In this document: piece after piece, positions 1-64,000 of the stretch | Position numbering within the stretch: the first letter of the stretch is position 1 | How the letters are laid out: each line of letters begins with the position of its first letter | From: a virus | DNA: 64,000 nt | Reading direction: 5' to 3' (one strand) | IMG/VR virus record: IMGVR_UViG_3300025413_001393 | Span: 61,103-125,102 of that record | Translations under genes and position numbers: made by a program | Notes under the pieces: model-generated | Database searches by the model: none | The model's input: the letters and a program-made list of their open reading frames with translations, nothing else | What the model was told of the DNA's origin: nothing

Positions 1-126
1 CTCAATAACTACTGTCCAAGCACGTGGATCCCCTATAGCATAATCCGTAAAAACTTTATGAGATACGTAACCCGAATCACGAAGTCTCTTTAGAAAGTAA
101 CCAAGAGTTGTAAGTTTGTTTGCCAT
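1..126 (-). CDS. hypothetical protein, partial (runs off window)
   Basis: ATG at 126 gives MANKLTTLGYFLKRLRDSGY... open to position 1; not in ORF track. Confidence 0.6.
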   Translation of the reverse strand, partial: MANKLTTLGYFLKRLRDSGYVSHKVFTDYAIGDPRAWTVVIE

Positions 127-145
127 ATAGAAGTAATTAGTAAAA

Positions 146-862
146 CTACTTTACAAGTCCAGAAATAATATATTTTGTATGAGGAGTTTCAAACTTAAAG
201 ATTTTAAGCTGATGATTAATGCTAACACAAATTCTATCATCAACAAAACTCATAAGCAAAATGTTTTGTATGTTCAATGGAATTGCCTCCTTTAGAGGTT
301 CCAGAGTATGAGAAGCTGCAACTTCTATTTTAATCTCGTTTGTATTGCATTTTTGATCGTCTCCAATCTTAGCAAAAACTTTTCCTGCTTCTGTATAAAA
401 ATACAACTTTTCAGCATCAGGAATAATAGAATTGTATTTTAAAATTTCCGACAATTTAGCTTTTGTAATCTCAAAACTCGTGTCGTAAGTTATTTTGTTT
501 AACTTGTCTTCACTAAAAGCTCTATTATTACTAATATAGTTGTCATCAAGAAGATGATATTTGAATGACAAAGTAGAGCTTTTATATTCAACTATATTAG
601 AATTAAATTCCAAAAAAACTTCATCTTCTTCAATACCTGAAATTAAACGAAGGAATGTTTTTGTTTCAGGAATGATAATTTTTGCATTTTCACTCACATG
701 GGAGCACACAAGAGAAGCAAAAAGAATAATAGAATTATCTGTCGAAGGGACTAAAACTTTTAACTCATCAGTATTAATATCTAAACAAACGTTATCGGAT
801 AACTTGCTAGAAGGAACTAAAATATTTTCGACAAATATTCTTTTATTAAATTTGATATTCAT
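146..862 (-). CDS. probable sliding clamp (T4 gp45-like)
   Basis: 238 aa, beta-rich pattern and size match gp45; lies at end of replication module; no diagnostic motif. Confidence 0.5.
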   Translation of the reverse strand: MNIKFNKRIFVENILVPSSKLSDNVCLDINTDELKVLVPSTDNSIILFASLVCSHVSENAKIIIPETKTFLRLISGIEEDEVFLEFNSNIVEYKSSTLSFKYHLLDDNYISNNRAFSEDKLNKITYDTSFEITKAKLSEILKYNSIIPDAEKLYFYTEAGKVFAKIGDDQKCNTNEIKIEVAASHTLEPLKEAIPLNIQNILLMSFVDDRICVSINHQLKIFKFETPHTKYIISGLVK

Positions 863-1374
863 TCTGCTACAGTCGACTTGGATTTCTTAGAAGGTACGTT
901 TGCATTTTCTAAAGCATTTGCAATTCTCTCTAAGCTCTTGCTAATCATTTCAATATGCTTAATGACAGAACTAGCTTCGACGTTATTACTATTACCAAAG
1001 AAATCTGCAAACGTAAGTTGATCAGACTCTTCGCGTGTAATAGCAGGAGTTACAGGTTGGTTTAACTGATGTGTAATAACTTGAGGAGTTCTTTGCTGAA
1101 CAGGTTGAGGAGGAACAACATATTGAGGCTCAGGCTCTTCTTTTGGATAAGACATTTCTGCTTCTCTCTGAACTGCTTCGAGAATCCTTCTCTCGTCATC
1201 TCTCAAATTAGCTGATGATCTTTGTCCGTTCGACGACAAAAATTGTTTAGGATTAAGTCTAGTAGCTGGCCCAGACATAGAAGCTTGTTGAGTAGTATTT
1301 TGATCTACTCTCAACAATTCACTACCAAATATTTGAGCTACCTTTGCTGCTGCTAATTTATCTTCTGTTATCAT
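859..1374 (-). CDS. hypothetical protein (Q/P-rich linker)
   Basis: 171-aa ORF, 4-nt overlap with next gene. Confidence 0.6.
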   Translation of the reverse strand: MITEDKLAAAKVAQIFGSELLRVDQNTTQQASMSGPATRLNPKQFLSSNGQRSSANLRDDERRILEAVQREAEMSYPKEEPEPQYVVPPQPVQQRTPQVITHQLNQPVTPAITREESDQLTFADFFGNSNNVEASSVIKHIEMISKSLERIANALENANVPSKKSKSTVAE

Positions 1375-1375
1375 A

Positions 1376-2377
1376 TTATTTTAAACCGTTTTGTATACCT
1401 TTGCAAATTACTGCAGTAGCTGACCACGGATGCAAACTCTCCAAATGGTCTGTTACGATACTAAAATCTAAAACTTTACCGTTGCTATACAACTCATCCA
1501 ACCCTTCGTATAGAAGGCGAATCGCATCCTCAGTAAAAAGCAAATTAGAACCATTCAATTCAGCAAATGCTTGCTCATCTCTACGCTTGCAAATAATCAC
1601 AACCTCAGTAGGAACTTTTGTTCGAGCCATTTCAATAATGTCTTCAATGTATACAACATTCTTAGGATCAAATTGAATTGTGATCTTAGCAATAGAACGT
1701 TGACTGTGACCATTTGCTGCCTGTCCTCGCTTGTTAGTTGCATCTTGTGCTAGCTCAAAAGAACAAGGGCATGTTGAACTATAAACATAATCAACAGTCA
1801 AGTAAAACTTGTATTCTGTTCCATGCTTTTGACCTTCAAGAATGCAATTATAATAAATGTAACCTTCAGCCTTTTCGTGACTTAGTTTTACTCCATCAAC
1901 AATTTTAAATACATCGCTATCTGGGGCATTGTCAGGCAACTCCTTACGAGTACGAAGAGCCCTTTGCGTCCACGGATATTTAAACTTCATCTTGCAGTAT
2001 ACATCCTTCGACCCTTGCTTGCTTTGAAGCACATCAAGAATATGAGTAATACCTTCAATAGAAACGTGATTAGCAATCTGCTCGTGCATTACAATAGGAA
2101 ACCTGCTAAGGTTCAATCCTTTTGCATTTGGATTATCTAAAGATCCATACAGCGAAACGGTAGCAGTTAACTTTTCAATCGAACCATCTCGACGAATAAA
2201 ATTAACAGGAAGATCTACACCTGATACACCTACTTTATTGATAGGCACACGAGCTCCAGGAAGAACCGGATCCACTTGAGGATCCGGTAAATCTGCATCT
2301 TCGGGATAATATGTCTCGTCGTACTTAAAATTCAGACGAGGCATATGAGCTGTATAATCGTTATAATGATAAGACAT
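1376..2377 (-). CDS. folE2: GTP cyclohydrolase IB (FolE2/MptA family)
   Basis: INKVGV, KGLNLSRF, SSTCPCS, HSQRS, DEQAFAE..NLLFTEDAIR, HLESLH motifs. Confidence 0.92.
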   Translation of the reverse strand: MSYHYNDYTAHMPRLNFKYDETYYPEDADLPDPQVDPVLPGARVPINKVGVSGVDLPVNFIRRDGSIEKLTATVSLYGSLDNPNAKGLNLSRFPIVMHEQIANHVSIEGITHILDVLQSKQGSKDVYCKMKFKYPWTQRALRTRKELPDNAPDSDVFKIVDGVKLSHEKAEGYIYYNCILEGQKHGTEYKFYLTVDYVYSSTCPCSFELAQDATNKRGQAANGHSQRSIAKITIQFDPKNVVYIEDIIEMARTKVPTEVVIICKRRDEQAFAELNGSNLLFTEDAIRLLYEGLDELYSNGKVLDFSIVTDHLESLHPWSATAVICKGIQNGLK

Positions 2378-2383
2378 AAAAAT

Positions 2384-2412
2384 AATATACTACACTTTAG
2401 AGTCTATGTCAA
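2384..2412 (-). promoter_or_regulatory. sigma70-type early promoter of folE2
   Basis: TTGACA-N17-TATATT, ATG 6 nt downstream of the -10 box. Confidence 0.65.
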
Positions 2413-2418
2413 TAACTA

Positions 2419-3312
2419 TTACAGATCAGCAAGAAGTTTCTTTAGTTTTTCGTCAGTAGATTCGTTAAGATCAACTTCGTTAGTAGAAGGTTGATAATCA
2501 GTTTCTGTTTCCGAAGGAACAGATGTTGTGTTGTAAGTAGTTTCCTCTTCGTCCTCTTCTTGAGGAGCAGACGAACCAGTCGTAAGATTAAAGTAATGCT
2601 CGTCGAGCAAACGCTGCATATCAGCAGGCGTAGTACTCTTATCTACAGCAGTTAGATCATGTACGGAGTCATATACTTTTGCAATATCGACATCGATCTT
2701 AGATGGAGACAAGAACTTAGAAGAAGCATACGTAACCATCATCTTAGAACTCTTTGCTCCACCTGCTCGTACCTCACACTTAATGCGAAGAGTGCAACCA
2801 CCCTCGACATCAAACACCTTCTCGACACCAAACTCAGCAGCATCATCTCCCTCAAGAGCACTGTCAATAATCTTGGCAAGCTCCTTACCATAACGAAGAA
2901 TCTTAACCTGACCTTCGTTTGCCCGATTAGTAGGATCCTCAATGACGTACACATTAGTCATCCAGGATGTCTTACGAGATAGATCAGCTGATGCCTTCTT
3001 CTCGGACTCAGTACCGGTACGATAAGTCTTCAGATAGTAAGTATCGATCGGGCAAGACTCACCAAATGTACCAGGGCAACGGTGAGATACAAACTTGCCA
3101 GTGGAGTTCGAGGTCCAAGCATGGTTAAAGTACTTGAAGATAGACTCAGTAGGAGCCTTAGGATTAGGAACAATACGAAGAAGGTATGTATTACCTGCAG
3201 TGAACTTAAGGATCTCTTTATAGAGACCGTTACCTCCAGCACTCTTCTCAGAGTTGCTAAGAGATTGCTTGATGGCTTCGAACATGGACTTTGTGTTTAC
3301 GGATGTACTCAT
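2419..3312 (-). CDS. single-stranded DNA-binding protein (T4 gp32-like)
   Basis: YLLRIVP, H..W, C-x8-C, RKTSWMTNVYVIEDP.N..NEGQVKI.RYGK, acidic tail ending KLLADL. Confidence 0.88.
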   Translation of the reverse strand: MSTSVNTKSMFEAIKQSLSNSEKSAGGNGLYKEILKFTAGNTYLLRIVPNPKAPTESIFKYFNHAWTSNSTGKFVSHRCPGTFGESCPIDTYYLKTYRTGTESEKKASADLSRKTSWMTNVYVIEDPTNRANEGQVKILRYGKELAKIIDSALEGDDAAEFGVEKVFDVEGGCTLRIKCEVRAGGAKSSKMMVTYASSKFLSPSKIDVDIAKVYDSVHDLTAVDKSTTPADMQRLLDEHYFNLTTGSSAPQEEDEEETTYNTTSVPSETETDYQPSTNEVDLNESTDEKLKKLLADL

Positions 3313-3317
3313 ATGTT

Positions 3318-4001
3318 TTATATTACGTTGGGTTGTTGTTTTGTCAACTGTGAATATACAAAATTACTCACAGTTGGTAAAGCTTTTTTAAGAAAAATTT
3401 TTAATTCAGATGAATTATTGTATTGAAGTTTTAGTTTGTTAAACTGTTCAGCAAAATCACTTACATAAAAGCGACGAACATCTTCAGTAAGACTTTGCAT
3501 AGCAGAAAAGACATCAGGAAATTCCATCATAGCATAAACATTAATTTTGTTTTGCTTGTAGTGAGTCATCCATGTAAACACATCAGATGTTCTGTGTGTA
3601 GAATATTTGTGAAAAGGAATGTTTTGCTCAATACAAAACTTAGCAATAAACTTTAATGATTCTTCTACATGTTTGAGTTGAGAATCTGGATTTTGTATAA
3701 AAATAAGTTTTTTGTACGTAGTGTATGCTTTAACAGCTCTCATGGAAGAAAAGTATTCCAGGTCAAAATATTCAACATCAGGATACAATTTGTATGGAGC
3801 TTCAAAATAAGAATCCAGATCAATCTCTGGATGCTTCTTTAAGAAGATAGACAAACGTTTTAGAAATTTGTGTTTGTCTGTATTAGCTATAGCGTCAAAC
3901 GATTTTCTAAATTTGAAAGGTTTGTTTTTAACAGAACGAGATACAGCATAATGCTTATTATAAAGCAACTTTTCTAGTTCTGTCAGATGATTTTTTTCCA
4001 T
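3318..4001 (-). CDS. hypothetical protein, possible gp59-like helicase loader
   Basis: ~227 aa immediately upstream of gp32 as gp59 is in T4; positional inference only. Confidence 0.35.
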   Translation of the reverse strand: MEKNHLTELEKLLYNKHYAVSRSVKNKPFKFRKSFDAIANTDKHKFLKRLSIFLKKHPEIDLDSYFEAPYKLYPDVEYFDLEYFSSMRAVKAYTTYKKLIFIQNPDSQLKHVEESLKFIAKFCIEQNIPFHKYSTHRTSDVFTWMTHYKQNKINVYAMMEFPDVFSAMQSLTEDVRRFYVSDFAEQFNKLKLQYNNSSELKIFLKKALPTVSNFVYSQLTKQQPNVI

Positions 4002-4296
4002 TTGCCTTTCTAACAATAGATTTGGTGAACTTTGATTTTACTAGATTTGGATGAAGATACAACAAAGATAATATAGATTCTTTGAATGAATCTGAAGACG
4101 TAATTTCGGTAAAAAAATCTTGATAGGTGGTGTCTTCTAAGAGCAACACAAACAAAGTTGTAACATTAATTTTTTTGTTTTCTAAAATTGATATTAGAGA
4201 TCCTGCTTTTAATACTCCGTCTATAAATTCTCTCGATTTAATTCTATCAAGAGGATTTGCTGTTGAGTTGTCTAGCTCCAGACCTGGAAAAATCAT
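3958..4296 (-). CDS. hypothetical protein, possible gp33-like late co-activator
   Basis: 112 aa, position matches T4 order 33-59-32; TAAATA upstream; positional inference only. Confidence 0.3.
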   Translation of the reverse strand: MIFPGLELDNSTANPLDRIKSREFIDGVLKAGSLISILENKKINVTTLFVLLLEDTTYQDFFTEITSSDSFKESILSLLYLHPNLVKSKFTKSIVRKANGKKSSDRTRKVAL

Positions 4297-4314
4297 GTTA
4301 GGAATATTTAATTC

Positions 4315-5187
4315 CTATTCCAAAGGTTTCAACATTTTTGTAAATTCAATAAATTCGTCAGTAAGATTACCTCCAGCTGCTGCTGCATGTCCTCCACCAT
4401 TTGCAATTCGTTGAACAAACTTAGACACATCGACAGTATGGTTTTTAGAATTTCTTCTTACAGCAATACGTTTTTGTTCAACCAATACAGCAATAACAAC
4501 ATCAACGTCGTATTTTTTGAAAATGTAGTCACAACATTCAGCAACATAGTTATCACAAAATACAGCACTTACAGTTACAGGTTCTTCTTCAAATACAAAT
4601 TTACCAAAGAAAGGCTTTAGTGTTTTTAAATATTGATCTCTATTTTTCTTGTATATAGAAATAATATTAGTTTTAAACTTATCAAAAGGTTTAAACCCGT
4701 CGTAATAATCTTCAATAAATGATTGTATTTTGTTGTTTGTGTTATGATATACAATATTAAGTTCTTCTGACAAAGGTGTCGCGTTTGTATTAGAATCGTA
4801 ATCGTCAGCTAATGTAATAAGAGTTTTTTTGGCTATCGATATATCTTTGTCTTTCAAGTAATTTAAGTAAATTAACTTTGCACACGACGTAAAGTTTACA
4901 ACAGTATTTTTTGCATGTTTGTACGGATAGATATTTGTTTTGTGGTGATCAATAATTGTAACATTTTCTCTATCAATCAACGATCCAACTTTGGATACAT
5001 CTAAATCTAAAAAGTACATAGGTACATTTTTATCATGAGTTTCCATAATTTTTGCTACATCAGCTTCAAGTTTTTTTGGTGTCGTACCGTATAGTCTAAC
5101 CTTTTTATTCAAAGCCCAGCACATAGCTAGGTAAGAAACTATGCCGTCAAGATCAATATGAGATATAATAATTGGTTCAGGATTCAT
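4315..5187 (-). CDS. DHH/DHHA1 family phosphoesterase
   Basis: SHIDLDG, FLDL, IIDHH and GGGHAAAAG motifs. Confidence 0.88.
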   Translation of the reverse strand: MNPEPIIISHIDLDGIVSYLAMCWALNKKVRLYGTTPKKLEADVAKIMETHDKNVPMYFLDLDVSKVGSLIDRENVTIIDHHKTNIYPYKHAKNTVVNFTSCAKLIYLNYLKDKDISIAKKTLITLADDYDSNTNATPLSEELNIVYHNTNNKIQSFIEDYYDGFKPFDKFKTNIISIYKKNRDQYLKTLKPFFGKFVFEEEPVTVSAVFCDNYVAECCDYIFKKYDVDVVIAVLVEQKRIAVRRNSKNHTVDVSKFVQRIANGGGHAAAAGGNLTDEFIEFTKMLKPLE

Positions 5188-6538
5188 TGGAAATTGTGTT
5201 TAAAGCGTCTTCAACTCCTCTAACAACGTTGTCGGTAGATGGAGAGTCTTCTTCAAAATAGTCTGGATTAGTTTCTTTTAAAGTCAACGTATGATAGTTA
5301 CAACGGAAGGCTCCTGAACCGTAATTCGGACCAAAACGATTCTTTTGCATACCCATATTAATAATACCAAGTTCTCTATCTTCTGGCTCTTGCCATAGTG
5401 AACAAATAACATCACAAGTAGCAGCAAGACCAATACTTTCAGAAATACCTTCCATGCCAGGACTTGCAGTATTAAATGATCCTCGATTGAGTTGAGTTGC
5501 ACTTACAACAGGTAATCCATGCTTAAACGATAAAGCTCTTAAATGTTCGCAAATTTCTTTTACTGATTCATACGAATTAAGATTTTTTGCAATCGGATGA
5601 ATAAGATTAACATAATCTATTACAATAATATCTGGAACAAATCCTTTATGTTTGAGCTTAGTTATAAAAGCATCGATCTGTCTTACTGTAACCGTTTTTG
5701 GAGGATACTCTTTAATAATCAACCGACTGTTCAAATTCTTTTTTATGCCTTCCAAACTTTCTTTAAGTTCGTTAGTATACGATTTCAGATCGTTATGAGG
5801 AATTTGAGTAAGCTGAGTGCTAATACGTTTTGCATACATAAACTCAGACATTTCGAGTGTAACAAGCAAGACGTTTTTATTAGCAAGTACCATATTAGCT
5901 GCAACGTTTCCGAGAACAATTGATTTACCAACATTTACTTGTCCAGCAAACACCACAAGAGTTTTAGGAAACAAACCACCTTCGCATTTGTCATCAAAGA
6001 ATTTCCAGCCAGTTGGTATAGGCTTATACGTTGCAACTAATTCTTTAACATGTTTCTCAATATCTTCAAAGTACCAATGACCAAGATTTTCAGATAATGT
6101 AATGTTATAAGCTTGCTCAAATTCTTGAAGAGCATCTTCGATTCTAAAAGAATCTTCAGAAAATTTATCAGCTACATTAAGAATAGTTTTGTAAATAAAC
6201 CGCTCCTTAAGAAACCTTTCTGTATTAATAACTAATTCATCTTTGTTGAATGATGTCTCAAGTTGAGATAATTTGCTCTTAACATCTGCTAAGGCTTTTC
6301 TGTCCTCATCAGAGGTCATACGAGCTTTAATTTCTGTTAGTGTAGGAACTGACCCTCGCTGAGTAAAAAACTGATTTATGCCCGTTATAACGCGTGCAAT
6401 GCTCTTGTCTACAAACAGCGCAGGATCTAGATAATTAACAATAGATGCAAGATATTCTTGATCCGAAAGAGCATTCAGTAGAATAATGTTCTCAAAATAA
6501 TCCAAGTCAAGCTTGGGAAGCGGTGCAGGTTTAGTCAT
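5177..6538 (-). CDS. replicative DnaB-like helicase (T4 gp41)
   Basis: Walker A AGQVNVGKS, VTLEMSE, IVIDYVNL, SATQLNR, KNRFG; ATG at 6538 overlaps uvsX stop (ATGACTAA). Confidence 0.93.
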   Translation of the reverse strand: MTKPAPLPKLDLDYFENIILLNALSDQEYLASIVNYLDPALFVDKSIARVITGINQFFTQRGSVPTLTEIKARMTSDEDRKALADVKSKLSQLETSFNKDELVINTERFLKERFIYKTILNVADKFSEDSFRIEDALQEFEQAYNITLSENLGHWYFEDIEKHVKELVATYKPIPTGWKFFDDKCEGGLFPKTLVVFAGQVNVGKSIVLGNVAANMVLANKNVLLVTLEMSEFMYAKRISTQLTQIPHNDLKSYTNELKESLEGIKKNLNSRLIIKEYPPKTVTVRQIDAFITKLKHKGFVPDIIVIDYVNLIHPIAKNLNSYESVKEICEHLRALSFKHGLPVVSATQLNRGSFNTASPGMEGISESIGLAATCDVICSLWQEPEDRELGIINMGMQKNRFGPNYGSGAFRCNYHTLTLKETNPDYFEEDSPSTDNVVRGVEDALNTISNES

Positions 6539-7670
6539 CCGCTTCAGTATCATCTAACTCCGCATCAACGTCAATGTTAATTTCGTTCTTAAACGAGAGC
6601 TCCGTCTTAAGCTTTTCTTCAAGAGTAGGAAGAATCTTAGCCCAGACTGACTCATCGTCTTTCCAGTCCTTAAAGAAACCAAGTGTCTCTCCATTGAGAA
6701 CATAACGATGACCAGCCTTTTCGAGGACTCCGTAACCTTCAGCCATCTCCAGTAGTCCTGAATACTTGTTCAAGCCAGTCTTAAAGTTGAGATACAACTC
6801 GGTCTCAAGGAAAGGAGCTACAAAACGATTCTTTGTAGTAAGAGTGCGAAGAGTCATTCCATTAATACCTTTTGACAAAAAGGTGGTTTCGGTGTTTGAA
6901 TCTTTATTCTTACTATCCTCAGTCTTTTCAGTCTTCTTAGCCATCTGCACAATGACCGAAGCCATGTAAAGAGGACCAGAACCACCTGCTTGCTTCTTGA
7001 TAGCCGAAGGATGAAGCTGTGAAGGATCATCGTAAATATGGTTTGTAAAAATTACAGGACAATTAGCTTTTGCTGCAGAATGTGTAATTGCTCTCATCAA
7101 ACTCTTAAGAGCTTTAGCTCTGTTACCCATATCAAGAGTATCAGTACCTTCTTCAATCTTCTTCTTTTCTTGTGTAGTAATAAGATTACCAAGCGAATCA
7201 ATTACGATGAGAACCTGACCTTGCAAATTGTTTGCAATGATGGAATTTAAAAATTGAACAATTTCATTCCTGCATTGTTCTGTAATCTCAGATGGAACGT
7301 GTTTAATCTTTGAAGTGTCACAACCAAGTCGCTTGGCTGTAGCTTCATCTAGTGCACCTTCAGTATCAAAGTATGCAATATACATTCCTTTCTTCTGAGC
7401 GTTGGCCATAATCTTATTAGCCATAAGTGTCTTGCCACACGACTCCGGTCCTACAAAACCAGTCAAACGTCCCATAGGAACACCGCCAAAAAGTGATCCT
7501 GAAATAATTGCATTAAGAGCATACGAGCCCGTATCAATCCAACTTACAACTGATGAAAGACTGTTATCGTTAAGAGATGCTGCTGATGGATTAAGATTTT
7601 CCAAAACCTTAAAAGCATCTGCAATAGAACCTTTAATACCATTTGTCTCGTCGTTTTTTTGTTTAGCCAT
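6531..7670 (-). CDS. uvsX: UvsX/RecA-like recombinase
   Basis: DTGSYALN, GPESCGKT, FDTE, IVIDSLGNL, NHIY, GGSG..Y.AS, KNRF. Confidence 0.92.
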   Translation of the reverse strand: MAKQKNDETNGIKGSIADAFKVLENLNPSAASLNDNSLSSVVSWIDTGSYALNAIISGSLFGGVPMGRLTGFVGPESCGKTLMANKIMANAQKKGMYIAYFDTEGALDEATAKRLGCDTSKIKHVPSEITEQCRNEIVQFLNSIIANNLQGQVLIVIDSLGNLITTQEKKKIEEGTDTLDMGNRAKALKSLMRAITHSAAKANCPVIFTNHIYDDPSQLHPSAIKKQAGGSGPLYMASVIVQMAKKTEKTEDSKNKDSNTETTFLSKGINGMTLRTLTTKNRFVAPFLETELYLNFKTGLNKYSGLLEMAEGYGVLEKAGHRYVLNGETLGFFKDWKDDESVWAKILPTLEEKLKTELSFKNEINIDVDAELDDTEADD

Positions 7671-7708
7671 ATAGAGTATTATGAGTCAAATATACTTTTT
7701 TACAACAC

Positions 7709-7750
7709 AAAAAAAGCTCCTTGGAAGGTTTAATTCCCAAGGAGCTTTTA
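7709..7750 (-). terminator. intrinsic terminator
   Basis: AGCTCCTTGG/CCAAGGAGCT 10-bp stem followed by T run on minus strand. Confidence 0.85.
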
Positions 7751-7762
7751 GAGTTGTTTATC

Positions 7763-8134
7763 TTAGCTTTCGGAATCGAACAGCTTGACGACTGGAGCCT
7801 CCTCTGCCGTTTCTGCTGGAGCTACGACGGGAGCAAACAACTGGTTGTATTGATTGACAAACTGATCAACAAAAACAATCGAGTCAGCAAATGTAATGCT
7901 GTCCTTCTTGTAATGCCAAACAGTTGCAACATTCCGATCAGCCTGAAACTCTCTGAAAAACAGAGGAAGGATCTGAAGCTGGATCTGACCAGTCTGAACG
8001 TTTGGTTGTACTGCTACAAGAGCAGGGTTTTCTACAGATACGGTTGTGTCGTCTTGGGTGACGGCCTTTCCGATGATTGTTCTTCCGATTGTGTCAAGAA
8101 AAACTACTAGGTTGGTATTTGTGTTTTCACTCAT
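7763..8134 (-). CDS. hypothetical protein
   Basis: 123 aa from ATG 8134 (MSENTNTNLVVFLD...), acidic tail. Confidence 0.65.
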   Translation of the reverse strand: MSENTNTNLVVFLDTIGRTIIGKAVTQDDTTVSVENPALVAVQPNVQTGQIQLQILPLFFREFQADRNVATVWHYKKDSITFADSIVFVDQFVNQYNQLFAPVVAPAETAEEAPVVKLFDSES

Positions 8135-8141
8135 ATTACAT

Positions 8142-8378
8142 TTATAACTTACGACCTTTTTTTTCGTTTTCAACAGAAAAAAGATAATCAAATAAATATT
8201 TTTCTCCTTCAGGAGTTAATAACACTCTATCGTTAGATGTGATCCAGGCAACATCGTTCATACACAACGCTATAAGAATATCTCTGTGCAAGTCATTGTT
8301 TGTGAAGTCTTCAACGGTATAATCATCGGACAACAAGGACTTAAGAACTTTAAAGACATCTTTCTTGTATGCTGCCAT
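8142..8378 (-). CDS. hypothetical protein
   Basis: 78-aa ORF tightly packed after polymerase. Confidence 0.55.
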   Translation of the reverse strand: MAAYKKDVFKVLKSLLSDDYTVEDFTNNDLHRDILIALCMNDVAWITSNDRVLLTPEGEKYLFDYLFSVENEKKGRKL

Positions 8379-8380
8379 TA

Positions 8381-10930
8381 TTATGCTCCTAGCAACTCAA
8401 ACAAATCAGTCTGAACTTCTTTATTGAGATTAGGTGTAATCCAATCAATCGCTTCGTACAGACGTTCAACAGGCTGAGTAACAAGCTTTGCAAACATTTT
8501 ATCCCAATCAACTTGTAGATTGAATTCTTCTGGAAAAGCCACAGGATATGAAATTGCATCAAGGCCATAACTATTCTTTTTGCAATACAACTTTTTAACC
8601 TTTTGACCTGTACGAATTAATTCTAATTTTAAATCTAAGTTGTTTTTCTTAACTAAGATATTATACGCAATTGCTCCCTTAACATGAGATGGTGTTGCAT
8701 TTTGAAACTTAAACAACGAAGCTCCTTCAGCATACTTCTCTAAGTTATTAATAGACGAACGCAAGGCTACATCATCGGGACTGAGTTTACAAAATTCTTC
8801 ATAACTGTTACGATAAACTTCATTTGTAGTTTTTGGATTTTTTGTCAGCAAAGCTGTTTTTGTAATATTTTCAATAAACTTTTTTACTTTCTTAGGAGTT
8901 GTCGAACGGACAAGCTCTACACCGACAAATTTGAACTTATCCATCGGAATACCTTTATTGTCAAGAACTCGCAAAATATAACGCTTCTTCTGCAAAAAGA
9001 CACCAACATCTGCAATCGCTTCACGCTTGAAAACGTAACGAGGATCAATTGAAAATAATTCATTCTTAGCCCAGTTAAGAATTTCAGTATTAACTTCTTT
9101 GTCTATATCAGAAACGAGACTATAAACAACCGGATTAATCTTATCGCCTTCTAGAAGCTGAATACCTAGTTTGTCGAGCAAAGGCTGAATAGTAATGTAT
9201 ACAGAATCGGTGTCTTGATAAATTGTGCAAGACTTACCAGTAATGTCATACTTGGTTTTCAAATATTCGTCGATAATAGACGAACCAGCTTTTGCTACGT
9301 TTTGACCAGTAATAGTAATTGACATTGCATTGTCGATATCCATCAATGAAGAATGTTTATTAGCAAATGTTCCGTAGATTGAATTCAAATAAATTTTGAA
9401 TGTATATTGAAGAGTATCAAGATAAATCATTTTATCTTTTGTTTCCTTCGTAGGTGTTTTTTCTAATTCAAGTACGTGAAGTTGCTTTTGTATCTCAACA
9501 CGCTCTTTGTAAATTTCATTAATAAGATTTGGTATAACTCCCTTTGCTTTTTGAGAATACAAAACACCAGCTTTTGAAAGAGCAATCTTCTCTTGCTTCA
9601 TCATTTTCTTAAAATCTTCTACTTGTGTCGTGTGTGATTTACCGTTCACAAGTTTGATCGTAATCTCTTTATCTGTATCAATATCTCCTGTGACAATCTT
9701 ACCAATCTTAGTTTCAGGTGAGATGTTCAAAGTAATAATAGTATTAGGATACAGTGAATTTACGTCAAAGCTTGTAATAGCCGTTTGCAACCCACGTACA
9801 GGCTCTTTAACATAGCCTCCTTCATAAGACTCTCTATCTGCAGACGTACCGAATGTAGGAATAATATAACCTTGTTTGTGAGCTTGAATTGCAACAGCTC
9901 CTGTAACAATAGATACTTTTCCTAGTGCAGCTTCAAAGTTTGTGCAACCACGATACGCTAGCAATCTTACAATCTGCAAATACTTTAATTTGTGTTCTAG
10001 CTTTACGAGTAGATGAACGTCCTGAATGTTATAATCCACAAAGGTCTTCCAATCGGTTGACGCAAGTTCTCCAAGACTCGTTGCATTGTACGCAATCTTT
10101 CCTTCGTTTAATTCAATTTCCGAAATGTAATTCAGCGAATACGACTCACGCTCACCTACGGAAAACGTCTTGTAAATTTCAAGATAATCGATATGATTCA
10201 AACCGCACATAACCCACTTTGTAACTTCTTTACCAAATGTGCTCGTAAAGATTTTTCTGCTTGTTACTCTACCAACAGGCGAAAACTGCTGAATAAATTC
10301 TTCTCCAAACAACCGAATACAACGATTCATAATATATGGAATATCGAAACCTTCTGTATTCCAACCACTAACAATATCAGGATAGTCTGCTTTCCAAAAA
10401 TCTGCAAAGCGAATGAGTAAATCTTCTTCGTCTTTGCAACGATAATATATGCACTTGTCTAATGTGGGTGTGTACTGTTCAGTCAAACCCCAAGTATGAG
10501 TAGTTTGAGTGATAGTATCAAAAATTGTGATCAAATTAATTTGATCCTTTGCTTTTTCGGGAACTGGAAACTCTCCTACAGAGTAGGTTTCAATATCAAT
10601 AAAATATGTCTTGAGAGCAAATTTAGAAAATTCAGAATTGGTGTTGTGATCTTTATAGAGATCAATGAGAAACTGTTGCTCCGGTGATAGGTTATGAAAT
10701 AAGCGCTTGTTAGCAGTATTCTCAGTAAACCTTCTGCGATCAATACTATTCTTAAACGACTTTTTTACAAGCGAGGTTTTAAAAATAGAAGTACCATCCT
10801 TTGCACCTTCTTGCTCAATGTACAAGTATGGCCTAAAAGGAATTTCAGACGAAATTCTATCGCCATCTTCAGTCCACGTACTTAAAAAGATGCTTTCGTT
10901 AAAGGGATTATAATATACACTTCTATACAT
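8381..10930 (-). CDS. family B DNA polymerase (T4 gp43-like)
   Basis: ExoI DIETYS, ExoII GWNTEGFD, ExoIII YNIQD, motif A SFDVNSLYP, B KIYLNSIYG, C YQDTDS. Confidence 0.96.
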   Translation of the reverse strand: MYRSVYYNPFNESIFLSTWTEDGDRISSEIPFRPYLYIEQEGAKDGTSIFKTSLVKKSFKNSIDRRRFTENTANKRLFHNLSPEQQFLIDLYKDHNTNSEFSKFALKTYFIDIETYSVGEFPVPEKAKDQINLITIFDTITQTTHTWGLTEQYTPTLDKCIYYRCKDEEDLLIRFADFWKADYPDIVSGWNTEGFDIPYIMNRCIRLFGEEFIQQFSPVGRVTSRKIFTSTFGKEVTKWVMCGLNHIDYLEIYKTFSVGERESYSLNYISEIELNEGKIAYNATSLGELASTDWKTFVDYNIQDVHLLVKLEHKLKYLQIVRLLAYRGCTNFEAALGKVSIVTGAVAIQAHKQGYIIPTFGTSADRESYEGGYVKEPVRGLQTAITSFDVNSLYPNTIITLNISPETKIGKIVTGDIDTDKEITIKLVNGKSHTTQVEDFKKMMKQEKIALSKAGVLYSQKAKGVIPNLINEIYKERVEIQKQLHVLELEKTPTKETKDKMIYLDTLQYTFKIYLNSIYGTFANKHSSLMDIDNAMSITITGQNVAKAGSSIIDEYLKTKYDITGKSCTIYQDTDSVYITIQPLLDKLGIQLLEGDKINPVVYSLVSDIDKEVNTEILNWAKNELFSIDPRYVFKREAIADVGVFLQKKRYILRVLDNKGIPMDKFKFVGVELVRSTTPKKVKKFIENITKTALLTKNPKTTNEVYRNSYEEFCKLSPDDVALRSSINNLEKYAEGASLFKFQNATPSHVKGAIAYNILVKKNNLDLKLELIRTGQKVKKLYCKKNSYGLDAISYPVAFPEEFNLQVDWDKMFAKLVTQPVERLYEAIDWITPNLNKEVQTDLFELLGA

Positions 10931-10961
10931 AGAGAAGAGTATAAACCACTCTAGTGGACAA

Positions 10962-12182
10962 TCAAACTAAATATTTTCTGTTCGGATCTCCGTATTTTGT
11001 AAAATACGATTCGTGATGCTTCATTAAATTGGCATCATCATCTAGCCAAAACTTTTCAGCATGAGCACGAGCTTTTTTACAATGTTCCACGTAGTTATTT
11101 TGATTTTTTGTTACCAACTTTAAACAATCAATAAATTCTGCACCTGTAGAGTATTTTAGGAAAGCATCTTTGTACGTGGGCATATCTGGACACACACAAG
11201 GAAGACCAAGTGCCCCTGCTTCAATAAGTTTAATGTTGGACTTACAACGATTAAAATGGTTGTCCTGAAGAGCTGCAAAAGTTACCTGAGCTCCAGAATT
11301 AGCCATAGCTTCAGGAAAGTCAGGAAGAGGAGCCCAATTGAAGAATTTCATTTCCCCTCTATCAATAAATGATTTAAGAGGCAAAGGATGAGAGCCATAA
11401 AAATGCCAATTAAAATCAGTACGGGTTTTAATAATTTCGGGAACAACCTTTTCAAAGTCATCTTGCTGATTTACACGGTTGAGAACGTCGACGTGTGTAC
11501 CAGATGCAAAAATTGCAATGATAGGCTTCTTCTTATTCTTTTCAAACTTCTTTGTGAGATCTCCAAGATTATAGTAACGATCAAACCACCACTTCATTAG
11601 ATAGTTAGGCAATGTTGATACGTTTTTGTTACCAGTCTTATCAATCAAATAATCTCTAAAGTAGTCACACGTAACAGTAACTTCATCCATCATAGAAATA
11701 ATATCCATAATGTTTTGTCTAATTTCGGGCGACGTAAATGCTTCTCTGTTTCTGTTATAAAGAGGAATATCTTCACCAAAGACTACGTCATCAATTTCAT
11801 AAATTAATTTAAGCCTTTTATTTTGTTTTGATATCTCTTTGAGGACTTGAACAAATTGCTTTTGCTGAAGTGTTGCTTGTCTTTGGAATTTTACTGCCTC
11901 AACAGTCTCGTAAAAACGAGGATCTAAAATCATAGTCGTTGAGTCCATTACAACAGCTTTATTGTGCAAATTCAAAAGCAAATTAGGTCCAATACCTCTG
12001 TAAAAACCACAACCACCATAGTCGGCCAAATAGCATATTGCTCTCTTAAGATCCTGGCCAGGAATTTCAATTGGTGGAATTACAGGACCTGGTTTAGCAA
12101 AATTATGCGAAGCTAAGCCGTGCGGAAGACCATGTGGAGCTCCGATGATATTTTGTAAGCCAAAATTAGATACCGTATACAT
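10962..12182 (-). CDS. GT-B fold glycosyltransferase (GT4-like)
   Basis: GGCGFYR N-terminus, YEIDD, FN..KSNIKLIEAGALGLP donor-binding motif. Confidence 0.7.
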   Translation of the reverse strand: MYTVSNFGLQNIIGAPHGLPHGLASHNFAKPGPVIPPIEIPGQDLKRAICYLADYGGCGFYRGIGPNLLLNLHNKAVVMDSTTMILDPRFYETVEAVKFQRQATLQQKQFVQVLKEISKQNKRLKLIYEIDDVVFGEDIPLYNRNREAFTSPEIRQNIMDIISMMDEVTVTCDYFRDYLIDKTGNKNVSTLPNYLMKWWFDRYYNLGDLTKKFEKNKKKPIIAIFASGTHVDVLNRVNQQDDFEKVVPEIIKTRTDFNWHFYGSHPLPLKSFIDRGEMKFFNWAPLPDFPEAMANSGAQVTFAALQDNHFNRCKSNIKLIEAGALGLPCVCPDMPTYKDAFLKYSTGAEFIDCLKLVTKNQNNYVEHCKKARAHAEKFWLDDDANLMKHHESYFTKYGDPNRKYLV

Positions 12183-12216
12183 ATTATTACCTATTGTGCT
12201 ATGTTGTTGTAGTCTA

Positions 12217-14010
12217 CTACTTGATTAATGAAATACCGTTTTGTTTTACTACATGAATAGTATGTTCAGCCTTAGCAGTCACTTCTACACCTCTATGCGT
12301 AATAATATAACACGATTCATTATTTTCGTTATACCTTTCACGCAATGCTTTTAACGTCAAGTATACTCCCTTGTCGTCCAATGAAGAATCGAGCAATTCA
12401 TCATAAAACACCGTACTGAAGATAACATCTCCTTGTAAGCGACGAATATCTGCAAATGCAAACAGACAAGCTAAGTCAATACGCTTACGTTCTCCACCAG
12501 AAAAATTAAAATACGACTTAGGCTGAGAACTCTCATCTATAATCTCTTCATCAAAGAATTCATTAAATTGACAAAGACAATTGGCTTCAAGTTTTTTAAG
12601 ATAGTATGCAAGTCTAGAATTCAAGACCTTAAGAATCTTTTTTACAATAAACGATTTAATACCTTCTTCGGAAATTACAAATTTTACCGTTTCTAAAATA
12701 TTAAGATCATTATTGAGTTTGTTAACTTTTTCTGTAGATTCTTGAACGCTTGTAGTAAGTGTTGTAATCTTACCTTTCAAATCGTTATTTTGCTCTCTAC
12801 TAATATTTGTAATTTCGGTTTCAGTGTCGACCAAATTAGTCTCTAAATGTGAAATACTCAATTTAGTACTATCGTTTTCAACTTGCTGTTTTGTTAATGT
12901 TGTTTTCTCCGATCTAAGCAAAACCGTTTTAGCTTTTAGATCGTTGATTGCAATTATTTCAAGTTCTATAAGACCATTAATTTTGTCTATAGCTTTTTTG
13001 TACGCAGCAATATTATTTTCGTGTTGTGATATTAATTCTTTAATATGCTGCACATGCTCTTCGGAATAATCTCTTTTGCAAGTTGGACAGGCATCTTTTG
13101 TAGTTTGAAGTTGTTTAATTTGTTTAGTTTCTAAAGTAACTTCGGCCTCTACTTTATGCAATTTAGACGCAAGACCACTTTTTGTCTGTTCACGTATAGA
13201 TATTTCATTTTCAATTTCAACTATTTGATCATCCAAAACTGACACGCTAACAGAATTTAAATCAACTAACTTTAGTTTAAGTGTATTGATATCAATTACC
13301 AGCTTATCTCTCTTTTCAGTTTGTCTAGCAATACGTTCTTGCTTTGATGATTCATAGTTTTCAAGCTGTTGAGTATTAAATTGCAACTCCTTTTCGAGAC
13401 TTTCAAATTTAACATATTCTACATCGTAATCCTTTTTAAGAATATTATAATCATCTCTCGCTTTTAAGACCATTGCAGTAAAAACCTCGAGTCCGAGAAC
13501 ACTTTCGATAAATTTTCTTTTATCGGTCTTAGGCAATGCCATAAAAGGTGTTGCACTATTGACAGACATAATTACAGAATTTTGAAATACAGTAGCAGGA
13601 GTATGTATTAATTCTTGTATATAAGCATTAGTTTTAGCTAAAGTTGACCTCGTTACATTCTCTCCGTTTTTTGTTAAAATGCACTTTGTTGGATTTAACT
13701 TTCTTGTAATAACGTATGTATCTGTAGCATTGTTGGACGTAATATCCAATGACAACGAAACCTCACACGTTTTTTTAGTTAAAGTATTGCCAATAAAATC
13801 TTTACCAAGTTCTCTAAGAGTAGTGCCATACAAAGCATAGTACAAAGCATCGCATATAGTACTCTTGCCACAACCGTTTTTTGAGTCTTCTTTGTCTAGA
13901 TTAGTTCCAATAATGGCATTTACACCATTTTTAAAATTTACATTAATTGGAGTGTCTCCAAACGACAAAAAGTTTTTTAGTTCAATAGATTTAAAAGTAA
14001 TAAACCGCAT
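12217..14010 (-). CDS. recombination nuclease ATPase subunit (T4 gp46, Rad50/SbcC-like)
   Basis: NFLSFG, NGCGKST, coiled coil with CPTC hook, FSGGE, FYDE..D, IITH. Confidence 0.93.
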   Translation of the reverse strand: MRFITFKSIELKNFLSFGDTPINVNFKNGVNAIIGTNLDKEDSKNGCGKSTICDALYYALYGTTLRELGKDFIGNTLTKKTCEVSLSLDITSNNATDTYVITRKLNPTKCILTKNGENVTRSTLAKTNAYIQELIHTPATVFQNSVIMSVNSATPFMALPKTDKRKFIESVLGLEVFTAMVLKARDDYNILKKDYDVEYVKFESLEKELQFNTQQLENYESSKQERIARQTEKRDKLVIDINTLKLKLVDLNSVSVSVLDDQIVEIENEISIREQTKSGLASKLHKVEAEVTLETKQIKQLQTTKDACPTCKRDYSEEHVQHIKELISQHENNIAAYKKAIDKINGLIELEIIAINDLKAKTVLLRSEKTTLTKQQVENDSTKLSISHLETNLVDTETEITNISREQNNDLKGKITTLTTSVQESTEKVNKLNNDLNILETVKFVISEEGIKSFIVKKILKVLNSRLAYYLKKLEANCLCQFNEFFDEEIIDESSQPKSYFNFSGGERKRIDLACLFAFADIRRLQGDVIFSTVFYDELLDSSLDDKGVYLTLKALRERYNENNESCYIITHRGVEVTAKAEHTIHVVKQNGISLIK

Positions 14011-14042
14011 TACTATAAAGATAGCTCAAACAAAATTAAAAT

Positions 14043-14666
14043 CTACGCTCGATTTAACCATATACTGTCAGACTGTATAGTCTCATTACAAATATACTCA
14101 AAATACACCATTTCGAAGTTGAAAGATTTTAATAAGTGCTCCACATCCAAAAACAATTTTTGGTTTTTCCATATTTCTTTGTGCTCACACTCAATATGCA
14201 TTGATCTAATGCTTTTAATTTTATTCTCAAAACTCTCAATAACTTCATATGTTAACCCTTCTACATCAATTTTACACAAATCGATATAATCTAAATTAAT
14301 TTGTTTGAGAAGTTGTTTACCTGTTATTGTATTTACAGTTATTTTTTCGGTTGTTATATTATTATAAAAGCCGTCAACTCTATCCAAAATAGAACTCACC
14401 CCAATATACTCTTCATCTTTGACGCAGTTAAAACTAAATGAGGAGTTTGTATTAGAAATTGCTGACTCAACTAAATTAAAATGCGGATAAATTTCTTTAA
14501 TTTTTTTAATTTGAGACGGATTTGGTTCAACTAACCAAACATTCTCATCAGATATGTTGAAATATTTTTTTAGTGTATTGCTGTCATGTCCATCTCTAGA
14601 ACCTATTTCTAATATAGATTTTGGTTTAAGGTTAGCACTTAAAATGGCGTTTATATATTCATTCAT
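14043..14666 (-). CDS. FkbM-family SAM-dependent methyltransferase
   Basis: ILEIGSRDG, VEPNP, AIS, LCKIDVEG motifs. Confidence 0.85.
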   Translation of the reverse strand: MNEYINAILSANLKPKSILEIGSRDGHDSNTLKKYFNISDENVWLVEPNPSQIKKIKEIYPHFNLVESAISNTNSSFSFNCVKDEEYIGVSSILDRVDGFYNNITTEKITVNTITGKQLLKQINLDYIDLCKIDVEGLTYEVIESFENKIKSIRSMHIECEHKEIWKNQKLFLDVEHLLKSFNFEMVYFEYICNETIQSDSIWLNRA

Positions 14667-15355
14667 TGTTCAAAAAGTTCTTTTAGTTTTTTGACATCTT
14701 TGTCTCGATGCGTTGATCTACATCTTATGTGATATAAATGTTCAGGGGATATATAGTCTACTTCTTCATTACCAATTTGATACAAAGGTTCAACGTCCGT
14801 AAAACTAAGTCTTGTTGCTGTTTCGTTAATAGGAATATCAAAATTTTTCATAAACAGACCAAGAGCTACATCATCAATAAGATTGTGTTCCCACATTGTT
14901 TTATTTTTTACAATTAATTCTACTAAATCTTTTGACAAAAAATATCCACTACCGGAAGCAAATTTTATTAAATTACAAAACGTTCCAATTATTCCACAAT
15001 AAAATTTTGTGGAAGGTTTTGTACTGACAAAGTTTATTAATTTATTTGTATCAACAAAAGAACCCATATTACATCTAAAAATATAATTAAAATTGTACAT
15101 TTGAAGAGCCCATTCAAATGCCATAATCGTTTTTACACCAATATTATGCATACCATCGTTACACGGAAGTATTAGTTCTTCGTCACTTAAAATAGGGTAG
15201 TTAGATTTGTTGATTTGTTTTTCGTTATCAGTATAAAACAATATTTCTACATCTTTATGCTTTCGAGTGTACCACGTTTGTTTAATTGTGTTGTGCAGTT
15301 CCCTATATTCGGAATTAGATGAACCTAATATAAAAACTAATATTTTTTTAGTCAT
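14663..15355 (-). CDS. glycosyltransferase, GT31/galactosyltransferase-like
   Basis: KT..AFEW, FASGSGYFLSKDLV, IDDVALG motifs. Confidence 0.7.
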   Translation of the reverse strand: MTKKILVFILGSSNSEYRELHNTIKQTWYTRKHKDVEILFYTDNEKQINKSNYPILSDEELILPCNDGMHNIGVKTIMAFEWALQMYNFNYIFRCNMGSFVDTNKLINFVSTKPSTKFYCGIIGTFCNLIKFASGSGYFLSKDLVELIVKNKTMWEHNLIDDVALGLFMKNFDIPINETATRLSFTDVEPLYQIGNEEVDYISPEHLYHIRCRSTHRDKDVKKLKELFEQ

Positions 15356-15357
15356 AG

Positions 15358-16098
15358 TTAGTATAGATACGATACGAGTGTATCAAGTTCATTTTTGTAC
15401 GTGGCATACGGTCTCAACATATGGCAGTCAATGTAGTGCTGAGACTTAATAAGGTGCGGATTGTAATTCCAACAAATTCTATCAATTCTGCAATTAGCAG
15501 GTCCAGTAGGCAACCAACCACGTCCCAGTAACTCAATTGTGTTTGGATTCGTTTGTTTAAATTCGTTTATTTTTTGAAAAAGTATTTTTTGATCCGAACT
15601 CCAACCAAAATTTAACGAATTTACATACTCTACAAATTCTTTCCAAGTAATATTAATGTTTAATATTTTTCTAAACAAATCAGAATGACCAAAGTTGTAG
15701 CATATTGGATATTCGGAATTTGATAAACATTCTTTATGATCTGAACTAAAAACATAAAATTTATCCATAGACAATTGTTTTATATTTTCAATAAAATAAT
15801 TTTTAGACATTGGAAGCATATCAATATCAGTTAAAAGAATATTACCTTCAAGATGATTCGGTAAAAATAATCTAACAATTTGTGATTGTAATCCGGTATT
15901 GATACCATCTACACGTTTAAATTTTTTTATTAAACCGTATTCGTCTTCAAAAAAATCAGAGTCTTCATCTCCTATTAAACCAAGCACAGGAGTTATGTTA
16001 AAAACTGTTTTCCAAACTTTTGATACTAAAGGCCAAAAATCAATATACATCGGATTAGTATCAGAACCCATTATTGCATATTCAATTTTAGTGTTCAT
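15358..16098 (-). CDS. putative GT-A glycosyltransferase
   Basis: QSQIVRL, LLTDIDMLP (DxD), within GT cluster. Confidence 0.55.
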   Translation of the reverse strand: MNTKIEYAIMGSDTNPMYIDFWPLVSKVWKTVFNITPVLGLIGDEDSDFFEDEYGLIKKFKRVDGINTGLQSQIVRLFLPNHLEGNILLTDIDMLPMSKNYFIENIKQLSMDKFYVFSSDHKECLSNSEYPICYNFGHSDLFRKILNINITWKEFVEYVNSLNFGWSSDQKILFQKINEFKQTNPNTIELLGRGWLPTGPANCRIDRICWNYNPHLIKSQHYIDCHMLRPYATYKNELDTLVSYLY

Positions 16099-16730
16099 TG
16101 TTCCGGTTGATTGTCAAAATATACTTGGCCCACAAAAGTTGCTCCCTTTTCCAAAGGTTTGTGAGGTGGAAACGGTTTTTTTTCCATAAAAGGATCATGA
16201 ACAACGCTATTATGTCGAATTATAGGATATACAGCGTTTGCAAGAAAATACTGATCACAGCAGTAACTATCGTAATCGTTCCAATGAGATAACAAAGAGT
16301 TCATACTAAACACATTTGCTGTACCACCCCACATTCCTGCTTGTATAGGAAAATTATGATTAGGATGATCTCTCATAATATGAAATTGTTTATCTGATGA
16401 TAACCATTCATCTACAGCAGCACGCTCTCTCCAATTTATTCTTGAATCTAAATCTCTAACTATATACTTGTCAACATTTGAGTCATCGTTAACAAAAAAT
16501 CTCCAATATGCCCCATAGCACTTGCCTCTTTTGTCTAATACTTTTCTGATATCGACGTCGTAAGTTTCATGTATGCTTTTTAAAAACTCTAGTGAAACAG
16601 TTTCATCTACGTATAAACGAACTTTCCATTCCGGATATATCGTTAATGCAGCTTTTAAATTACCAGCAACGCCGTCTGTATATTTAGGATTGTTACCCCA
16701 AAGACTAAAAGATATTACGTTATTTTTCAT
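16095..16730 (-). CDS. putative GT-A glycosyltransferase (SFSLWG/RDxD family)
   Basis: ISFSLWG..PKY, YWRF, IVRDLDSR, IMRDHP.H, AGMWG. Confidence 0.55.
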   Translation of the reverse strand: MKNNVISFSLWGNNPKYTDGVAGNLKAALTIYPEWKVRLYVDETVSLEFLKSIHETYDVDIRKVLDKRGKCYGAYWRFFVNDDSNVDKYIVRDLDSRINWRERAAVDEWLSSDKQFHIMRDHPNHNFPIQAGMWGGTANVFSMNSLLSHWNDYDSYCCDQYFLANAVYPIIRHNSVVHDPFMEKKPFPPHKPLEKGATFVGQVYFDNQPEQ

Positions 16731-17570
16731 TTACATTAATTTTATTAATTTTGTTGCCAAAAAATCATCTGATGATGTATATTGTTTAGCCAAATTAAAA
16801 TTTTCTTCAACTGCTTTTAATTTTTGTTCGTAAACGCTTCTGGATAATTTTATCTTTAACAAATCTTCATACGAATTAAAGAGTATAAAACCATCAGTAT
16901 TAAAATACTCTTTAATATTCGGAGGCCCCCAGTAAATTGGGATACAACCAGACAACAAACAATCTATTAATTTTTCAGTAAAATAATGAGTCATTTGTAT
17001 ATTTTCAATAACAATACTAAACATATAAGTTTTAAAAGCTTCAATTTTGTTTTGTAGAAACCCATTTTGTGTTCCCCACCCATACCCATCAATACCTACG
17101 CAATTATTGTATATCTGATGTCTTAAAATATGTCCTTTATATTGTTGTTTACCAGATAAAATTATGGAACAATTTTTATTTTTTTCACCCTTGTATAAGT
17201 TGTATTCATCATCTTTAATATATGTGCCACCTGGACTGTTTGGAATAAATTTTTTTGGATTTAATGCAATTAGGTCGTTTCTATATGTTAAAATATAATC
17301 AAATTTGTGAGCAACCTTATCAATATTATTATGTACCAAAGGCTGTACTGCTGGAGATTCGAGACACCATGCAATTTTTAATTTACTTTTAACTTTATCT
17401 ACTTCTTCTCCAAGAATAAATTCATCTGTAAATAAAGTTATGCCTTCATAGTCATTTTGTCTTTGTACAAACTGAATGTTTTTTGGTTTTTTGTTTGCTG
17501 TTGATGTCCAATAACCATCTTCTCTGAGATGATGTTGACAAGTGTTATCAAATATGTTTACCGTTACCAT
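16731..17570 (-). CDS. GT10 (alpha-1,3-fucosyltransferase-like) glycosyltransferase
   Basis: YMFSIVIEN..HYFTEKLIDCLLSGCIPIYWG = GT10 signature. Confidence 0.85.
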   Translation of the reverse strand: MVTVNIFDNTCQHHLREDGYWTSTANKKPKNIQFVQRQNDYEGITLFTDEFILGEEVDKVKSKLKIAWCLESPAVQPLVHNNIDKVAHKFDYILTYRNDLIALNPKKFIPNSPGGTYIKDDEYNLYKGEKNKNCSIILSGKQQYKGHILRHQIYNNCVGIDGYGWGTQNGFLQNKIEAFKTYMFSIVIENIQMTHYFTEKLIDCLLSGCIPIYWGPPNIKEYFNTDGFILFNSYEDLLKIKLSRSVYEQKLKAVEENFNLAKQYTSSDDFLATKLIKLM

Positions 17571-18307
17571 GTTTTAATATAGGATTGAAGTTGATCAATT
17601 GGCATTAAGTCAATTTTTTGCAATTCGTTTATATTATGACCATTATAGATATTGTGATCATATGTAGTTTCTCCTCTAAAGTGAGTCAAATGAAGTATAG
17701 GAGAATTAGTTCTATATTTTTTATAACCTAGCTTTGTATATCTAACATTAATTTCATCATCGTCATACCCAACATTTTTTATATGAGGGTTGAACCCACC
17801 TGCTTCAATAAAACAATCCCTATTAAACATAACACATCCTCCAACTGATCTTTGTGATAATAAATTACAATCCTTTAAATTGATTTCCTTAATTGTGTTA
17901 TTTTGTATCTGTTCAACTAGGTTTAGCGGTATATCATAAAAATAACCGTTATAGGGATAAGCAAATCCGTATCCTGTTAATAATTTTTCGGATGCTTCAA
18001 GCAAATTACTCTTAGTTACTAAAACATCTACATCATACAAACAGACAATTTTATTTTTAGAAAAACGTTTAAACAATTCGTTACCAGATAACATTTTATT
18101 ATAAAAATGCTCATCAGTTATATCTTTGCAAATGTATTGGGAATTTAAAAAGGTTACCTTTTGAGTATGTTTGTAATGTTCATTTACAAACACATTTTTG
18201 GCTCCATTACGTTTTAAATAATCAATAGTTATAGTAAGATTTCTTACTCTGTCAGAATGATCTGCGTAGATAGGAATTAAGAAATCTATATCGTCGAGTG
18301 TTATCAT
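17564..18307 (-). CDS. GT2/GT7-type glycosyltransferase
   Basis: YDVD (DxD), GGCVMFNR..F.EAGGFN...GYDDDE (GT7 C-terminal motif). Confidence 0.8.
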   Translation of the reverse strand: MITLDDIDFLIPIYADHSDRVRNLTITIDYLKRNGAKNVFVNEHYKHTQKVTFLNSQYICKDITDEHFYNKMLSGNELFKRFSKNKIVCLYDVDVLVTKSNLLEASEKLLTGYGFAYPYNGYFYDIPLNLVEQIQNNTIKEINLKDCNLLSQRSVGGCVMFNRDCFIEAGGFNPHIKNVGYDDDEINVRYTKLGYKKYRTNSPILHLTHFRGETTYDHNIYNGHNINELQKIDLMPIDQLQSYIKTW

Positions 18308-18308
18308 A

Positions 18309-19145
18309 TTATGGTTTAATAGTTTTAAGAAATTTTATTACTTGCTCTTGAGGTACGTTTATCGTATTGCTTGGATAACAACCATTTTTACGTTTATACA
18401 ATTCTGCATTAGTTTGCACGTTTTGTAACCATTCAGTTGTATTTTTTGATGTTGTACTATTTTGAATGGCATCTTTCTGCGATGAAATATAATTTATACT
18501 ATTATCAATGTCAGCAAACCACCAAAACGGAGGATGATAACCAGCTTTAATAATTCTGTTAGTATGATCTACGTGTTCCCAAGCATTTTTATAATCCTCG
18601 TCGATAAATCCAACCTTATCCAACACTTCTTTAGTAAAAAACGAAAACATACCTGTTATATGCGTATATAAAGCTATTTTGCAATCGTTGTAATCAAAAA
18701 TTATTCTTGGATTAGGTTTTGAATTTTCTTTTAATTCGTGTCTGTTATGCAAATCAAAATTTTGAATTGTTTGCTTTCGGTTAAAAGGAGAACCAGGTCC
18801 AAAGTTAAAATGTTGAATACCAGTCTTTTTGCTTACATTGATATACTGTTTAAAAACCGTTTGGTCGAGAATGATCATATCATCTTCAATCAAAAATATA
18901 TAATCACAATCTTGTTCTAACAAATATTTTAATGCTTCATTCTTTGCTTTACCAACTCCAATTTTTCCTGTTGTATGCTTAATAAAATCTACATTAGGAT
19001 GAGTGTGAATTGTTTTTTTAAAACCGTCATCCACTACAACAATTTTATCAATAACTGCAATATTTTTGTCAATGGAGTCTAATAAAGTATTAAGATAATC
19101 TTCTCGTTCGCACGTAATAATGCCTATACCAATTTTATTATTCAT
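18309..19145 (-). CDS. GT2 family glycosyltransferase
   Basis: IGIITCER, VVVDDG, GVGKAKN, IFLIEDD, VGFIDE...WEHVD. Confidence 0.85.
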   Translation of the reverse strand: MNNKIGIGIITCEREDYLNTLLDSIDKNIAVIDKIVVVDDGFKKTIHTHPNVDFIKHTTGKIGVGKAKNEALKYLLEQDCDYIFLIEDDMIILDQTVFKQYINVSKKTGIQHFNFGPGSPFNRKQTIQNFDLHNRHELKENSKPNPRIIFDYNDCKIALYTHITGMFSFFTKEVLDKVGFIDEDYKNAWEHVDHTNRIIKAGYHPPFWWFADIDNSINYISSQKDAIQNSTTSKNTTEWLQNVQTNAELYKRKNGCYPSNTINVPQEQVIKFLKTIKP

Positions 19146-20202
19146 GAGACGTAATGCTTACTTTATATAATTCTAGACACTTATCAAGAACTTCCTTTTT
19201 AGTAGCTCTGGTTTCAACGTGTTCTACAAATTCGTGAAAAGCTGTTTCAATATCAATAGAAAGCTTTTTAACTTCTTTTGTATCAGCTTGTGCATCATCT
19301 AAAATATTAAATTCAGTTCTAAACTGTAAAGGATTATATTGCGCTAGTTTAGTTGCTAACAAATCTAATGTAAGCGTATCAATTTTTGTATCTACATACA
19401 AACTAACAATGTTGTTATTAACAATAGATGGAAGATCAGAATATTTCTTAGCTAACAATTCTGATATTTTAATTCTAAAATGTTTTGGAGTTACATTGTT
19501 TTCAATAAACTCTATAGAAAGATCGTCAAAATTAATGATTGATACTCCTTTTTGCTGACCTCTGTCTCCAAAATCCATTTCATAAGGAGAACCAAGATAA
19601 AGAATATAACTTTTGTTTTCGTATTCTCTAAAATCTCTCATATGAAAATGACCTGTAACAACAGCTTTTGCTTTTTCAAGTAAATCTTCAGATGTTTCAC
19701 CATGATCACAAATTTTGTTAGCAGTCATATGAAAGTTAGCAATTTCAAAATGACCAATTAACATATCTACTGGATCTAATTCTTTTATACTAGTTTTCCA
19801 AGGACAAAATACAATTTTCTTATCGTTTATTTCGAGTGTTGTCTGCTCAACAAACACATGAACATTTTTATTAGCTAATATCTCTACAGAATTAACTTCA
19901 ACAGTAGAAGAAAGAAATGCATCGTGATTGCCGGGTATCAGATAAACATTGTATTCAGAAAGCTTGTTAAAAAATTGCTTTGCAATGTGTAATGTGTTGA
20001 CACCAATTTCGTGTCTGTTATGAAACACATCCCCAGCAAAAAAGATCGTATCTAGTTTTTGCTCAACCATTACTCCTTTAATCCAATCAGCTAAATTAAG
20101 AGCAATATTATGCCACGTTTGAGAGTCTTGATGAACTCCCAAATGCAAATCAGAAAAAAATAAAACTTTATTCTGTTTAGGATTAATCTTCAAAGTGTCC
20201 AT
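19138..20202 (-). CDS. recombination nuclease subunit (T4 gp47, Mre11/SbcD-like)
   Basis: FSDLHLG, AGDVFH, PGNHD, GHF, GHFH, YLGSP; start moved to ATG 20202. Confidence 0.92.
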   Translation of the reverse strand: MDTLKINPKQNKVLFFSDLHLGVHQDSQTWHNIALNLADWIKGVMVEQKLDTIFFAGDVFHNRHEIGVNTLHIAKQFFNKLSEYNVYLIPGNHDAFLSSTVEVNSVEILANKNVHVFVEQTTLEINDKKIVFCPWKTSIKELDPVDMLIGHFEIANFHMTANKICDHGETSEDLLEKAKAVVTGHFHMRDFREYENKSYILYLGSPYEMDFGDRGQQKGVSIINFDDLSIEFIENNVTPKHFRIKISELLAKKYSDLPSIVNNNIVSLYVDTKIDTLTLDLLATKLAQYNPLQFRTEFNILDDAQADTKEVKKLSIDIETAFHEFVEHVETRATKKEVLDKCLELYKVSITSHE

Positions 20203-20671
20203 TAGCTGTATAATCGTCAGATGATTCGTGATGAGTATTTTTTCTTGAAGGGAGTTCACCACTGCATATATGATTCTCGTATACTTCGTCTTGATATCTC
20301 TTTAAAGTTTCGAAATCTTTCTTGTGCTTCTTAATACAATTTTGAAATGCGTGATATGCAACTTTAGTAAAATACGAAAAAGGATTATAACCAACACCAC
20401 ACTTGTATCTCTTTCTTCTTAGAGCTGTCATCATCTTAACAATTGCATCTCCTTGCATTTCAGTTTTGAAACTATAGCTATAAAAATTTCGAGCTAATCC
20501 TAATCTAGTTGCAATCATTTGAATCATTGCAGCAAGCTTTTCTGAAATCTCTTCTCCATCATAATAAGTTACAATTAACGCCTCCATTTCAATAGGATCG
20601 ATATAGACGTCCTTTAATTCTTCCTTTGTACGTCTAACTCTTTTTTGAGTTACTGGCTTAGTTGTTGTCAT
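20183..20671 (-). CDS. late transcription sigma factor (T4 gp55-like)
   Basis: IATRL...NFYSYSF..EM.GDAI, NPFSYFT..AYHAF..CIKK. Confidence 0.88.
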   Translation of the reverse strand: MTTTKPVTQKRVRRTKEELKDVYIDPIEMEALIVTYYDGEEISEKLAAMIQMIATRLGLARNFYSYSFKTEMQGDAIVKMMTALRRKRYKCGVGYNPFSYFTKVAYHAFQNCIKKHKKDFETLKRYQDEVYENHICSGELPSRKNTHHESSDDYTANGHFED

Positions 20672-20702
20672 ATAAAATTAGTGTTATTATAATGCATGTT
20701 AG

Positions 20703-22151
20703 TTAACATTCAACAAGAGAACTAACTATAATAGGAATGTTTTCGGTTTCGTACAAGCGTTTTCTTTCTTCGTAATGTTTGAACCCGTAATTTAAACTTG
20801 TATCTGCAATATCAAAAATTGTAGCCATTTCTTTTGTATGATGAAGACGAAGACTTCTACCAATTGATTGAATGATCTTAATTCTAGCTTTGCCAATAGC
20901 AGCAAAAACTATATTGTGAAGATTTTTAATTGAAATACCAGTCGAAAATATTTTTGAAATTGCAACACACACAATACCTGAAGTTTGTTCCATAAGTTGT
21001 CTAATTTTTTCTCGTTCTTCGACTTCAACAGAACCTTGAATAAAGTATATTTGTTTGTTAGTGTGTTGTTTTAAAAACTCTGTCAGCACTTCTCCGTGAT
21101 TTATTCTATCTACGAGCACAAGAGTGTTAGTATCCATCTTATTAACTAACTTAGCTATAACACCGTTTCTATATTCGTTAGTTTGAAGCCATGTAGTTTC
21201 TTCTTCATAACCAATTGTAGGAGCAGCCATTGAAGGAGCAGAAAATATAGGAGGATTTTTATATTCTATCTGTAAAGAAACTACTCTAACTTTTGAAATA
21301 TAGTTTTCGTTTCTCAAGTCAATTGATTTAAGTTGATATAAAACATCTCCAAAAATTCTATTAAGCGACCATACATCAAACTGAGCTTCAGGTAAAGAAC
21401 CAGTCAAACCAAAGATATGTTTACATTTAAATTTTTTAACAAGCTTTGAAATTTTTTCAGCTGATGCAAGTTTGTGACACTCATCAACAATGACAACATT
21501 AAAGCCTTGCAGAACGCTCGTATCAGTTTTCTCTGATAACAATATTTGACTGTTAGCTACAACAATCTTTGTATTTTGATATTCGTGATTACCAGTCCAT
21601 TTTGATATAAGTGAAGGTTCAATACCGTATTCAAGTAGATCACCTGTAGATTGTTGAACGAGTTGTATGTCAGGAACAAGAATTAAGATTCTGTAATTTG
21701 TTCTTTTAAGAACAGTATTAGCCATCATGCCCATTACAAGCGTCTTTCCAGCAGAAGTAGGAAGAACTATAATGCCTCGTCCCTTTTTTAAAGCAATTTG
21801 TACTGCTTCTAACTGATAGTCTCTAGGTGTTAATGAAAGTTGATCAACTTCTTCTGATAGATGAGTCAATTTCTCACTCATGACATTCAGCATTGATTGA
21901 GTGTAGTTAAACTCTAGAGGAGAAACTATAGTACTAATGTACTTATGTAGTGTAGAAAAAAACGGAAAATCATAACAGCCAGCTTGTGTTATAGCGTATT
22001 TTCTAACTGGAATGTTTCTGCCTGTACGCCTTCTAATAAAAGCTTGAGCCTTATCTTCTGCTGAAAAATGTTCACGAATGACATCAAAGCAATCACCAGA
22101 AAGTTTTGGCTTTCTAGCAACAGTATCAAAATCAAACGTAATTTTACTCAT
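20703..22151 (-). CDS. uvsW: UvsW-like SF2 helicase
   Basis: PRDYQ, PTSAGKT, VDECH, GLTGS, STGISI, QSIGRSLR. Confidence 0.92.
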   Translation of the reverse strand: MSKITFDFDTVARKPKLSGDCFDVIREHFSAEDKAQAFIRRRTGRNIPVRKYAITQAGCYDFPFFSTLHKYISTIVSPLEFNYTQSMLNVMSEKLTHLSEEVDQLSLTPRDYQLEAVQIALKKGRGIIVLPTSAGKTLVMGMMANTVLKRTNYRILILVPDIQLVQQSTGDLLEYGIEPSLISKWTGNHEYQNTKIVVANSQILLSEKTDTSVLQGFNVVIVDECHKLASAEKISKLVKKFKCKHIFGLTGSLPEAQFDVWSLNRIFGDVLYQLKSIDLRNENYISKVRVVSLQIEYKNPPIFSAPSMAAPTIGYEEETTWLQTNEYRNGVIAKLVNKMDTNTLVLVDRINHGEVLTEFLKQHTNKQIYFIQGSVEVEEREKIRQLMEQTSGIVCVAISKIFSTGISIKNLHNIVFAAIGKARIKIIQSIGRSLRLHHTKEMATIFDIADTSLNYGFKHYEERKRLYETENIPIIVSSLVEC

Positions 22152-22564
22152 TAAGTTGTTTCGAGTGTTATAATCTTTGTAAGATTGTTCATACCATACT
22201 GAGCATCTCTAAGATTGCTTTCTACTTTTGTTAGATACTCTACAAGAAGTTCGTTATTAACAATTTCTTCTTCAATTTTTTGAATAACTTCATGAGAAGA
22301 AACTGAGTCTGCAATTGTTTTAGCTGTTAAGCCTACAGGAGATTCATTCTGAATACGTGTTCTGAGTTTTCGCGACGCTTCATCTTTGAGCTTTTTAAAC
22401 TTGTTAATTTCTTGCTTATGAAACATCAAACGGCCTACCCAGTAATGTCTCACGGACGCCAGGGACAGCTGAGAATCTTTAATATTCATCTCATCAAACT
22501 TTAAAAACTCTTCAATCTTTTGATGGTATTCTGCAAACAAATCTACCGTAGTTTTCTCACTCAT
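22151..22564 (-). CDS. uvsY: UvsY-like recombination mediator
   Basis: 137-aa helical protein directly upstream of uvsW, size and position as in T4-like phages. Confidence 0.6.
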   Translation of the reverse strand: MSEKTTVDLFAEYHQKIEEFLKFDEMNIKDSQLSLASVRHYWVGRLMFHKQEINKFKKLKDEASRKLRTRIQNESPVGLTAKTIADSVSSHEVIQKIEEEIVNNELLVEYLTKVESNLRDAQYGMNNLTKIITLETT

Positions 22565-22599
22565 CTACAACAATATACAGCAAACACAAAAATTTTCTA

Positions 22600-22990
22600 C
22601 AGATAATATTATCTGAAGCCTCTTAAGAGCCCTTTAAAAGCCCCTTAAAGATTGTATTAATTCCGGAAATGTAGATCTTTGGGAGGGAGGTCCCCCATTG
22701 CTGGGGAAACCTCCTTCCTTATTGTAATAACTCCGTTTAAAGCGAGTCTCGGTCGGGTTTAACAAACTTCAGATATCTTCTATCAAGCTCTCTCGGTTGT
22801 CCTATAAAAGCAATTTGTTTGAGTGGTCCTGGCATAAGCCAGACAACGGTCGCGCACATGCGCACATCGAGATGTGTTTTTAATTTCTTGATCGCTGACT
22901 CCTGTTTGTCTATTCCACTACTGGAACCCGCTATAAAGCATTGGCTGGAACTAACAGCGATAAAAACTATTAAACTTTCATTCCTAGAAT
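22600..22990. other. structured non-coding divergence region (candidate origin or ncRNA)
   Basis: 16-bp palindrome at 22600-22615, three TTAA-centred boxes, GC hairpin 22681-22719, several further hairpins; no credible ORF. Confidence 0.5.
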
Positions 22991-23017
22991 TGTCAACAAA
23001 CTTTATTAAATAACAAT

Positions 23018-23254
23018 ATGGATTTTTGTAAGCTCGTTGAACAAGTTTTAAATGAAGAGATGACGTCTGGAGGGGCTGGTTCAGTGTACGGATCTGGAGT
23101 TACAAGTACTGAAACGCCATTTAGTCCAAAAGCAAAGTATGCTGGAGACGACGCTAGAAATGTTCTTGGAGGGGCTTTTCCTGGAGTTTTAACAAGAAAC
23201 GGTTTAACGGGAAAGAAAAGACGTTCCAAAAAGAAGCCTAAGAAGAAAAAGTAA
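23018..23254 (+). CDS. small protein with Gly-rich core and basic tail
   Basis: 78 aa, TAAATA late promoter upstream, MDFCKLVEQVLNEE N-terminus, poly-K tail. Confidence 0.65.
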   Translation: MDFCKLVEQVLNEEMTSGGAGSVYGSGVTSTETPFSPKAKYAGDDARNVLGGAFPGVLTRNGLTGKKRRSKKKPKKKK

Positions 23255-23256
23255 GT

Positions 23257-23691
23257 ATGGACCTTGGTCACTGGCAACTTTCTGAAGGTTTAGATCCTAA
23301 AGAAGACGCATTTGGTTTCATCTATCTTATTACTTGTACGATCAACGATAGAAAATACATCGGAAAGAAACAATGTGTTTCTAAGGTCAAACGTCCTCCA
23401 TTAAAAGGAAAGAAGAAATGTCGCAGGTCGACTAAAGAAAGCGATTGGAAGACATATACCGGCTCTTCAAACGAGCTTAACGCTGACATTGCTAGATACG
23501 GTAAAGATAAATTTAATTTTACAATTTTAGAGTGGTGTGATTCTAAATTTGCATTAGGATATAGGGAGATTAAAAGACAACTTGCCGAAGACGTCATTTT
23601 AAAAGAAGAATACTACAACGGTATCGTGAATTGTCGTCTTGGCAAAAGTCCAAAAAACTTTTTAATAAATGAGCACCAAAACCTTTCCTAA
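23257..23691 (+). CDS. GIY-YIG family nuclease
   Basis: FGFIYLIT...RKYIGKK, ESDWKTYTGSS, YYNG. Confidence 0.85.
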   Translation: MDLGHWQLSEGLDPKEDAFGFIYLITCTINDRKYIGKKQCVSKVKRPPLKGKKKCRRSTKESDWKTYTGSSNELNADIARYGKDKFNFTILEWCDSKFALGYREIKRQLAEDVILKEEYYNGIVNCRLGKSPKNFLINEHQNLS

Positions 23692-24109
23692 ATCTCGTGT
23701 TTGTGTTATAGACATATACCCTTTTTTTGAACAAGGGCTTAAGAAGGCTATTGAGTTTTCAAACAAAAATGGTATTCATATGAATACGAGTGATGGTAAA
23801 AAAGTTATAATGGGGTTTTGTCTTGAGTATATTGAAAAAGCTTATAACGAAACACAAAGCCAATATCCTAAAGTATTGTGTATGGGTTCAAAAGCTAAAA
23901 ATTCAATACTTCAAGCATTTATTGATAAACATTTTAACACTATAATGAAACACGTACCGTATTCATACTGTGGTAATGTATCTATTCAATCGCCAGATCT
24001 AGAAGCAGCAGCTCAAAATAGTCTTAAGCAAACAAAGCCTGAACGCAATTATACGGCTTTGAAATTAAAAATGGGAATGAAGAAGCTTATAAAAAAGCCT
24101 ACTCAGTAG
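23669..24109 (+). CDS. hypothetical protein
   Basis: 146-aa ORF overlapping previous gene end. Confidence 0.55.
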   Translation: MSTKTFPKSRVCVIDIYPFFEQGLKKAIEFSNKNGIHMNTSDGKKVIMGFCLEYIEKAYNETQSQYPKVLCMGSKAKNSILQAFIDKHFNTIMKHVPYSYCGNVSIQSPDLEAAAQNSLKQTKPERNYTALKLKMGMKKLIKKPTQ

Positions 24110-24782
24110 TTCTGCTCTGTTGTACAGCAACAAACTCGTCCGTATTAATATCAGAAATTAAACTTCCATCTTGTTCTCCGTAAGCCTTGCCACTTTCCTT
24201 TATGTACAGTTTTAGTTGTGGAAGTCTCAAATCCGGAGGACCTAACAATTCGATAACTGCTGGACAATCATCTACTGGGAAAAAAGCTCCAGATTGTTTT
24301 TCGTAAGAAGATACTAACGCTTTAAAGATGTTATCAATTTCTTCTCTAAAGACTGCATCCGTTTCTCTGTTCTCTCTTTCAGTCAAAGGAATTTCGTCTC
24401 TTGCTGGAACATAAAAAATGATATCATAATAATGAAGAGCTGCTCTTGCAATATCTTTTGATTCTTTGAGAAAGTCTGCATCAAATCCTTCTGTGCCATA
24501 TCCTGCATGCCACAAAGAGTATACGATATTATCAACTACGCATCTATCAAACACGATAAACTCATCGTTTGACGCTGAAGCAAGTTGAGCTTCTTCAACA
24601 AGAGCACTAAGAATGTTCTTTTGAACGTCTGTTGTGCTCTCTTTGTTTACAAGCAAACCCTGTTCATTAATAATATCTCTATATGTTCTCGACGGCCTTT
24701 TATACATAGGCCATTGCTGAATCATTCCCTCAATGAGGGTACTTTTCCCGACAGCTCCTGCTCCACAAAAGGCCACTCTCAT
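24099..24782 (-). CDS. P-loop nucleotide kinase-like protein (AAA_28/dNMP kinase-like)
   Basis: AFCGAGAVGKST, VFDRCVVDN, YDIIFY. Confidence 0.75.
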   Translation of the reverse strand: MRVAFCGAGAVGKSTLIEGMIQQWPMYKRPSRTYRDIINEQGLLVNKESTTDVQKNILSALVEEAQLASASNDEFIVFDRCVVDNIVYSLWHAGYGTEGFDADFLKESKDIARAALHYYDIIFYVPARDEIPLTERENRETDAVFREEIDNIFKALVSSYEKQSGAFFPVDDCPAVIELLGPPDLRLPQLKLYIKESGKAYGEQDGSLISDINTDEFVAVQQSRTTE

Positions 24783-25858
24783 ATTTTTTCTCCTTTTGAA
24801 ATAAATTTTAATAATCCTTGTTGTTCAAGTTTATATATGTCTGTTTTTGTTAACATTTTAAAATTTTTTTCTGTGTACATTTTATATGTTTTATTAAGTT
24901 GTTTGGCTTTTTCTGTCCCAGCCTTTGCTTTATTTATATTGTTTCCAAAATCAATCAACCGCGATGGTTTAATTTCTATTATTTCTGTTTCGGTAATAAA
25001 ATCAGGAAAATAGTTTCTTAATTTGCCTTCAGATGTCATATAGGGAATCATATGTATATCTAATTCTCCTGATTCCCATTCAATGTTATTTTGTTCTAAA
25101 TAATTTACTATAAAAGATAATTCCATTAAAGATCTAAAAAAACTTCTCTTATAATATCCTTTATATCCTCTGCCAGAAAATTCGGCAGCAGGTTTTCCAA
25201 ATTGTGGATTATCTTTTCCAAATCTTTTTTTTCTTATGACGGTTTTATTAGTTTCTTGCCATTTTTTTTGTATTTTTTGAGCTTTTTCTAATCCAAACAC
25301 TTCAATATTTGACTTACCAGTTCTATTTTTACTCCACTCGTTTAGTTTGGAGTATCTTGAAGGACAGGACATAATTTCTGCTAGTCTGGATTTAATTTGT
25401 TTAGTTTTTTCTACACCATATATTTCCTCGTATGTTTTTCCTTTATTATACAAATTTCTTTTTCGTAAAATATCACTTTTTATGCACGTTAAACATTCGA
25501 ATAAATAATTACTATTGTCTTTTAATTTTTTAAGCATATTACGTTTATGACCATAATAATCTACGTCTGTAATACTTGAACACTTTGAGCATTTTGTCAA
25601 TACCCGCTGTGTAGTTATTAATCTACCTTGCTTATTTCTTTTTAGTTCAGACTCTATTTCTGGTCCAAAATATTCAACACGAGAAGGTATTTTGCTTTTA
25701 CAATCCCTACAAACCCATTTTAAATTTGAATCAATTCTATTACAAATATTATTATAGAGATGTCGTTGAATTGTCAAACACTTATGACATTGTATTTCAA
25801 CTTTTTGCCATTTTAATATATTTCCTGAATTATCTTTTTGTAGTTCGGTCAGTATCAT
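24779..25858 (-). mobile_element. free-standing homing-endonuclease-like gene (Zn ribbons + PD-(D/E)XK C-terminus)
   Basis: four CxxC pairs, GKTYEEIYG/GKSNIEVFG repeats, FRSLMELSF...YFPDF...IIEIKP nuclease motif; inserted into kinase 5' end. Confidence 0.75.
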
Positions 25859-25867
25859 TAATACTAC

Positions 25868-25900
25868 TTATGCTCCTGCTCCCATAAATGCAATCTTCAT
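25868..25900 (-). pseudogene. stranded 5' fragment of the kinase gene (MKIAFMGAGA-stop)
   Basis: matches MRVAFCGAGA start of 24099-24782; has own TAAATA upstream. Confidence 0.8.
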
Positions 25901-25934
25901 GAGAGGTATTTACTGGAGATCGAAATTATATCTA

Positions 25935-26693
25935 CTAAACCTTGAGGGCGCGGTCCCAAACCAAGAGATGTAATCTTGGACTAAAGTTGACATGCATAGC
26001 CTTTGCATATTCAGCAACAGCTGGTGCATTAGCAATATGTTCCTGTCTCGATCCACTACAAGGCATGAACCAAATTCTTTGAAGAGGAACATTAATGCCG
26101 TTATAATCATCAACATATTTTCTCCAAATCTCTTCAATGTCTCTGTCAGAAGTAATAACAAACTTAAATCCAGAATTATGTTCAACGTGCCATTTGAGAA
26201 CTTCTGGCTTGTATGTCTTTTCTTCAGGATCTCCGTTTGTCGTAAGCTTTGGAGAAGTCGTAAACGTAGCACAAAACTCTGTTACCCAACGCTCGTCTGG
26301 AATAAGAGTTGCATTAGATTCAAAATCAATACGAGGAGTAAATCCATACTTCTGCACAAATGACTCCATAAACTTCAATAAGGCTTTTTGCTGAAGAAGT
26401 GGTTCACCACCAGTAATTTTCAAAATAGCTCTATTACGAAGATGCTCAACGTAATTGTTGTCTTCCATCAATTTGAAAATCTCATCAAATGTCATCTTGT
26501 TCTTAATAGACCATGAAATAAACGAATCACAACCATTTGGAGAATCCTCTGAAGCAAAGCCTATGCAAGTTAAATTGCACATCGAAAGTCTTAGAAATAC
26601 AGAAGGCTGACCAACATACTCTCCTTCTCCTTCTAACGTATAAAAACAATAATCGTCGCTAATAAACAGCGTTTCTTTAGAGGTATCAATCAT
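25935..26693 (-). CDS. queE: 7-carboxy-7-deazaguanine synthase (radical SAM)
   Basis: FYTLEGEG, VFLRL..CNLTC...CDS, ITGGEPLL, SPKL, SPRLH. Confidence 0.9.
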   Translation of the reverse strand: MIDTSKETLFISDDYCFYTLEGEGEYVGQPSVFLRLSMCNLTCIGFASEDSPNGCDSFISWSIKNKMTFDEIFKLMEDNNYVEHLRNRAILKITGGEPLLQQKALLKFMESFVQKYGFTPRIDFESNATLIPDERWVTEFCATFTTSPKLTTNGDPEEKTYKPEVLKWHVEHNSGFKFVITSDRDIEEIWRKYVDDYNGINVPLQRIWFMPCSGSRQEHIANAPAVAEYAKAMHVNFSPRLHLLVWDRALKV

Positions 26694-26727
26694 GGAAATA
26701 CCTTAAACCTTTTTAACATTATGTCAA

Positions 26728-27462
26728 CTATCTGCCTTCGTATTCTTTAAGCTGCGTATAAATTTTTGCTACGTCTTTAAAAAACTTTTGATATTTTTCG
26801 TGAACATCTTTATCGTTTTTATGTTGAACTAAAAAGTTGATAAAGCGTTCATGACTTGAAAAGAAACTAGGAATGTTGATAGCATTTGAACTTCCAGACT
26901 TTAAGAAAGATTCTAAAAAAGCTAAAAATCTATCTTTAGCAAGTTTCCAAACTTTAGCTGATCTTTCATCAGAAGCTTGGTCTCGTTTATTGCAAACATT
27001 TACATAATAACGTTCGATTGCATCAAGAAAATTTGATACATAAACAGGATATTCCGTAGGATGTGTATAATGCTCTTTTTGTTTTTCGTCGGAATACGGT
27101 TCGTAGTTTGCTTCGTCTTTATACTGTTGTTTAGCGTGATACACTTCATGTGAAATCATATTAACAATAGTTTCGAGATTGTATAACCCAGTATTATTAT
27201 AAAAAAGAGTTATTGTCTGTTTCTTTTCGTCATACCATCCACTAGTTTTACTTTTCTTAGGAGATAAAATAACTTTAGCTGTCTTTTTGTTGTTATCAGC
27301 CAAGTCTATAAAACTTATATTGCCAATCACTACATCTTTTGATGGAGCTTTATCTCCGTACTTGGCTATATAATGTTCAGCCAAAGCATTAATCTGATTC
27401 CTTTCGGAATCAGTTAATACATAACGACCTTCTGTAAAAAACTGCTTAAACGATATCATCAA
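26728..27462 (-). CDS. HExxH metallopeptidase-like protein with capsid-targeting-like N-terminus
   Basis: MISFKQFFTE start; ISHEVYHAKQ and downstream PTE. Confidence 0.55.
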   Translation of the reverse strand: MMISFKQFFTEGRYVLTDSERNQINALAEHYIAKYGDKAPSKDVVIGNISFIDLADNNKKTAKVILSPKKSKTSGWYDEKKQTITLFYNNTGLYNLETIVNMISHEVYHAKQQYKDEANYEPYSDEKQKEHYTHPTEYPVYVSNFLDAIERYYVNVCNKRDQASDERSAKVWKLAKDRFLAFLESFLKSGSSNAINIPSFFSSHERFINFLVQHKNDKDVHEKYQKFFKDVAKIYTQLKEYEGR

Positions 27463-27467
27463 CCTAC

Positions 27468-27908
27468 TTAAGGTTTTTGATATATTGCAGAGTTGTTTTC
27501 ATGTTCAAATACTTCTACTTTTTCTACCCAGCAGCGGTCTCCGTACTTTTCACTAATAAGCTTTTGAGCAGCATTGAAGCACCACTCAGCAGTCTTCTCA
27601 ATTCCGACTGACTCCATAATACGAAGCTGGCAGCCACGCTGATTATTAAGTTCTTGCCAAAAAGGAAGAAGAGGATCGTCTTGTGCTACACAAAGCTTAT
27701 GATCAAACTGATCGTTAAGAATTGCTTTGAGCTCTTTAAGCCCAGCAAAATCTACTACCCAGTTCTTTTCATCAAGACTTGAAGCTCCAAAATAGAACTT
27801 AGCAAGAAGTTGATATCCGTGAATATATTGACAATGACTATGTGTAGCTTTCCATTGACGGAATGCACACGACCCTAGTTCTAATACTTTAGTTGATTGA
27901 TAGCTCAT
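27468..27908 (-). CDS. queD: 6-carboxy-5,6,7,8-tetrahydropterin synthase
   Basis: HSHC..IHGY, VVDF..LK, FDH, EKTAEW, VEVFE. Confidence 0.9.
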   Translation of the reverse strand: MSYQSTKVLELGSCAFRQWKATHSHCQYIHGYQLLAKFYFGASSLDEKNWVVDFAGLKELKAILNDQFDHKLCVAQDDPLLPFWQELNNQRGCQLRIMESVGIEKTAEWCFNAAQKLISEKYGDRCWVEKVEVFEHENNSAIYQKP

Positions 27909-28177
27909 ACGTTTTCAAATGTTGTTACGTTAATATTATCCTTGAAAGACTCTAGTATGTCAACAGACCACACGTCTTCGTAATTTTCTTCTTTAATAAA
28001 TTCAATATTTTCAAGCTTAATATCTGGCTTGTGCTGTTTTAGAGTCTTAGCTAAGTTTTTCAAACTTTCTGAAAATACTGGATCGGAATTTCGATATACT
28101 ACGTTAACCGAGCTAGCAAATAAAAGAGCAGAAATAATTTTTCCTAACTCATCTTCTGTTAAATGTATTGGATTCAT
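27905..28177 (-). CDS. hypothetical protein
   Basis: 90-aa ORF, 4-nt overlap with queD. Confidence 0.55.
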   Translation of the reverse strand: MNPIHLTEDELGKIISALLFASSVNVVYRNSDPVFSESLKNLAKTLKQHKPDIKLENIEFIKEENYEDVWSVDILESFKDNINVTTFENV

Positions 28178-28207
28178 GCAGGAATCTTCCTACACATCTG
28201 GACAAGG

Positions 28208-28825
28208 TCAAGCTTTTATTAACTTCTTTACATCGTCAAACGACAGACCATCATTTGCAGCCTCATCAAATACATTGTACATTTCATTTACAAGTTCGTT
28301 CATACGCTCTTTATACTGTAAAAGCTTTTTGTATTTGTTAATGTCTTCGAGATGCAAAGTTTCGTTTTCTAACAACGAATTTGCTTCCATTAAGTCTATT
28401 TTTGAACCGAGATACTTCTTCAGACGAATGATAGTTTTAATCATTGGAGAATAAGCGGCTAATTCAGCTTCAGACAGAGGAGCTTTTAATTTGTTTCCGT
28501 TCTCATCTATAATGCCTAGTTTGTAAGCTTGTAGATCTTTGAACTCCTTTTTAAGTTCATTGATAAAAATTTCGTTTTCGAGAAAGCCTTGCACCGATTC
28601 TTTAAACATACTATTGTAATTTATACCGTGAATGTGCAAATCGCTTGTTGGATTGACATGACAGCCTTTTCCATAATTTGTTGATCCACAATAAGCACAT
28701 TTTTTAGGATCATCAGGAAAATAGTGAACCCCATAAGGTGCATATCTGCATCCTTTTCCGCGTGTCGTTGAACCACAATAAATACAACGACTCTGCTGAG
28801 GTTTTGGCTGATTAGTGGGTTGCAT
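28208..28825 (-). CDS. conserved T4-like hypothetical with N-terminal CxxC repeats
   Basis: two C.YCGST..GKGC repeats; AYKLGIIDENG motif. Confidence 0.6.
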   Translation of the reverse strand: MQPTNQPKPQQSRCIYCGSTTRGKGCRYAPYGVHYFPDDPKKCAYCGSTNYGKGCHVNPTSDLHIHGINYNSMFKESVQGFLENEIFINELKKEFKDLQAYKLGIIDENGNKLKAPLSEAELAAYSPMIKTIIRLKKYLGSKIDLMEANSLLENETLHLEDINKYKKLLQYKERMNELVNEMYNVFDEAANDGLSFDDVKKLIKA

Positions 28826-29162
28826 TTTCTGCTGCGTTATTATAATTTTGCTGCTGCGTTTGTTGACTGTTATGAGTATCAATCTTCTTCAGTACGTCAG
28901 CAAGACCTTGAGGGTTTTTATCAGCAAGATCGTGTAAAGTTTGTAAAACGTCTTCAGGTTTTAGCTGAGCAGTTTGTTGATTAGCCTGAGTTGGTGTAGG
29001 AGTAGGCTGCGGTTGACCACTCGCTGAAGGAGTTGGTTTTTGAGGTGAGGCTGAACTTGTTTGAATTTGATTGCTACCTGTTCCGGTTGTCGCGTTAGTT
29101 GGATTGGAAGGTGTATTTTCGGCTAAGTATTCGTCGCAAAGTTCATCAAAGGTTTTCTTCAT
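28812..29162 (-). CDS. Q/T/P-rich low-complexity protein
   Basis: MKKTFDELCDEYLAE start, TAAATA upstream. Confidence 0.6.
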   Translation of the reverse strand: MKKTFDELCDEYLAENTPSNPTNATTGTGSNQIQTSSASPQKPTPSASGQPQPTPTPTQANQQTAQLKPEDVLQTLHDLADKNPQGLADVLKKIDTHNSQQTQQQNYNNAAENATH

Positions 29163-29215
29163 GCGTATATTTAAGGATTTTACTGAAAAATCTCCACAAA
29201 ACGATAATTACTCTA

Positions 29216-30733
29216 ATGATAGATTTAACAAAGATTGTTTCCGAAGAACTTATTAGTGAATTTGGACATATTGGAAACGACTCTAATGATATGGGCGGAA
29301 GTGTGCATGCTTTGTCGTTTGCAGCCAATTCTCCGCATGTTAAAACTACAGCTAGTGTTGCTGGAATGGTTCATAAAGCAGGTCGCAAAGCTTCGAAACT
29401 TAAAAAGAAGAAGCTCAAGCAAAGACATCTTAAAGAATCTAATTATTTTAACGATTTGGTATCAGAAGAAATAACAGGCACCGGATCTACTGCAAAAGGA
29501 AGCTTTATTGACTTTTATACTGATCCAAATCAACTTAAACTCATAAAAAACAAGTTTAAAACGGTCTTTGGTATAAATTCGTGGCCAAATCCTAATCCTC
29601 TTTTAGCTGAAGTCGACGATCTCAAAGTAAGACAAAACCAAAAAAAGTTTAATGAACATAAAAACGAATTACCTGTAATCGATTTTTGCTTTTATGTAAT
29701 TGAAAATTTATTTTCAAATAGTGCTTCTGAAATTTATAAAACATCAACGCTTGTTACTAAACAAGATATAGATAATATTGAAAAAAAATATTTAGATTTG
29801 TTTGATGCGGAAAATACAAATTTGACATCGGTTTCCGATCCTTCAAATTTTATTGCGGTTAGTATAAAAGGAAGATTTTATCAAGGTCAAGGTACAGGCG
29901 ATATAAATTTGGGCAAAAAATTTATTGACGAATCTAAAGCTCTATCAATTATTCAAGTAATCAAAGAATGTCTAAAAAAGCACGTTAGACCAGATAAAAA
30001 TGCAAGCGAAAAAAACTATAATAACGTTTTAGGATTAGTTTATAATGCCAATAAAAACAGTAACATACCCGCTGACGTAGAAGCCTATTTTCAAGCTCTT
30101 GATGGAAAAAGTTTACTGCAAATTGGTATTGCTGCAAAACAATATTACGATTACGAAGTTGGCCGTTTAGGTTATAAGATTAAAGACCCAAATGCAGCAT
30201 TTATAGCATTTTTAAATAATAATCCGATAGCAACAATACCCAACACAGACACAAAAACATTTCAATGGAGTAAATTTGTTGTTCTACCTAAAGCTGCTAC
30301 ACCACCACCAGCAGCTCCTGAAGTAGTTACTAGCTCGTATCGATTTGACGATGTTTATCAAAGAGCTTTGTTAGGCGAAAGTCCTGATAACAGAACACCT
30401 GAAGATGTCAATGCAAGAAAAGTACAAACACGAGTAGCAACTTCAAACGCTGCTAGCAAAAGTAGTGGTTTCAATGCGTTTTCGAAAACAGCTACCCCCA
30501 CTAACGAAACGAGTATGCCACCAGAAAACGGCTATACCATTGGCAATTTAATAACAGATGCTACAGAAAATAAAGTTCCTTCAGCAAAAACGTTGTACGA
30601 TATGCTTATAAGACTTGCTGGTTACGTTAAAACTAATCAAAAAGGAGATTGGAAAGAAGTAGCAGGAGGACTAGGTCAGGTTGCACAAGGTATATCTTCT
30701 ATGGGACCTAAATCTAGCGGACCTTTAATTTAA
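29216..30733 (+). CDS. large hypothetical (candidate virion internal protein)
   Basis: 505 aa from ATG 29216; IVSEE/LISE and LKE/LVSEE putative processing sites. Confidence 0.65.
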   Translation: MIDLTKIVSEELISEFGHIGNDSNDMGGSVHALSFAANSPHVKTTASVAGMVHKAGRKASKLKKKKLKQRHLKESNYFNDLVSEEITGTGSTAKGSFIDFYTDPNQLKLIKNKFKTVFGINSWPNPNPLLAEVDDLKVRQNQKKFNEHKNELPVIDFCFYVIENLFSNSASEIYKTSTLVTKQDIDNIEKKYLDLFDAENTNLTSVSDPSNFIAVSIKGRFYQGQGTGDINLGKKFIDESKALSIIQVIKECLKKHVRPDKNASEKNYNNVLGLVYNANKNSNIPADVEAYFQALDGKSLLQIGIAAKQYYDYEVGRLGYKIKDPNAAFIAFLNNNPIATIPNTDTKTFQWSKFVVLPKAATPPPAAPEVVTSSYRFDDVYQRALLGESPDNRTPEDVNARKVQTRVATSNAASKSSGFNAFSKTATPTNETSMPPENGYTIGNLITDATENKVPSAKTLYDMLIRLAGYVKTNQKGDWKEVAGGLGQVAQGISSMGPKSSGPLI

Positions 30734-31718
30734 GAAGCTTTTGCTTTAATAAAGCCTCTTGACCCACAGCAGAATTCTTTACTACGAACTGCCAAGGTAT
30801 TTCGTCAATTTCTAAACTGCAGCAGATTTCGTTGAAGTCTTTAAACTTGCTGAATTCTTTAGGCCAGATAAATATACGTTTGTTCTGCTTGATGTGTTTC
30901 TCAATACGTTTAGCAGTCTGCTCATTATTCTTATCGTTGTCAAAGACATAAATCTTTTCATAACCAATAAGATTATTAAGAGTAGTTTCTTGCTTTTCAG
31001 TAGGAGACAAAGAAGCAACAGCAACTCCGTTTTTAACAAACATCGAATCAATAGGCCCTTCAAATATAAACACATGAGGAATCTCAGACGTCACGTTTGC
31101 AATATTAAAAATTTCTTTCTCACCAAACTTTGTGAGATACCTTGGCATTTCTTTTTCTGATAATGATCTCGTTTGATAACATACTACCTTTTTGTTAGTA
31201 TCAAAAAACGGAATAATAAGCCTGTTCTTATGAACTTTATCTTCTAAAGATATATAGAACTTTTTACAACTATTAACTGCAGTAAGAAGCCTTCTACTTC
31301 TAATGCATTTTTGAGCTAGCATTACATAGTCGTCATCAAAGAAGTATTTGACTTGGTTATCATCTGTTAGATCAATTGAATTCTCAGGAAGATCTGGAAG
31401 CTCTAAAGGCTTTACTGGTTCCTGAGGAAGTTTAAAAGGTGTTCCTTCTCCCTTTTCATTATTTCTTTTAATGATCTCTGGCATTGTGAGACCAGTAACT
31501 TCTTTAACCCATTCAAGCAATCTCCAAGACTTACAACAATTGTGGCAATAGAAGTATTCCTTGTTTGGAAAGTAGAATAAACGCCTCGAACGACCTGCTG
31601 ACTTGCCTTCCTTGCAAACAGGGCACTCAGCGTTAAAAGTATTCTGATACTTTTTGTGTATAGGTCTCTTGCAGTGAGTATAAAAGAGCTCTATTAAAAA
31701 TTCTTGATTTAATTCCAC
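30714..31718 (-). CDS. DNA primase (T4 gp61-like)
   Basis: CPVC..CHNC Zn finger, RLIIPF, FEGPIDS, FDND TOPRIM motifs. Confidence 0.92.
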   Translation of the reverse strand: MELNQEFLIELFYTHCKRPIHKKYQNTFNAECPVCKEGKSAGRSRRLFYFPNKEYFYCHNCCKSWRLLEWVKEVTGLTMPEIIKRNNEKGEGTPFKLPQEPVKPLELPDLPENSIDLTDDNQVKYFFDDDYVMLAQKCIRSRRLLTAVNSCKKFYISLEDKVHKNRLIIPFFDTNKKVVCYQTRSLSEKEMPRYLTKFGEKEIFNIANVTSEIPHVFIFEGPIDSMFVKNGVAVASLSPTEKQETTLNNLIGYEKIYVFDNDKNNEQTAKRIEKHIKQNKRIFIWPKEFSKFKDFNEICCSLEIDEIPWQFVVKNSAVGQEALLKQKLLKLKVR

Positions 31719-31754
31719 AGTATAATTTTACTGCAGGTATTAATAAAATCAATA

Positions 31755-32180
31755 CTAGACTTTCGGAGCCCCACCAGCAGCTGACTTCAAGTTATAATCA
31801 ATAAGAACTTGAACAAGATCTCCAAGACCACCAGTTACACGAACGATTGTTGTGGCTGTCTTGCCAGAAATATCAGCATAAGGAGTTCCTGGAACGTCGA
31901 GCTTTTTACAAAGACTGTTTAAACACTCTCCAGAATCGTTGTTAAGACTTTCAGAAAACTCTACAATCTTATTAATGTACTCACTAAGTGTACCAGCGGA
32001 ATTACCACCAGTAGGAGTTGGAGCAACGTCTGTGTTTTCACCCTCTGCAGGAACTGAAGGAGGTGTAGGAAGTGGAAGAGGCTCTACATCATCCATATCT
32101 TCTGGAGATGCAATATTGTTGCGTACTTCTTCGTCCTTTTCAATAACGAATACCTGATTGTAAAAATCTTCAAACTTCAT
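31755..32180 (-). CDS. hypothetical protein
   Basis: MKFEDFYNQVFVIE start; TAAATA upstream. Confidence 0.6.
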   Translation of the reverse strand: MKFEDFYNQVFVIEKDEEVRNNIASPEDMDDVEPLPLPTPPSVPAEGENTDVAPTPTGGNSAGTLSEYINKIVEFSESLNNDSGECLNSLCKKLDVPGTPYADISGKTATTIVRVTGGLGDLVQVLIDYNLKSAAGGAPKV

Positions 32181-32209
32181 ATCTATTATTTATGCTATTA
32201 CGTTAACTT

Positions 32210-33007
32210 TTACAGGTCTATGTCCTTCAAAGCAGTCATAATTTTATACTTTTCAAACATTAGCTTAATTTTTGGCTGTATATCTTCGAGTTCAAACAGT
32301 TGATAGTTATTGTTAATAACATTAAACCAAATAATTTTTGTTTTGCTAATCTTTATATTAGTATATTTCTCAATAAAATATTTGTATGTGTTAAGCTGAA
32401 TCGTATACTCGTTAATAGAACCTTCAGACATATCCTCAAACGGTTCAAGTAAGTTTCCCCAGCGACTATGTTCAATCTTTTTGTTGGTCTTGAAATCCCA
32501 AATTTCAATTGTTTGGTCTTCTTCTTTTTGAACAAGCATGTCTAGCATTCCACATACTTTAGTGTCTTCTATATCTCCAACAATAAATTCGTTTCTTAGA
32601 GGAGTATAGTGTGAATGATCGCTGTAAAAATTTTGAAAAAACTCAACTAGTTTTGGTAAATTTTCTCTGATCTTTTGCTTTTCTGCAAAGCCTAACTCGT
32701 CAGTACTACCTTCAAAAGGAGCATCGTTTTTGCAATAATAATTTTCAATATATTTGTGAAGCATTGTTCCAAGAGTTGTGGAATACAAATTATTCATTTT
32801 CCATTCAGCTTTTACAGTTTCAACTGTAACACCTCTACGCTTTGCAACTCTTGCTGCAGCATCTTCGACCTGAAACTGCTTTTTAAATAGCTTTAGAAGT
32901 CGAGTAACAGACGGACTTTTAGAATGTTCTCCGTCGATTTGATAACTATGATTTTTTTCTGTAAATTTGATTTTATCAAAGACAGAAAGTTCTTTATCTA
33001 AATTCAT
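32210..33007 (-). CDS. PD-(D/E)XK exonuclease (Cas4-like phage exonuclease)
   Basis: SVT, GT.LHKYIE, CGMLDM, IWDFKT, QLNTY. Confidence 0.85.
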   Translation of the reverse strand: MNLDKELSVFDKIKFTEKNHSYQIDGEHSKSPSVTRLLKLFKKQFQVEDAAARVAKRRGVTVETVKAEWKMNNLYSTTLGTMLHKYIENYYCKNDAPFEGSTDELGFAEKQKIRENLPKLVEFFQNFYSDHSHYTPLRNEFIVGDIEDTKVCGMLDMLVQKEEDQTIEIWDFKTNKKIEHSRWGNLLEPFEDMSEGSINEYTIQLNTYKYFIEKYTNIKISKTKIIWFNVINNNYQLFELEDIQPKIKLMFEKYKIMTALKDIDL

Positions 33008-33219
33008 TTTAACGTCGTAACTCTTTCTATTGCAAACAAGCCGTTATTTGTACCCATTTCTCTGAGAACACCAGAATGTTTTACTCCATCAATTTTCCAC
33101 ATTATCCTATCTCCATCTTCATAGTCTATTGACAACTTTATAGAGTTTTCATCTGTGTAATTCTCTGTATCGAAATAATAACGATCCCCTTCCTTGTAAA
33201 TATAATCTGCTAGATTCAT
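33004..33219 (-). CDS. hypothetical protein
   Basis: 71-aa ORF in tight operon. Confidence 0.5.
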   Translation of the reverse strand: MNLADYIYKEGDRYYFDTENYTDENSIKLSIDYEDGDRIMWKIDGVKHSGVLREMGTNNGLFAIERVTTLK

Positions 33220-33221
33220 TG

Positions 33222-33665
33222 TTAAAACTTACTAAAATATTTAAAAAAATTGTTCACTAAATACTGCTTTTGTGTTTTTGGATACCCATACTTATATTTT
33301 CCCCATACTTTTGTGTCTACATATTTATACCAGAGTGTACGTGCTATTTTATCTATTCCGTTTTCAATGTTAAATTTTCTCAAAGCTGTAAGATTAGGTG
33401 TTGAAGGATTTGTATGATATGGTAACCATTTTCTATTTTTTACAGCTGTATGATGAGCAAGTTCGTGAAAAAACGTACAAAGCAAATCTTTTTTATCTTG
33501 TTTGGTGTCTATAAAAATATTTTTATTCTTACTATTATATGAGCCGCATACAAATTTTGCTTTGTTGTTAAACGCAACTCTATTTACTCCTAAACTTTTA
33601 GCAACAATACACACTTCTCTTCTTAATTGTTTTCTTGTCAATTTATTATTATTGAACAATTTCAT
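33222..33665 (-). CDS. HExxH (ImmA/IrrE-like) metallopeptidase-domain protein
   Basis: TFFHELAHH with downstream E. Confidence 0.55.
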   Translation of the reverse strand: MKLFNNNKLTRKQLRREVCIVAKSLGVNRVAFNNKAKFVCGSYNSKNKNIFIDTKQDKKDLLCTFFHELAHHTAVKNRKWLPYHTNPSTPNLTALRKFNIENGIDKIARTLWYKYVDTKVWGKYKYGYPKTQKQYLVNNFFKYFSKF

Positions 33666-33712
33666 TAGACGTCATTTATTAAAGTATACACAGTATTAAA
33701 CTACAAACAACA

Positions 33713-34285
33713 TTAATGTACTAGATATATGTTTTCGTCTCCGTCTTTTTGGACAGAAACATTCTTATTAGTAGATCTTGCATACCTTTTAGCAAGTAGC
33801 AAATACAACGAATTTCTAGATTCATCATTTGCATCAGCAGAAAAACAAATATTATCTGAAGGTTTCAGTTTTTGATCCAAAGCAGAAATTACGGTTTGAA
33901 TAATAAGTCTAGCATTTCTCGCAACTTTAGAAGCAATAGAAGCGGTTCTGCTTCCCCATTCATATGATTCGAAGCTAATCCAATAATATGGTTCCTTTTT
34001 GATAGCTTTTGGATATTTCTGCAAAAATCCCTCAAGTGGATTATCTCCCTTTGTAATATCTTGAAGAGTAATAGAATATAAATCGTGGGTTATAAAATAT
34101 TCGTCCGGAGTACTAGATAAATCTGGATAGTTTTCTATAGCTTTATTTTCAAAGTTATACGAGAAGCCACCAACGAATGTTCCCGGAACGTTAGGAGAAC
34201 TTTGCCAATCAAAATCTATACCTTTTGCTAATGACTTACTTCCTGTAAAGGAAAACCTTTCTTCGAAATATTGTTTGAAACTCAC
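33713..34285 (-). CDS. hypothetical protein, paralog of 42152-42682
   Basis: GTG start, MSFKQYFEE; C-terminal F.A...ESR..LY..L motif. Confidence 0.6.
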   Translation of the reverse strand: MSFKQYFEERFSFTGSKSLAKGIDFDWQSSPNVPGTFVGGFSYNFENKAIENYPDLSSTPDEYFITHDLYSITLQDITKGDNPLEGFLQKYPKAIKKEPYYWISFESYEWGSRTASIASKVARNARLIIQTVISALDQKLKPSDNICFSADANDESRNSLYLLLAKRYARSTNKNVSVQKDGDENIYLVH

Positions 34286-34290
34286 TAGCT

Positions 34291-34298
34291 TATTTATA
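34291..34298 (-). promoter_or_regulatory. T4-type late promoter
   Basis: perfect TATAAATA 5 nt before start codon. Confidence 0.7.
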
Positions 34299-34339
34299 CA
34301 AATGAGAGGGCCCCAATGGCCCTCCCTGTATATGTACTC

Positions 34340-35200
34340 TTAGACTGAAATCTTACCCTTAGTTCCGTCCTTAATCAGAAGCTGCTTGAGAGCAGTATCC
34401 AGATGATTGCCCTCATGGACCAGAGCTGTCTCTGCTCCCTTCCAGAGCAACTGGTTGACTCGAACGTTGTCTCCATAGCTGCGGATCGGACGATTGAATC
34501 CCTCAATTCCTTGGATTAGGTTCTCCTGGACTCGGTTATACACCTGCCAAGCTGTATTACCAGCATCAGCATCTCGACGAACTCCAAGAAGCTTCTCGGT
34601 TGTACGACCAAGATCCTTGAAACGCTTAGGCATTTCTGGACGATAATTGAAGCGACCCTTAATTGCGTATTGAGCATAAGCAATCATTTCCTGCTCGTTC
34701 ATCTCACGATTCTTGAACTCCTCGATCGTGTTCATAATCTTAGGGAATCGGCCAGAAATCTGTCCAACTTGGTCCATGATCTCCGTAAGACGATCGTTAG
34801 TGAAACGATGCTTAGTACGAATCGTCTCTGCAGGACCAGATGCAATGATCAGTCCATTAGAGCAGACAAAGCGGAAGAAACCAATTGCAAACATAAGACG
34901 CTTAGAGCGGTCATGTGAATTGAACATTTCAATGCGAGGAATACCATCACCGCTACGGGTGTTGACATCGTTTTCGTGGACCAACGTCACACGATGCTGA
35001 GCAGTAGGGCTCTGATTCTGTGAAGTTGCATTAGTAATCCTCCAGCCATAGTCCTGGACCGTGCTGAGGATGTCTTTAGTGGAGACGAACTGATAGCGGT
35101 CGGAAACGTGTCCGGCTGGCTGAGTTGCTCCAATTGCGGGGACGCGCTGAATAGCTTCGTCGATTGTCAGTGTATTGATGTTGTTTGTGTCGTTTTGCAT
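34340..35200 (-). CDS. DUF932-family protein
   Basis: SDRYQFVST, MFNSHD.S, G.FRFVCSNG; GC-richer codon usage; hairpin terminator 34305-34327. Confidence 0.8.
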   Translation of the reverse strand: MQNDTNNINTLTIDEAIQRVPAIGATQPAGHVSDRYQFVSTKDILSTVQDYGWRITNATSQNQSPTAQHRVTLVHENDVNTRSGDGIPRIEMFNSHDRSKRLMFAIGFFRFVCSNGLIIASGPAETIRTKHRFTNDRLTEIMDQVGQISGRFPKIMNTIEEFKNREMNEQEMIAYAQYAIKGRFNYRPEMPKRFKDLGRTTEKLLGVRRDADAGNTAWQVYNRVQENLIQGIEGFNRPIRSYGDNVRVNQLLWKGAETALVHEGNHLDTALKQLLIKDGTKGKISV

Positions 35201-35282
35201 TTTGTTGTGTGTTGATTGTTTATTTACTACCCCTTTAATATCCTATACGAACAAGGACAAGGCAACACATTTTTTACACAAA

Positions 35283-35465
35283 CTAGGATTTTTTTAAAGC
35301 AACAAGCTCTTTTAGAGCATCTTCAAAAGAAACAAAACGTATTTCTTCTTGTGGTTTTACTGATTCTGGCTCCAATTCCTTTAAAATATCGGACATTCTC
35401 TGTTGTACGGTTTGTCGCAAACGCTGAACTTCCGGATCTCTTTCAACTTTTGCTCCGAAGAACAT
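35283..35465 (-). CDS. small hypothetical protein
   Basis: 60-aa ORF. Confidence 0.45.
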   Translation of the reverse strand: MFFGAKVERDPEVQRLRQTVQQRMSDILKELEPESVKPQEEIRFVSFEDALKELVALKKS

Positions 35466-35473
35466 AATTTCAA

Positions 35474-35902
35474 TTACTGCTTATTGACGTCTGGAGATGC
35501 TAAACTTGAACCATATCTTCTCTCAATATATATGAGTCTGTTGTCCAGATTGTCCATTCTTTTATCTAAACCTGCTTCAGTCTGATTAATATGCTTTAAA
35601 TCTTCTGTAAAAATACTTTGATTGTTTATAATTGTTTCTAACTTTTGCTGAGTTACTTCAAATCGTTTTTGAGATTCTGCTGCTGTTATTTTTTCGCTTT
35701 CTATTTGCTTTTCTACGAAAACCGCAAATTTATCTTGAGTTACGTAATGTTGTCCCATCCACAATGTTGCATATGAAAACATCATAAATGCTACTACCAT
35801 TACAGCTGGCTTAATAAACATTGTGTACCATTTGTTATTGTTACCTACCGAAGAAGGACTATCCAAATGTGTGAACGGATCTAACGGATTACCAAGGGAC
35901 AT
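35474..35902 (-). CDS. single-TM coiled-coil protein of lysis cassette (holin/antiholin candidate)
   Basis: one TM segment then heptad coiled coil; next to endolysin. Confidence 0.5.
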   Translation of the reverse strand: MSLGNPLDPFTHLDSPSSVGNNNKWYTMFIKPAVMVVAFMMFSYATLWMGQHYVTQDKFAVFVEKQIESEKITAAESQKRFEVTQQKLETIINNQSIFTEDLKHINQTEAGLDKRMDNLDNRLIYIERRYGSSLASPDVNKQ

Positions 35903-35938
35903 ATACGGTTATTTATCAATTTTGTGTAAGTTTTTACC

Positions 35939-36550
35939 CTATATACAGGTTTCCACTAACTTAGCTTCGGCCTCTCTACGTGCAATTAACCCGTCTAAAC
36001 CCTTACCTTCCCAAATTCTCTTCATTTTTCTGAGTTCATTAGCTATACCTGCATAATTTTTTATTGATACTAAATCTCTTATATTTCTCATTTCTATGCG
36101 GCTATCTCCGGACAACGAACTTCCACGATTAAACACTAAAGAAACAAGAGCACCATATGCATTATCGCATAACTGATCAATACCAGGAAAAGCTCTTTCT
36201 GTCAATCTAGCAAATTTAGGCCATGTTGTCTGCTCAAAAATTTTAACAGCTTGATCCCATGAAACAACAATGTCTATGTTTTTTATTTGTTTGACGTATG
36301 CTCTTCCTGTTTCACCAGTTTTACCAGATGCTTTTTGCACAGCAGATAATTGTTCATTAGATAAGAAGTGAAACATATTGGCCAACTCTGCAGCCGAATA
36401 ATAACCACAATCAATACCTATACCAAGTGTTAAACCGCTATGTCCTCCTGGCCAGGTAGGATGAGACAGATATTTGTCGTAGTAATCCTTACCACCACCT
36501 ACTTCATACTCTAAAATTAAATTTAACGCGTCTTGCGAAGGTTGTTTCAT
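35939..36550 (-). CDS. endolysin, lysozyme fold (GH24/pesticin-like)
   Basis: ILEYEVG, WPGG.SG.T.GIG.D.G, ALVSLVFNRG, GL..RR.AE. Confidence 0.85.
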   Translation of the reverse strand: MKQPSQDALNLILEYEVGGGKDYYDKYLSHPTWPGGHSGLTLGIGIDCGYYSAAELANMFHFLSNEQLSAVQKASGKTGETGRAYVKQIKNIDIVVSWDQAVKIFEQTTWPKFARLTERAFPGIDQLCDNAYGALVSLVFNRGSSLSGDSRIEMRNIRDLVSIKNYAGIANELRKMKRIWEGKGLDGLIARREAEAKLVETCI

Positions 36551-37005
36551 TGTATAAAATTGTTTTCTTGAATGTTATAGTCTGGCTCTTTAGCATTCTT
36601 TGTTAGATACTCGACAACATTTTCTAGTATGTTAGCATTTTGAGTAGCAACTTGTGTAGTCATACTAGCATTAGAAGAACTACTATATCTGAGATCAACA
36701 GCAGCCTGTACACCGAGATACGTAGCAATAATAATACTAAACACTTCCATTACTTTAGAGAAAATAGTTACAAAACCTCCTGCAATAACAGGATCTCTAG
36801 GCAATAAAAACAAAATACCGACACTCAAAAAATAAAATGTTCCAAGAATTACAAACGACGAAGCAATAACAAAGAATTTTTTAGAAGCCAAATGGTTTTG
36901 ATTTTCCATTGCTTCTTTCAAGCTTTCTGGAGTACCTGGAGGAGCCTTTCCGTATTCAAGAAAGGCCGTAGCAGAACGCATTACGGTTTCAAGGGCACCC
37001 CACAT
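36547..37005 (-). CDS. holin candidate (2 TM)
   Basis: two hydrophobic segments, overlaps endolysin start. Confidence 0.55.
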   Translation of the reverse strand: MWGALETVMRSATAFLEYGKAPPGTPESLKEAMENQNHLASKKFFVIASSFVILGTFYFLSVGILFLLPRDPVIAGGFVTIFSKVMEVFSIIIATYLGVQAAVDLRYSSSSNASMTTQVATQNANILENVVEYLTKNAKEPDYNIQENNFIQ

Positions 37006-37020
37006 ATATGTATATATTTA

Positions 37021-37224
37021 TTATAATATAGTACCAAGAATAAAACCAACTATAAAAGATACGATTGCTGCAGCCTTTGTAGGATTAGCGTGACACCATT
37101 GATACGTATGAGTAATAAGGTTGAACGTCTTTTGTTTTATTATGGGAGCTTCTACTTTTGCAGCAGATAGTTCTTTAGCTAAAGTAGATTCAATGGATGT
37201 TGTTATTTCATGTAGGTTGTGCAT
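37021..37224 (-). CDS. small C-terminally anchored membrane protein
   Basis: 67 aa, C-terminal TM. Confidence 0.5.
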   Translation of the reverse strand: MHNLHEITTSIESTLAKELSAAKVEAPIIKQKTFNLITHTYQWCHANPTKAAAIVSFIVGFILGTIL

Positions 37225-37229
37225 AAAAT

Positions 37230-37835
37230 TTAGAGAAAGAATAGTCCGTTAGCTTTTGCGTAAAAATACACACCGATTAGAGCAAGAAGACCTATAATGA
37301 TAATATTTCTCCACATTAATTCTAGATCCTTTTTATAGATTTGTTGCTGAAGATGATTGAGGTCAATGACCATTTTGTCCTTCATATCTTTTTGATGTAC
37401 AAGCTCTTTGTTGTCGATAACTAATTGATCAGCCATACGTTTGTTGTCTTGTGCAAATTGAGCTTTATCATCTCTATCTTTTAATAGTTCTGTATATTCC
37501 GTAGTTCCAATTACTACAACCTTGTCGTTCTTGTATTGAGGAGGAACAATAATAACTCTTGTTTTTTCTGCGTTTTTAGATTTTTGAACTACTGTTCCAG
37601 CTTCATAAACAGCACTAATTTTAACAGGATGTTTAGGAGGCTTAATAAATTTTGTAACTTCATTTGAATAAAAATAAGCGAGATCTACTCTTTCCTTTGC
37701 GAGAGCATCAGTAGTAGCATAAACATTTTGACTCACAGCTTCTGATTGTTTTTCGGTGTAATTTGTACAACTTGATGCAAGAAATCCAACCAAAAACAAT
37801 AAAATATAAAATATGTTTGTTTTGTTCTTCATCAA
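37230..37835 (-). CDS. unimolecular spanin candidate
   Basis: lipobox LASS-C after hydrophobic signal, plus C-terminal TM; heads lysis cassette. Confidence 0.6.
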   Translation of the reverse strand: MMKNKTNIFYILLFLVGFLASSCTNYTEKQSEAVSQNVYATTDALAKERVDLAYFYSNEVTKFIKPPKHPVKISAVYEAGTVVQKSKNAEKTRVIIVPPQYKNDKVVVIGTTEYTELLKDRDDKAQFAQDNKRMADQLVIDNKELVHQKDMKDKMVIDLNHLQQQIYKKDLELMWRNIIIIGLLALIGVYFYAKANGLFFL

Positions 37836-37886
37836 ACTATTTAGCTAAACAAAATACTTTGTAAACAGTTTATATTAAATAAACAT

Positions 37887-38063
37887 ATGGCATTATTTGA
37901 CTCTTTCTTTAAGCAAACTCCAACTCCGACCCTAGCGCCGGAATCTAAAACCATTCCAACTCCGACAGAAACGCCAACAACTACTCCAACTGTTGTTTCT
38001 GTAGTAACTAATACTTCAGAACACGACGAAAACGCTCGTCTAAGACACTTAGGCTACATTTAA
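37887..38063 (+). CDS. 58-aa Thr/Pro-rich protein (missed by ORF track)
   Basis: TAAATA then ATG; MALFDSFFKQTPTPTLAPESKTIPTPTETPTTTPT... Confidence 0.55.
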   Translation: MALFDSFFKQTPTPTLAPESKTIPTPTETPTTTPTVVSVVTNTSEHDENARLRHLGYI

Positions 38064-38335
38064 TTTTTTGCTAAAGATTCTTTTAACAAATTATTAACAA
38101 CTTGATTGACTGGTATATCTTGTTCCAAAGATTGTAGAACAAATAATTCCAATACCTCTCGAGGAAACTCACTGATATCTCCTAGATCAACTGTTGTCCA
38201 AGGTTTGAGTTCTATGCTTCCATCTTCATGAGGAACAAAATCAAACTTTTGATTTAATTTAAAATTTAATTGAGCAGCTTCTTCGTCTGAAAAACTAATA
38301 AAATACTCTTCTCGTTTTTCAATTTTTTTAAACAT
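38060..38335 (-). CDS. AbrB/MazE-like small DNA-binding protein
   Basis: YFISF....L.FK.N..F.F...DGSIELKP swapped-hairpin pattern. Confidence 0.5.
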   Translation of the reverse strand: MFKKIEKREEYFISFSDEEAAQLNFKLNQKFDFVPHEDGSIELKPWTTVDLGDISEFPREVLELFVLQSLEQDIPVNQVVNNLLKESLAKN

Positions 38336-38336
38336 A

Positions 38337-38639
38337 TTATTTGATACTTTTTTTTGCTTCTTTGTAGGATGATTTGATATCTTTAATTGCTTCTTTTTCG
38401 TAAGGAACTAATTTTGTCTTTAATGCAGTCCAATGTAAAACATCTTGAGCTTTTAATGGAGGGAGTTTGTTTTTCTTATTTTGTTCGTAATGATAATTGT
38501 ATACAATAAGAGCAACAAACAAAATCAAAGCAAAAATAAAAGTCTTAAAAGCTTTTGCTATAAGTCTTTCAAACAAATAAACCGACAAACAACCCAAAAA
38601 AATTAAAATACCAATTTCAAGAGGATTGCTTTCGTTCAT
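38337..38639 (-). CDS. membrane protein (2 TM)
   Basis: start MNESNPL; two hydrophobic helices. Confidence 0.55.
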   Translation of the reverse strand: MNESNPLEIGILIFLGCLSVYLFERLIAKAFKTFIFALILFVALIVYNYHYEQNKKNKLPPLKAQDVLHWTALKTKLVPYEKEAIKDIKSSYKEAKKSIK

Positions 38640-38640
38640 G

Positions 38641-38874
38641 TTACTTTCCGCAAGTACAAAGTTTATCGTTACAATTAATATCTGTCGTTGTATCAGCTCC
38701 TCCTGAAAGGCCAATATCGTTGTTTGTAAAATTTGGATCTACGTCAGCTGAATACGTAGAAATATGTTCAAGCAGCAAATCTTTAGAAGATTTAGGTGTC
38801 TGTAGTTCAATAATGCGATCAAGTTTGTTTATAATTGTGTTCAAACTTTGTGTTAAGTGCAAGTTGTAATCCAT
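38641..38874 (-). CDS. hypothetical protein
   Basis: 77 aa, TTGACT promoter-like element upstream. Confidence 0.5.
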   Translation of the reverse strand: MDYNLHLTQSLNTIINKLDRIIELQTPKSSKDLLLEHISTYSADVDPNFTNNDIGLSGGADTTTDINCNDKLCTCGK

Positions 38875-38909
38875 ATATCATATATTCGTATATTCTTAGT
38901 GAGAGTCAA

Positions 38910-39167
38910 CTAGTATAATAATTTTATTGCTGTATAAGGTGCTACAGAAATTCCTGTAGTTGGTAAAATATTATTTAAAATTAATCGACCAGATAATTTT
39001 ATTTCGTACCGCTCTGAACGATATAAAGAAAGTTCAAAATTGTTTTCTAGTTTATCACATATTTCTTGCTTTTCGTCTGACAAGAAAAATAGATTATTTG
39101 TGTTATCGGCTTCGCTTGCCTTAAGAATACAAGCAAAAACACACAAAATTAAAAACGCTTTTATCAC
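38910..39167 (-). CDS. hypothetical exported protein
   Basis: signal-peptide-like N-terminus. Confidence 0.45.
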   Translation of the reverse strand: MIKAFLILCVFACILKASEADNTNNLFFLSDEKQEICDKLENNFELSLYRSERYEIKLSGRLILNNILPTTGISVAPYTAIKLLY

Positions 39168-39421
39168 TGACTTGTTAAGGCAACATATTCTTGTTTAGCG
39201 TTTCTAATAGCTTCGTGATCCATTGTAGGACCACTAATAGCTTTAATAAGCATCTCAGCAATTTTTAAACCTGCTGCAGATTTTTCGTTGGTTGTTTCTG
39301 GAGCGTATTTCAATTTGGTATATATATTTTTAGAAGAATCCCAAGTATGAAAATACGGACCAGACTCCAAATCTGTTGGAACTAATGTATCGTTATGTGT
39401 TTGTAAGTAATGTGGATTCAT
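39164..39421 (-). CDS. hypothetical protein
   Basis: 85-aa ORF. Confidence 0.45.
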   Translation of the reverse strand: MNPHYLQTHNDTLVPTDLESGPYFHTWDSSKNIYTKLKYAPETTNEKSAAGLKIAEMLIKAISGPTMDHEAIRNAKQEYVALTSQ

Positions 39422-39959
39422 GTATTTGATTATAGATTATATCTACAGCTCGTTCAACTGTCATTTTACCATAAGCTGTAGATCTTGGATGTATTCTTAT
39501 ATCAGGCCATTCTGGTACTTCATAAGGAGAGTCAATTCCAGACATATCCTTAATAAGGCCTGCTCTAAATTTTTTATATAAACCTTTAAGGTCTCTCTCT
39601 TCACATATCTCAAGAGGTGTATCCATATAGACTTCAATAAATCTAGCATTACAATACTTCGTTAAAATATCTCGTGCTAATGCTCTCATTTGTTTAAGAG
39701 GAGAAATACTTGCAACAATAACAACCTCAGCTCTTTGAAATTCAATCATATTTCTTACAGCATAGATCATTGTATTAACAGCTTTCCATCTACCTTCAAT
39801 ATCAAATCCAATAGGAGTTTTTGAATTGTATCTTAAAGTATCAGCATCAGCTACAGCAGACCTATAACCTTCAGCTTTAAGCTTTTCATTTAAAGCATTA
39901 GCGGTAGTAGTCTTACCAGCACCTGACAAACCTGTAATCCAAACAACAGTCTTATTCAT
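39393..39959 (-). CDS. cysC: adenylylsulfate (APS) kinase
   Basis: WITGLSGAGKTT, D.D.LR, ISP, EVY..TPLEICEERD.KGLYKK.RAG, GIDSPYE.P..PD. Confidence 0.92.
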   Translation of the reverse strand: MNKTVVWITGLSGAGKTTTANALNEKLKAEGYRSAVADADTLRYNSKTPIGFDIEGRWKAVNTMIYAVRNMIEFQRAEVVIVASISPLKQMRALARDILTKYCNARFIEVYMDTPLEICEERDLKGLYKKFRAGLIKDMSGIDSPYEVPEWPDIRIHPRSTAYGKMTVERAVDIIYNQIHESTLLTNT

Positions 39960-40186
39960 TAGTCAAGTGTTATGTTATGTTCTTCCATGAGTTTGTGAAG
40001 TTCTTCACGAAGAGCATAATAAGGAGTAAGTTGATCCCCTTTCATATCATCAGAAGGATATTTTGTTATGTTTCTAAGAAACTGATCCAAGTCCCAAAGA
40101 ACAGAGCGATACTTACTAGCATTAACAGCTTGTTCAAATTCATACTGATCTTCGTTAAGATTAAATTCTAGGATTGCTTTAGGCAT
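39959..40186 (-). CDS. hypothetical protein
   Basis: 75-aa ORF, overlaps cysC start. Confidence 0.6.
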   Translation of the reverse strand: MPKAILEFNLNEDQYEFEQAVNASKYRSVLWDLDQFLRNITKYPSDDMKGDQLTPYYALREELHKLMEEHNITLD

Positions 40187-40187
40187 A

Positions 40188-41426
40188 TTATTCTTTAGCT
40201 TTGTTGTTGTAAGGCCACCTTCCGTGCTTCAGGAAGTACTTGTAGTTTGGATCACTAGTATGTTTGATGATTATAAGCTCTTCTACTTTCTTTTCAAGCT
40301 TTACTACTCTTAAAGCTAAATCAGATGCTGTCTGTTCCCAAGACTTTTCTGTATTCTCTTCCCTTGCATGTTTACACATATTACATGGACAGATCCACTC
40401 TTTATCTTCCTGAAGCTCATTAGGAAGTGACACAGGCAGAGATTCTGCACATTCTGTAACTCTCTTCAGAAGCTCTTTAGCATTAAACTCCACTTCCTCT
40501 CCCTTCCAATCAATAGGCTCTTCAACCCAAGGCTTAAAAGTCTTCTTCTCTTCAATACCATATACCTCCCTCAACTTTGCTTGAACAGCATCATCTACAG
40601 CAACCTTTGTTGTACTCCACTTTTCAGGCTCATAACCACCCCAATGAATAGGGTACATAGGATGTTTTTGTTCATCCTTTTCAAAGACATAATCAACAAT
40701 ATCTTTCTTTAGCTTTTCGATTTCAGCTTTTTGATCTTCAATGATCTTGCAAAACTTTTTATTTTCTCTAGTAACATCTACAAGACCATTGTTAAGTTCT
40801 TTCAACCTAACTTCATATTCCTTCTCCAGTTCAAGTCTCTTCTCTAGTTCCTTATTAGCACTCTTTGCTTCTTGTTCATAGGCCTTCCGCATATTCTCAA
40901 ATGATGTTTTACATTCATCTACTTCAAAGTTCTTTCTATCAATAGCTAAAGACAAGCCATCAATTCTTTTCTTAAGCTCTTCATTCTCTTTATTAGCTGC
41001 ATTGAGCTGATGCTTAAATTCATCTCTTTCTTGAGAACACTTCTTATAATTGTTCTGAACAATCTGAAGCTTTGCTTCCATATACTTCAAACCACCCATT
41101 GTAACAAAACCATTATACTTTTCAAGAAGTTCAGTGTTTCTATTCTTCAACACAGCATAGTCATTCTTAAGAGTAAAGAGCTGATCCTGTAGATCTCTAT
41201 TTACATCACTATCAATCTCATTAACTCTTTCTATCAATTGAACATTCTCCTCCTTAAGCTGGTTGAGATTTTTAATTTCCTTCATAGCCTCATTGTATTT
41301 GCTAATAAGATTAGCAACTGATACATCCTTACCATCAGCATCTTTAATAGATGTTGTCCAAGACCAGGTTGGATATAGATTATTTATTTCTTTAGCAGAT
41401 TTAGGCTGAGACCAAATGTTGAACAT
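40188..41426 (-). CDS. long coiled-coil hypothetical protein
   Basis: 412 aa, heptad-rich; early promoter upstream. Confidence 0.65.
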   Translation of the reverse strand: MFNIWSQPKSAKEINNLYPTWSWTTSIKDADGKDVSVANLISKYNEAMKEIKNLNQLKEENVQLIERVNEIDSDVNRDLQDQLFTLKNDYAVLKNRNTELLEKYNGFVTMGGLKYMEAKLQIVQNNYKKCSQERDEFKHQLNAANKENEELKKRIDGLSLAIDRKNFEVDECKTSFENMRKAYEQEAKSANKELEKRLELEKEYEVRLKELNNGLVDVTRENKKFCKIIEDQKAEIEKLKKDIVDYVFEKDEQKHPMYPIHWGGYEPEKWSTTKVAVDDAVQAKLREVYGIEEKKTFKPWVEEPIDWKGEEVEFNAKELLKRVTECAESLPVSLPNELQEDKEWICPCNMCKHAREENTEKSWEQTASDLALRVVKLEKKVEELIIIKHTSDPNYKYFLKHGRWPYNNKAKE

Positions 41427-41433
41427 ATATAAA

Positions 41434-41461
41434 ATTATAAAGCAAAGGATAGGAAAGTCAA
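41434..41461 (-). promoter_or_regulatory. sigma70-type early promoter
   Basis: TTGACT-N16-TATAAT, ATG 7 nt downstream. Confidence 0.65.
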
Positions 41462-41474
41462 ATAAATAGTATAG

Positions 41475-42149
41475 ATGTCCAATAATATTCTTGTCATTTC
41501 AGATATTCATCTAGGAAGTCCTGTTTCAAAGGTTAAACCTCTTGCTAAGGTATTAAAAAATGAAAAATATGAACATCTTGTTGTATTGGGTGACCTATTC
41601 GATTCTAAGTATATAGAAAGATACAAAAAGAGACATTGGAATATTCTAAGTCTATTAAGAAAAATATCAAAGAAGAAGAAAGTTACTTTTATTCTTGGTA
41701 ATCATGATCTAAAGTCAAAGAACATTATTAAGATCCTAGGACTAGAGTTTGTTGAGAAGTTAGAACTTGAAGTAAATGGAAAGAAGATGTTGTTTATTCA
41801 TTTTCACCAGTTTGATCCTTTTATTTTTAAGCACCCTTGGATAACAGATATTGCTGAAAGGATTTATTATTTTTTCCAGAGCATAGACAGATCAAAGAAA
41901 TTTAGTAGATGGTTAAAGAGAACATCTAAAAGGTTCTTAAAGATCAAAACCAATATAAGAGACAAAGCTCTAAACTATATCAAAGACAAAAACTATGATG
42001 CCATTTTTGGAGGACATATTCATTTTGCTGAAAGCTTTGTATGTCCAGAATCAGGAAAAGAGTACCACAACTCAGGCTCTTTTTGTGATGAGCCTTGTCA
42101 CTATCTAATAATAGACAAGGAAGGTAAGGTTACTTTGAAAGAGATTTAA
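41475..42149 (+). CDS. metallophosphoesterase (LpxH/UDP-2,3-diacylglucosamine hydrolase-like)
   Basis: ISDIHLG, LGDLFD, GNHD, HFHQFD, GGHIH, NSGSF. Confidence 0.85.
   Translation: MSNNILVISDIHLGSPVSKVKPLAKVLKNEKYEHLVVLGDLFDSKYIERYKKRHWNILSLLRKISKKKKVTFILGNHDLKSKNIIKILGLEFVEKLELEVNGKKMLFIHFHQFDPFIFKHPWITDIAERIYYFFQSIDRSKKFSRWLKRTSKRFLKIKTNIRDKALNYIKDKNYDAIFGGHIHFAESFVCPESGKEYHNSGSFCDEPCHYLIIDKEGKVTLKEI
42066..42148 (+). repeat. 83-bp direct repeat, copy 1 (3' end of phosphoesterase)
   Basis: 77/83 identical to 42695-42777. Confidence 0.92.
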
Positions 42150-42151
42150 AG

Positions 42152-42682
42152 TTATTTATAACAAATAAAAATTGTTTCGTTTTTATTTCCTTTGGTTATA
42201 AAGGTTTTAAACCTACCTTCAGGAGCAAGTGTTTTTGTCAATCTTTCGTACAATTTAATTCGTGAAGGCTCTTTAGCTGCAAAGTATAATAATTTAACTT
42301 TATTTTTTTTTAAAAATGCTCTGATAAGATTAATCACTTTTCCAAAAACTTCAGCAGCTCCACCTACATTAGTAATACCTATTTTTTCAGACTTCTTTTT
42401 AATTCCTTTATCTTCAAAAGTTATTTCATAATTTTCAATAAAAACAGAGCCCATTAAATACTGGATCCCATCTGGTAATGCATCAATTTCCTCCTCATTT
42501 AAAATCTCCTCTAGAGGATAATGAGCAGCATACAACACATATGTTCTTCCATTAGATGCTTCGAATGTTGTCGAATGCTTTAAAGCAAAAATGTCATCAT
42601 TTGATTTCCATTTTGTTTCTGTTGAAGCTTGTGAATCGAAAAGCTCTAATAATAAAGATTCATAAAGACTATCAAATTTCAT
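42152..42682 (-). CDS. hypothetical protein between the 83-bp repeats
   Basis: TAAATA then MKFDSLYESLLLE; YFAAKEPSRIKLY motif shared with 33713-34285. Confidence 0.65.
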   Translation of the reverse strand: MKFDSLYESLLLELFDSQASTETKWKSNDDIFALKHSTTFEASNGRTYVLYAAHYPLEEILNEEEIDALPDGIQYLMGSVFIENYEITFEDKGIKKKSEKIGITNVGGAAEVFGKVINLIRAFLKKNKVKLLYFAAKEPSRIKLYERLTKTLAPEGRFKTFITKGNKNETIFICYK

Positions 42683-42694
42683 AAAATTATTTAT

Positions 42695-42777
42695 CACAAC
42701 TCAGGCTCTTTCTGTGACGAACCTTGTCACTATCTAATAATTGACAAGGAAGGTAGAGTTACTTTGAAAGAGATTTA
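42695..42777 (+). repeat. 83-bp direct repeat, copy 2
   Basis: orphan copy of phosphoesterase C-terminal coding sequence. Confidence 0.92.
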
Positions 42778-43071
42778 GTGTTTAATAGGATTTCTACGAA
42801 TTTCGTAAACCTCTTTATCAATCTCAGAAAAGAAATCCTGAACCTCTTTTAATGACATACCAGCATCCATAAGTTTTCTCTTATAATAATCTAAAGCATC
42901 TTCTTCGGATGTAAATTCAGGACTATTTCTATCAGCTCTTAAAAGACCTTTAGCATGTCTCTTATATTCGCTCTTAAGATCTTCTAGTTTCTTATTAGGA
43001 AACATTTTTGACTTTGCATTCTTAATAACATCAAAATAGGCTTCTTCTAATAATCTGGCATCTTTATTCAT
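42775..43071 (-). CDS. hypothetical protein (KDARL.EEAY family)
   Basis: TAAATA then MNKDARLLEEAY. Confidence 0.6.
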   Translation of the reverse strand: MNKDARLLEEAYFDVIKNAKSKMFPNKKLEDLKSEYKRHAKGLLRADRNSPEFTSEEDALDYYKRKLMDAGMSLKEVQDFFSEIDKEVYEIRRNPIKH

Positions 43072-43105
43072 ATTATTATTTATGCTATATTGCTTTTTTT
43101 TTGAC

Positions 43106-43303
43106 TCAAATCTCATAGAACCAGCTCTTCTTAAACTTCTCAAACTCTCTTAACCAGACATTAAACTTTCTAAGTCTTCTATCAGCTTTTCTACCTCTCT
43201 TCTTTACTTTCTTAACTCCCTTAAAGATCATTAAGAAGAATAATATCATTCCTAGAGCAAACAAACCCATTGTAATATGGCCAATGAGTTCAAAAGGTGT
43301 CAT
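43106..43303 (-). CDS. small membrane protein
   Basis: N-terminal TM, basic tail. Confidence 0.5.
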   Translation of the reverse strand: MTPFELIGHITMGLFALGMILFFLMIFKGVKKVKKRGRKADRRLRKFNVWLREFEKFKKSWFYEI

Positions 43304-43468
43304 ATTATTATTTAATCTTCTAGTTTATATCTTAATTCAGTTAATACTAAATCCAGATCATAGGCAATTTGTTTAAGATCATAATTCTCAGCTAATGTTA
43401 ATGATGCTATAACATCAGCCGAAAAGTCTGATAAATGTTCTAGAGCTTTTTGTACAGGCTGGTTCATA

Positions 43469-43831
43469 TTACTCTGGTGCTATATCAAGAACAGCTTTTC
43501 TAAGACTCTCAAGATCCTGCTTATTGTATCTATCATGCTGATCCCATTCAGGATCCCCATAATGCTCAATATACCAATCAAGTTCCTGAAGAATACCAAA
43601 TCTTAGAACATTATGAATAAGATGAACTTCAGCTTCATATAATGTCTTAAATTCTTCATCTCTTATATCATGTAAAATATAGCCATGATGCTCGACTTCA
43701 TATTCGCACAACCCATCGTAGTAATAATGAGTATTAATTCTGAAATGAAAATCCCTATCTTTGCAATGATGACAAGAGATAAGATTATGCCAAATCTTAA
43801 TCAATTCTATAATCTTCTCATGATTGGTCAT
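43469..43831 (-). CDS. hypothetical protein
   Basis: 120 aa; TTGACA-N16-TATATT at 43838-43865. Confidence 0.6.
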   Translation of the reverse strand: MTNHEKIIELIKIWHNLISCHHCKDRDFHFRINTHYYYDGLCEYEVEHHGYILHDIRDEEFKTLYEAEVHLIHNVLRFGILQELDWYIEHYGDPEWDQHDRYNKQDLESLRKAVLDIAPE

Positions 43832-43950
43832 TTCTAAAATATAGCTCGAATAACTAGGATGTCAAGAATAAATAATATTGGTACTAATAAAAAATACCTG
43901 TCACAGGGGTGCAACCCTCACAGGCTCTAGTCACCATATCCTTAAACACT

Positions 43951-44976
43951 ATGACCAGCACAAATACTTATACTCACTCCAATCACTATCTTACTCTTGT
44001 TTGTAATATAGCATTAAAAAACAAATATACAAGATGGTATTTTAATATTATTTCTAGAGCATTAGAAAGATCTAGAAACAGAACAGATGCCAAAGCCTTA
44101 TTAGGTTATGTCGAAGGCCATCATATCTTACCAACATCCTTTAAAAGAGGTGGTAATAAAGATCCTGAAAACATTGCATTCTTAACATCCAGAGAACATT
44201 TTATTATTCATGCCATTTTGGTTAAAATGTTTATTGATGTCTATAGAATGAAAATGATCAATGCTTTTCTTAGAATGAAGACAATAGGTAATAAAGATTT
44301 GCCAGACAGATACTATAATTCCCATTTGTTTAGTTATTATAGAAAATATTTTTCTGAGAGAGCAGCATATAATGCCAAAAGACAAAAAAGAACAAATAAT
44401 CTCAAGCACTGCTACAATCCTGTGACACTCGAAAGAACAAGAATATCATCTGTTGAATTGTTACCTAAAGGCTGGGTTATGGGCTGCCCTTTGAATACAA
44501 AAGGAATGATTAGTATCTGCAACTTTGAAACAAAGGAAACAAGAAGAATAAGACCTAATGAACAAATACCTGATGGATGGGTTAGAGGAAATTATAGAAA
44601 CAAAGGTAATAAAGCTGCTAAAGGAATGATAAGGATTCATAATCCAAAAACAAAAGAAGCAAAGAGAATTAAACCTGATATACCTATTCCTGTAGGATTT
44701 GTTATTAAAATACCAAAACAGAGAATACCTAAACCTAGGACCAAATCTTCTCCAGAAGTCATAAAAAGAAAATCAGATCTGCTTAAACAAGCTCACAAAA
44801 GAGGAGCTTTTTTGTCTCTACAAAAAAAGATAAAACAATACACTCTAGAGGGCGAATTTCTAAAAGAATGGAATTCTGCTCAAGAAGCTGTACTTTTTTA
44901 TAAATGTAAAGGAATACCTCATTGTGCTAAAGGTAGGACAAAATCTTCAGCTGGATTTTTGTGGAAATTTTCCTAA
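43951..44976 (+). mobile_element. HNH homing endonuclease with NUMOD1/IENR1-type C-terminus
   Basis: KYTRWY..II, EGHHILP, N.A.LT.REHFIIH; repeated GW..G units; IKQYTLEGEFLKEWNSA...AGFLWKF; opposite strand to neighbours. Confidence 0.85.
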
Positions 44977-45006
44977 TACCAAAATTTATTGAGCTCAATT
45001 ATCTTA

Positions 45007-45240
45007 TCATGATTTGTCATAATCTTCATAAGGGTATTCTGTTTCTAATACTGAGTTTACATCAATGTCCATATCAATCTTAATAGGCTCTCCTACTATA
45101 TGATTATTTTCATCAACTGCTCTAATAATAATGAATCTAGGATTAGTCATAGACTTTTGAACCATACCAGCACCAACAATGTGTATTACATCATTACCTA
45201 TACCACCATCTGAATCATACTCAACTCTTACTGCTTTCAT
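45007..45240 (-). CDS. hypothetical protein
   Basis: start MKAVRVEY. Confidence 0.5.
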   Translation of the reverse strand: MKAVRVEYDSDGGIGNDVIHIVGAGMVQKSMTNPRFIIIRAVDENNHIVGEPIKIDMDIDVNSVLETEYPYEDYDKS

Positions 45241-45241
45241 A

Positions 45242-45514
45242 TTAGTATCCCATATCAAGTTCTTGAGCCTGTTTTGTTAATTCATTTAATGACTCATCTC
45301 TTTCTTCTTTCCATATAAGGTTTAATATATGATCCTGAAAAGTTGTATAGTCATATGCATAGATCTCCCATTCATCAAAACCTGCATCCTGAACTGTCTT
45401 ACCTCTCATATAATTCTCCCACAAAGGGATTAACTCTTCAGGTAAAGCCTTTAAAATATCTTTTTCAAAGATACATCCATTTTCATTAGCTCTGAGATTA
45501 GGTGCTTGTTTCAT
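45242..45514 (-). CDS. hypothetical protein
   Basis: 90-aa ORF in tight operon. Confidence 0.55.
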   Translation of the reverse strand: MKQAPNLRANENGCIFEKDILKALPEELIPLWENYMRGKTVQDAGFDEWEIYAYDYTTFQDHILNLIWKEERDESLNELTKQAQELDMGY

Positions 45515-45831
45515 ATTAATCCCTCCTCTCTCAAAACTTTATTAATGATCTCAGGATCACTGTTTTCAGCTCTCCTTTTTCTTCGCTCTTCTCTAGTCTT
45601 ATCAGCTTTGGGTGTGTATAGAAGATTCCAGAACTTAGCATTAATGAGCTCTTGTTGTCTTTTATCAGACAACTCTCCATTCCCAGATCTGTGTGAATAA
45701 GACCAAGCATCAGCATTCTGCACAAGCTCTTGAATAGCTAGATTGTCCATACAACAAACAGCCATATTGATCTTGTGCAGAAATGCCTCATACTGGGCAA
45801 CTTTTTGTTTTAGTGTTGGTTTCTTACTCAT
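45511..45831 (-). CDS. hypothetical protein
   Basis: 106-aa ORF in tight operon. Confidence 0.55.
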   Translation of the reverse strand: MSKKPTLKQKVAQYEAFLHKINMAVCCMDNLAIQELVQNADAWSYSHRSGNGELSDKRQQELINAKFWNLLYTPKADKTREERRKRRAENSDPEIINKVLREEGLI

Positions 45832-46483
45832 GATGATCTGGTACTGTTTGCTTCTTAGATCTCATTATAGCTCTAATCTCACCAAAGGTCAAAGGAAAAG
45901 GATTAACCTCTACAGAAACCTCATAGTTCAATCCAGTGCTTAGGTACAGTTTTCCAAGCTCTGATTTTCCAAGATTACCATGTACATGGGCAAAAAGATG
46001 ATAGGATCCCTTAGCCTGTGCATTCCATGATAGAATTGGAAAATGAGAACATACAATAGCCTGCCCATTCACTACAACCTCAAGATAGTTTGGAACAAAA
46101 TGAATTTCCTTATGCTCTGATCCAAGAGGAAGAAATACATTACCTCCTACTGACTCTAGTAGTTGTTTGTATCCTGCCTGATGATTTCCTGGAAGAATAT
46201 AGAGCTCTTTAAAGTTAAGTCTATTGAAAAGAGCTATAAGCCTCTCATCAGCTTTATATCCAAAGATAGTATCACCTAGAAGGAAACCAATAGTGTTCTT
46301 ATTAGCTTTTGAGTTCCAGTTTTTAATCAGACCCTCATCATGCTCCTCAGAACTATTATACCCTCTGGTCTTCCAGATAGGTATATCCCATTTTGGATCA
46401 TGCCCATAGTGCATACAGCCCCAGAACAGAACATTATGATCTGTTGAGCTAACCTTTACAGGTTTATAAAATACATCCTTCAT
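45824..46483 (-). CDS. calcineurin-like metallophosphoesterase
   Basis: GCMHYGH (Cys replaces usual Asp), LGDT, PGNH, SHFP..SW, HVHG. Confidence 0.82.
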   Translation of the reverse strand: MKDVFYKPVKVSSTDHNVLFWGCMHYGHDPKWDIPIWKTRGYNSSEEHDEGLIKNWNSKANKNTIGFLLGDTIFGYKADERLIALFNRLNFKELYILPGNHQAGYKQLLESVGGNVFLPLGSEHKEIHFVPNYLEVVVNGQAIVCSHFPILSWNAQAKGSYHLFAHVHGNLGKSELGKLYLSTGLNYEVSVEVNPFPLTFGEIRAIMRSKKQTVPDHHE

Positions 46484-46523
46484 AATAAGAATATACTACA
46501 GTCAAATTCAGGACACTTCAAGC

Positions 46524-46793
46524 CTATTCTTCTTCTATCTTGTATTTGTTTGTGTTTTCAAACCTATTGGCAACAAAGATCTCAAATGCCTCTAGGATCT
46601 GTTCTTCAAATTCTGTTTGATCTTGTTCATCAACCATATCAACTACACAATCTAAGATTGCTGTCATGAAGCCTGCAATTTGTGTACTTCTCAATGTATC
46701 ATCATAATCTAATGTTCTTACAGCAGGGTTTCCTTTATACATCCCTATAATGAATACAGGGATAAAATCTTCGTCTTTTGCTTTATCGCTCAT
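46524..46793 (-). CDS. hypothetical acidic protein
   Basis: 89-aa ORF. Confidence 0.55.
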   Translation of the reverse strand: MSDKAKDEDFIPVFIIGMYKGNPAVRTLDYDDTLRSTQIAGFMTAILDCVVDMVDEQDQTEFEEQILEAFEIFVANRFENTNKYKIEEE

Positions 46794-47139
46794 GTCCTAA
46801 AAGCTTTTTGTATAGATTATTACAAGAGATCCTATGCTCACACTCCATAGGATCTCTTGCCTCAATGGCATTGAAATACTCTTCATCATTTTCTTCAAAT
46901 GCAACTTTTAAGATTTTTTGAACATCTGGATTAAGTTTTGAACTGATCAACTCAAGAATTGGTTGAACATCTCTATCTGACAAATGTAGAGTAATTTCAG
47001 ATCCATCATACTCTGATCCATAGCTAAACTCAAGCTTTAGTATAACAGGAGGTTCGTAACCATCTCCAAGAGGCTGACCTGAAAAGTCAGAATAATAATT
47101 TGCTTCTTCTCTTTGTTCTGGGACAATTACTTTTTTCAT
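46783..47139 (-). CDS. hypothetical protein
   Basis: 118-aa ORF. Confidence 0.55.
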   Translation of the reverse strand: MKKVIVPEQREEANYYSDFSGQPLGDGYEPPVILKLEFSYGSEYDGSEITLHLSDRDVQPILELISSKLNPDVQKILKVAFEENDEEYFNAIEARDPMECEHRISCNNLYKKLLGHER

Positions 47140-48008
47140 GATTTGTTTAAAGAGTTATATATACCATCATAAGCTCCAAGAGAAGCATACTGTTTCTTTT
47201 TTAATGCTTTTTGCTCCTCTTGGAACTTTCTTTCTGATTCTTGGTAAAAGTTCTCTACTCCTGTATCGATGATATTATATCTACCATCTTCAAGGATTTC
47301 AAGAACTTGTTGAAGTCCACAATCAATATCAATACAGAGTCCCTTATTTCGAGTCTCCTCTACATCAATACCCTTGCGCATTGGAGTATGACCATAGACT
47401 TGCTTAATACCAGATTGATCATTCCAGTATGAACCTGTATAGGGTTCTTGATAATGATCTCTCCAGAGAAGTCCACCTACTCGGTTTATTCCTCCTCGGC
47501 ACTTTCCAGCAGCACATAGCTCATTGCTATACTCTCTGCTTTCAATAGCATTAAGAATCTTTTTGAGCTTAATGTTAATAATCTCGTTATCCATTCCGTA
47601 AGGAGGACTTGCAAACCAGAAGGGATGGAATCCAGCGTGCGAAAACCAAAAGCCATTTTCGAAATGAGCTATCTTTATCTTGTCCCAATCTTCATTGGTC
47701 AGAATCCTATTAATAGCATCATCCTTAGCAGGAGAATATCCAGAGCAATGATAGATCTGCCCGCTTGCGCGAACGTTTTTATAATCATAATTGATATCAT
47801 GATTACCCATTAGATGAATTCGATTGGGCTTTGACAAAGACTCCTTCAGCCAACGAGCTGTTTGGTCAGCGTCAATAGCTGTATCGTGAAAGTTATCGAA
47901 GTAGTCGCCAACAAATACAATAGTATGAGTATCATCATACTTTGATGCAATAGCCTCAGCAGCTACCCATCTATTGTGAATATCACCTATGCAAAGAATC
48001 TTGCTCAT
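47136..48008 (-). CDS. calcineurin-like metallophosphoesterase
   Basis: IGDIHN, VGDYFD, GNHD, FSHAG, YGHTP. Confidence 0.88.
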   Translation of the reverse strand: MSKILCIGDIHNRWVAAEAIASKYDDTHTIVFVGDYFDNFHDTAIDADQTARWLKESLSKPNRIHLMGNHDINYDYKNVRASGQIYHCSGYSPAKDDAINRILTNEDWDKIKIAHFENGFWFSHAGFHPFWFASPPYGMDNEIINIKLKKILNAIESREYSNELCAAGKCRGGINRVGGLLWRDHYQEPYTGSYWNDQSGIKQVYGHTPMRKGIDVEETRNKGLCIDIDCGLQQVLEILEDGRYNIIDTGVENFYQESERKFQEEQKALKKKQYASLGAYDGIYNSLNKS

Positions 48009-48145
48009 GTTCTAATTGTATATACAGGCTTAGGACAGGTCAATGGAAAAAGTAAAGAATAGCTCTAATCAAACCATACCACATTAGTCCACCAAGAACC
48101 ATTGCACTAAGCCAAGCTGCTAAAGGTATAAAATCTCTGTTCATA

Positions 48146-48778
48146 TTAGTACATGTTTTTGAGTACCCACAATTGAGCACTATTCAAAGCTCGAGACCAT
48201 TTTCCTAAGATTCTTGAAACATTTTGCCAAACTGTAGACCAGTATCTAAAAGTAATTTTATTAAGAATCTTCTTAGTCTTAGTCCAGGGATGATTTTCGT
48301 AAGCTTGAGCTCGCTCTAACCACTTCTTTTCATTAGCTGCATTTTCTTCGGCTGTAGTTGTAATCTCACCCTTTACAAGCTCTAATGAGATAAGCTTACC
48401 TTTTACAAATACAGCATCAAATTCGATGTCCCAGGTATTACCCTCTTCATCTTCACTATAATCATAGAAGTTAATAGTATCAGTAATCTCTTCTTTAACT
48501 GAGGTACGACTCGACTCTACAAACTTATAAGGCCAGCAAAATTTACCCTGCTTCTTAATCTTCTTTTCTTCAGCTTCAGACATTGTACGAACATGCTCTC
48601 CTTCTACTTTTTCAGTATAAAGATAACCATTCTTCTTAATATAATAAGCAGACATTGTATTATCTAAAGACTTTGTTTGAAAGTCTGTTGTTGTCCAATC
48701 CTTGTTAGGAAAGGCTTTTTTAATTTGTTTAGTTAACGGGAGCTTACGCTCACAGAATATAGTATCGAACATTCCCAA
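48146..48778 (-). CDS. conserved phage hypothetical (GMFDTI family)
   Basis: TTG start with AAGGAGGT SD; GMFDTI, DFQTKSL motifs. Confidence 0.65.
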   Translation of the reverse strand: MGMFDTIFCERKLPLTKQIKKAFPNKDWTTTDFQTKSLDNTMSAYYIKKNGYLYTEKVEGEHVRTMSEAEEKKIKKQGKFCWPYKFVESSRTSVKEEITDTINFYDYSEDEEGNTWDIEFDAVFVKGKLISLELVKGEITTTAEENAANEKKWLERAQAYENHPWTKTKKILNKITFRYWSTVWQNVSRILGKWSRALNSAQLWVLKNMY

Positions 48779-48812
48779 AATTACCTCCTTATCCCTTTTT
48801 GGGATTGTTTGA

Positions 48813-48820
48813 TATAAATA
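48813..48820 (+). promoter_or_regulatory. T4-type late promoter of GIY-YIG gene
   Basis: TATAAATA 5 nt before ATG 48826. Confidence 0.7.
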
Positions 48821-48825
48821 ATATT

Positions 48826-49458
48826 ATGTCTCATTTCTACATATTATACAAGATTATTAATAATATCAACAACAAATTTTATATTGGAGTACACAAAACA
48901 GACAATATACATGATGATTATTATGGTTCAGGACATTCTATTAAAGCGGCTATTGAAAAATACGATAAAGAAAACTTTACGAAAGAAATCCTTCACGTTT
49001 TTACAAACGCAAAAAAAGCATTTAAAAAGGAAAAAGAAATTGTTAACAGTATATTACTTGAGGATAAAAATTGCTATAATATCAAGGAAGGCGGTCATGG
49101 AGGTTTTGATCATATAAGAAAAGCAGGCTTGCACAAATCTTCAAAGGGCAGAAAAATAATCTATAACCCAGCAACAAACGAACAAACAAAGGTCAAACCC
49201 GAAGAAATAGACAATTATTTAAGTCGAGGTTGGTTGACGGGGTTCAGACCAAGCGCTCTTAAAAAGATGTCTACTTCTGGTAAAAGAAAAATTCAAACAG
49301 AGGAACAAAAAAGAAAAAATTCAGAATCTAAAAAGAATGCTCGGTTAATGCTTAATGTGGTTACTGGAATAAAAAAATTTATTAAATGCGTTGATATTGA
49401 ATATTACGAAACGAATGGATGGCGTTTGTACACTGAACAATTTTTAAAAAGAAAATAA
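48826..49458 (+). mobile_element. GIY-YIG homing endonuclease (Seg-like)
   Basis: YILYKI.N..NNKFYIGVH, YYGSG, E...YN...GG; opposite strand to neighbours. Confidence 0.88.
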
Positions 49459-49461
49459 CTA

Positions 49462-49878
49462 CTAAATTTTTTCTAAAAGAGCAGCTGTATTATTTACAGC
49501 TTCTTGTCCCCAGTCAACAAGCAAAACTTCTATGCCTGCTTGTTGAGCAAGAACACAAACTTGAACATTATCATCAATGTGGAGAATACTATTAAGCTTT
49601 TGTAGAAAAGGAGTCTTATTCTTTCCAGCAGTAGCTACTACAGATTTGATTGGAAGGTTGTATAGTTTAATTAAATCCCAACACTCTGATACATGTCTCT
49701 CCTCTCGAGCAGTTACAACATGAATTTCAAATCCTTCATTATGTTTCTTACGAAGAAGGTCATGTACTCTTTTAATAGGTTCAGCACTTGAACCAGAAGC
49801 AGCCCACAGATTCCCAATCTTGTAAGCTGGGTCTTCAAATAGACAGTCATCAAAATCAAATGTAACAGTTTGTTTCAT
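49462..49878 (-). CDS. HAD-superfamily phosphatase
   Basis: VTFDFDDCL, VTAR, HIDD. Confidence 0.75.
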   Translation of the reverse strand: MKQTVTFDFDDCLFEDPAYKIGNLWAASGSSAEPIKRVHDLLRKKHNEGFEIHVVTAREERHVSECWDLIKLYNLPIKSVVATAGKNKTPFLQKLNSILHIDDNVQVCVLAQQAGIEVLLVDWGQEAVNNTAALLEKI

Positions 49879-49890
49879 ATTTTTTAAAAT

Positions 49891-49964
49891 TGGCAGATCG
49901 GCAAGGATTTGCACCCTGACAAAGACTTTTGGAGAGTCTCGTGCTACTATTACACTACCGACCT
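49891..49964 (-). tRNA. tRNA-Trp(CCA), copy 1
   Basis: cloverleaf, loop CTCCAAA, encoded CCA. Confidence 0.9.
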
Positions 49965-50004
49965 AATACAAAATATAATACTACAATGTCATAGGACATA
50001 CAAC

Positions 50005-50041
50005 AAAAAACCCCTACTACCTTGATCAGAGGCAGTAGGGG
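50005..50041 (-). terminator. intrinsic terminator after large ncRNA
   Basis: CCCCTACT/AGTAGGGG stem plus T6. Confidence 0.85.
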
Positions 50042-50483
50042 CGAGATGATCAGACTCTTTCTTTATCTCTCTGCATTTTAGGGATAGCGATTCCTTTCTG
50101 GACTTGAGACCAGCAACTGGTAGCATTACTAAAGAGGTATTTGAGAAGATTTTATTCCGGATTTTGTTCTTTCCTCAACAGAGATCAGGCGTGGAGCCTC
50201 TACTTCCGTCCAGCTTGTGTTTAATCAATACGCTAGGATCAAAGCTTACCATAGGTTTTTGGCTCCCCTAACTTGAATAAGGACTACTAATATACCAACA
50301 AGCAACTCGTCCTTACTCCTCTCTAGGATAATTCCTACAACTAGAGAGTATTAATTTGTATGACTAGAAAATCTCATTCGCTTTCACGGAGATTTATCTT
50401 ACAAGCTACACGTTCACTCGGCCGAATGCTTCGCTATCACTTGTCGCGGGAGTCCTTTTGCATATCAGACTTGCGCCTAGTCA
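50042..50483 (-). ncRNA. large structured ncRNA candidate (~440 nt; class unknown, GOLLD/ROOL-like context)
   Basis: no ORF; stems TGACTAG/CTAGTCA, AAATCTC/GAGATTT, CTCTAG/CTAGAG, TAAGGAC/GTCCTTA, GGAGCC/GGCTCC; boxA upstream, terminator downstream. Confidence 0.72.
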
Positions 50484-50498
50484 AATTTTAAAATGTAC

Positions 50499-50510
50499 TA
50501 TCAAAGATCA
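50499..50510 (-). promoter_or_regulatory. boxA-like antitermination element
   Basis: TGATCTTTGATA; same motif precedes tmRNA and tRNA cluster. Confidence 0.55.
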
Positions 50511-50538
50511 ATTCTTATCTATTTATAGTCCTATAAAG

Positions 50539-50820
50539 CTACAAGACAGTCAACGATTTTAAGCTTTTAAATTCGGTTTTAAAAAACATTTGACCAACAA
50601 CAGTTAGACGATTTTTAATTGTGTAGAGGCTAGGAACGTTTTCTCCTTGCTCGAGCCCAACAATAACGTCAGAAATATAAGATTTGTCCGCTTGATAGTT
50701 CTGTCGGATTTTGTCGTTGTTGTCCATACGACTAAGCATTTCTTGTAAACAAGCTTTTTTGTAAGCTACTAATTTTTGTCCAAAGCTTATTGAAAGTTCA
50801 ATCTCTTCTAAAAAGTCCAT
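50539..50820 (-). CDS. hypothetical protein
   Basis: 93-aa ORF. Confidence 0.5.
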   Translation of the reverse strand: MDFLEEIELSISFGQKLVAYKKACLQEMLSRMDNNDKIRQNYQADKSYISDVIVGLEQGENVPSLYTIKNRLTVVGQMFFKTEFKSLKSLTVL

Positions 50821-51073
50821 TCATACAATATACAAATAAAGAATGGACAAGACTACAAATAAATTTAACAAAAAGTACTGAAAAGTACAATCCTAAACAT
50901 AATACGAAAAGGACACCCACCATAGCTAATTCTAGTGGTTCAAGCACTAGATTACTTATTATTTTAAGTAAATTATTTTCTTTTCTTTCCAGCGTCAGAC
51001 CTTTTAACTCTTGCTCTGATCCCACCTTTTCGTAGGTTTTTAGCTGCTTTCTTATTTGCAGCTGGAGATCCAA
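50798..51073 (-). CDS. membrane protein
   Basis: C-terminal hydrophobic segment. Confidence 0.45.
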   Translation of the reverse strand: MDLQLQIRKQLKTYEKVGSEQELKGLTLERKENNLLKIISNLVLEPLELAMVGVLFVLCLGLYFSVLFVKFICSLVHSLFVYCMNGLFRRD

Positions 51074-51148
51074 AGTTTTCTACTAATGTTGTTCTTGTTT
51101 TTGATATTGCCATTAAAGCAATTATTACAACATTGACAATTTATCTAC

Positions 51149-51377
51149 AAAAAAACCGGGCGTGAGATAGCTTGTATGTACAGAGGCCCGCCCGGTCTAC
51201 TAAATTAATTGTAAGTTCTTTTGTCCCGACAACTTGAAGCGTCCTTCATTATGTGTTGGCTTTGTATGAACTTACGATGAGCCGGTTTCATCACACAATC
51301 TTTCGCGATCAATTGTGGAGAGGAATTTGCCGACTTCTATCAAATTGGTAAAATTAATTATAGCGGTTTCCCACTTT
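51149..51377 (-). ncRNA. ~230-nt structured small RNA candidate including terminator
   Basis: TATAAATA at 51383-51390; stems GTAAGTTC/GAACTTAC, GATGA/TCATC, TGAAG/CTTCA, CACAAT/ATTGTG; terminator ACCGGGCG/CGCCCGGT+T7. Confidence 0.6.
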
Positions 51378-51482
51378 TAATATATTTATACTATCATGTC
51401 TGTTATATATTAAGTCAACAACAATTTGCGAGAGTCGAAATATTCTTTGTTATTATTTCGACTTATCAACATAAGTAAATAT

Positions 51483-52019
51483 ATGAAAGAATTATACAAA
51501 ACTCAAATATTAAAACTTAGAAAGGAAGGAAAGACTTATACTGAAATAGTAAAAGAGGTTGGTTGTGCCTACTCCACTGTGAGCTACTATCTTTCTGGAA
51601 TTGTGAGAGAGAACGCTAAAAAACGTGCTATCAAAAATAAAAAACAAAACCCAGTGGATGATTTTACACTCATATTGCAACAAAAACTACACAATTATAA
51701 TTGTGATAATAAGAGCGGATCCGCAAAAAAATATTATCCAACACAAATAAGCATTAATGAGTTACGTAAAAAGTTAACGGCTTCTCCTATATGTTATTTG
51801 ACAGGAAAACGTCTCAATTTACTTAATAAATCAACGTGGTCTTTGGATCACAAAATTCCTAGATCTAAAGGAGGAAAAAACACTATTGAAAATATGGGAT
51901 TGGTGTGCTCAACAGCAAATCGCTGCAAACACGATTTATTGCTAAAAGATTTTTTAACTTTTTGTAAATGTATTTTAGAAAATTTTGGATACAAAGTAAC
52001 TGGACCAGAGGAGAGTTGA
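51483..52019 (+). mobile_element. HNH endonuclease with N-terminal HTH
   Basis: ILKLRKEGKTY.EI...GCA.STVSY HTH; CYLTG, SLDHKIP..KGG.N...N...C...N..K. Confidence 0.85.
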
Positions 52020-52463
52020 ACTCCTGTCTTTAATAATATTATTATACAATCTTCACACGTTTTAGCATATTGTAACATTTCAAAATGCCATATGGCACCG
52101 CAGAGAGAGGTTGTTAATGGTTGCTAGCCTATGTTTTTTCTCTACCTGTAGTAAGAAACGGCTTTACTACGACCGCTTACTCTTTGTTTTCTAAGAATCG
52201 TAAGAACTTCTATAACCTATTATTATTTCCAAAAGCTTAATAGGATCTACTTCTGGTTCCTTAGGCTGCGATAGCGAGAGGAGCCATTTCATCGCAGAGA
52301 CAGAACTCTGTGATTGTATTGACTGCCTTCTTTACCTTAGCAAGGATTGCTTTGACGTTAGTCTTTGCGTTTATGTTTTGATTAGCTTTTAAGGTAGCCA
52401 ACTAATCAACTACCACGTGCATGTATAACTTTTATCAATTAAATCGAATACCGGTACTGGCCC
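52001..52463 (-). ncRNA. ssrA: tmRNA
   Basis: 5' GGGCCAG pairs 3' CTGGTCC with G3:U70, disc. A; T arm GGAGTTCAACTCTCC; tag frame 52368-52261 ending LAIAA-stop. Confidence 0.93.
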
Positions 52464-52472
52464 GTAAATTAC

Positions 52473-52484
52473 TTTCAAAGATCG
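52473..52484 (-). promoter_or_regulatory. boxA-like element before tmRNA
   Basis: CGATCTTTGAAA. Confidence 0.55.
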
Positions 52485-52516
52485 ATGAGCTTGTTGCTCT
52501 TTTGTAATTATACAGT

Positions 52517-53200
52517 CTATAAAGTAAATTTCAATAATAAACTTTCGTATATATTATCAAAAGACTCTTTTTGCATAAGTTTTTTTTCGATTCGTTCTTT
52601 AGCTAAATTTAGCTCCTTTGTAAGAAAAGCTTCTAATTCGCTAGCAGAATGAAACTCATCAGTTCTCATTTGTATCGGTTCACCTCCAGCAGCTCTCCAA
52701 GCTTCGATGTAAGGAGGATAATCATCGATAAGAATATTTGGAACTCCGTTTGTTGTAGCGATGTTTGCTTTTACGCTTGTAAATATTCTTTGCTGTGGCT
52801 TGGGATTGAGATGTTTATCAATCCATTCATTTTTGCCTTGTTCACAACCTTGAGGATCTACACCTGCTGGACACGAACAGATATTATAAGGCCCAACGAT
52901 TTTTTGCACTGTTTGTACGATTGCTGTTGTAAGTTCACCATTCTTGCCAAAAGGAGGAAGATTTGCAAAAATAGCTCTCACACTATCTTCTTCTGTAATA
53001 CTCGGATCATATTTTTTAGCAAGTTGCGTATAAAATTCTTTTTTAGAAGCCCAGATCTTTCTTTTGTCTCTTTTTTGTTCTGCAGTTACTTGTTTGTAAT
53101 CTTCTACACCATAATAATAATGCGCAACAAAATCGAAGAGATTGGCTAACAAGCCATCCATGTCGAGATACACTGTTACGCCAAGTTCTTTAAAAGTCAT
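52517..53200 (-). CDS. 5'(3')-deoxyribonucleotidase-like HAD enzyme
   Basis: VYLDMDGLLA, K..W...HL, ILIDD...I.AW.AAGG. Confidence 0.82.
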   Translation of the reverse strand: MTFKELGVTVYLDMDGLLANLFDFVAHYYYGVEDYKQVTAEQKRDKRKIWASKKEFYTQLAKKYDPSITEEDSVRAIFANLPPFGKNGELTTAIVQTVQKIVGPYNICSCPAGVDPQGCEQGKNEWIDKHLNPKPQQRIFTSVKANIATTNGVPNILIDDYPPYIEAWRAAGGEPIQMRTDEFHSASELEAFLTKELNLAKERIEKKLMQKESFDNIYESLLLKFTL

Positions 53201-53208
53201 TAAACTAT

Positions 53209-54306
53209 TTATTCATAATTGCGTACAGCAATCACATACGGAAACCTAGGAAGCTTGTTATCAGGAGTAAGATTAAAATACTTTACGGTTGCTTCTTTAC
53301 CAATGTAGTCATTCTTGTTGTCCCAAATTTCTTTCAAATACGCTCTATCTCCTTTAATGTTTGAATTAAACTCAATGCCAAGCTCGTTCTTAAAAAGCAT
53401 TGCTCCAGCTACTCCAGTCTTATTTCCTTCTCCTTCGATAACATCAAGAATTGTATATTCACTATCTTGAAACTCTTTACGCTTAAGAAGACTCTTGGAT
53501 CTTTTGTTTTCGTAAAACCCATTGAGTCGTACCATCTGGCCTTCAAAGCCACGATCCATACAAGCACCGTAATGTTCATCGAGCTCTTCAACGTTCTTTA
53601 GCTTTCCAGTAGGGACCTTTCGGATCATCAAGCTAGTATCAATTATCTTTTCAATCGTGCTGATACGATCTTCAAAAAGAAGTTCAGGATTAACAATATC
53701 ATAGATCCAATACTGAATTGCACTAGCAGCTTCCTTGAGATCTTCATCTGTAGGTTTTGTCTTCTTTACAAGAGAACAGATCTTATTGAAGTCATTGTTG
53801 AGTTTATCGCAGTAGAGCTCTCCATCGAGAATCATATGCGGAGCTTGATTAAAGATGTATTGAAGCTCTTCTCGAATGTGAGGACAGCTGTTAATGATTT
53901 TGCCATTACGACTGTACATTCCATCCTTTGTTACAATACAGCGAATACCATCGAGTTTTGGCTGAGCGAAGACGGGGAACAAAATCTTACTAGCGTAGTC
54001 GTCATAGTTCTTTGCAAGCATTGGCTCAACAAACGTGAACGAATCGATATCGGATACGCTTGTAAAATACCCTGAATCTTTTTTCTTTTTCCAGATTGCT
54101 TCAGCTTCAAAACGAGCTTGTTCGAATTCATTACGAGCGTTGGCACGACCTTCATTAGTTGATTTAGCGTATGTCCAAATAGTAGTTTGTAACTTACCAT
54201 TCACTTGTCCAAACTCTGTGCGATATTTGTTGTCCTCTACTTGTATAGTCCATTGCTGAACCGCTCCTGTGTTTGTTCTTGCGTATAGAGTTGGGAGTTG
54301 TACCAT
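53209..54306 (-). CDS. ATP-dependent DNA ligase
   Basis: QPKLDGIRC, LDGELY, EGQMVR, LLKRK, OB-fold tail with RFP. Confidence 0.93.
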   Translation of the reverse strand: MVQLPTLYARTNTGAVQQWTIQVEDNKYRTEFGQVNGKLQTTIWTYAKSTNEGRANARNEFEQARFEAEAIWKKKKDSGYFTSVSDIDSFTFVEPMLAKNYDDYASKILFPVFAQPKLDGIRCIVTKDGMYSRNGKIINSCPHIREELQYIFNQAPHMILDGELYCDKLNNDFNKICSLVKKTKPTDEDLKEAASAIQYWIYDIVNPELLFEDRISTIEKIIDTSLMIRKVPTGKLKNVEELDEHYGACMDRGFEGQMVRLNGFYENKRSKSLLKRKEFQDSEYTILDVIEGEGNKTGVAGAMLFKNELGIEFNSNIKGDRAYLKEIWDNKNDYIGKEATVKYFNLTPDNKLPRFPYVIAVRNYE

Positions 54307-54349
54307 GTTTATATAATCTTAAAATTTAACTGGACAGTCAAGAAAAAAA

Positions 54350-54395
54350 TGGTACATCGGGCAGGGATCGAACCTGCGACCTATAACGTACAGTT
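54350..54395 (-). pseudogene. orphan tRNA 3' half
   Basis: AGGTC-GCAGGTTCGATCCCTGC-CCGATGT-ACCA; no 5' half found. Confidence 0.75.
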
Positions 54396-54427
54396 GTTTA
54401 TGTGTTCGAATATAATAAATATATTAA

Positions 54428-54925
54428 ATGAATTGCGTAAATTGTCAACAGCATACAAATAATCCTAAATTTTGTTCTCGATCGTGTGCAGCTAGTTACA
54501 CAAATAGAATTTCTCCAAAAAGAAAATTAACGAAAAAGTGTACTCAGTGTGATAGTATTGTAAGAAATTACAGGTCGAGACTGTGCGAACTTCATTTTCA
54601 GCAAGAAAAAGAACTCAGTAATGAAGCATATAAGAATAGAACTATGGGCTACTATCGTTCAAAAGATTGTCTTAAAAAATTGCATAAATCTTCTATACAT
54701 GCTCACGTAAGAGGTTTGTGTAGATTGTGGCTAAAACATCTTACTACTAAACCTTGCAAATTGTGCGGATACGACAAACACGTTGAGTTGTGTCACATAA
54801 AACCTCTGTCCAGCTTTTCTGACGAATCCCTCATAAGTGAAGTTAATTCGGAAACAAATGTTGTTCAGTTGTGTCGAAATTGTCATTGGGAATTGGATCA
54901 CAACATGATTCAATTAAAAGAGTGA
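54428..54925 (+). mobile_element. HNH endonuclease with N-terminal Zn fingers
   Basis: C..C...TNNPKFCSRSCA, C..CG...HVELCHIK, N...LC.NCHWE.D; TAAATA upstream. Confidence 0.85.
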
Positions 54926-55001
54926 GGACGGTTGGGATCGAACCAACATACTCCAGTTACACATTTAATGACCGCTTAGAAGGCGGGTGTGATACGTCCC
55001 C
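54923..55001 (-). tRNA. D-arm-less tRNA-Arg(UCU)-like RNA with long variable region
   Basis: acceptor GGGGACG/CGTCCTC, loop CTTCTAA, T arm GTTGG-TTCGATC-CCAAC; only ~8 nt where the D arm should be. Confidence 0.65.
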
Positions 55002-55041
55002 GTACTTTTAACACTATACTAAATTCAAAAATCTTTGCAAC

Positions 55042-55632
55042 TTAATTTTTAAATTCTTTGAGAAATATTTCCCATTCAGTAATGTTATGTTTATTACGAA
55101 TATAAAACGTAGAAGGTAGATCTCTTGGAATAGTTGGCTTTCTGATAAGTTTTAGACCAGCTTCCTCTGGAGTCCGAGGACCTTTTCTAGAATTTACTTC
55201 TTTGTGACAAACTACACAATTTGTCCAGTTTGTTTTTCCTCCTTTTGTCCGAGGAATAATATGATCAATATTTGCTTCGGATTTAGAAAGTTTCTTGTTA
55301 GTATATTGACAAGTGCCATTATCTCTTTCCCAAATATTTGCATGAGTAAATTTTGGTCTCTTCATTGGAACTTTATCATATTCACACAAGACGATTACTT
55401 TAGGAATTTTAATATCTCCACGAACTGTTTTAATGTAGCTAGCATTATTATCATGTGGCAGCTCAATCCAATCATTCCATTTGAGAGGAAGCATATAATC
55501 TTCTCCACGAATGTCTAAAGCTGTAGCAGTATTTTGATACATCATCACAAAAGCATCGGATGGTGATTTAGCATTAATTGCTTGCCAGTTTCTGTTCAAG
55601 ACTAATACAGTTTCTTGTTTGAGATGTGACAT
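55042..55632 (-). CDS. HNH endonuclease (McrA-like)
   Basis: VLVLN..WQAI, NIWERD...CQY, IDHIIPR.KGG...W.N.V.C...N. Confidence 0.88.
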   Translation of the reverse strand: MSHLKQETVLVLNRNWQAINAKSPSDAFVMMYQNTATALDIRGEDYMLPLKWNDWIELPHDNNASYIKTVRGDIKIPKVIVLCEYDKVPMKRPKFTHANIWERDNGTCQYTNKKLSKSEANIDHIIPRTKGGKTNWTNCVVCHKEVNSRKGPRTPEEAGLKLIRKPTIPRDLPSTFYIRNKHNITEWEIFLKEFKN

Positions 55633-55651
55633 ATGTATACTTAGAATAAAA

Positions 55652-55726
55652 TGGTACACGAGGAGGGGATCGAACCCCCGACCAACGCAGTGTAAGTGCG
55701 CCGCTCTACCGCTGAGCTACCCGTGC
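55652..55726 (-). tRNA. tRNA-Val(UAC)
   Basis: cloverleaf, loop CTTACAC, CCA. Confidence 0.93.
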
Positions 55727-55776
55727 ATTAATATAAAAATAATAGCTGGTTAAAAACATTTTTCAACAACAAAAAG

Positions 55777-55850
55777 TGGAGGGGGTGAAGGGAATCGAAC
55801 CCTCTCATAAACCTTGGCAAGGTCTCAAGCTACCGTTACATCACACCCCC
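55777..55850 (-). tRNA. tRNA-Gly(GCC)
   Basis: cloverleaf, loop TTGCCAA, U73, CCA. Confidence 0.92.
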
Positions 55851-55855
55851 AAATA

Positions 55856-55937
55856 TGCTCATGGAGGGACTCGAACCCCCACTCCTTTCGAAATTAGATC
55901 CTAAGTCTAACGCGGCTGCCAATTACGCCACATGAGC
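55856..55937 (-). tRNA. tRNA-Leu(UAG)
   Basis: class II cloverleaf, loop CTTAGGA. Confidence 0.92.
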
Positions 55938-55944
55938 TAAAACA

Positions 55945-56017
55945 TGGAGGATATCGGACTCGAACCGATCACCTATAGCTTGCAAAGCTACCGCTCTACC
56001 AGATGAGCTAATCCCCC
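55945..56017 (-). tRNA. tRNA-Ala(UGC)
   Basis: loop TTTGCAA, G3:U70. Confidence 0.93.
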
Positions 56018-56039
56018 CAATAATTAGGTTAATAAAATG

Positions 56040-56124
56040 AGCCTAGGATCGGAATCGAACCGATCAACGGGTATTACCCCTAAAGGTTTTGCAGACCTCC
56101 GCTTAGCCAATTAGCTTCCTAGGC
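56040..56124 (-). tRNA. tRNA-Cys(GCA) with long variable arm
   Basis: loop CTGCAAA, U73, extra arm GGG-TAATA-CCC. Confidence 0.85.
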
Positions 56125-56130
56125 ATTAAA

Positions 56131-56220
56131 TGGAAGAGGGAGTGGGATTCGAACCCACGAAGGCTTTTAAACCTTTCAAGTTTTCAAGACTAGCTCGTTA
56201 AACCGCTCCGACATCCCTCC
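56131..56220 (-). tRNA. tRNA-Ser(UGA)
   Basis: class II, loop CTTGAAA, CCA. Confidence 0.9.
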
Positions 56221-56233
56221 GTAAATTGTAAAA

Positions 56234-56320
56234 AGGAAGCTGAGGGATTCGAACCCTCGGAGGCGATAAAGCCTCGGCAGTTTAGTAAACTGCAGCCTTA
56301 AACCGCTCGGCCAAACTTCC
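56234..56320 (-). tRNA. tRNA-Ser(ACU), A34 anticodon
   Basis: class II, stem GCAGT/ACTGC, loop TTACTAA. Confidence 0.88.
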
Positions 56321-56326
56321 GTAAAA

Positions 56327-56398
56327 TGGTGTCTCTTGAAGGTAACGCTCCTTCTCATCATCGTTCGTAGCGACGAGTCTAAATCTTTTAGAAGAGAC
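56327..56398 (-). tRNA. tRNA-Arg(ACG), atypical D and T loops
   Basis: acceptor GTCTCTT/AAGAGAC, loop CTACGAA, T loop AGCGTTA, CCA. Confidence 0.75.
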
Positions 56399-56408
56399 AA
56401 AAAAAAAA

Positions 56409-56483
56409 TGGTGCGGTATGAGAGAATCGAACTCTCGTCTCAGCTTTGGAAGAGCCACGTAATGGCCATTATACCAATACCGC
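56409..56483 (-). tRNA. tRNA-Gly(UCC)
   Basis: loop CTTCCAA, CCA. Confidence 0.9.
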
Positions 56484-56487
56484 AAAA

Positions 56488-56562
56488 TGGTCAGGAGGCT
56501 GGGATTTGCACCCAAACCGATTCTTTCACAGAGAATAATGCTACTATTACACCACAACCTGA
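56488..56562 (-). tRNA. tRNA-His(GUG)
   Basis: loop CTGTGAA; U-1:A73 instead of G-1:C73; two acceptor mismatches. Confidence 0.82.
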
Positions 56563-56569
56563 TAAAAAA

Positions 56570-56646
56570 TGGCGGAACCGAAGGGACTTGAACCCTCGAC
56601 CCCCGCAGTGACAGTGCGGTGCTCTAACCAGCTGAGCTACGATTCC
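56570..56646 (-). tRNA. tRNA-Asp(GUC)
   Basis: canonical, loop CTGTCAC, CCA. Confidence 0.95.
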
Positions 56647-56652
56647 GTTTAA

Positions 56653-56725
56653 TAGGACTAGTAGGATTCGAACCTACGACAAACACGTTATCAACATGCC
56701 ACTCTACCAACTGAGTTATAGTCCT
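56653..56725 (-). tRNA. tRNA-Ile(GAU)
   Basis: loop TTGATAA. Confidence 0.92.
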
Positions 56726-56732
56726 GAAAAAA

Positions 56733-56805
56733 TGGCAGGAGAGGGAATCGAACCCTCAATCTTTGCGTTATGAGCGCAACGACTTAACCGTTTGTCCATC
56801 CTGCG
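56733..56805 (-). tRNA. tRNA-Met(CAU) (elongator/initiator/Ile2 unresolved)
   Basis: loop CTCATAA; C1xC72 mismatch but no triple G-C anticodon stem. Confidence 0.85.
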
Positions 56806-56833
56806 TTAAAAATTAATAGCTCTAGTAGTCTAT

Positions 56834-56904
56834 TGGGTTATGGGAGAATTGAACTCCCCTCTAGCGGTTAAAAGCCGCTTGCTTCACCTCAAAGCTTATA
56901 ACCC
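56834..56904 (-). tRNA. tRNA-Lys(UUU)
   Basis: loop CTTTTAA. Confidence 0.9.
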
Positions 56905-56911
56905 TAGAATA

Positions 56912-56993
56912 TGGGCAGAGAAGGACTCGAACCTTCGAACTCCAAGGAGAGGAGATTTACAGTCTCCGGCAATTGCCGCTATGCGATCTACCC
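56912..56993 (-). tRNA. tRNA-Tyr(GUA)
   Basis: class II, loop CTGTAAA. Confidence 0.92.
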
Positions 56994-56997
56994 TAAA

Positions 56998-57072
56998 TGG
57001 CACGCCGGGTAGGAGTCGAACCTACGTAAGGCAGTTTTGGAGACTGCTGCACAGCCACTGTACCACCGACGT
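56998..57072 (-). tRNA. tRNA-Trp(CCA), copy 2
   Basis: loop CTCCAAA, G73, CCA; unrelated in sequence to copy 1. Confidence 0.9.
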
Positions 57073-57081
57073 ATAAAAAAA

Positions 57082-57155
57082 TGGAGCCCAGTAAGAGAAT
57101 CGAACTCTTGTTTGATGATTACAAATCAACCGTTTTACCATTAAACTAACCGGGC
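57082..57155 (-). tRNA. tRNA-Thr(UGU)
   Basis: loop TTTGTAA, CCA. Confidence 0.9.
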
Positions 57156-57222
57156 ATAATATTTGACAATTGTTTTGCGTACTGCGGTCGGTCAAATACA
57201 ACCGCAGTTACAACCAGCTAAA

Positions 57223-57235
57223 ATTTTCAAAGATC
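57223..57235 (-). promoter_or_regulatory. boxA-like element before tRNA cluster
   Basis: TGATCTTTGAAAA, followed by hairpin ACTGCGGT/ACCGCAGT (57180-57207). Confidence 0.65.
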
Positions 57236-57312
57236 AAACATTGACTCTTGGACAATGTCGTTAATATATTTAAGACTATAAAGGCACTTCGTCGACACGA
57301 CAACGATATATT

Positions 57313-57855
57313 TTAAGAATAAACTCTTTCGTGCAAAACACCAATATACGGAAGATCTCTATATTTGCCTTCGTAGTCCAATCCATATCCGACGACAAAC
57401 TTGTCAGGTATGTCCAAACAGACAAAATCAGCTTGAAAATTGTTTATTCTTTTGTCTGTCTGTTTGTCAAGAAGTACGCATGTAGCAACAGACAAAGCTT
57501 CAGAAGATTCAATAATCTCTTTGACTGTACTCAAAGTCAAGCCTGTGTCCAAAATATCATCAACAATTAAAACGTGTTTGTTCTTAAAAATTGAAGGATC
57601 AAAATGTTCATCGAGAGAAACTACTCCTGTTGATTGAGTTCCTTTGTAACTTTTTGCTCTAACAAACTCAACATAAACTCCATGTTGCAATGCTCTAACA
57701 AGATCAGCTACAAAAACAAAACTACCATCCAGTAATGCTAATATATGTAAATTTTGTTTATCGTTATATTCTTGATCAATACGAGCAGCCAATTCTTCAA
57801 TTTTAGCATTGATATCTTTTGAAATGCATAAAACTTCTTTGATGTCATTAAACAT
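57313..57855 (-). CDS. hpt: hypoxanthine-guanine phosphoribosyltransferase
   Basis: LDGSFVFVADL, VLIVDDILDTGLTL, FVVGYGLDY..KYRDLP. Confidence 0.92.
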   Translation of the reverse strand: MFNDIKEVLCISKDINAKIEELAARIDQEYNDKQNLHILALLDGSFVFVADLVRALQHGVYVEFVRAKSYKGTQSTGVVSLDEHFDPSIFKNKHVLIVDDILDTGLTLSTVKEIIESSEALSVATCVLLDKQTDKRINNFQADFVCLDIPDKFVVGYGLDYEGKYRDLPYIGVLHERVYS

Positions 57856-57890
57856 GGCTGTTAATCTTATTGAAACAATTTACAAATGTT

Positions 57891-58709
57891 TTATTTAGTA
57901 TAACCGAAACCTTGTTGATACCAAGCAAAGTTACTATCAATCCAATCGCAAACTTGCTTACCAAGAATTTGATTATAATCAGGTGTAAGAGGCTGAACGG
58001 ACTTACGAATTGTGTGAAGATCGGATGTTAGACCGTAAACAGAATCATCTTCCTTAATAGTTTGCTCGACGTTTTGAAAGTCATGCTTGTATGGATTAAG
58101 ATTTAGATACTCGTATACTTTATTCATCTCTCTGTCTGGATATGATGTAAGATCTTCAGCTCTAATATAAAGAACTTCTTTATTAATACCTTCGAGAAAA
58201 GTCTGCTGCAACCTTTCAAGAGCTAACCCTACCGGAGGCCCTGCAACCCAGGCATCAATTCTCTTAGCTGTACTTGTACCTTTCATCTCAGCATGATTTT
58301 GAATATCTTGATGATGTTCTTGATTCTTTCTATAAATCTTTTCCATAGATGAAAAGACGCTCTTTAAATTTCTCACCACACAAATCATCTTAGGTTTTTC
58401 ACCCATAAACGTTTCAAACCATTTATAGTGGATAGTACCACCTCGAGTCTTGATGCAAAGATTTGACTTATCAGTATACTCTGCAGCATAACCTAGTAAG
58501 CCACCCTTACAGAATCCACGCCAGGTCTTTAGAGCTAGGTTAGAATCCATTGCTTTTACTTCAGGTGTGTTTGTAAAGTTCATTCGAGCACCATAAAGAT
58601 ACTCAAGAACTGGGTCAGTAGGTGTAGCGCAAATTTCAGGATTCTGATTGAGAATGCACTGCATAAGAGTGCTCATACTACGAGGCATTGAGGAGTTAAA
58701 GAATATCAT
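57891..58709 (-). CDS. sulfotransferase (PAPS-dependent, P-loop-like fold)
   Basis: SSMPRSMST 5'-PSB loop, VVRN..S.FSS 3'-PB motif, IRAEDL...P...M..VYEYL. Confidence 0.82.
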   Translation of the reverse strand: MIFFNSSMPRSMSTLMQCILNQNPEICATPTDPVLEYLYGARMNFTNTPEVKAMDSNLALKTWRGFCKGGLLGYAAEYTDKSNLCIKTRGGTIHYKWFETFMGEKPKMICVVRNLKSVFSSMEKIYRKNQEHHQDIQNHAEMKGTSTAKRIDAWVAGPPVGLALERLQQTFLEGINKEVLYIRAEDLTSYPDREMNKVYEYLNLNPYKHDFQNVEQTIKEDDSVYGLTSDLHTIRKSVQPLTPDYNQILGKQVCDWIDSNFAWYQQGFGYTK

Positions 58710-58712
58710 AAT

Positions 58713-59651
58713 TTAAAAATTAATAACTGGTTGAGGTGCAATTTCAAAAAGGTTTTCTCCACCCTTTGTTCCTAGAATAGATTCAATAAATTGCTCTTTG
58801 TTAAACATAGTGCCGATATTATCATACGGACATTCATGAAATCTACCACCAGTCCAATCGTCTTCTTCGAGATATGAGTCTATTCTATGCCTAAATGATT
58901 CAACGCCAGTTGCTACAATGTTGTCGTGTATTGTATGGCCGAATACAATAGGAGAGTTAGAAATCCAGCCAACTGTTGCTTTCTTGTTAAAAGCTGCAGC
59001 TGCATGCTGAGCAAACGAATCGATAGCAAGAATTTTATCAGACAGAGATATATAACAGAACAAGTTTCTAAAGCTGTCGGATATGTGAATTGTTCCTTCA
59101 ATTGCTGGTTGGTTTTCTCTACGAATATGAAGTACTTTTGAAAACTTATCTTTAACAGAATTAACAACATCTTGAGCAAAAGCTGGAGGAAGATCTCGAG
59201 ACCACGAATAAGGATGTCCTTGTTGTTCAGCTCCACCAGATGATTGTACTATCAAAATTGGACCATCCTTTTGCAATTTGTTTTGAGCAAACAAAAGCTC
59301 TCGCTCTGTTAAGAAGATTTCAGGCTTTGTATCAACACAAGGAATGTTTAGTACATCGCACCAAATTTCTGTGAGAGACTTCTTCTTATAGAGAAGATCT
59401 CCACTGTGATAAGGCTCCATACGAAGAATTACAGAATCCTTCTTGTCAATATAATCATCGTAAAAATAAGGAATGTTACCAAACTTATAAACCCTATGAA
59501 TGTTTGGATTATGAATGAAAACTTCAGGCCATGCACAAACTACTATAAGTTTGTGTTCAGGATAATGAGCTTTGATTGATTTTACAACAGCTGTAGCAGC
59601 AATGTTCTTACCACAGCCACCATCAATATGAAAGATAACAAATTTGTCCAT
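58713..59651 (-). CDS. GT9-like glycosyltransferase
   Basis: GGCGKNIAATAVVKSIK..YP, AIDSF.QH.AAAF.K.A. Confidence 0.7.
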   Translation of the reverse strand: MDKFVIFHIDGGCGKNIAATAVVKSIKAHYPEHKLIVVCAWPEVFIHNPNIHRVYKFGNIPYFYDDYIDKKDSVILRMEPYHSGDLLYKKKSLTEIWCDVLNIPCVDTKPEIFLTERELLFAQNKLQKDGPILIVQSSGGAEQQGHPYSWSRDLPPAFAQDVVNSVKDKFSKVLHIRRENQPAIEGTIHISDSFRNLFCYISLSDKILAIDSFAQHAAAAFNKKATVGWISNSPIVFGHTIHDNIVATGVESFRHRIDSYLEEDDWTGGRFHECPYDNIGTMFNKEQFIESILGTKGGENLFEIAPQPVINF

Positions 59652-59685
59652 TTAGTTATTTTATTATAACAATACAGTTAATCTA

Positions 59686-60033
59686 CTACTTTTTAAATTT
59701 TAAAACGTATTTGATGTCTTCTTCAATCGTTATGTCAGCAGCAGTATAGATTGTCAAAATACCTGTTCCATCATCTTTAATGTTTGTTACACCATAAACG
59801 TAGAAGTCTGGATTAATTTGCAGTTGATTGTGACCAGCTTTTTCAAGCCATCGTCCTGTTAGCTTTTTAGAACGAGTTGTTTTAATTTCAATATAACGAG
59901 TCTCTTTGTCGTTACCAAAACAAACGTCCCAACCACATCCTTTAAACTTTGGTCTAAAGCTACTTCGACCTTGAGAATTTTCGTAAGCTATGACGATGTC
60001 TGTTCCAATTTTTTCTATGTCTAGGTTTGTCAT
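59686..60033 (-). CDS. DUF3883/NOV-C-like PD-(D/E)XK nuclease domain protein
   Basis: E..G..IV.AYE..QG, GWDV, RYIEIKT; start at ATG 60033. Confidence 0.7.
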   Translation of the reverse strand: MTNLDIEKIGTDIVIAYENSQGRSSFRPKFKGCGWDVCFGNDKETRYIEIKTTRSKKLTGRWLEKAGHNQLQINPDFYVYGVTNIKDDGTGILTIYTAADITIEEDIKYVLKFKK

Positions 60034-60310
60034 TTTTATCGTTTTTGTGTTTGTACCAAAAGTGAAGAAGAACGAGAGAAGTAAAGATGCCAGTAGTGTA
60101 GTTAAGGAACCACCAAATTCCAAAAGCCGTGCATGCCATATATATCAAACCGAATGTATATCCCGCTAACCCTAAAAAGATCATAACAGGAGAAATATCT
60201 GTCGATCTTTTAAATTTAATAATTCTTATGATTTGAGGAACGTAACACATCATAAACGATATGGTCATTCCTGCTCCTGCTATTTGTTTGATTATTTCTT
60301 TTGTTATCAT
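59960..60310 (-). CDS. SemiSWEET/PQ-loop membrane transporter
   Basis: three TM helices, YVPQIIRI...RSTDIS PQ-loop. Confidence 0.75.
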   Translation of the reverse strand: MITKEIIKQIAGAGMTISFMMCYVPQIIRIIKFKRSTDISPVMIFLGLAGYTFGLIYMACTAFGIWWFLNYTTGIFTSLVLLHFWYKHKNDKNDKPRHRKNWNRHRHSLRKFSRSK

Positions 60311-60393
60311 ACTTCTGTTTAAAATACGGTTTGTATGGTTTCTCTATCTTTAAAACTTGTCTACGGTAATCTTGATACCATTTCAAATCTTCT

Positions 60394-60687
60394 TTACTTT
60401 CCATAACTTATTACCATCTCATCATCCGAGTTCCAATTTTTAAGAGACTTTATAGAGCGCTGTACAGCAGCTTTTTTAGGTTTATAGTCTTGAATTCTAT
60501 AAGGATTGTTATCAGTATAATGCCACCAGTATTCCTTAAGATGCTCATTAACTTCGCTCATAGAGCTATAGGGGGAACACATAGTATCATACCAAGCTTC
60601 ACCAGACCAGCGTTGCAAAACATACTTTGGAGCAGGCTTTGATTTTGTAGCAACTGGTTTAAATTTATGCATCATGTATGTCCTCAT
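60394..60687 (-). CDS. hypothetical protein
   Basis: 97-aa ORF with early-promoter-like upstream. Confidence 0.5.
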   Translation of the reverse strand: MRTYMMHKFKPVATKSKPAPKYVLQRWSGEAWYDTMCSPYSSMSEVNEHLKEYWWHYTDNNPYRIQDYKPKKAAVQRSIKSLKNWNSDDEMVISYGK

Positions 60688-60725
60688 TGTTTATATCCTA
60701 CAATGGATATGAGGACAGCACAACA

Positions 60726-61100
60726 TTAAACTAACTTAATGCTGTTTGGCTTTGTAGCTCTAATATAGACTTCGCCCCAAACTTCGAGTTCACCCATAAG
60801 AGCTTGGAACTGCTTTTGAGAAAGAGAATCTAAATCTTTAAGCTTCTCGTAAACTTCTTTTGCTTTAGACTTATAGTGCTCTTCTTTGTTTTCTTTGTCT
60901 GACCACTTTTCAGACTCAGCATAAGGCTTTAGTTTAGCTTTATAGTGAATAGCAGTAAGAGTACTATAGCCACCCTTCTTTTCAGTCATTGCTTGAATCT
61001 TTTCAGCTCCAGCTAGACGCTTTGTTAAAAACTCTTCGAACGCTTGTTCAGCTTCTGTTTCGTTACTAATAACTTTTTCAAAAAGACGATCAAAATCCAT
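60726..61100 (-). CDS. hypothetical protein
   Basis: MDFDRLFEKVISNE start. Confidence 0.6.
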   Translation of the reverse strand: MDFDRLFEKVISNETEAEQAFEEFLTKRLAGAEKIQAMTEKKGGYSTLTAIHYKAKLKPYAESEKWSDKENKEEHYKSKAKEVYEKLKDLDSLSQKQFQALMGELEVWGEVYIRATKPNSIKLV

Positions 61101-61130
61101 ATGTGCTAATTATCAAAAATAAGTAGTTAT

Positions 61131-61577
61131 ATGAACAAACCACTCAAAGTTTTTAGTATAAAATTGGCTGACAAAATTGCTGAGTTTATTGGTTCATGGA
61201 CATTCATTATTATACAATCAACTATTCTGACGTTTTGGATAATCTTTAATGTTAATCACCTTTTTAATTTTGATCCATATCCTTTTATTTTGCTAAATCT
61301 GTTTCTGTCGTTTGAAGCAGCTTATGCTACTCCTCTCATTCTTATGTCAGCAAATAGATCTGACGAGAGAGATAGAAAGCACGCTCTTAAAGATCTAAAA
61401 ATTGATCAAGAAGCTCACGACATTATTATCGATGTTAAACGAATTCTGAAAGAGCTACGCAGAGAAATTAAGCTGGATAAAAAGATGTTATCCGAACATC
61501 ACATTCTTAAAACCGACCACGAAGAACTAAAGCAAGAGCTAGCTGAGATTAAAGAGATTTTGAAGACCTTAAGATAA
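61131..61577 (+). CDS. DUF1003-family membrane protein
   Basis: ADKIAEFIGSW.FI, FDPYPFILLNL.LS..AA..TPLILMS.NR...RDR. Confidence 0.88.
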   Translation: MNKPLKVFSIKLADKIAEFIGSWTFIIIQSTILTFWIIFNVNHLFNFDPYPFILLNLFLSFEAAYATPLILMSANRSDERDRKHALKDLKIDQEAHDIIIDVKRILKELRREIKLDKKMLSEHHILKTDHEELKQELAEIKEILKTLR

Positions 61578-62195
61578 AGGTTCAATAATAAATCTATCGA
61601 ATCCGTTTTTCTGTGCTAACTCAAAAGCTGTATTTTTAGCAGCTCCTCCGTAACTACTAAGGCCGCCCCATCTAAACCAAAGAATACCCGTTTCAGGATC
61701 TTCTGCATTTACAATATGTGGCTTTCTCGAAATACCATAGTCTTCGGAGTATTCTACATCAGCAAGTAAGCAATGAGCTATATAAGCTTCAACGGCATTC
61801 GTTGTCTCATCAGAAAAATAGTTAAAACCCATTTCTCGTAACTTATCGTATATTAGTCCAGCATTTACCCCAACAATGTTTGGATAATGATGAGATTGCA
61901 TTAGTTGGTTCTTATTTTGAAAAAGATCTTGAACAACTCGATTAACATCGTTAGATGTAATAGTTTTTTCGTTTTCTGTGGAACCGGATGCCTCACCGTC
62001 AACAACGTTATCCTCATCATTATCATCTACGTCAAGTCCTTCAGTCCAACCTGGAATTCTTTCTGCCGCAAGAGCTTTCTTAAGATCTCCTCCGTGTCTT
62101 TTTAAATTTGCTTCAGAGTATTTGCTGTACAATGAAGACTCTTGAACTTTGTTGTAAGCTTCTGCAATAAGTCTTGCGTCTTTATCAATTTTCAT
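61569..62195 (-). CDS. hypothetical protein (KD..LIAEAY family)
   Basis: TAAATA then MKIDKDARLIAEAY. Confidence 0.65.
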   Translation of the reverse strand: MKIDKDARLIAEAYNKVQESSLYSKYSEANLKRHGGDLKKALAAERIPGWTEGLDVDDNDEDNVVDGEASGSTENEKTITSNDVNRVVQDLFQNKNQLMQSHHYPNIVGVNAGLIYDKLREMGFNYFSDETTNAVEAYIAHCLLADVEYSEDYGISRKPHIVNAEDPETGILWFRWGGLSSYGGAAKNTAFELAQKNGFDRFIIEPLS

Positions 62196-62200
62196 ATAAT

Positions 62201-62503
62201 TTATTTAGCTACTTGTACTGTTGCAATAAAATCTCTTTCACCACATGTAAATTTAACTTTACATTCATCTGGATTGACATTATCTAGATCTACAATATTT
62301 GCTCCACACGTAGGATTGTTGCTAAGCAGTCCTTGCATAACCTTGTCTGCTGCGTCTTTGCATAGTTTGTTGTAATCAGATGTAATCTTTACGAGCTCTT
62401 GTTCATCTCTCTGATCTTTCGCATTAGCTTCTTCATCGTTTTCAATAACAAAAACCTTCTTGTAGGCTTCTGCGATTAATTTAGAATCTTTATCAATCTT
62501 CAT
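62201..62503 (-). CDS. hypothetical protein (KD..LIAEAY family)
   Basis: TAAATA then MKIDKDSKLIAEAY. Confidence 0.65.
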   Translation of the reverse strand: MKIDKDSKLIAEAYKKVFVIENDEEANAKDQRDEQELVKITSDYNKLCKDAADKVMQGLLSNNPTCGANIVDLDNVNPDECKVKFTCGERDFIATVQVAK

Positions 62504-62504
62504 G

Positions 62505-63332
62505 TTATTTACATTTACACTTACTCTTGAGCATGTGGCACTTGCTGCAGACTTTTTTGTTATCTTTTTCTTCTTTGCTAGGAGTGCAGCCTTTGCAACC
62601 ACCACATCTGCAGCCCTTTGTACACCACTTACACTTCTTCTCAGAAGCTTCGGAAATTACTTTGAAGTAAGCTTCGGAAAGAAGACTATTGTCTTTCTTA
62701 TTCTGAGAGAGATAACTTTCCTTAACTTCCGAGCCATCCTTTGTAGGAACATCTCCGCTTTCAACAGCTTTCTTGTTTAGCTCGTCGTTGTCATTAACAA
62801 CTTTATCAAATTCTTTTTGCCATTCAATAGCAGCTTCGGATTTTTTGTCGTAAGGGTTTGGATGAATTAAACCTTGCTTTTTACTTTTTACATAATTGGC
62901 AGCAGCAAGTCCACCAAGAGCAGCATGATCAAGCTTTCCAGCTACTTGTGCATTAGCAACTCTGCCACCATATTCTCTGATTAGTCCATCCGGATCAAAC
63001 GTTGCATGTGAAGCGATAGAATCCTTAGACTCTTTATGTACTTCTTGATGAACATGAACGTTTTCTTCTCCGTCTTTGTCAACAATAATATCACGCTCAG
63101 CTTCGTTATCAGAACCTTTGATCTTGTGTTTGATAACTACTTTATCTCCTTGCATTTCCATGTGATAGTCGTTATTCTTTTCGTGACCCTCTGTTCCAAC
63201 AATATCCTCAACTTTCTTTAATTGTTTAGGATTTTTGCGGATTTCATCCCAGCACTCGTTAAGAGTACTCTTTTTGTTTAAGACTGCATCATAAGCTTCA
63301 GCAATCAGTTCATAGTCTTTCTTTTTGATCAT
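62505..63332 (-). CDS. hypothetical protein (KD..LIAEAY family) with Cys-rich tail
   Basis: TAAATA then MIKKKDYELIAEAY; second LLSEAY; 10 Cys in last 42 aa. Confidence 0.65.
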   Translation of the reverse strand: MIKKKDYELIAEAYDAVLNKKSTLNECWDEIRKNPKQLKKVEDIVGTEGHEKNNDYHMEMQGDKVVIKHKIKGSDNEAERDIIVDKDGEENVHVHQEVHKESKDSIASHATFDPDGLIREYGGRVANAQVAGKLDHAALGGLAAANYVKSKKQGLIHPNPYDKKSEAAIEWQKEFDKVVNDNDELNKKAVESGDVPTKDGSEVKESYLSQNKKDNSLLSEAYFKVISEASEKKCKWCTKGCRCGGCKGCTPSKEEKDNKKVCSKCHMLKSKCKCK

Positions 63333-63340
63333 ATTCTTAT

Positions 63341-63553
63341 TTATCTTATCTCGTTCCAAAAGGTGACCCAAGCATCGTGTTCAGCGTTTGGATCAAAGAT
63401 CATATAAAAGAGATACTCAAGCTTTTCTTCTTTGCTAGAATTAGGTGGAAGTTCATCATCTAAGGCTTCAAAGATGTCTTTCTTTATCTCATAAGAGAGC
63501 TCTGAAAACTCTCCAACAAACTTAACAAAAGGAGTCTTCTCTAGGAGATACAT
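63341..63553 (-). CDS. hypothetical protein
   Basis: ORF, probable start MYLLEK. Confidence 0.5.
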   Translation of the reverse strand: MYLLEKTPFVKFVGEFSELSYEIKKDIFEALDDELPPNSSKEEKLEYLFYMIFDPNAEHDAWVTFWNEIR

Positions 63554-63789
63554 TTCTTTGCTGGTACTAAATGAGCCCAAGAATTATCATCTCTCCAGTC
63601 AGCGAGTATGATCTTTGAAGTAATATGAATATGCTCATGCTTAAGAGTCTTCATAACTCTGTAATCTACGAGAATAGCTTTGTTCTTATTCTTTTGATTG
63701 AAACCTTTCGCATCCCAGTAAAGCTTACTTTCGCTATGCTGCACTAGGTATAATTCAAAGTTTTTAGGATCGTCATCGAACGAAGCCAT
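63541..63789 (-). CDS. hypothetical protein
   Basis: 82 aa; TATAAATA at 63795-63802. Confidence 0.55.
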   Translation of the reverse strand: MASFDDDPKNFELYLVQHSESKLYWDAKGFNQKNKNKAILVDYRVMKTLKHEHIHITSKIILADWRDDNSWAHLVPAKKCIS

Positions 63790-63811
63790 AAGAGTATTTA
63801 TAGTATACTCT

Positions 63812-63994
63812 TTAATTCTTTACAGGCGACAAGTTTTGTTTATGAACTGACACTGGAGTCATGTCGCCAAGTCTTACAACAAAATGATCGTTACGAGTCT
63901 CGTCGGGCTTTTCTAAAGTACCCATCATTCCTCCTGCTATATCACTTGATGCGAAATCTCCTAAGTGCGTATCAAAATACCGAGAAAATCTCAC
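63812..63994 (-). CDS. hypothetical protein (may extend beyond window)
   Basis: ORF at window edge. Confidence 0.4.
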   Translation of the reverse strand: MRFSRYFDTHLGDFASSDIAGGMMGTLEKPDETRNDHFVVRLGDMTPVSVHKQNLSPVKN

Positions 63995-64000
63995 AACACT

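Follow-up and report, generated by a model that had tools for sequence, protein, structure and literature searches.

An array of structured non-coding RNAs that ends in a twister ribozyme in an uncultured T4-like lake phage

Results

Layout and genomic setting of the RNA locus

The window analysed here is a stretch of 64,000 nt (positions 61,103 to 125,102) of the 125-kb IMG/VR virus record IMGVR_UViG_3300025413_001393, whose completeness is estimated at 59%. A non-coding RNA locus lies on its minus strand, from about 50553 to 50004, and consists, from 5' to 3', of a putative promoter, a boxA-like box, a 123-nt RNA (module 1), an AU-rich linker, an RNA of ~210 nt (module 2, hereafter the central RNA), a twister ribozyme and a terminator (Table 1). 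A preliminary description of this locus, made from the DNA alone, had placed it among stable-RNA genes and had recorded a terminator followed by tRNA-Trp. Both statements hold. The motifs that it listed lie on the minus strand, which gives an RNA extending from about 50510 to 50004, and a tmRNA gene, a cluster of 16 tRNAs and the tRNA-Trp gene occupy the same strand. The DNA ligase of the source phage is closest to those of T4-superfamily phages; the source is an uncultured T4-like lake phage of ~200 kb, and the RNA operon is part of its tRNA/tmRNA region. Two HNH-endonuclease-like open reading frames (ORFs) are found in the same region, one at 51426-52019 on the plus strand, overlapping the tmRNA 3' end by ~20 nt on the opposite strand, and the other at 54428-54925, beside the tRNA cluster.

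The hairpin of the terminator recurs 3' of the twister in many relatives, and in two of them (L019 and L039) a tRNA-Trp gene is also present 3' of the twister. Provided that the terminator works, the tRNA-Trp of the window is outside the array transcript. Linkers of the AAAUU type separate every pair of modules and, in relatives, are also found 4 nt past tRNA 3' ends; the linker of the window, UACAAAUUAAUA, is thus a candidate site for a host endonuclease. No open frame is conserved across homologues or clades, in agreement with the initial remark that the locus lacks an ORF. Flanking genes were of little use as anchors: a HAD-like gene led to five relatives, none with the RNA alongside, and the search with an upstream 93-aa ORF returned no relatives. 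The minimum free energy of the whole region has a z-score of only -2.87, so folding energy alone says little, and the case for more-than-chance structure rests on covariation and not on folding energy. The locus is a real, conserved and phage-restricted RNA operon.

Table 1. Features of the RNA locus and of the neighbouring stable-RNA genes (window coordinates)
Feature	Position	Strand	Basis or remarks
boxA-like box of the tRNA cluster, UGAUCUUUGAAA	57236-57225		~70 nt ahead of the cluster, on the minus strand
Cluster of 16 tRNAs	57155-55652	minus	same strand as the RNA locus
boxA-like box of the tmRNA, CGAUCUUUGAAA	52484-52473	minus	10 nt ahead of the tmRNA
tmRNA	52463-51998	minus	466-nt gene; same strand as the RNA locus
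Putative promoter region	50553-50520	minus	-35-like TTGACT (50553-50548) and TATAAATA (50527-50520)
boxA-like box, UGAUCUUUGAUA	50510-50499	minus	15 nt before the first stem
Module 1 (5' domain)	50483-50361	minus	123-nt four-way junction with three arms, one GAAA-capped
AU-rich single-stranded linker, UACAAAUUAAUA	50360-50349	minus	between modules 1 and 2
Module 2 (central RNA)	50348-50136	minus	~210-nt pseudoknotted RNA; 24 distinct homologues (alignment A5)
Module 2, H1	50348-50341 with 50326-50319	minus	
Module 2, H2	50318-50309 with 50284-50275	minus	
Module 2, pseudoknot	50303-50298 with 50218-50213	minus	GCUUGU with ACAAGC
Module 2, candidate second pseudoknot	50338-50334 with 50255-50251	minus	GUAGG with CCUAU
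Module 2, H4	50210-50206 with 50181-50177	minus	GACGG with CUGUU
Module 2, apical hairpin			palindromic loop
Module 2, palindrome UCCGGA of the apical loop	50161-50156	minus	candidate symmetric kissing-loop contact
Type-P1 twister ribozyme	50134-50060	minus	Rfam RF03160, covariation
Twister P1			CUUUA/UAAAG
Predicted twister cleavage site	between U50128 and A50127	minus	
Twister P2 and L2			P2 UGC/GCA; L2 ACC
Twister P4/L4	50113-50098	minus	CUGG-UCUCAAGU-CCAG
Twister, small P5 hairpin	50095-50080	minus	
Twister 3' strand, GCAGAGAG	50074-50067	minus	
Intrinsic terminator	50042-50004	minus	terminator scan; 13-bp stem with 7 G-C pairs, loop CUGAUCA, U-run
tRNA-Trp (CCA)	49964-49891	minus	ARAGORN and Rfam; downstream neighbour

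Leader, promoter and boxA-like box

The element TATAAATA is the T4-type late-promoter motif and occurs in six of 24 distinct leaders, namely that of the window and five others. Most arrays carry instead, at the promoter position, a sigma-70-type TTGCCA-N17-TATATT that ends ~13 nt upstream of the box, and the TTGACT/TATAAATA region of the window would accordingly act as the promoter. With conserved promoter hexamers just upstream of it, the box would lie at the start of the transcript.

The box UGAUCUUUGAUA belongs to a leader of 29 nt that shows no variation across three phages (alignment A1), and GAUCUUUGA(A/C/U)A is found 11-17 nt ahead of the first module in 25 of the 31 distinct arrays described below; L019 and L039 have GAUCUUUAACA in its place. 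The preliminary description had reported a boxA-like leader ahead of the RNA, the tmRNA and the tRNA cluster, and boxes were located at all three (UGAUCUUUGAUA, CGAUCUUUGAAA and UGAUCUUUGAAA), so all three stable-RNA units of the window share the element. The tmRNA has in addition a strong sigma-70-type promoter, TTGAAA-N16-TATAAT, followed by its box (52534-52473, minus strand). The boxA of Escherichia coli is UGCUCUUUAACAA. From this sequence the box of the window differs at three of 12 positions. Judged by this resemblance to the consensus, the box fits a boxA-type antitermination signal for untranslated operons and may bind Nus factors.

A phage variant of the twister ribozyme

The 3' ~75 nt of the locus, initially described as part of one orphan RNA, belong to a known class that had been missed, the twister ribozymes. 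No Rfam family reaches its gathering score within 50000-50510. In a permissive Rfam scan, the type-P1 twister model RF03160 was matched over its full length at 50132-50063 (30 bits, E 2.7e-4). The score of 30.0 bits, like those of the two relatives that were scored (25.8 and 35.3 bits), is below the RF03160 gathering score of 67.2 bits, which is a database threshold and not a property of the fold. The low score of the window is explained by the missing P3 and by a 17-nt P5 insertion, both of which the model penalises, and by changes in the pseudoknots, which a covariance model is unable to score. The RF03160 cut-off misses the twister of the window and those of the two relatives, and it probably misses other phage twisters as well.

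Stems P1, P2 and P4 follow the type-P1 order around a U-A cleavage site, and the core letters, i.e. UAA at the site, GUC.CAAG.C in L4, the UAAA junction and the GAG.G strand, are all found in the window and recur in every relative. The window departs from the consensus in L4 (UCUCAAGU vs UCCCAAGC), in L2 (ACC vs GCC) and in the 3' strand (GAGAG vs GAGGG). In the established scheme, pseudoknot T2 pairs the bulged GC of L4 with the conserved GC of L2, and T1 pairs CCC(A) of L4 with L1 (PMC5408937). Under this scheme the three departures are compensatory, T1 being formed in the window by CUC with GAG and T2 by AC(C) with (AA)GU, and the only departures within the core are two compensated pseudoknot pairs.

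P1 and P4 covary among three phages. When viral contigs were scanned with the 5' half of the element fixed, 28 of the 30 sites proved to carry the unselected 3' strand GC(A/G)GAGAG, and the strands of P1 were widely different yet complementary. A second scan, in which the four pseudoknot positions were left free, yielded 140 distinct sites. At these free positions the middle pair of T1 was A-U in 76 cases, U-A in 23, C-G in nine, G-C in three and a non-pair in one, and the T2 pair was G-C in 88, A-U in 37, G-U in four and something else in 11. Across 112 phage copies, three P4 pairs are paired at 98-100%, each of the four Watson-Crick types being in use, and pairing is kept in 56 distinct P1 strands. 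Since P1, P2, P4 and both pseudoknots covary, the fold is that of a twister, by comparative sequence evidence, and self-cleavage at the U-A step is predicted.

Phage twisters with UGC as P2 (L057-L164) have mostly A-U as the T1 middle pair (76 of 112), and not the C-G of Rfam. Two members of the family, L047:11553-11662 (+) and L166, contain a P3 insertion of ~25 nt and have GAGGG as the 3' strand, so that the T1 middle pair becomes a U-G wobble. An exact 17-nt core is also shared by L016, where it is a chance match within a coding region. Compact twisters of the same variant are moreover found in the 5' UTRs of unrelated phage genes, at L027:9700-9800 (-), L045:2600-2720 (-), L026:10680-10760 (-) and L015:13100-13220 (+). 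In these the ribosome-binding site (e.g. CGAAAGGAG) is inside the P1 3' strand or just past it, so cleavage might free it and leave a message with a 5'-OH.

Structure of the two upstream RNAs

The central RNA was analysed through its 24 homologues, in which the explicit structure is paired in 95.1% of cells, as against 37-51% when the partners are slid. Its covariation score of 0.398 compares with 0.09-0.16 in the slid controls and is reached by none of 500 shuffles; the homologues form a few clades, and each covarying pair stands for perhaps 2-4 independent events. H1 and H2 correspond to two hairpins proposed at the outset, TACTC.CTAG/CTAGAG.GAGTA (CUCUCUAG/CUAGAGAG) and UAAGGAC/GUCCUUA, both of which are real helices with compensatory changes. 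The pseudoknot, which joins GCUUGU in the internal loop of H2 to ACAAGC 85 nt downstream, has three pairs changed on both sides, in 6-12 sequences. The candidate second pseudoknot between the H1 loop (GUAGG) and CCUAU is compatible with the alignment, with one-sided changes only and one matched insertion in L039.

Of the longer-range pairings in the preliminary description, GGAGCC/GGCUCC offers no useful variation and is partly broken in L039. The other, ATCTCTG/CAGAGAGAT, had to be abandoned: its 3' arm is the invariant GCAGAGAG strand of the twister, which pairs in T1, its 5' arm lies inside the covarying helix GACGG/CUGUU, and the two arms are not complementary in the homologues.

The apical loop of the central RNA holds a palindrome of 6-10 nt in 24 of 24 homologues, in the versions UCCGGA, UUCCGGAA, AUUCCGGAAU, UCGGCCGA, UUCUAGAA or AUACUAGUAU. 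These comprise four different cores, all three pair positions change on both sides, and the predicted loop-loop duplex amounts to -8 to -16 kcal/mol. Neighbouring nucleotides within a chain are unable to pair with one another, so a palindrome that persists through such changes suggests pairing between two copies, and the switching of palindromes fits a symmetric kissing dimer. Evidence of this kind was used for the symmetric intermolecular loops of OLE and GOLLD by Kretsch et al. 2025 (PMC12286853). The palindrome in the H1 loop (AAUU/UAUA/GGCC) was considered as a second kissing loop and rejected, being lost in L165, L018, L021 and L184 (AAUA).

Module 1 had been described as a 5' domain closed by TGACTAG/CTAGTCA with a GAAA-capped stem, and this account is sustained. 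The closing stem of 7 bp (UGACUAG/CUAGUCA) never varies, and the consensus fold of 11 distinct copies (alignment A6) has 38 pairs, five of which are changed on both sides; the compensatory changes are in arm 2 and in the GAAA-capped apex. On this comparative evidence the ~210-nt and the 123-nt RNA can be taken as shown to fold independently. In the loop of arm 1 (50466-50454, minus strand), four copies have the tetramer UGCA and seven have AGCU, both palindromes at the same position, which may weakly hint at a second loop-loop pairing.

Cassette architecture among relatives

Two near-complete relatives share the region at 78% and 74% identity. In the three-phage alignment the invariant leader is followed in G001 by a tRNA where the window has module 1. 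Viral and metagenome contigs were scanned for patterns and then annotated with profiles, which yielded 31 distinct arrays with a common grammar: the box, an optional tRNA-Met, module 1 or a further RNA termed X, an optional RNA termed Y, the central RNA and the twister. In these arrays tRNA-Met, module 1, X, Y and the central RNA are combined in ten different ways. Module 1 is substituted by tRNA-Met or by X in relatives, and in L019 it abuts the twister, the central RNA being absent. Where the 3' side is complete, the twister terminates 23 of 24 arrays, and the nearest upstream tRNA in relatives is >200 nt from its cleavage site. The initial view of one RNA of ~440 nt does not survive this comparison, in which the parts recombine independently and one is swapped for tRNA-Met; the locus is an array of independent modules and not a single RNA.

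Modules 1, X and Y each open with UUUGA(C/U) and finish in (G/A)UCA-UA, the two ends pairing as the closing stem, and where a tRNA precedes them they lie just 4 nt past its 3' end. X (~109-132 nt, closing stem UGACCG/CGGUCA) and Y (~99-138 nt, closing stem UGAUUACUG/CAGUAAUCA) are structured and uncatalogued. Both are capped by GNRA loops, contain hairpin insertions that differ between clades, and take the place of module 1 or accompany it; they are found at L037:3335-3550 (+) and in L021, L047, L171 and others. The ACUAGU of module Y is accounted for by the paired arms of a GCAA-capped hairpin. Downstream of the twister, some relatives (L018, L031, L033 and L035; L019 and L037) have no terminator but one of two other conserved non-coding segments, of the types GACUCGU...GGUGAG and AGCA.C.CCCUGUG.

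Database searches

Rfam searches of the window, of the region and of the two modules alone, at gathering and at permissive thresholds, returned nothing besides the twister, and modules 1 and 2 had no match even at E<=10. The GOLLD and ROOL covariance models gave no match either at the gathering score or at E<=10, and the suggestion of a compact member of these classes fails with them. No match to the region was obtained by blastn among 50,697 GenBank phage records. The central RNA had four matches in ~185,000 cellular genomes, none of them a credible homologue; that in L206 is a GC-rich, coding-looking stretch. RNase P RNA was suggested by GAGGAAAG and UCCGG, but these are in the wrong position and the model is not matched.

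The preliminary description had proposed Rfam searches combined with covariation in homologues as its check, the absence of a hit together with covariation denoting a new class. Both upstream RNAs show this combination. The same check spoke against GOLLD/ROOL and in favour of structured, uncatalogued RNAs. Modules 1 and 2 thus qualify as uncatalogued and phage-restricted structured RNAs.

Discussion

A probable stable-RNA operon with a ribozyme at its end

We consider it likely that the locus is a stable non-coding RNA operon which yields two folded RNAs and in which the twister most likely trims the 3' end. Judging from the conserved hexamers, transcription would start at a promoter ~10-30 nt upstream of the boxA-like box, and the box may recruit host Nus factors, allowing the untranslated transcript to escape Rho. 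Host endonucleases that process tRNA precursors probably cut the AU-rich linkers. The twister, directly after the second RNA, would cut itself between U50128 and A50127, which would leave a ~210-nt RNA with a defined 3' end and a 2',3'-cyclic phosphate, the ribozyme and the terminator being discarded. Palindrome switching suggests that this RNA may then pair with a second copy through its apical loop. As a weakly held guess, the two RNAs may be abundant late in infection and may bind some factor of the host or of the phage, or keep it sequestered.

The possibility that the twister products are circularised or religated was considered and set aside, no RtcB or T4 Rnl1-type enzyme having been found in three phage records. 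All that was found was a sub-threshold RNA-ligase match (PF09414, 25.6 bits) in a related phage, G005, at G005:C1:89018-89365, inside an open frame of 863 aa.

Alternative readings

That the locus encodes a single structured RNA of ~440 nt acting as a whole, whether a compact relative of GOLLD/ROOL or one new large class, is hardly credible any more. The parts are contiguous, with a common leader and terminator, tRNA genes adjoin them as they often do GOLLD and ROOL, and the GGAGCC/GGCUCC pairing is possible inside the central part. Nevertheless, GOLLD and ROOL are not matched at E<=10, the parts occur separately in ten combinations that include replacement by a tRNA, no covarying helix joins modules 1 and 2 (the search covered the central part, and module 1 closes on itself), and the 3' end of the locus is a ribozyme, which would sever itself from the rest; together these largely refute a single RNA already. 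It is almost as improbable, though not quite, that the twister-like element is a relic without activity, or a motif with a structural part only. Its Rfam score is below the gathering score, the window has U-U as its fourth P2 pair and P1 is short and AU-rich; against this, wherever the core departs from the consensus the pairing partner has changed to match, no relative varies at the core nucleotides and both pseudoknots are under purifying selection. A somewhat better, though still low, chance is given to a real twister with a controlling job, either uncoupling the array from what lies downstream or setting the decay rate of the upstream RNAs or of a message downstream. In several relatives further RNA modules, and not a terminator, come after the twister; twisters have been suggested to process polycistronic transcripts (PMC6765202); and unrelated phages have the same variant in 5' UTRs, just ahead of ribosome-binding sites, a setting that rules out a part in stable-RNA maturation. 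In the arrays, on the other hand, the twister always borders the last stable-RNA module on its 3' side, 15-25 nt past the final hairpin, and in the window the terminator comes directly after it, leaving nothing downstream to uncouple. That terminator also counts against 3'-end trimming, in that a strong one 3' of the twister lessens the need for a ribozyme.

For the central RNA, we hold as a speculative extension, which would sooner prove wrong than right, that it is a new compact class of self-assembling RNA, forming a kissing-loop dimer or a larger RNA-only assembly. The twister would set a 3' end that assembly requires, and module 1, X and Y, matured in the manner of tRNAs, would serve as exchangeable partners or as cargo. 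There is a smaller, yet appreciable, chance that the central RNA is monomeric and that its apical palindrome either is bound by a dimeric protein, as RNA or as DNA, or forms a small hairpin of its own. Palindromes are also typical of protein sites, the 10-nt AUACUAGUAU could make a weak 3-bp hairpin, and the raiA RNA, of similar size, is monomeric (PMC12286853). Conversely, the CCGG, CUAG and GGCC cores change while palindromy is kept in all 24 homologues, which argues against a sequence-specific protein site, expected to be constant; palindromes of 6 nt are unable to fold on themselves, and the loop sits on a hairpin flanked by A-rich single strands.

Significance and comparison with known systems

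Twister ribozymes have been known since 2014, when Roth et al. reportedly described twister as a self-cleaving ribozyme. Their role in bacteria and phages is still called unresolved (PMC6765202). In nearly every member of the phage lineage a twister borders a stable-RNA array on its 3' side, which points to a specific and testable job, the formation of structured-RNA 3' ends. The idea that phage ribozymes replace host nucleases, developed for the theta ribozymes, would be widened to a second ribozyme class and to substrates other than tRNAs. Modules 1 and 2 are well folded, phage-restricted and new to Rfam, and for the central RNA there is self-pairing evidence of the kind available for OLE and GOLLD before their structures were solved by cryo-EM.

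The element shares with the type-P1 twisters of RF03160 the order P1, U-A-A, P2, L2, P4/L4, optional P5 and 3' strand, as well as the conserved core letters and pseudoknots T1 and T2. It differs in the lack of P3, in the 17-nt P5 insertion and in its pseudoknot pairs, which in the window are U-A (T1 middle) and A-U (T2) where the model consensus has C-G and G-C. Its setting at the 3' edge of a stable-RNA array is a further difference, of which no description was found in the literature; no link of twister to phage tRNA or stable-RNA arrays was found in the literature searched. As for the leader, boxA and NusB-NusE serve the antitermination of untranslated operons and have been described for rrn and lambda (PMC3177189, PMC4807359). 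The box of the window would resemble theirs as a short U-rich element that opens long untranslated transcripts, and it is found ahead of the three stable-RNA units.

Phage T4 produces eight tRNAs and the species I and II RNAs from one precursor (PMC2330249). Species I and II are likewise small stable RNAs of a T4-type phage, co-transcribed with tRNAs and released by processing; the RNAs described here have no blastn similarity to them and are modular and swappable, in an array that ends in a ribozyme. The likeness to GOLLD, ROOL and OLE (PMC12286853) is that of structured RNAs, phage- or tRNA-associated, with unassigned roles, and palindrome switching in a loop is also seen in OLE and GOLLD, whose kissing loops are symmetric. 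These three lack Rfam-model homology to the central RNA, which is much smaller (~210 nt), and have five or more contacts, whereas the central RNA has one candidate contact. Moreover, GOLLD and ROOL each fold as one large RNA, whereas the modules here occur separately and in ten combinations.

The nearest parallel, along with the T4 RNAs, would be the HDV-like theta ribozymes, which cleave the 3' trailers of phage tRNAs (PMC10879173, where twister is unmentioned). In both systems a small ribozyme that cleaves itself in cis sets, or would set, the 3' end of a stable phage RNA with no host nuclease. Theta ribozymes come from gut phages, have an HDV-like fold and cut at the tRNA 3' end, whereas the arrays of lake T4-like phages employ a twister on a substrate that is not a tRNA, with a predicted cut downstream of the substrate RNA that would leave the 2',3'-cyclic phosphate on it.
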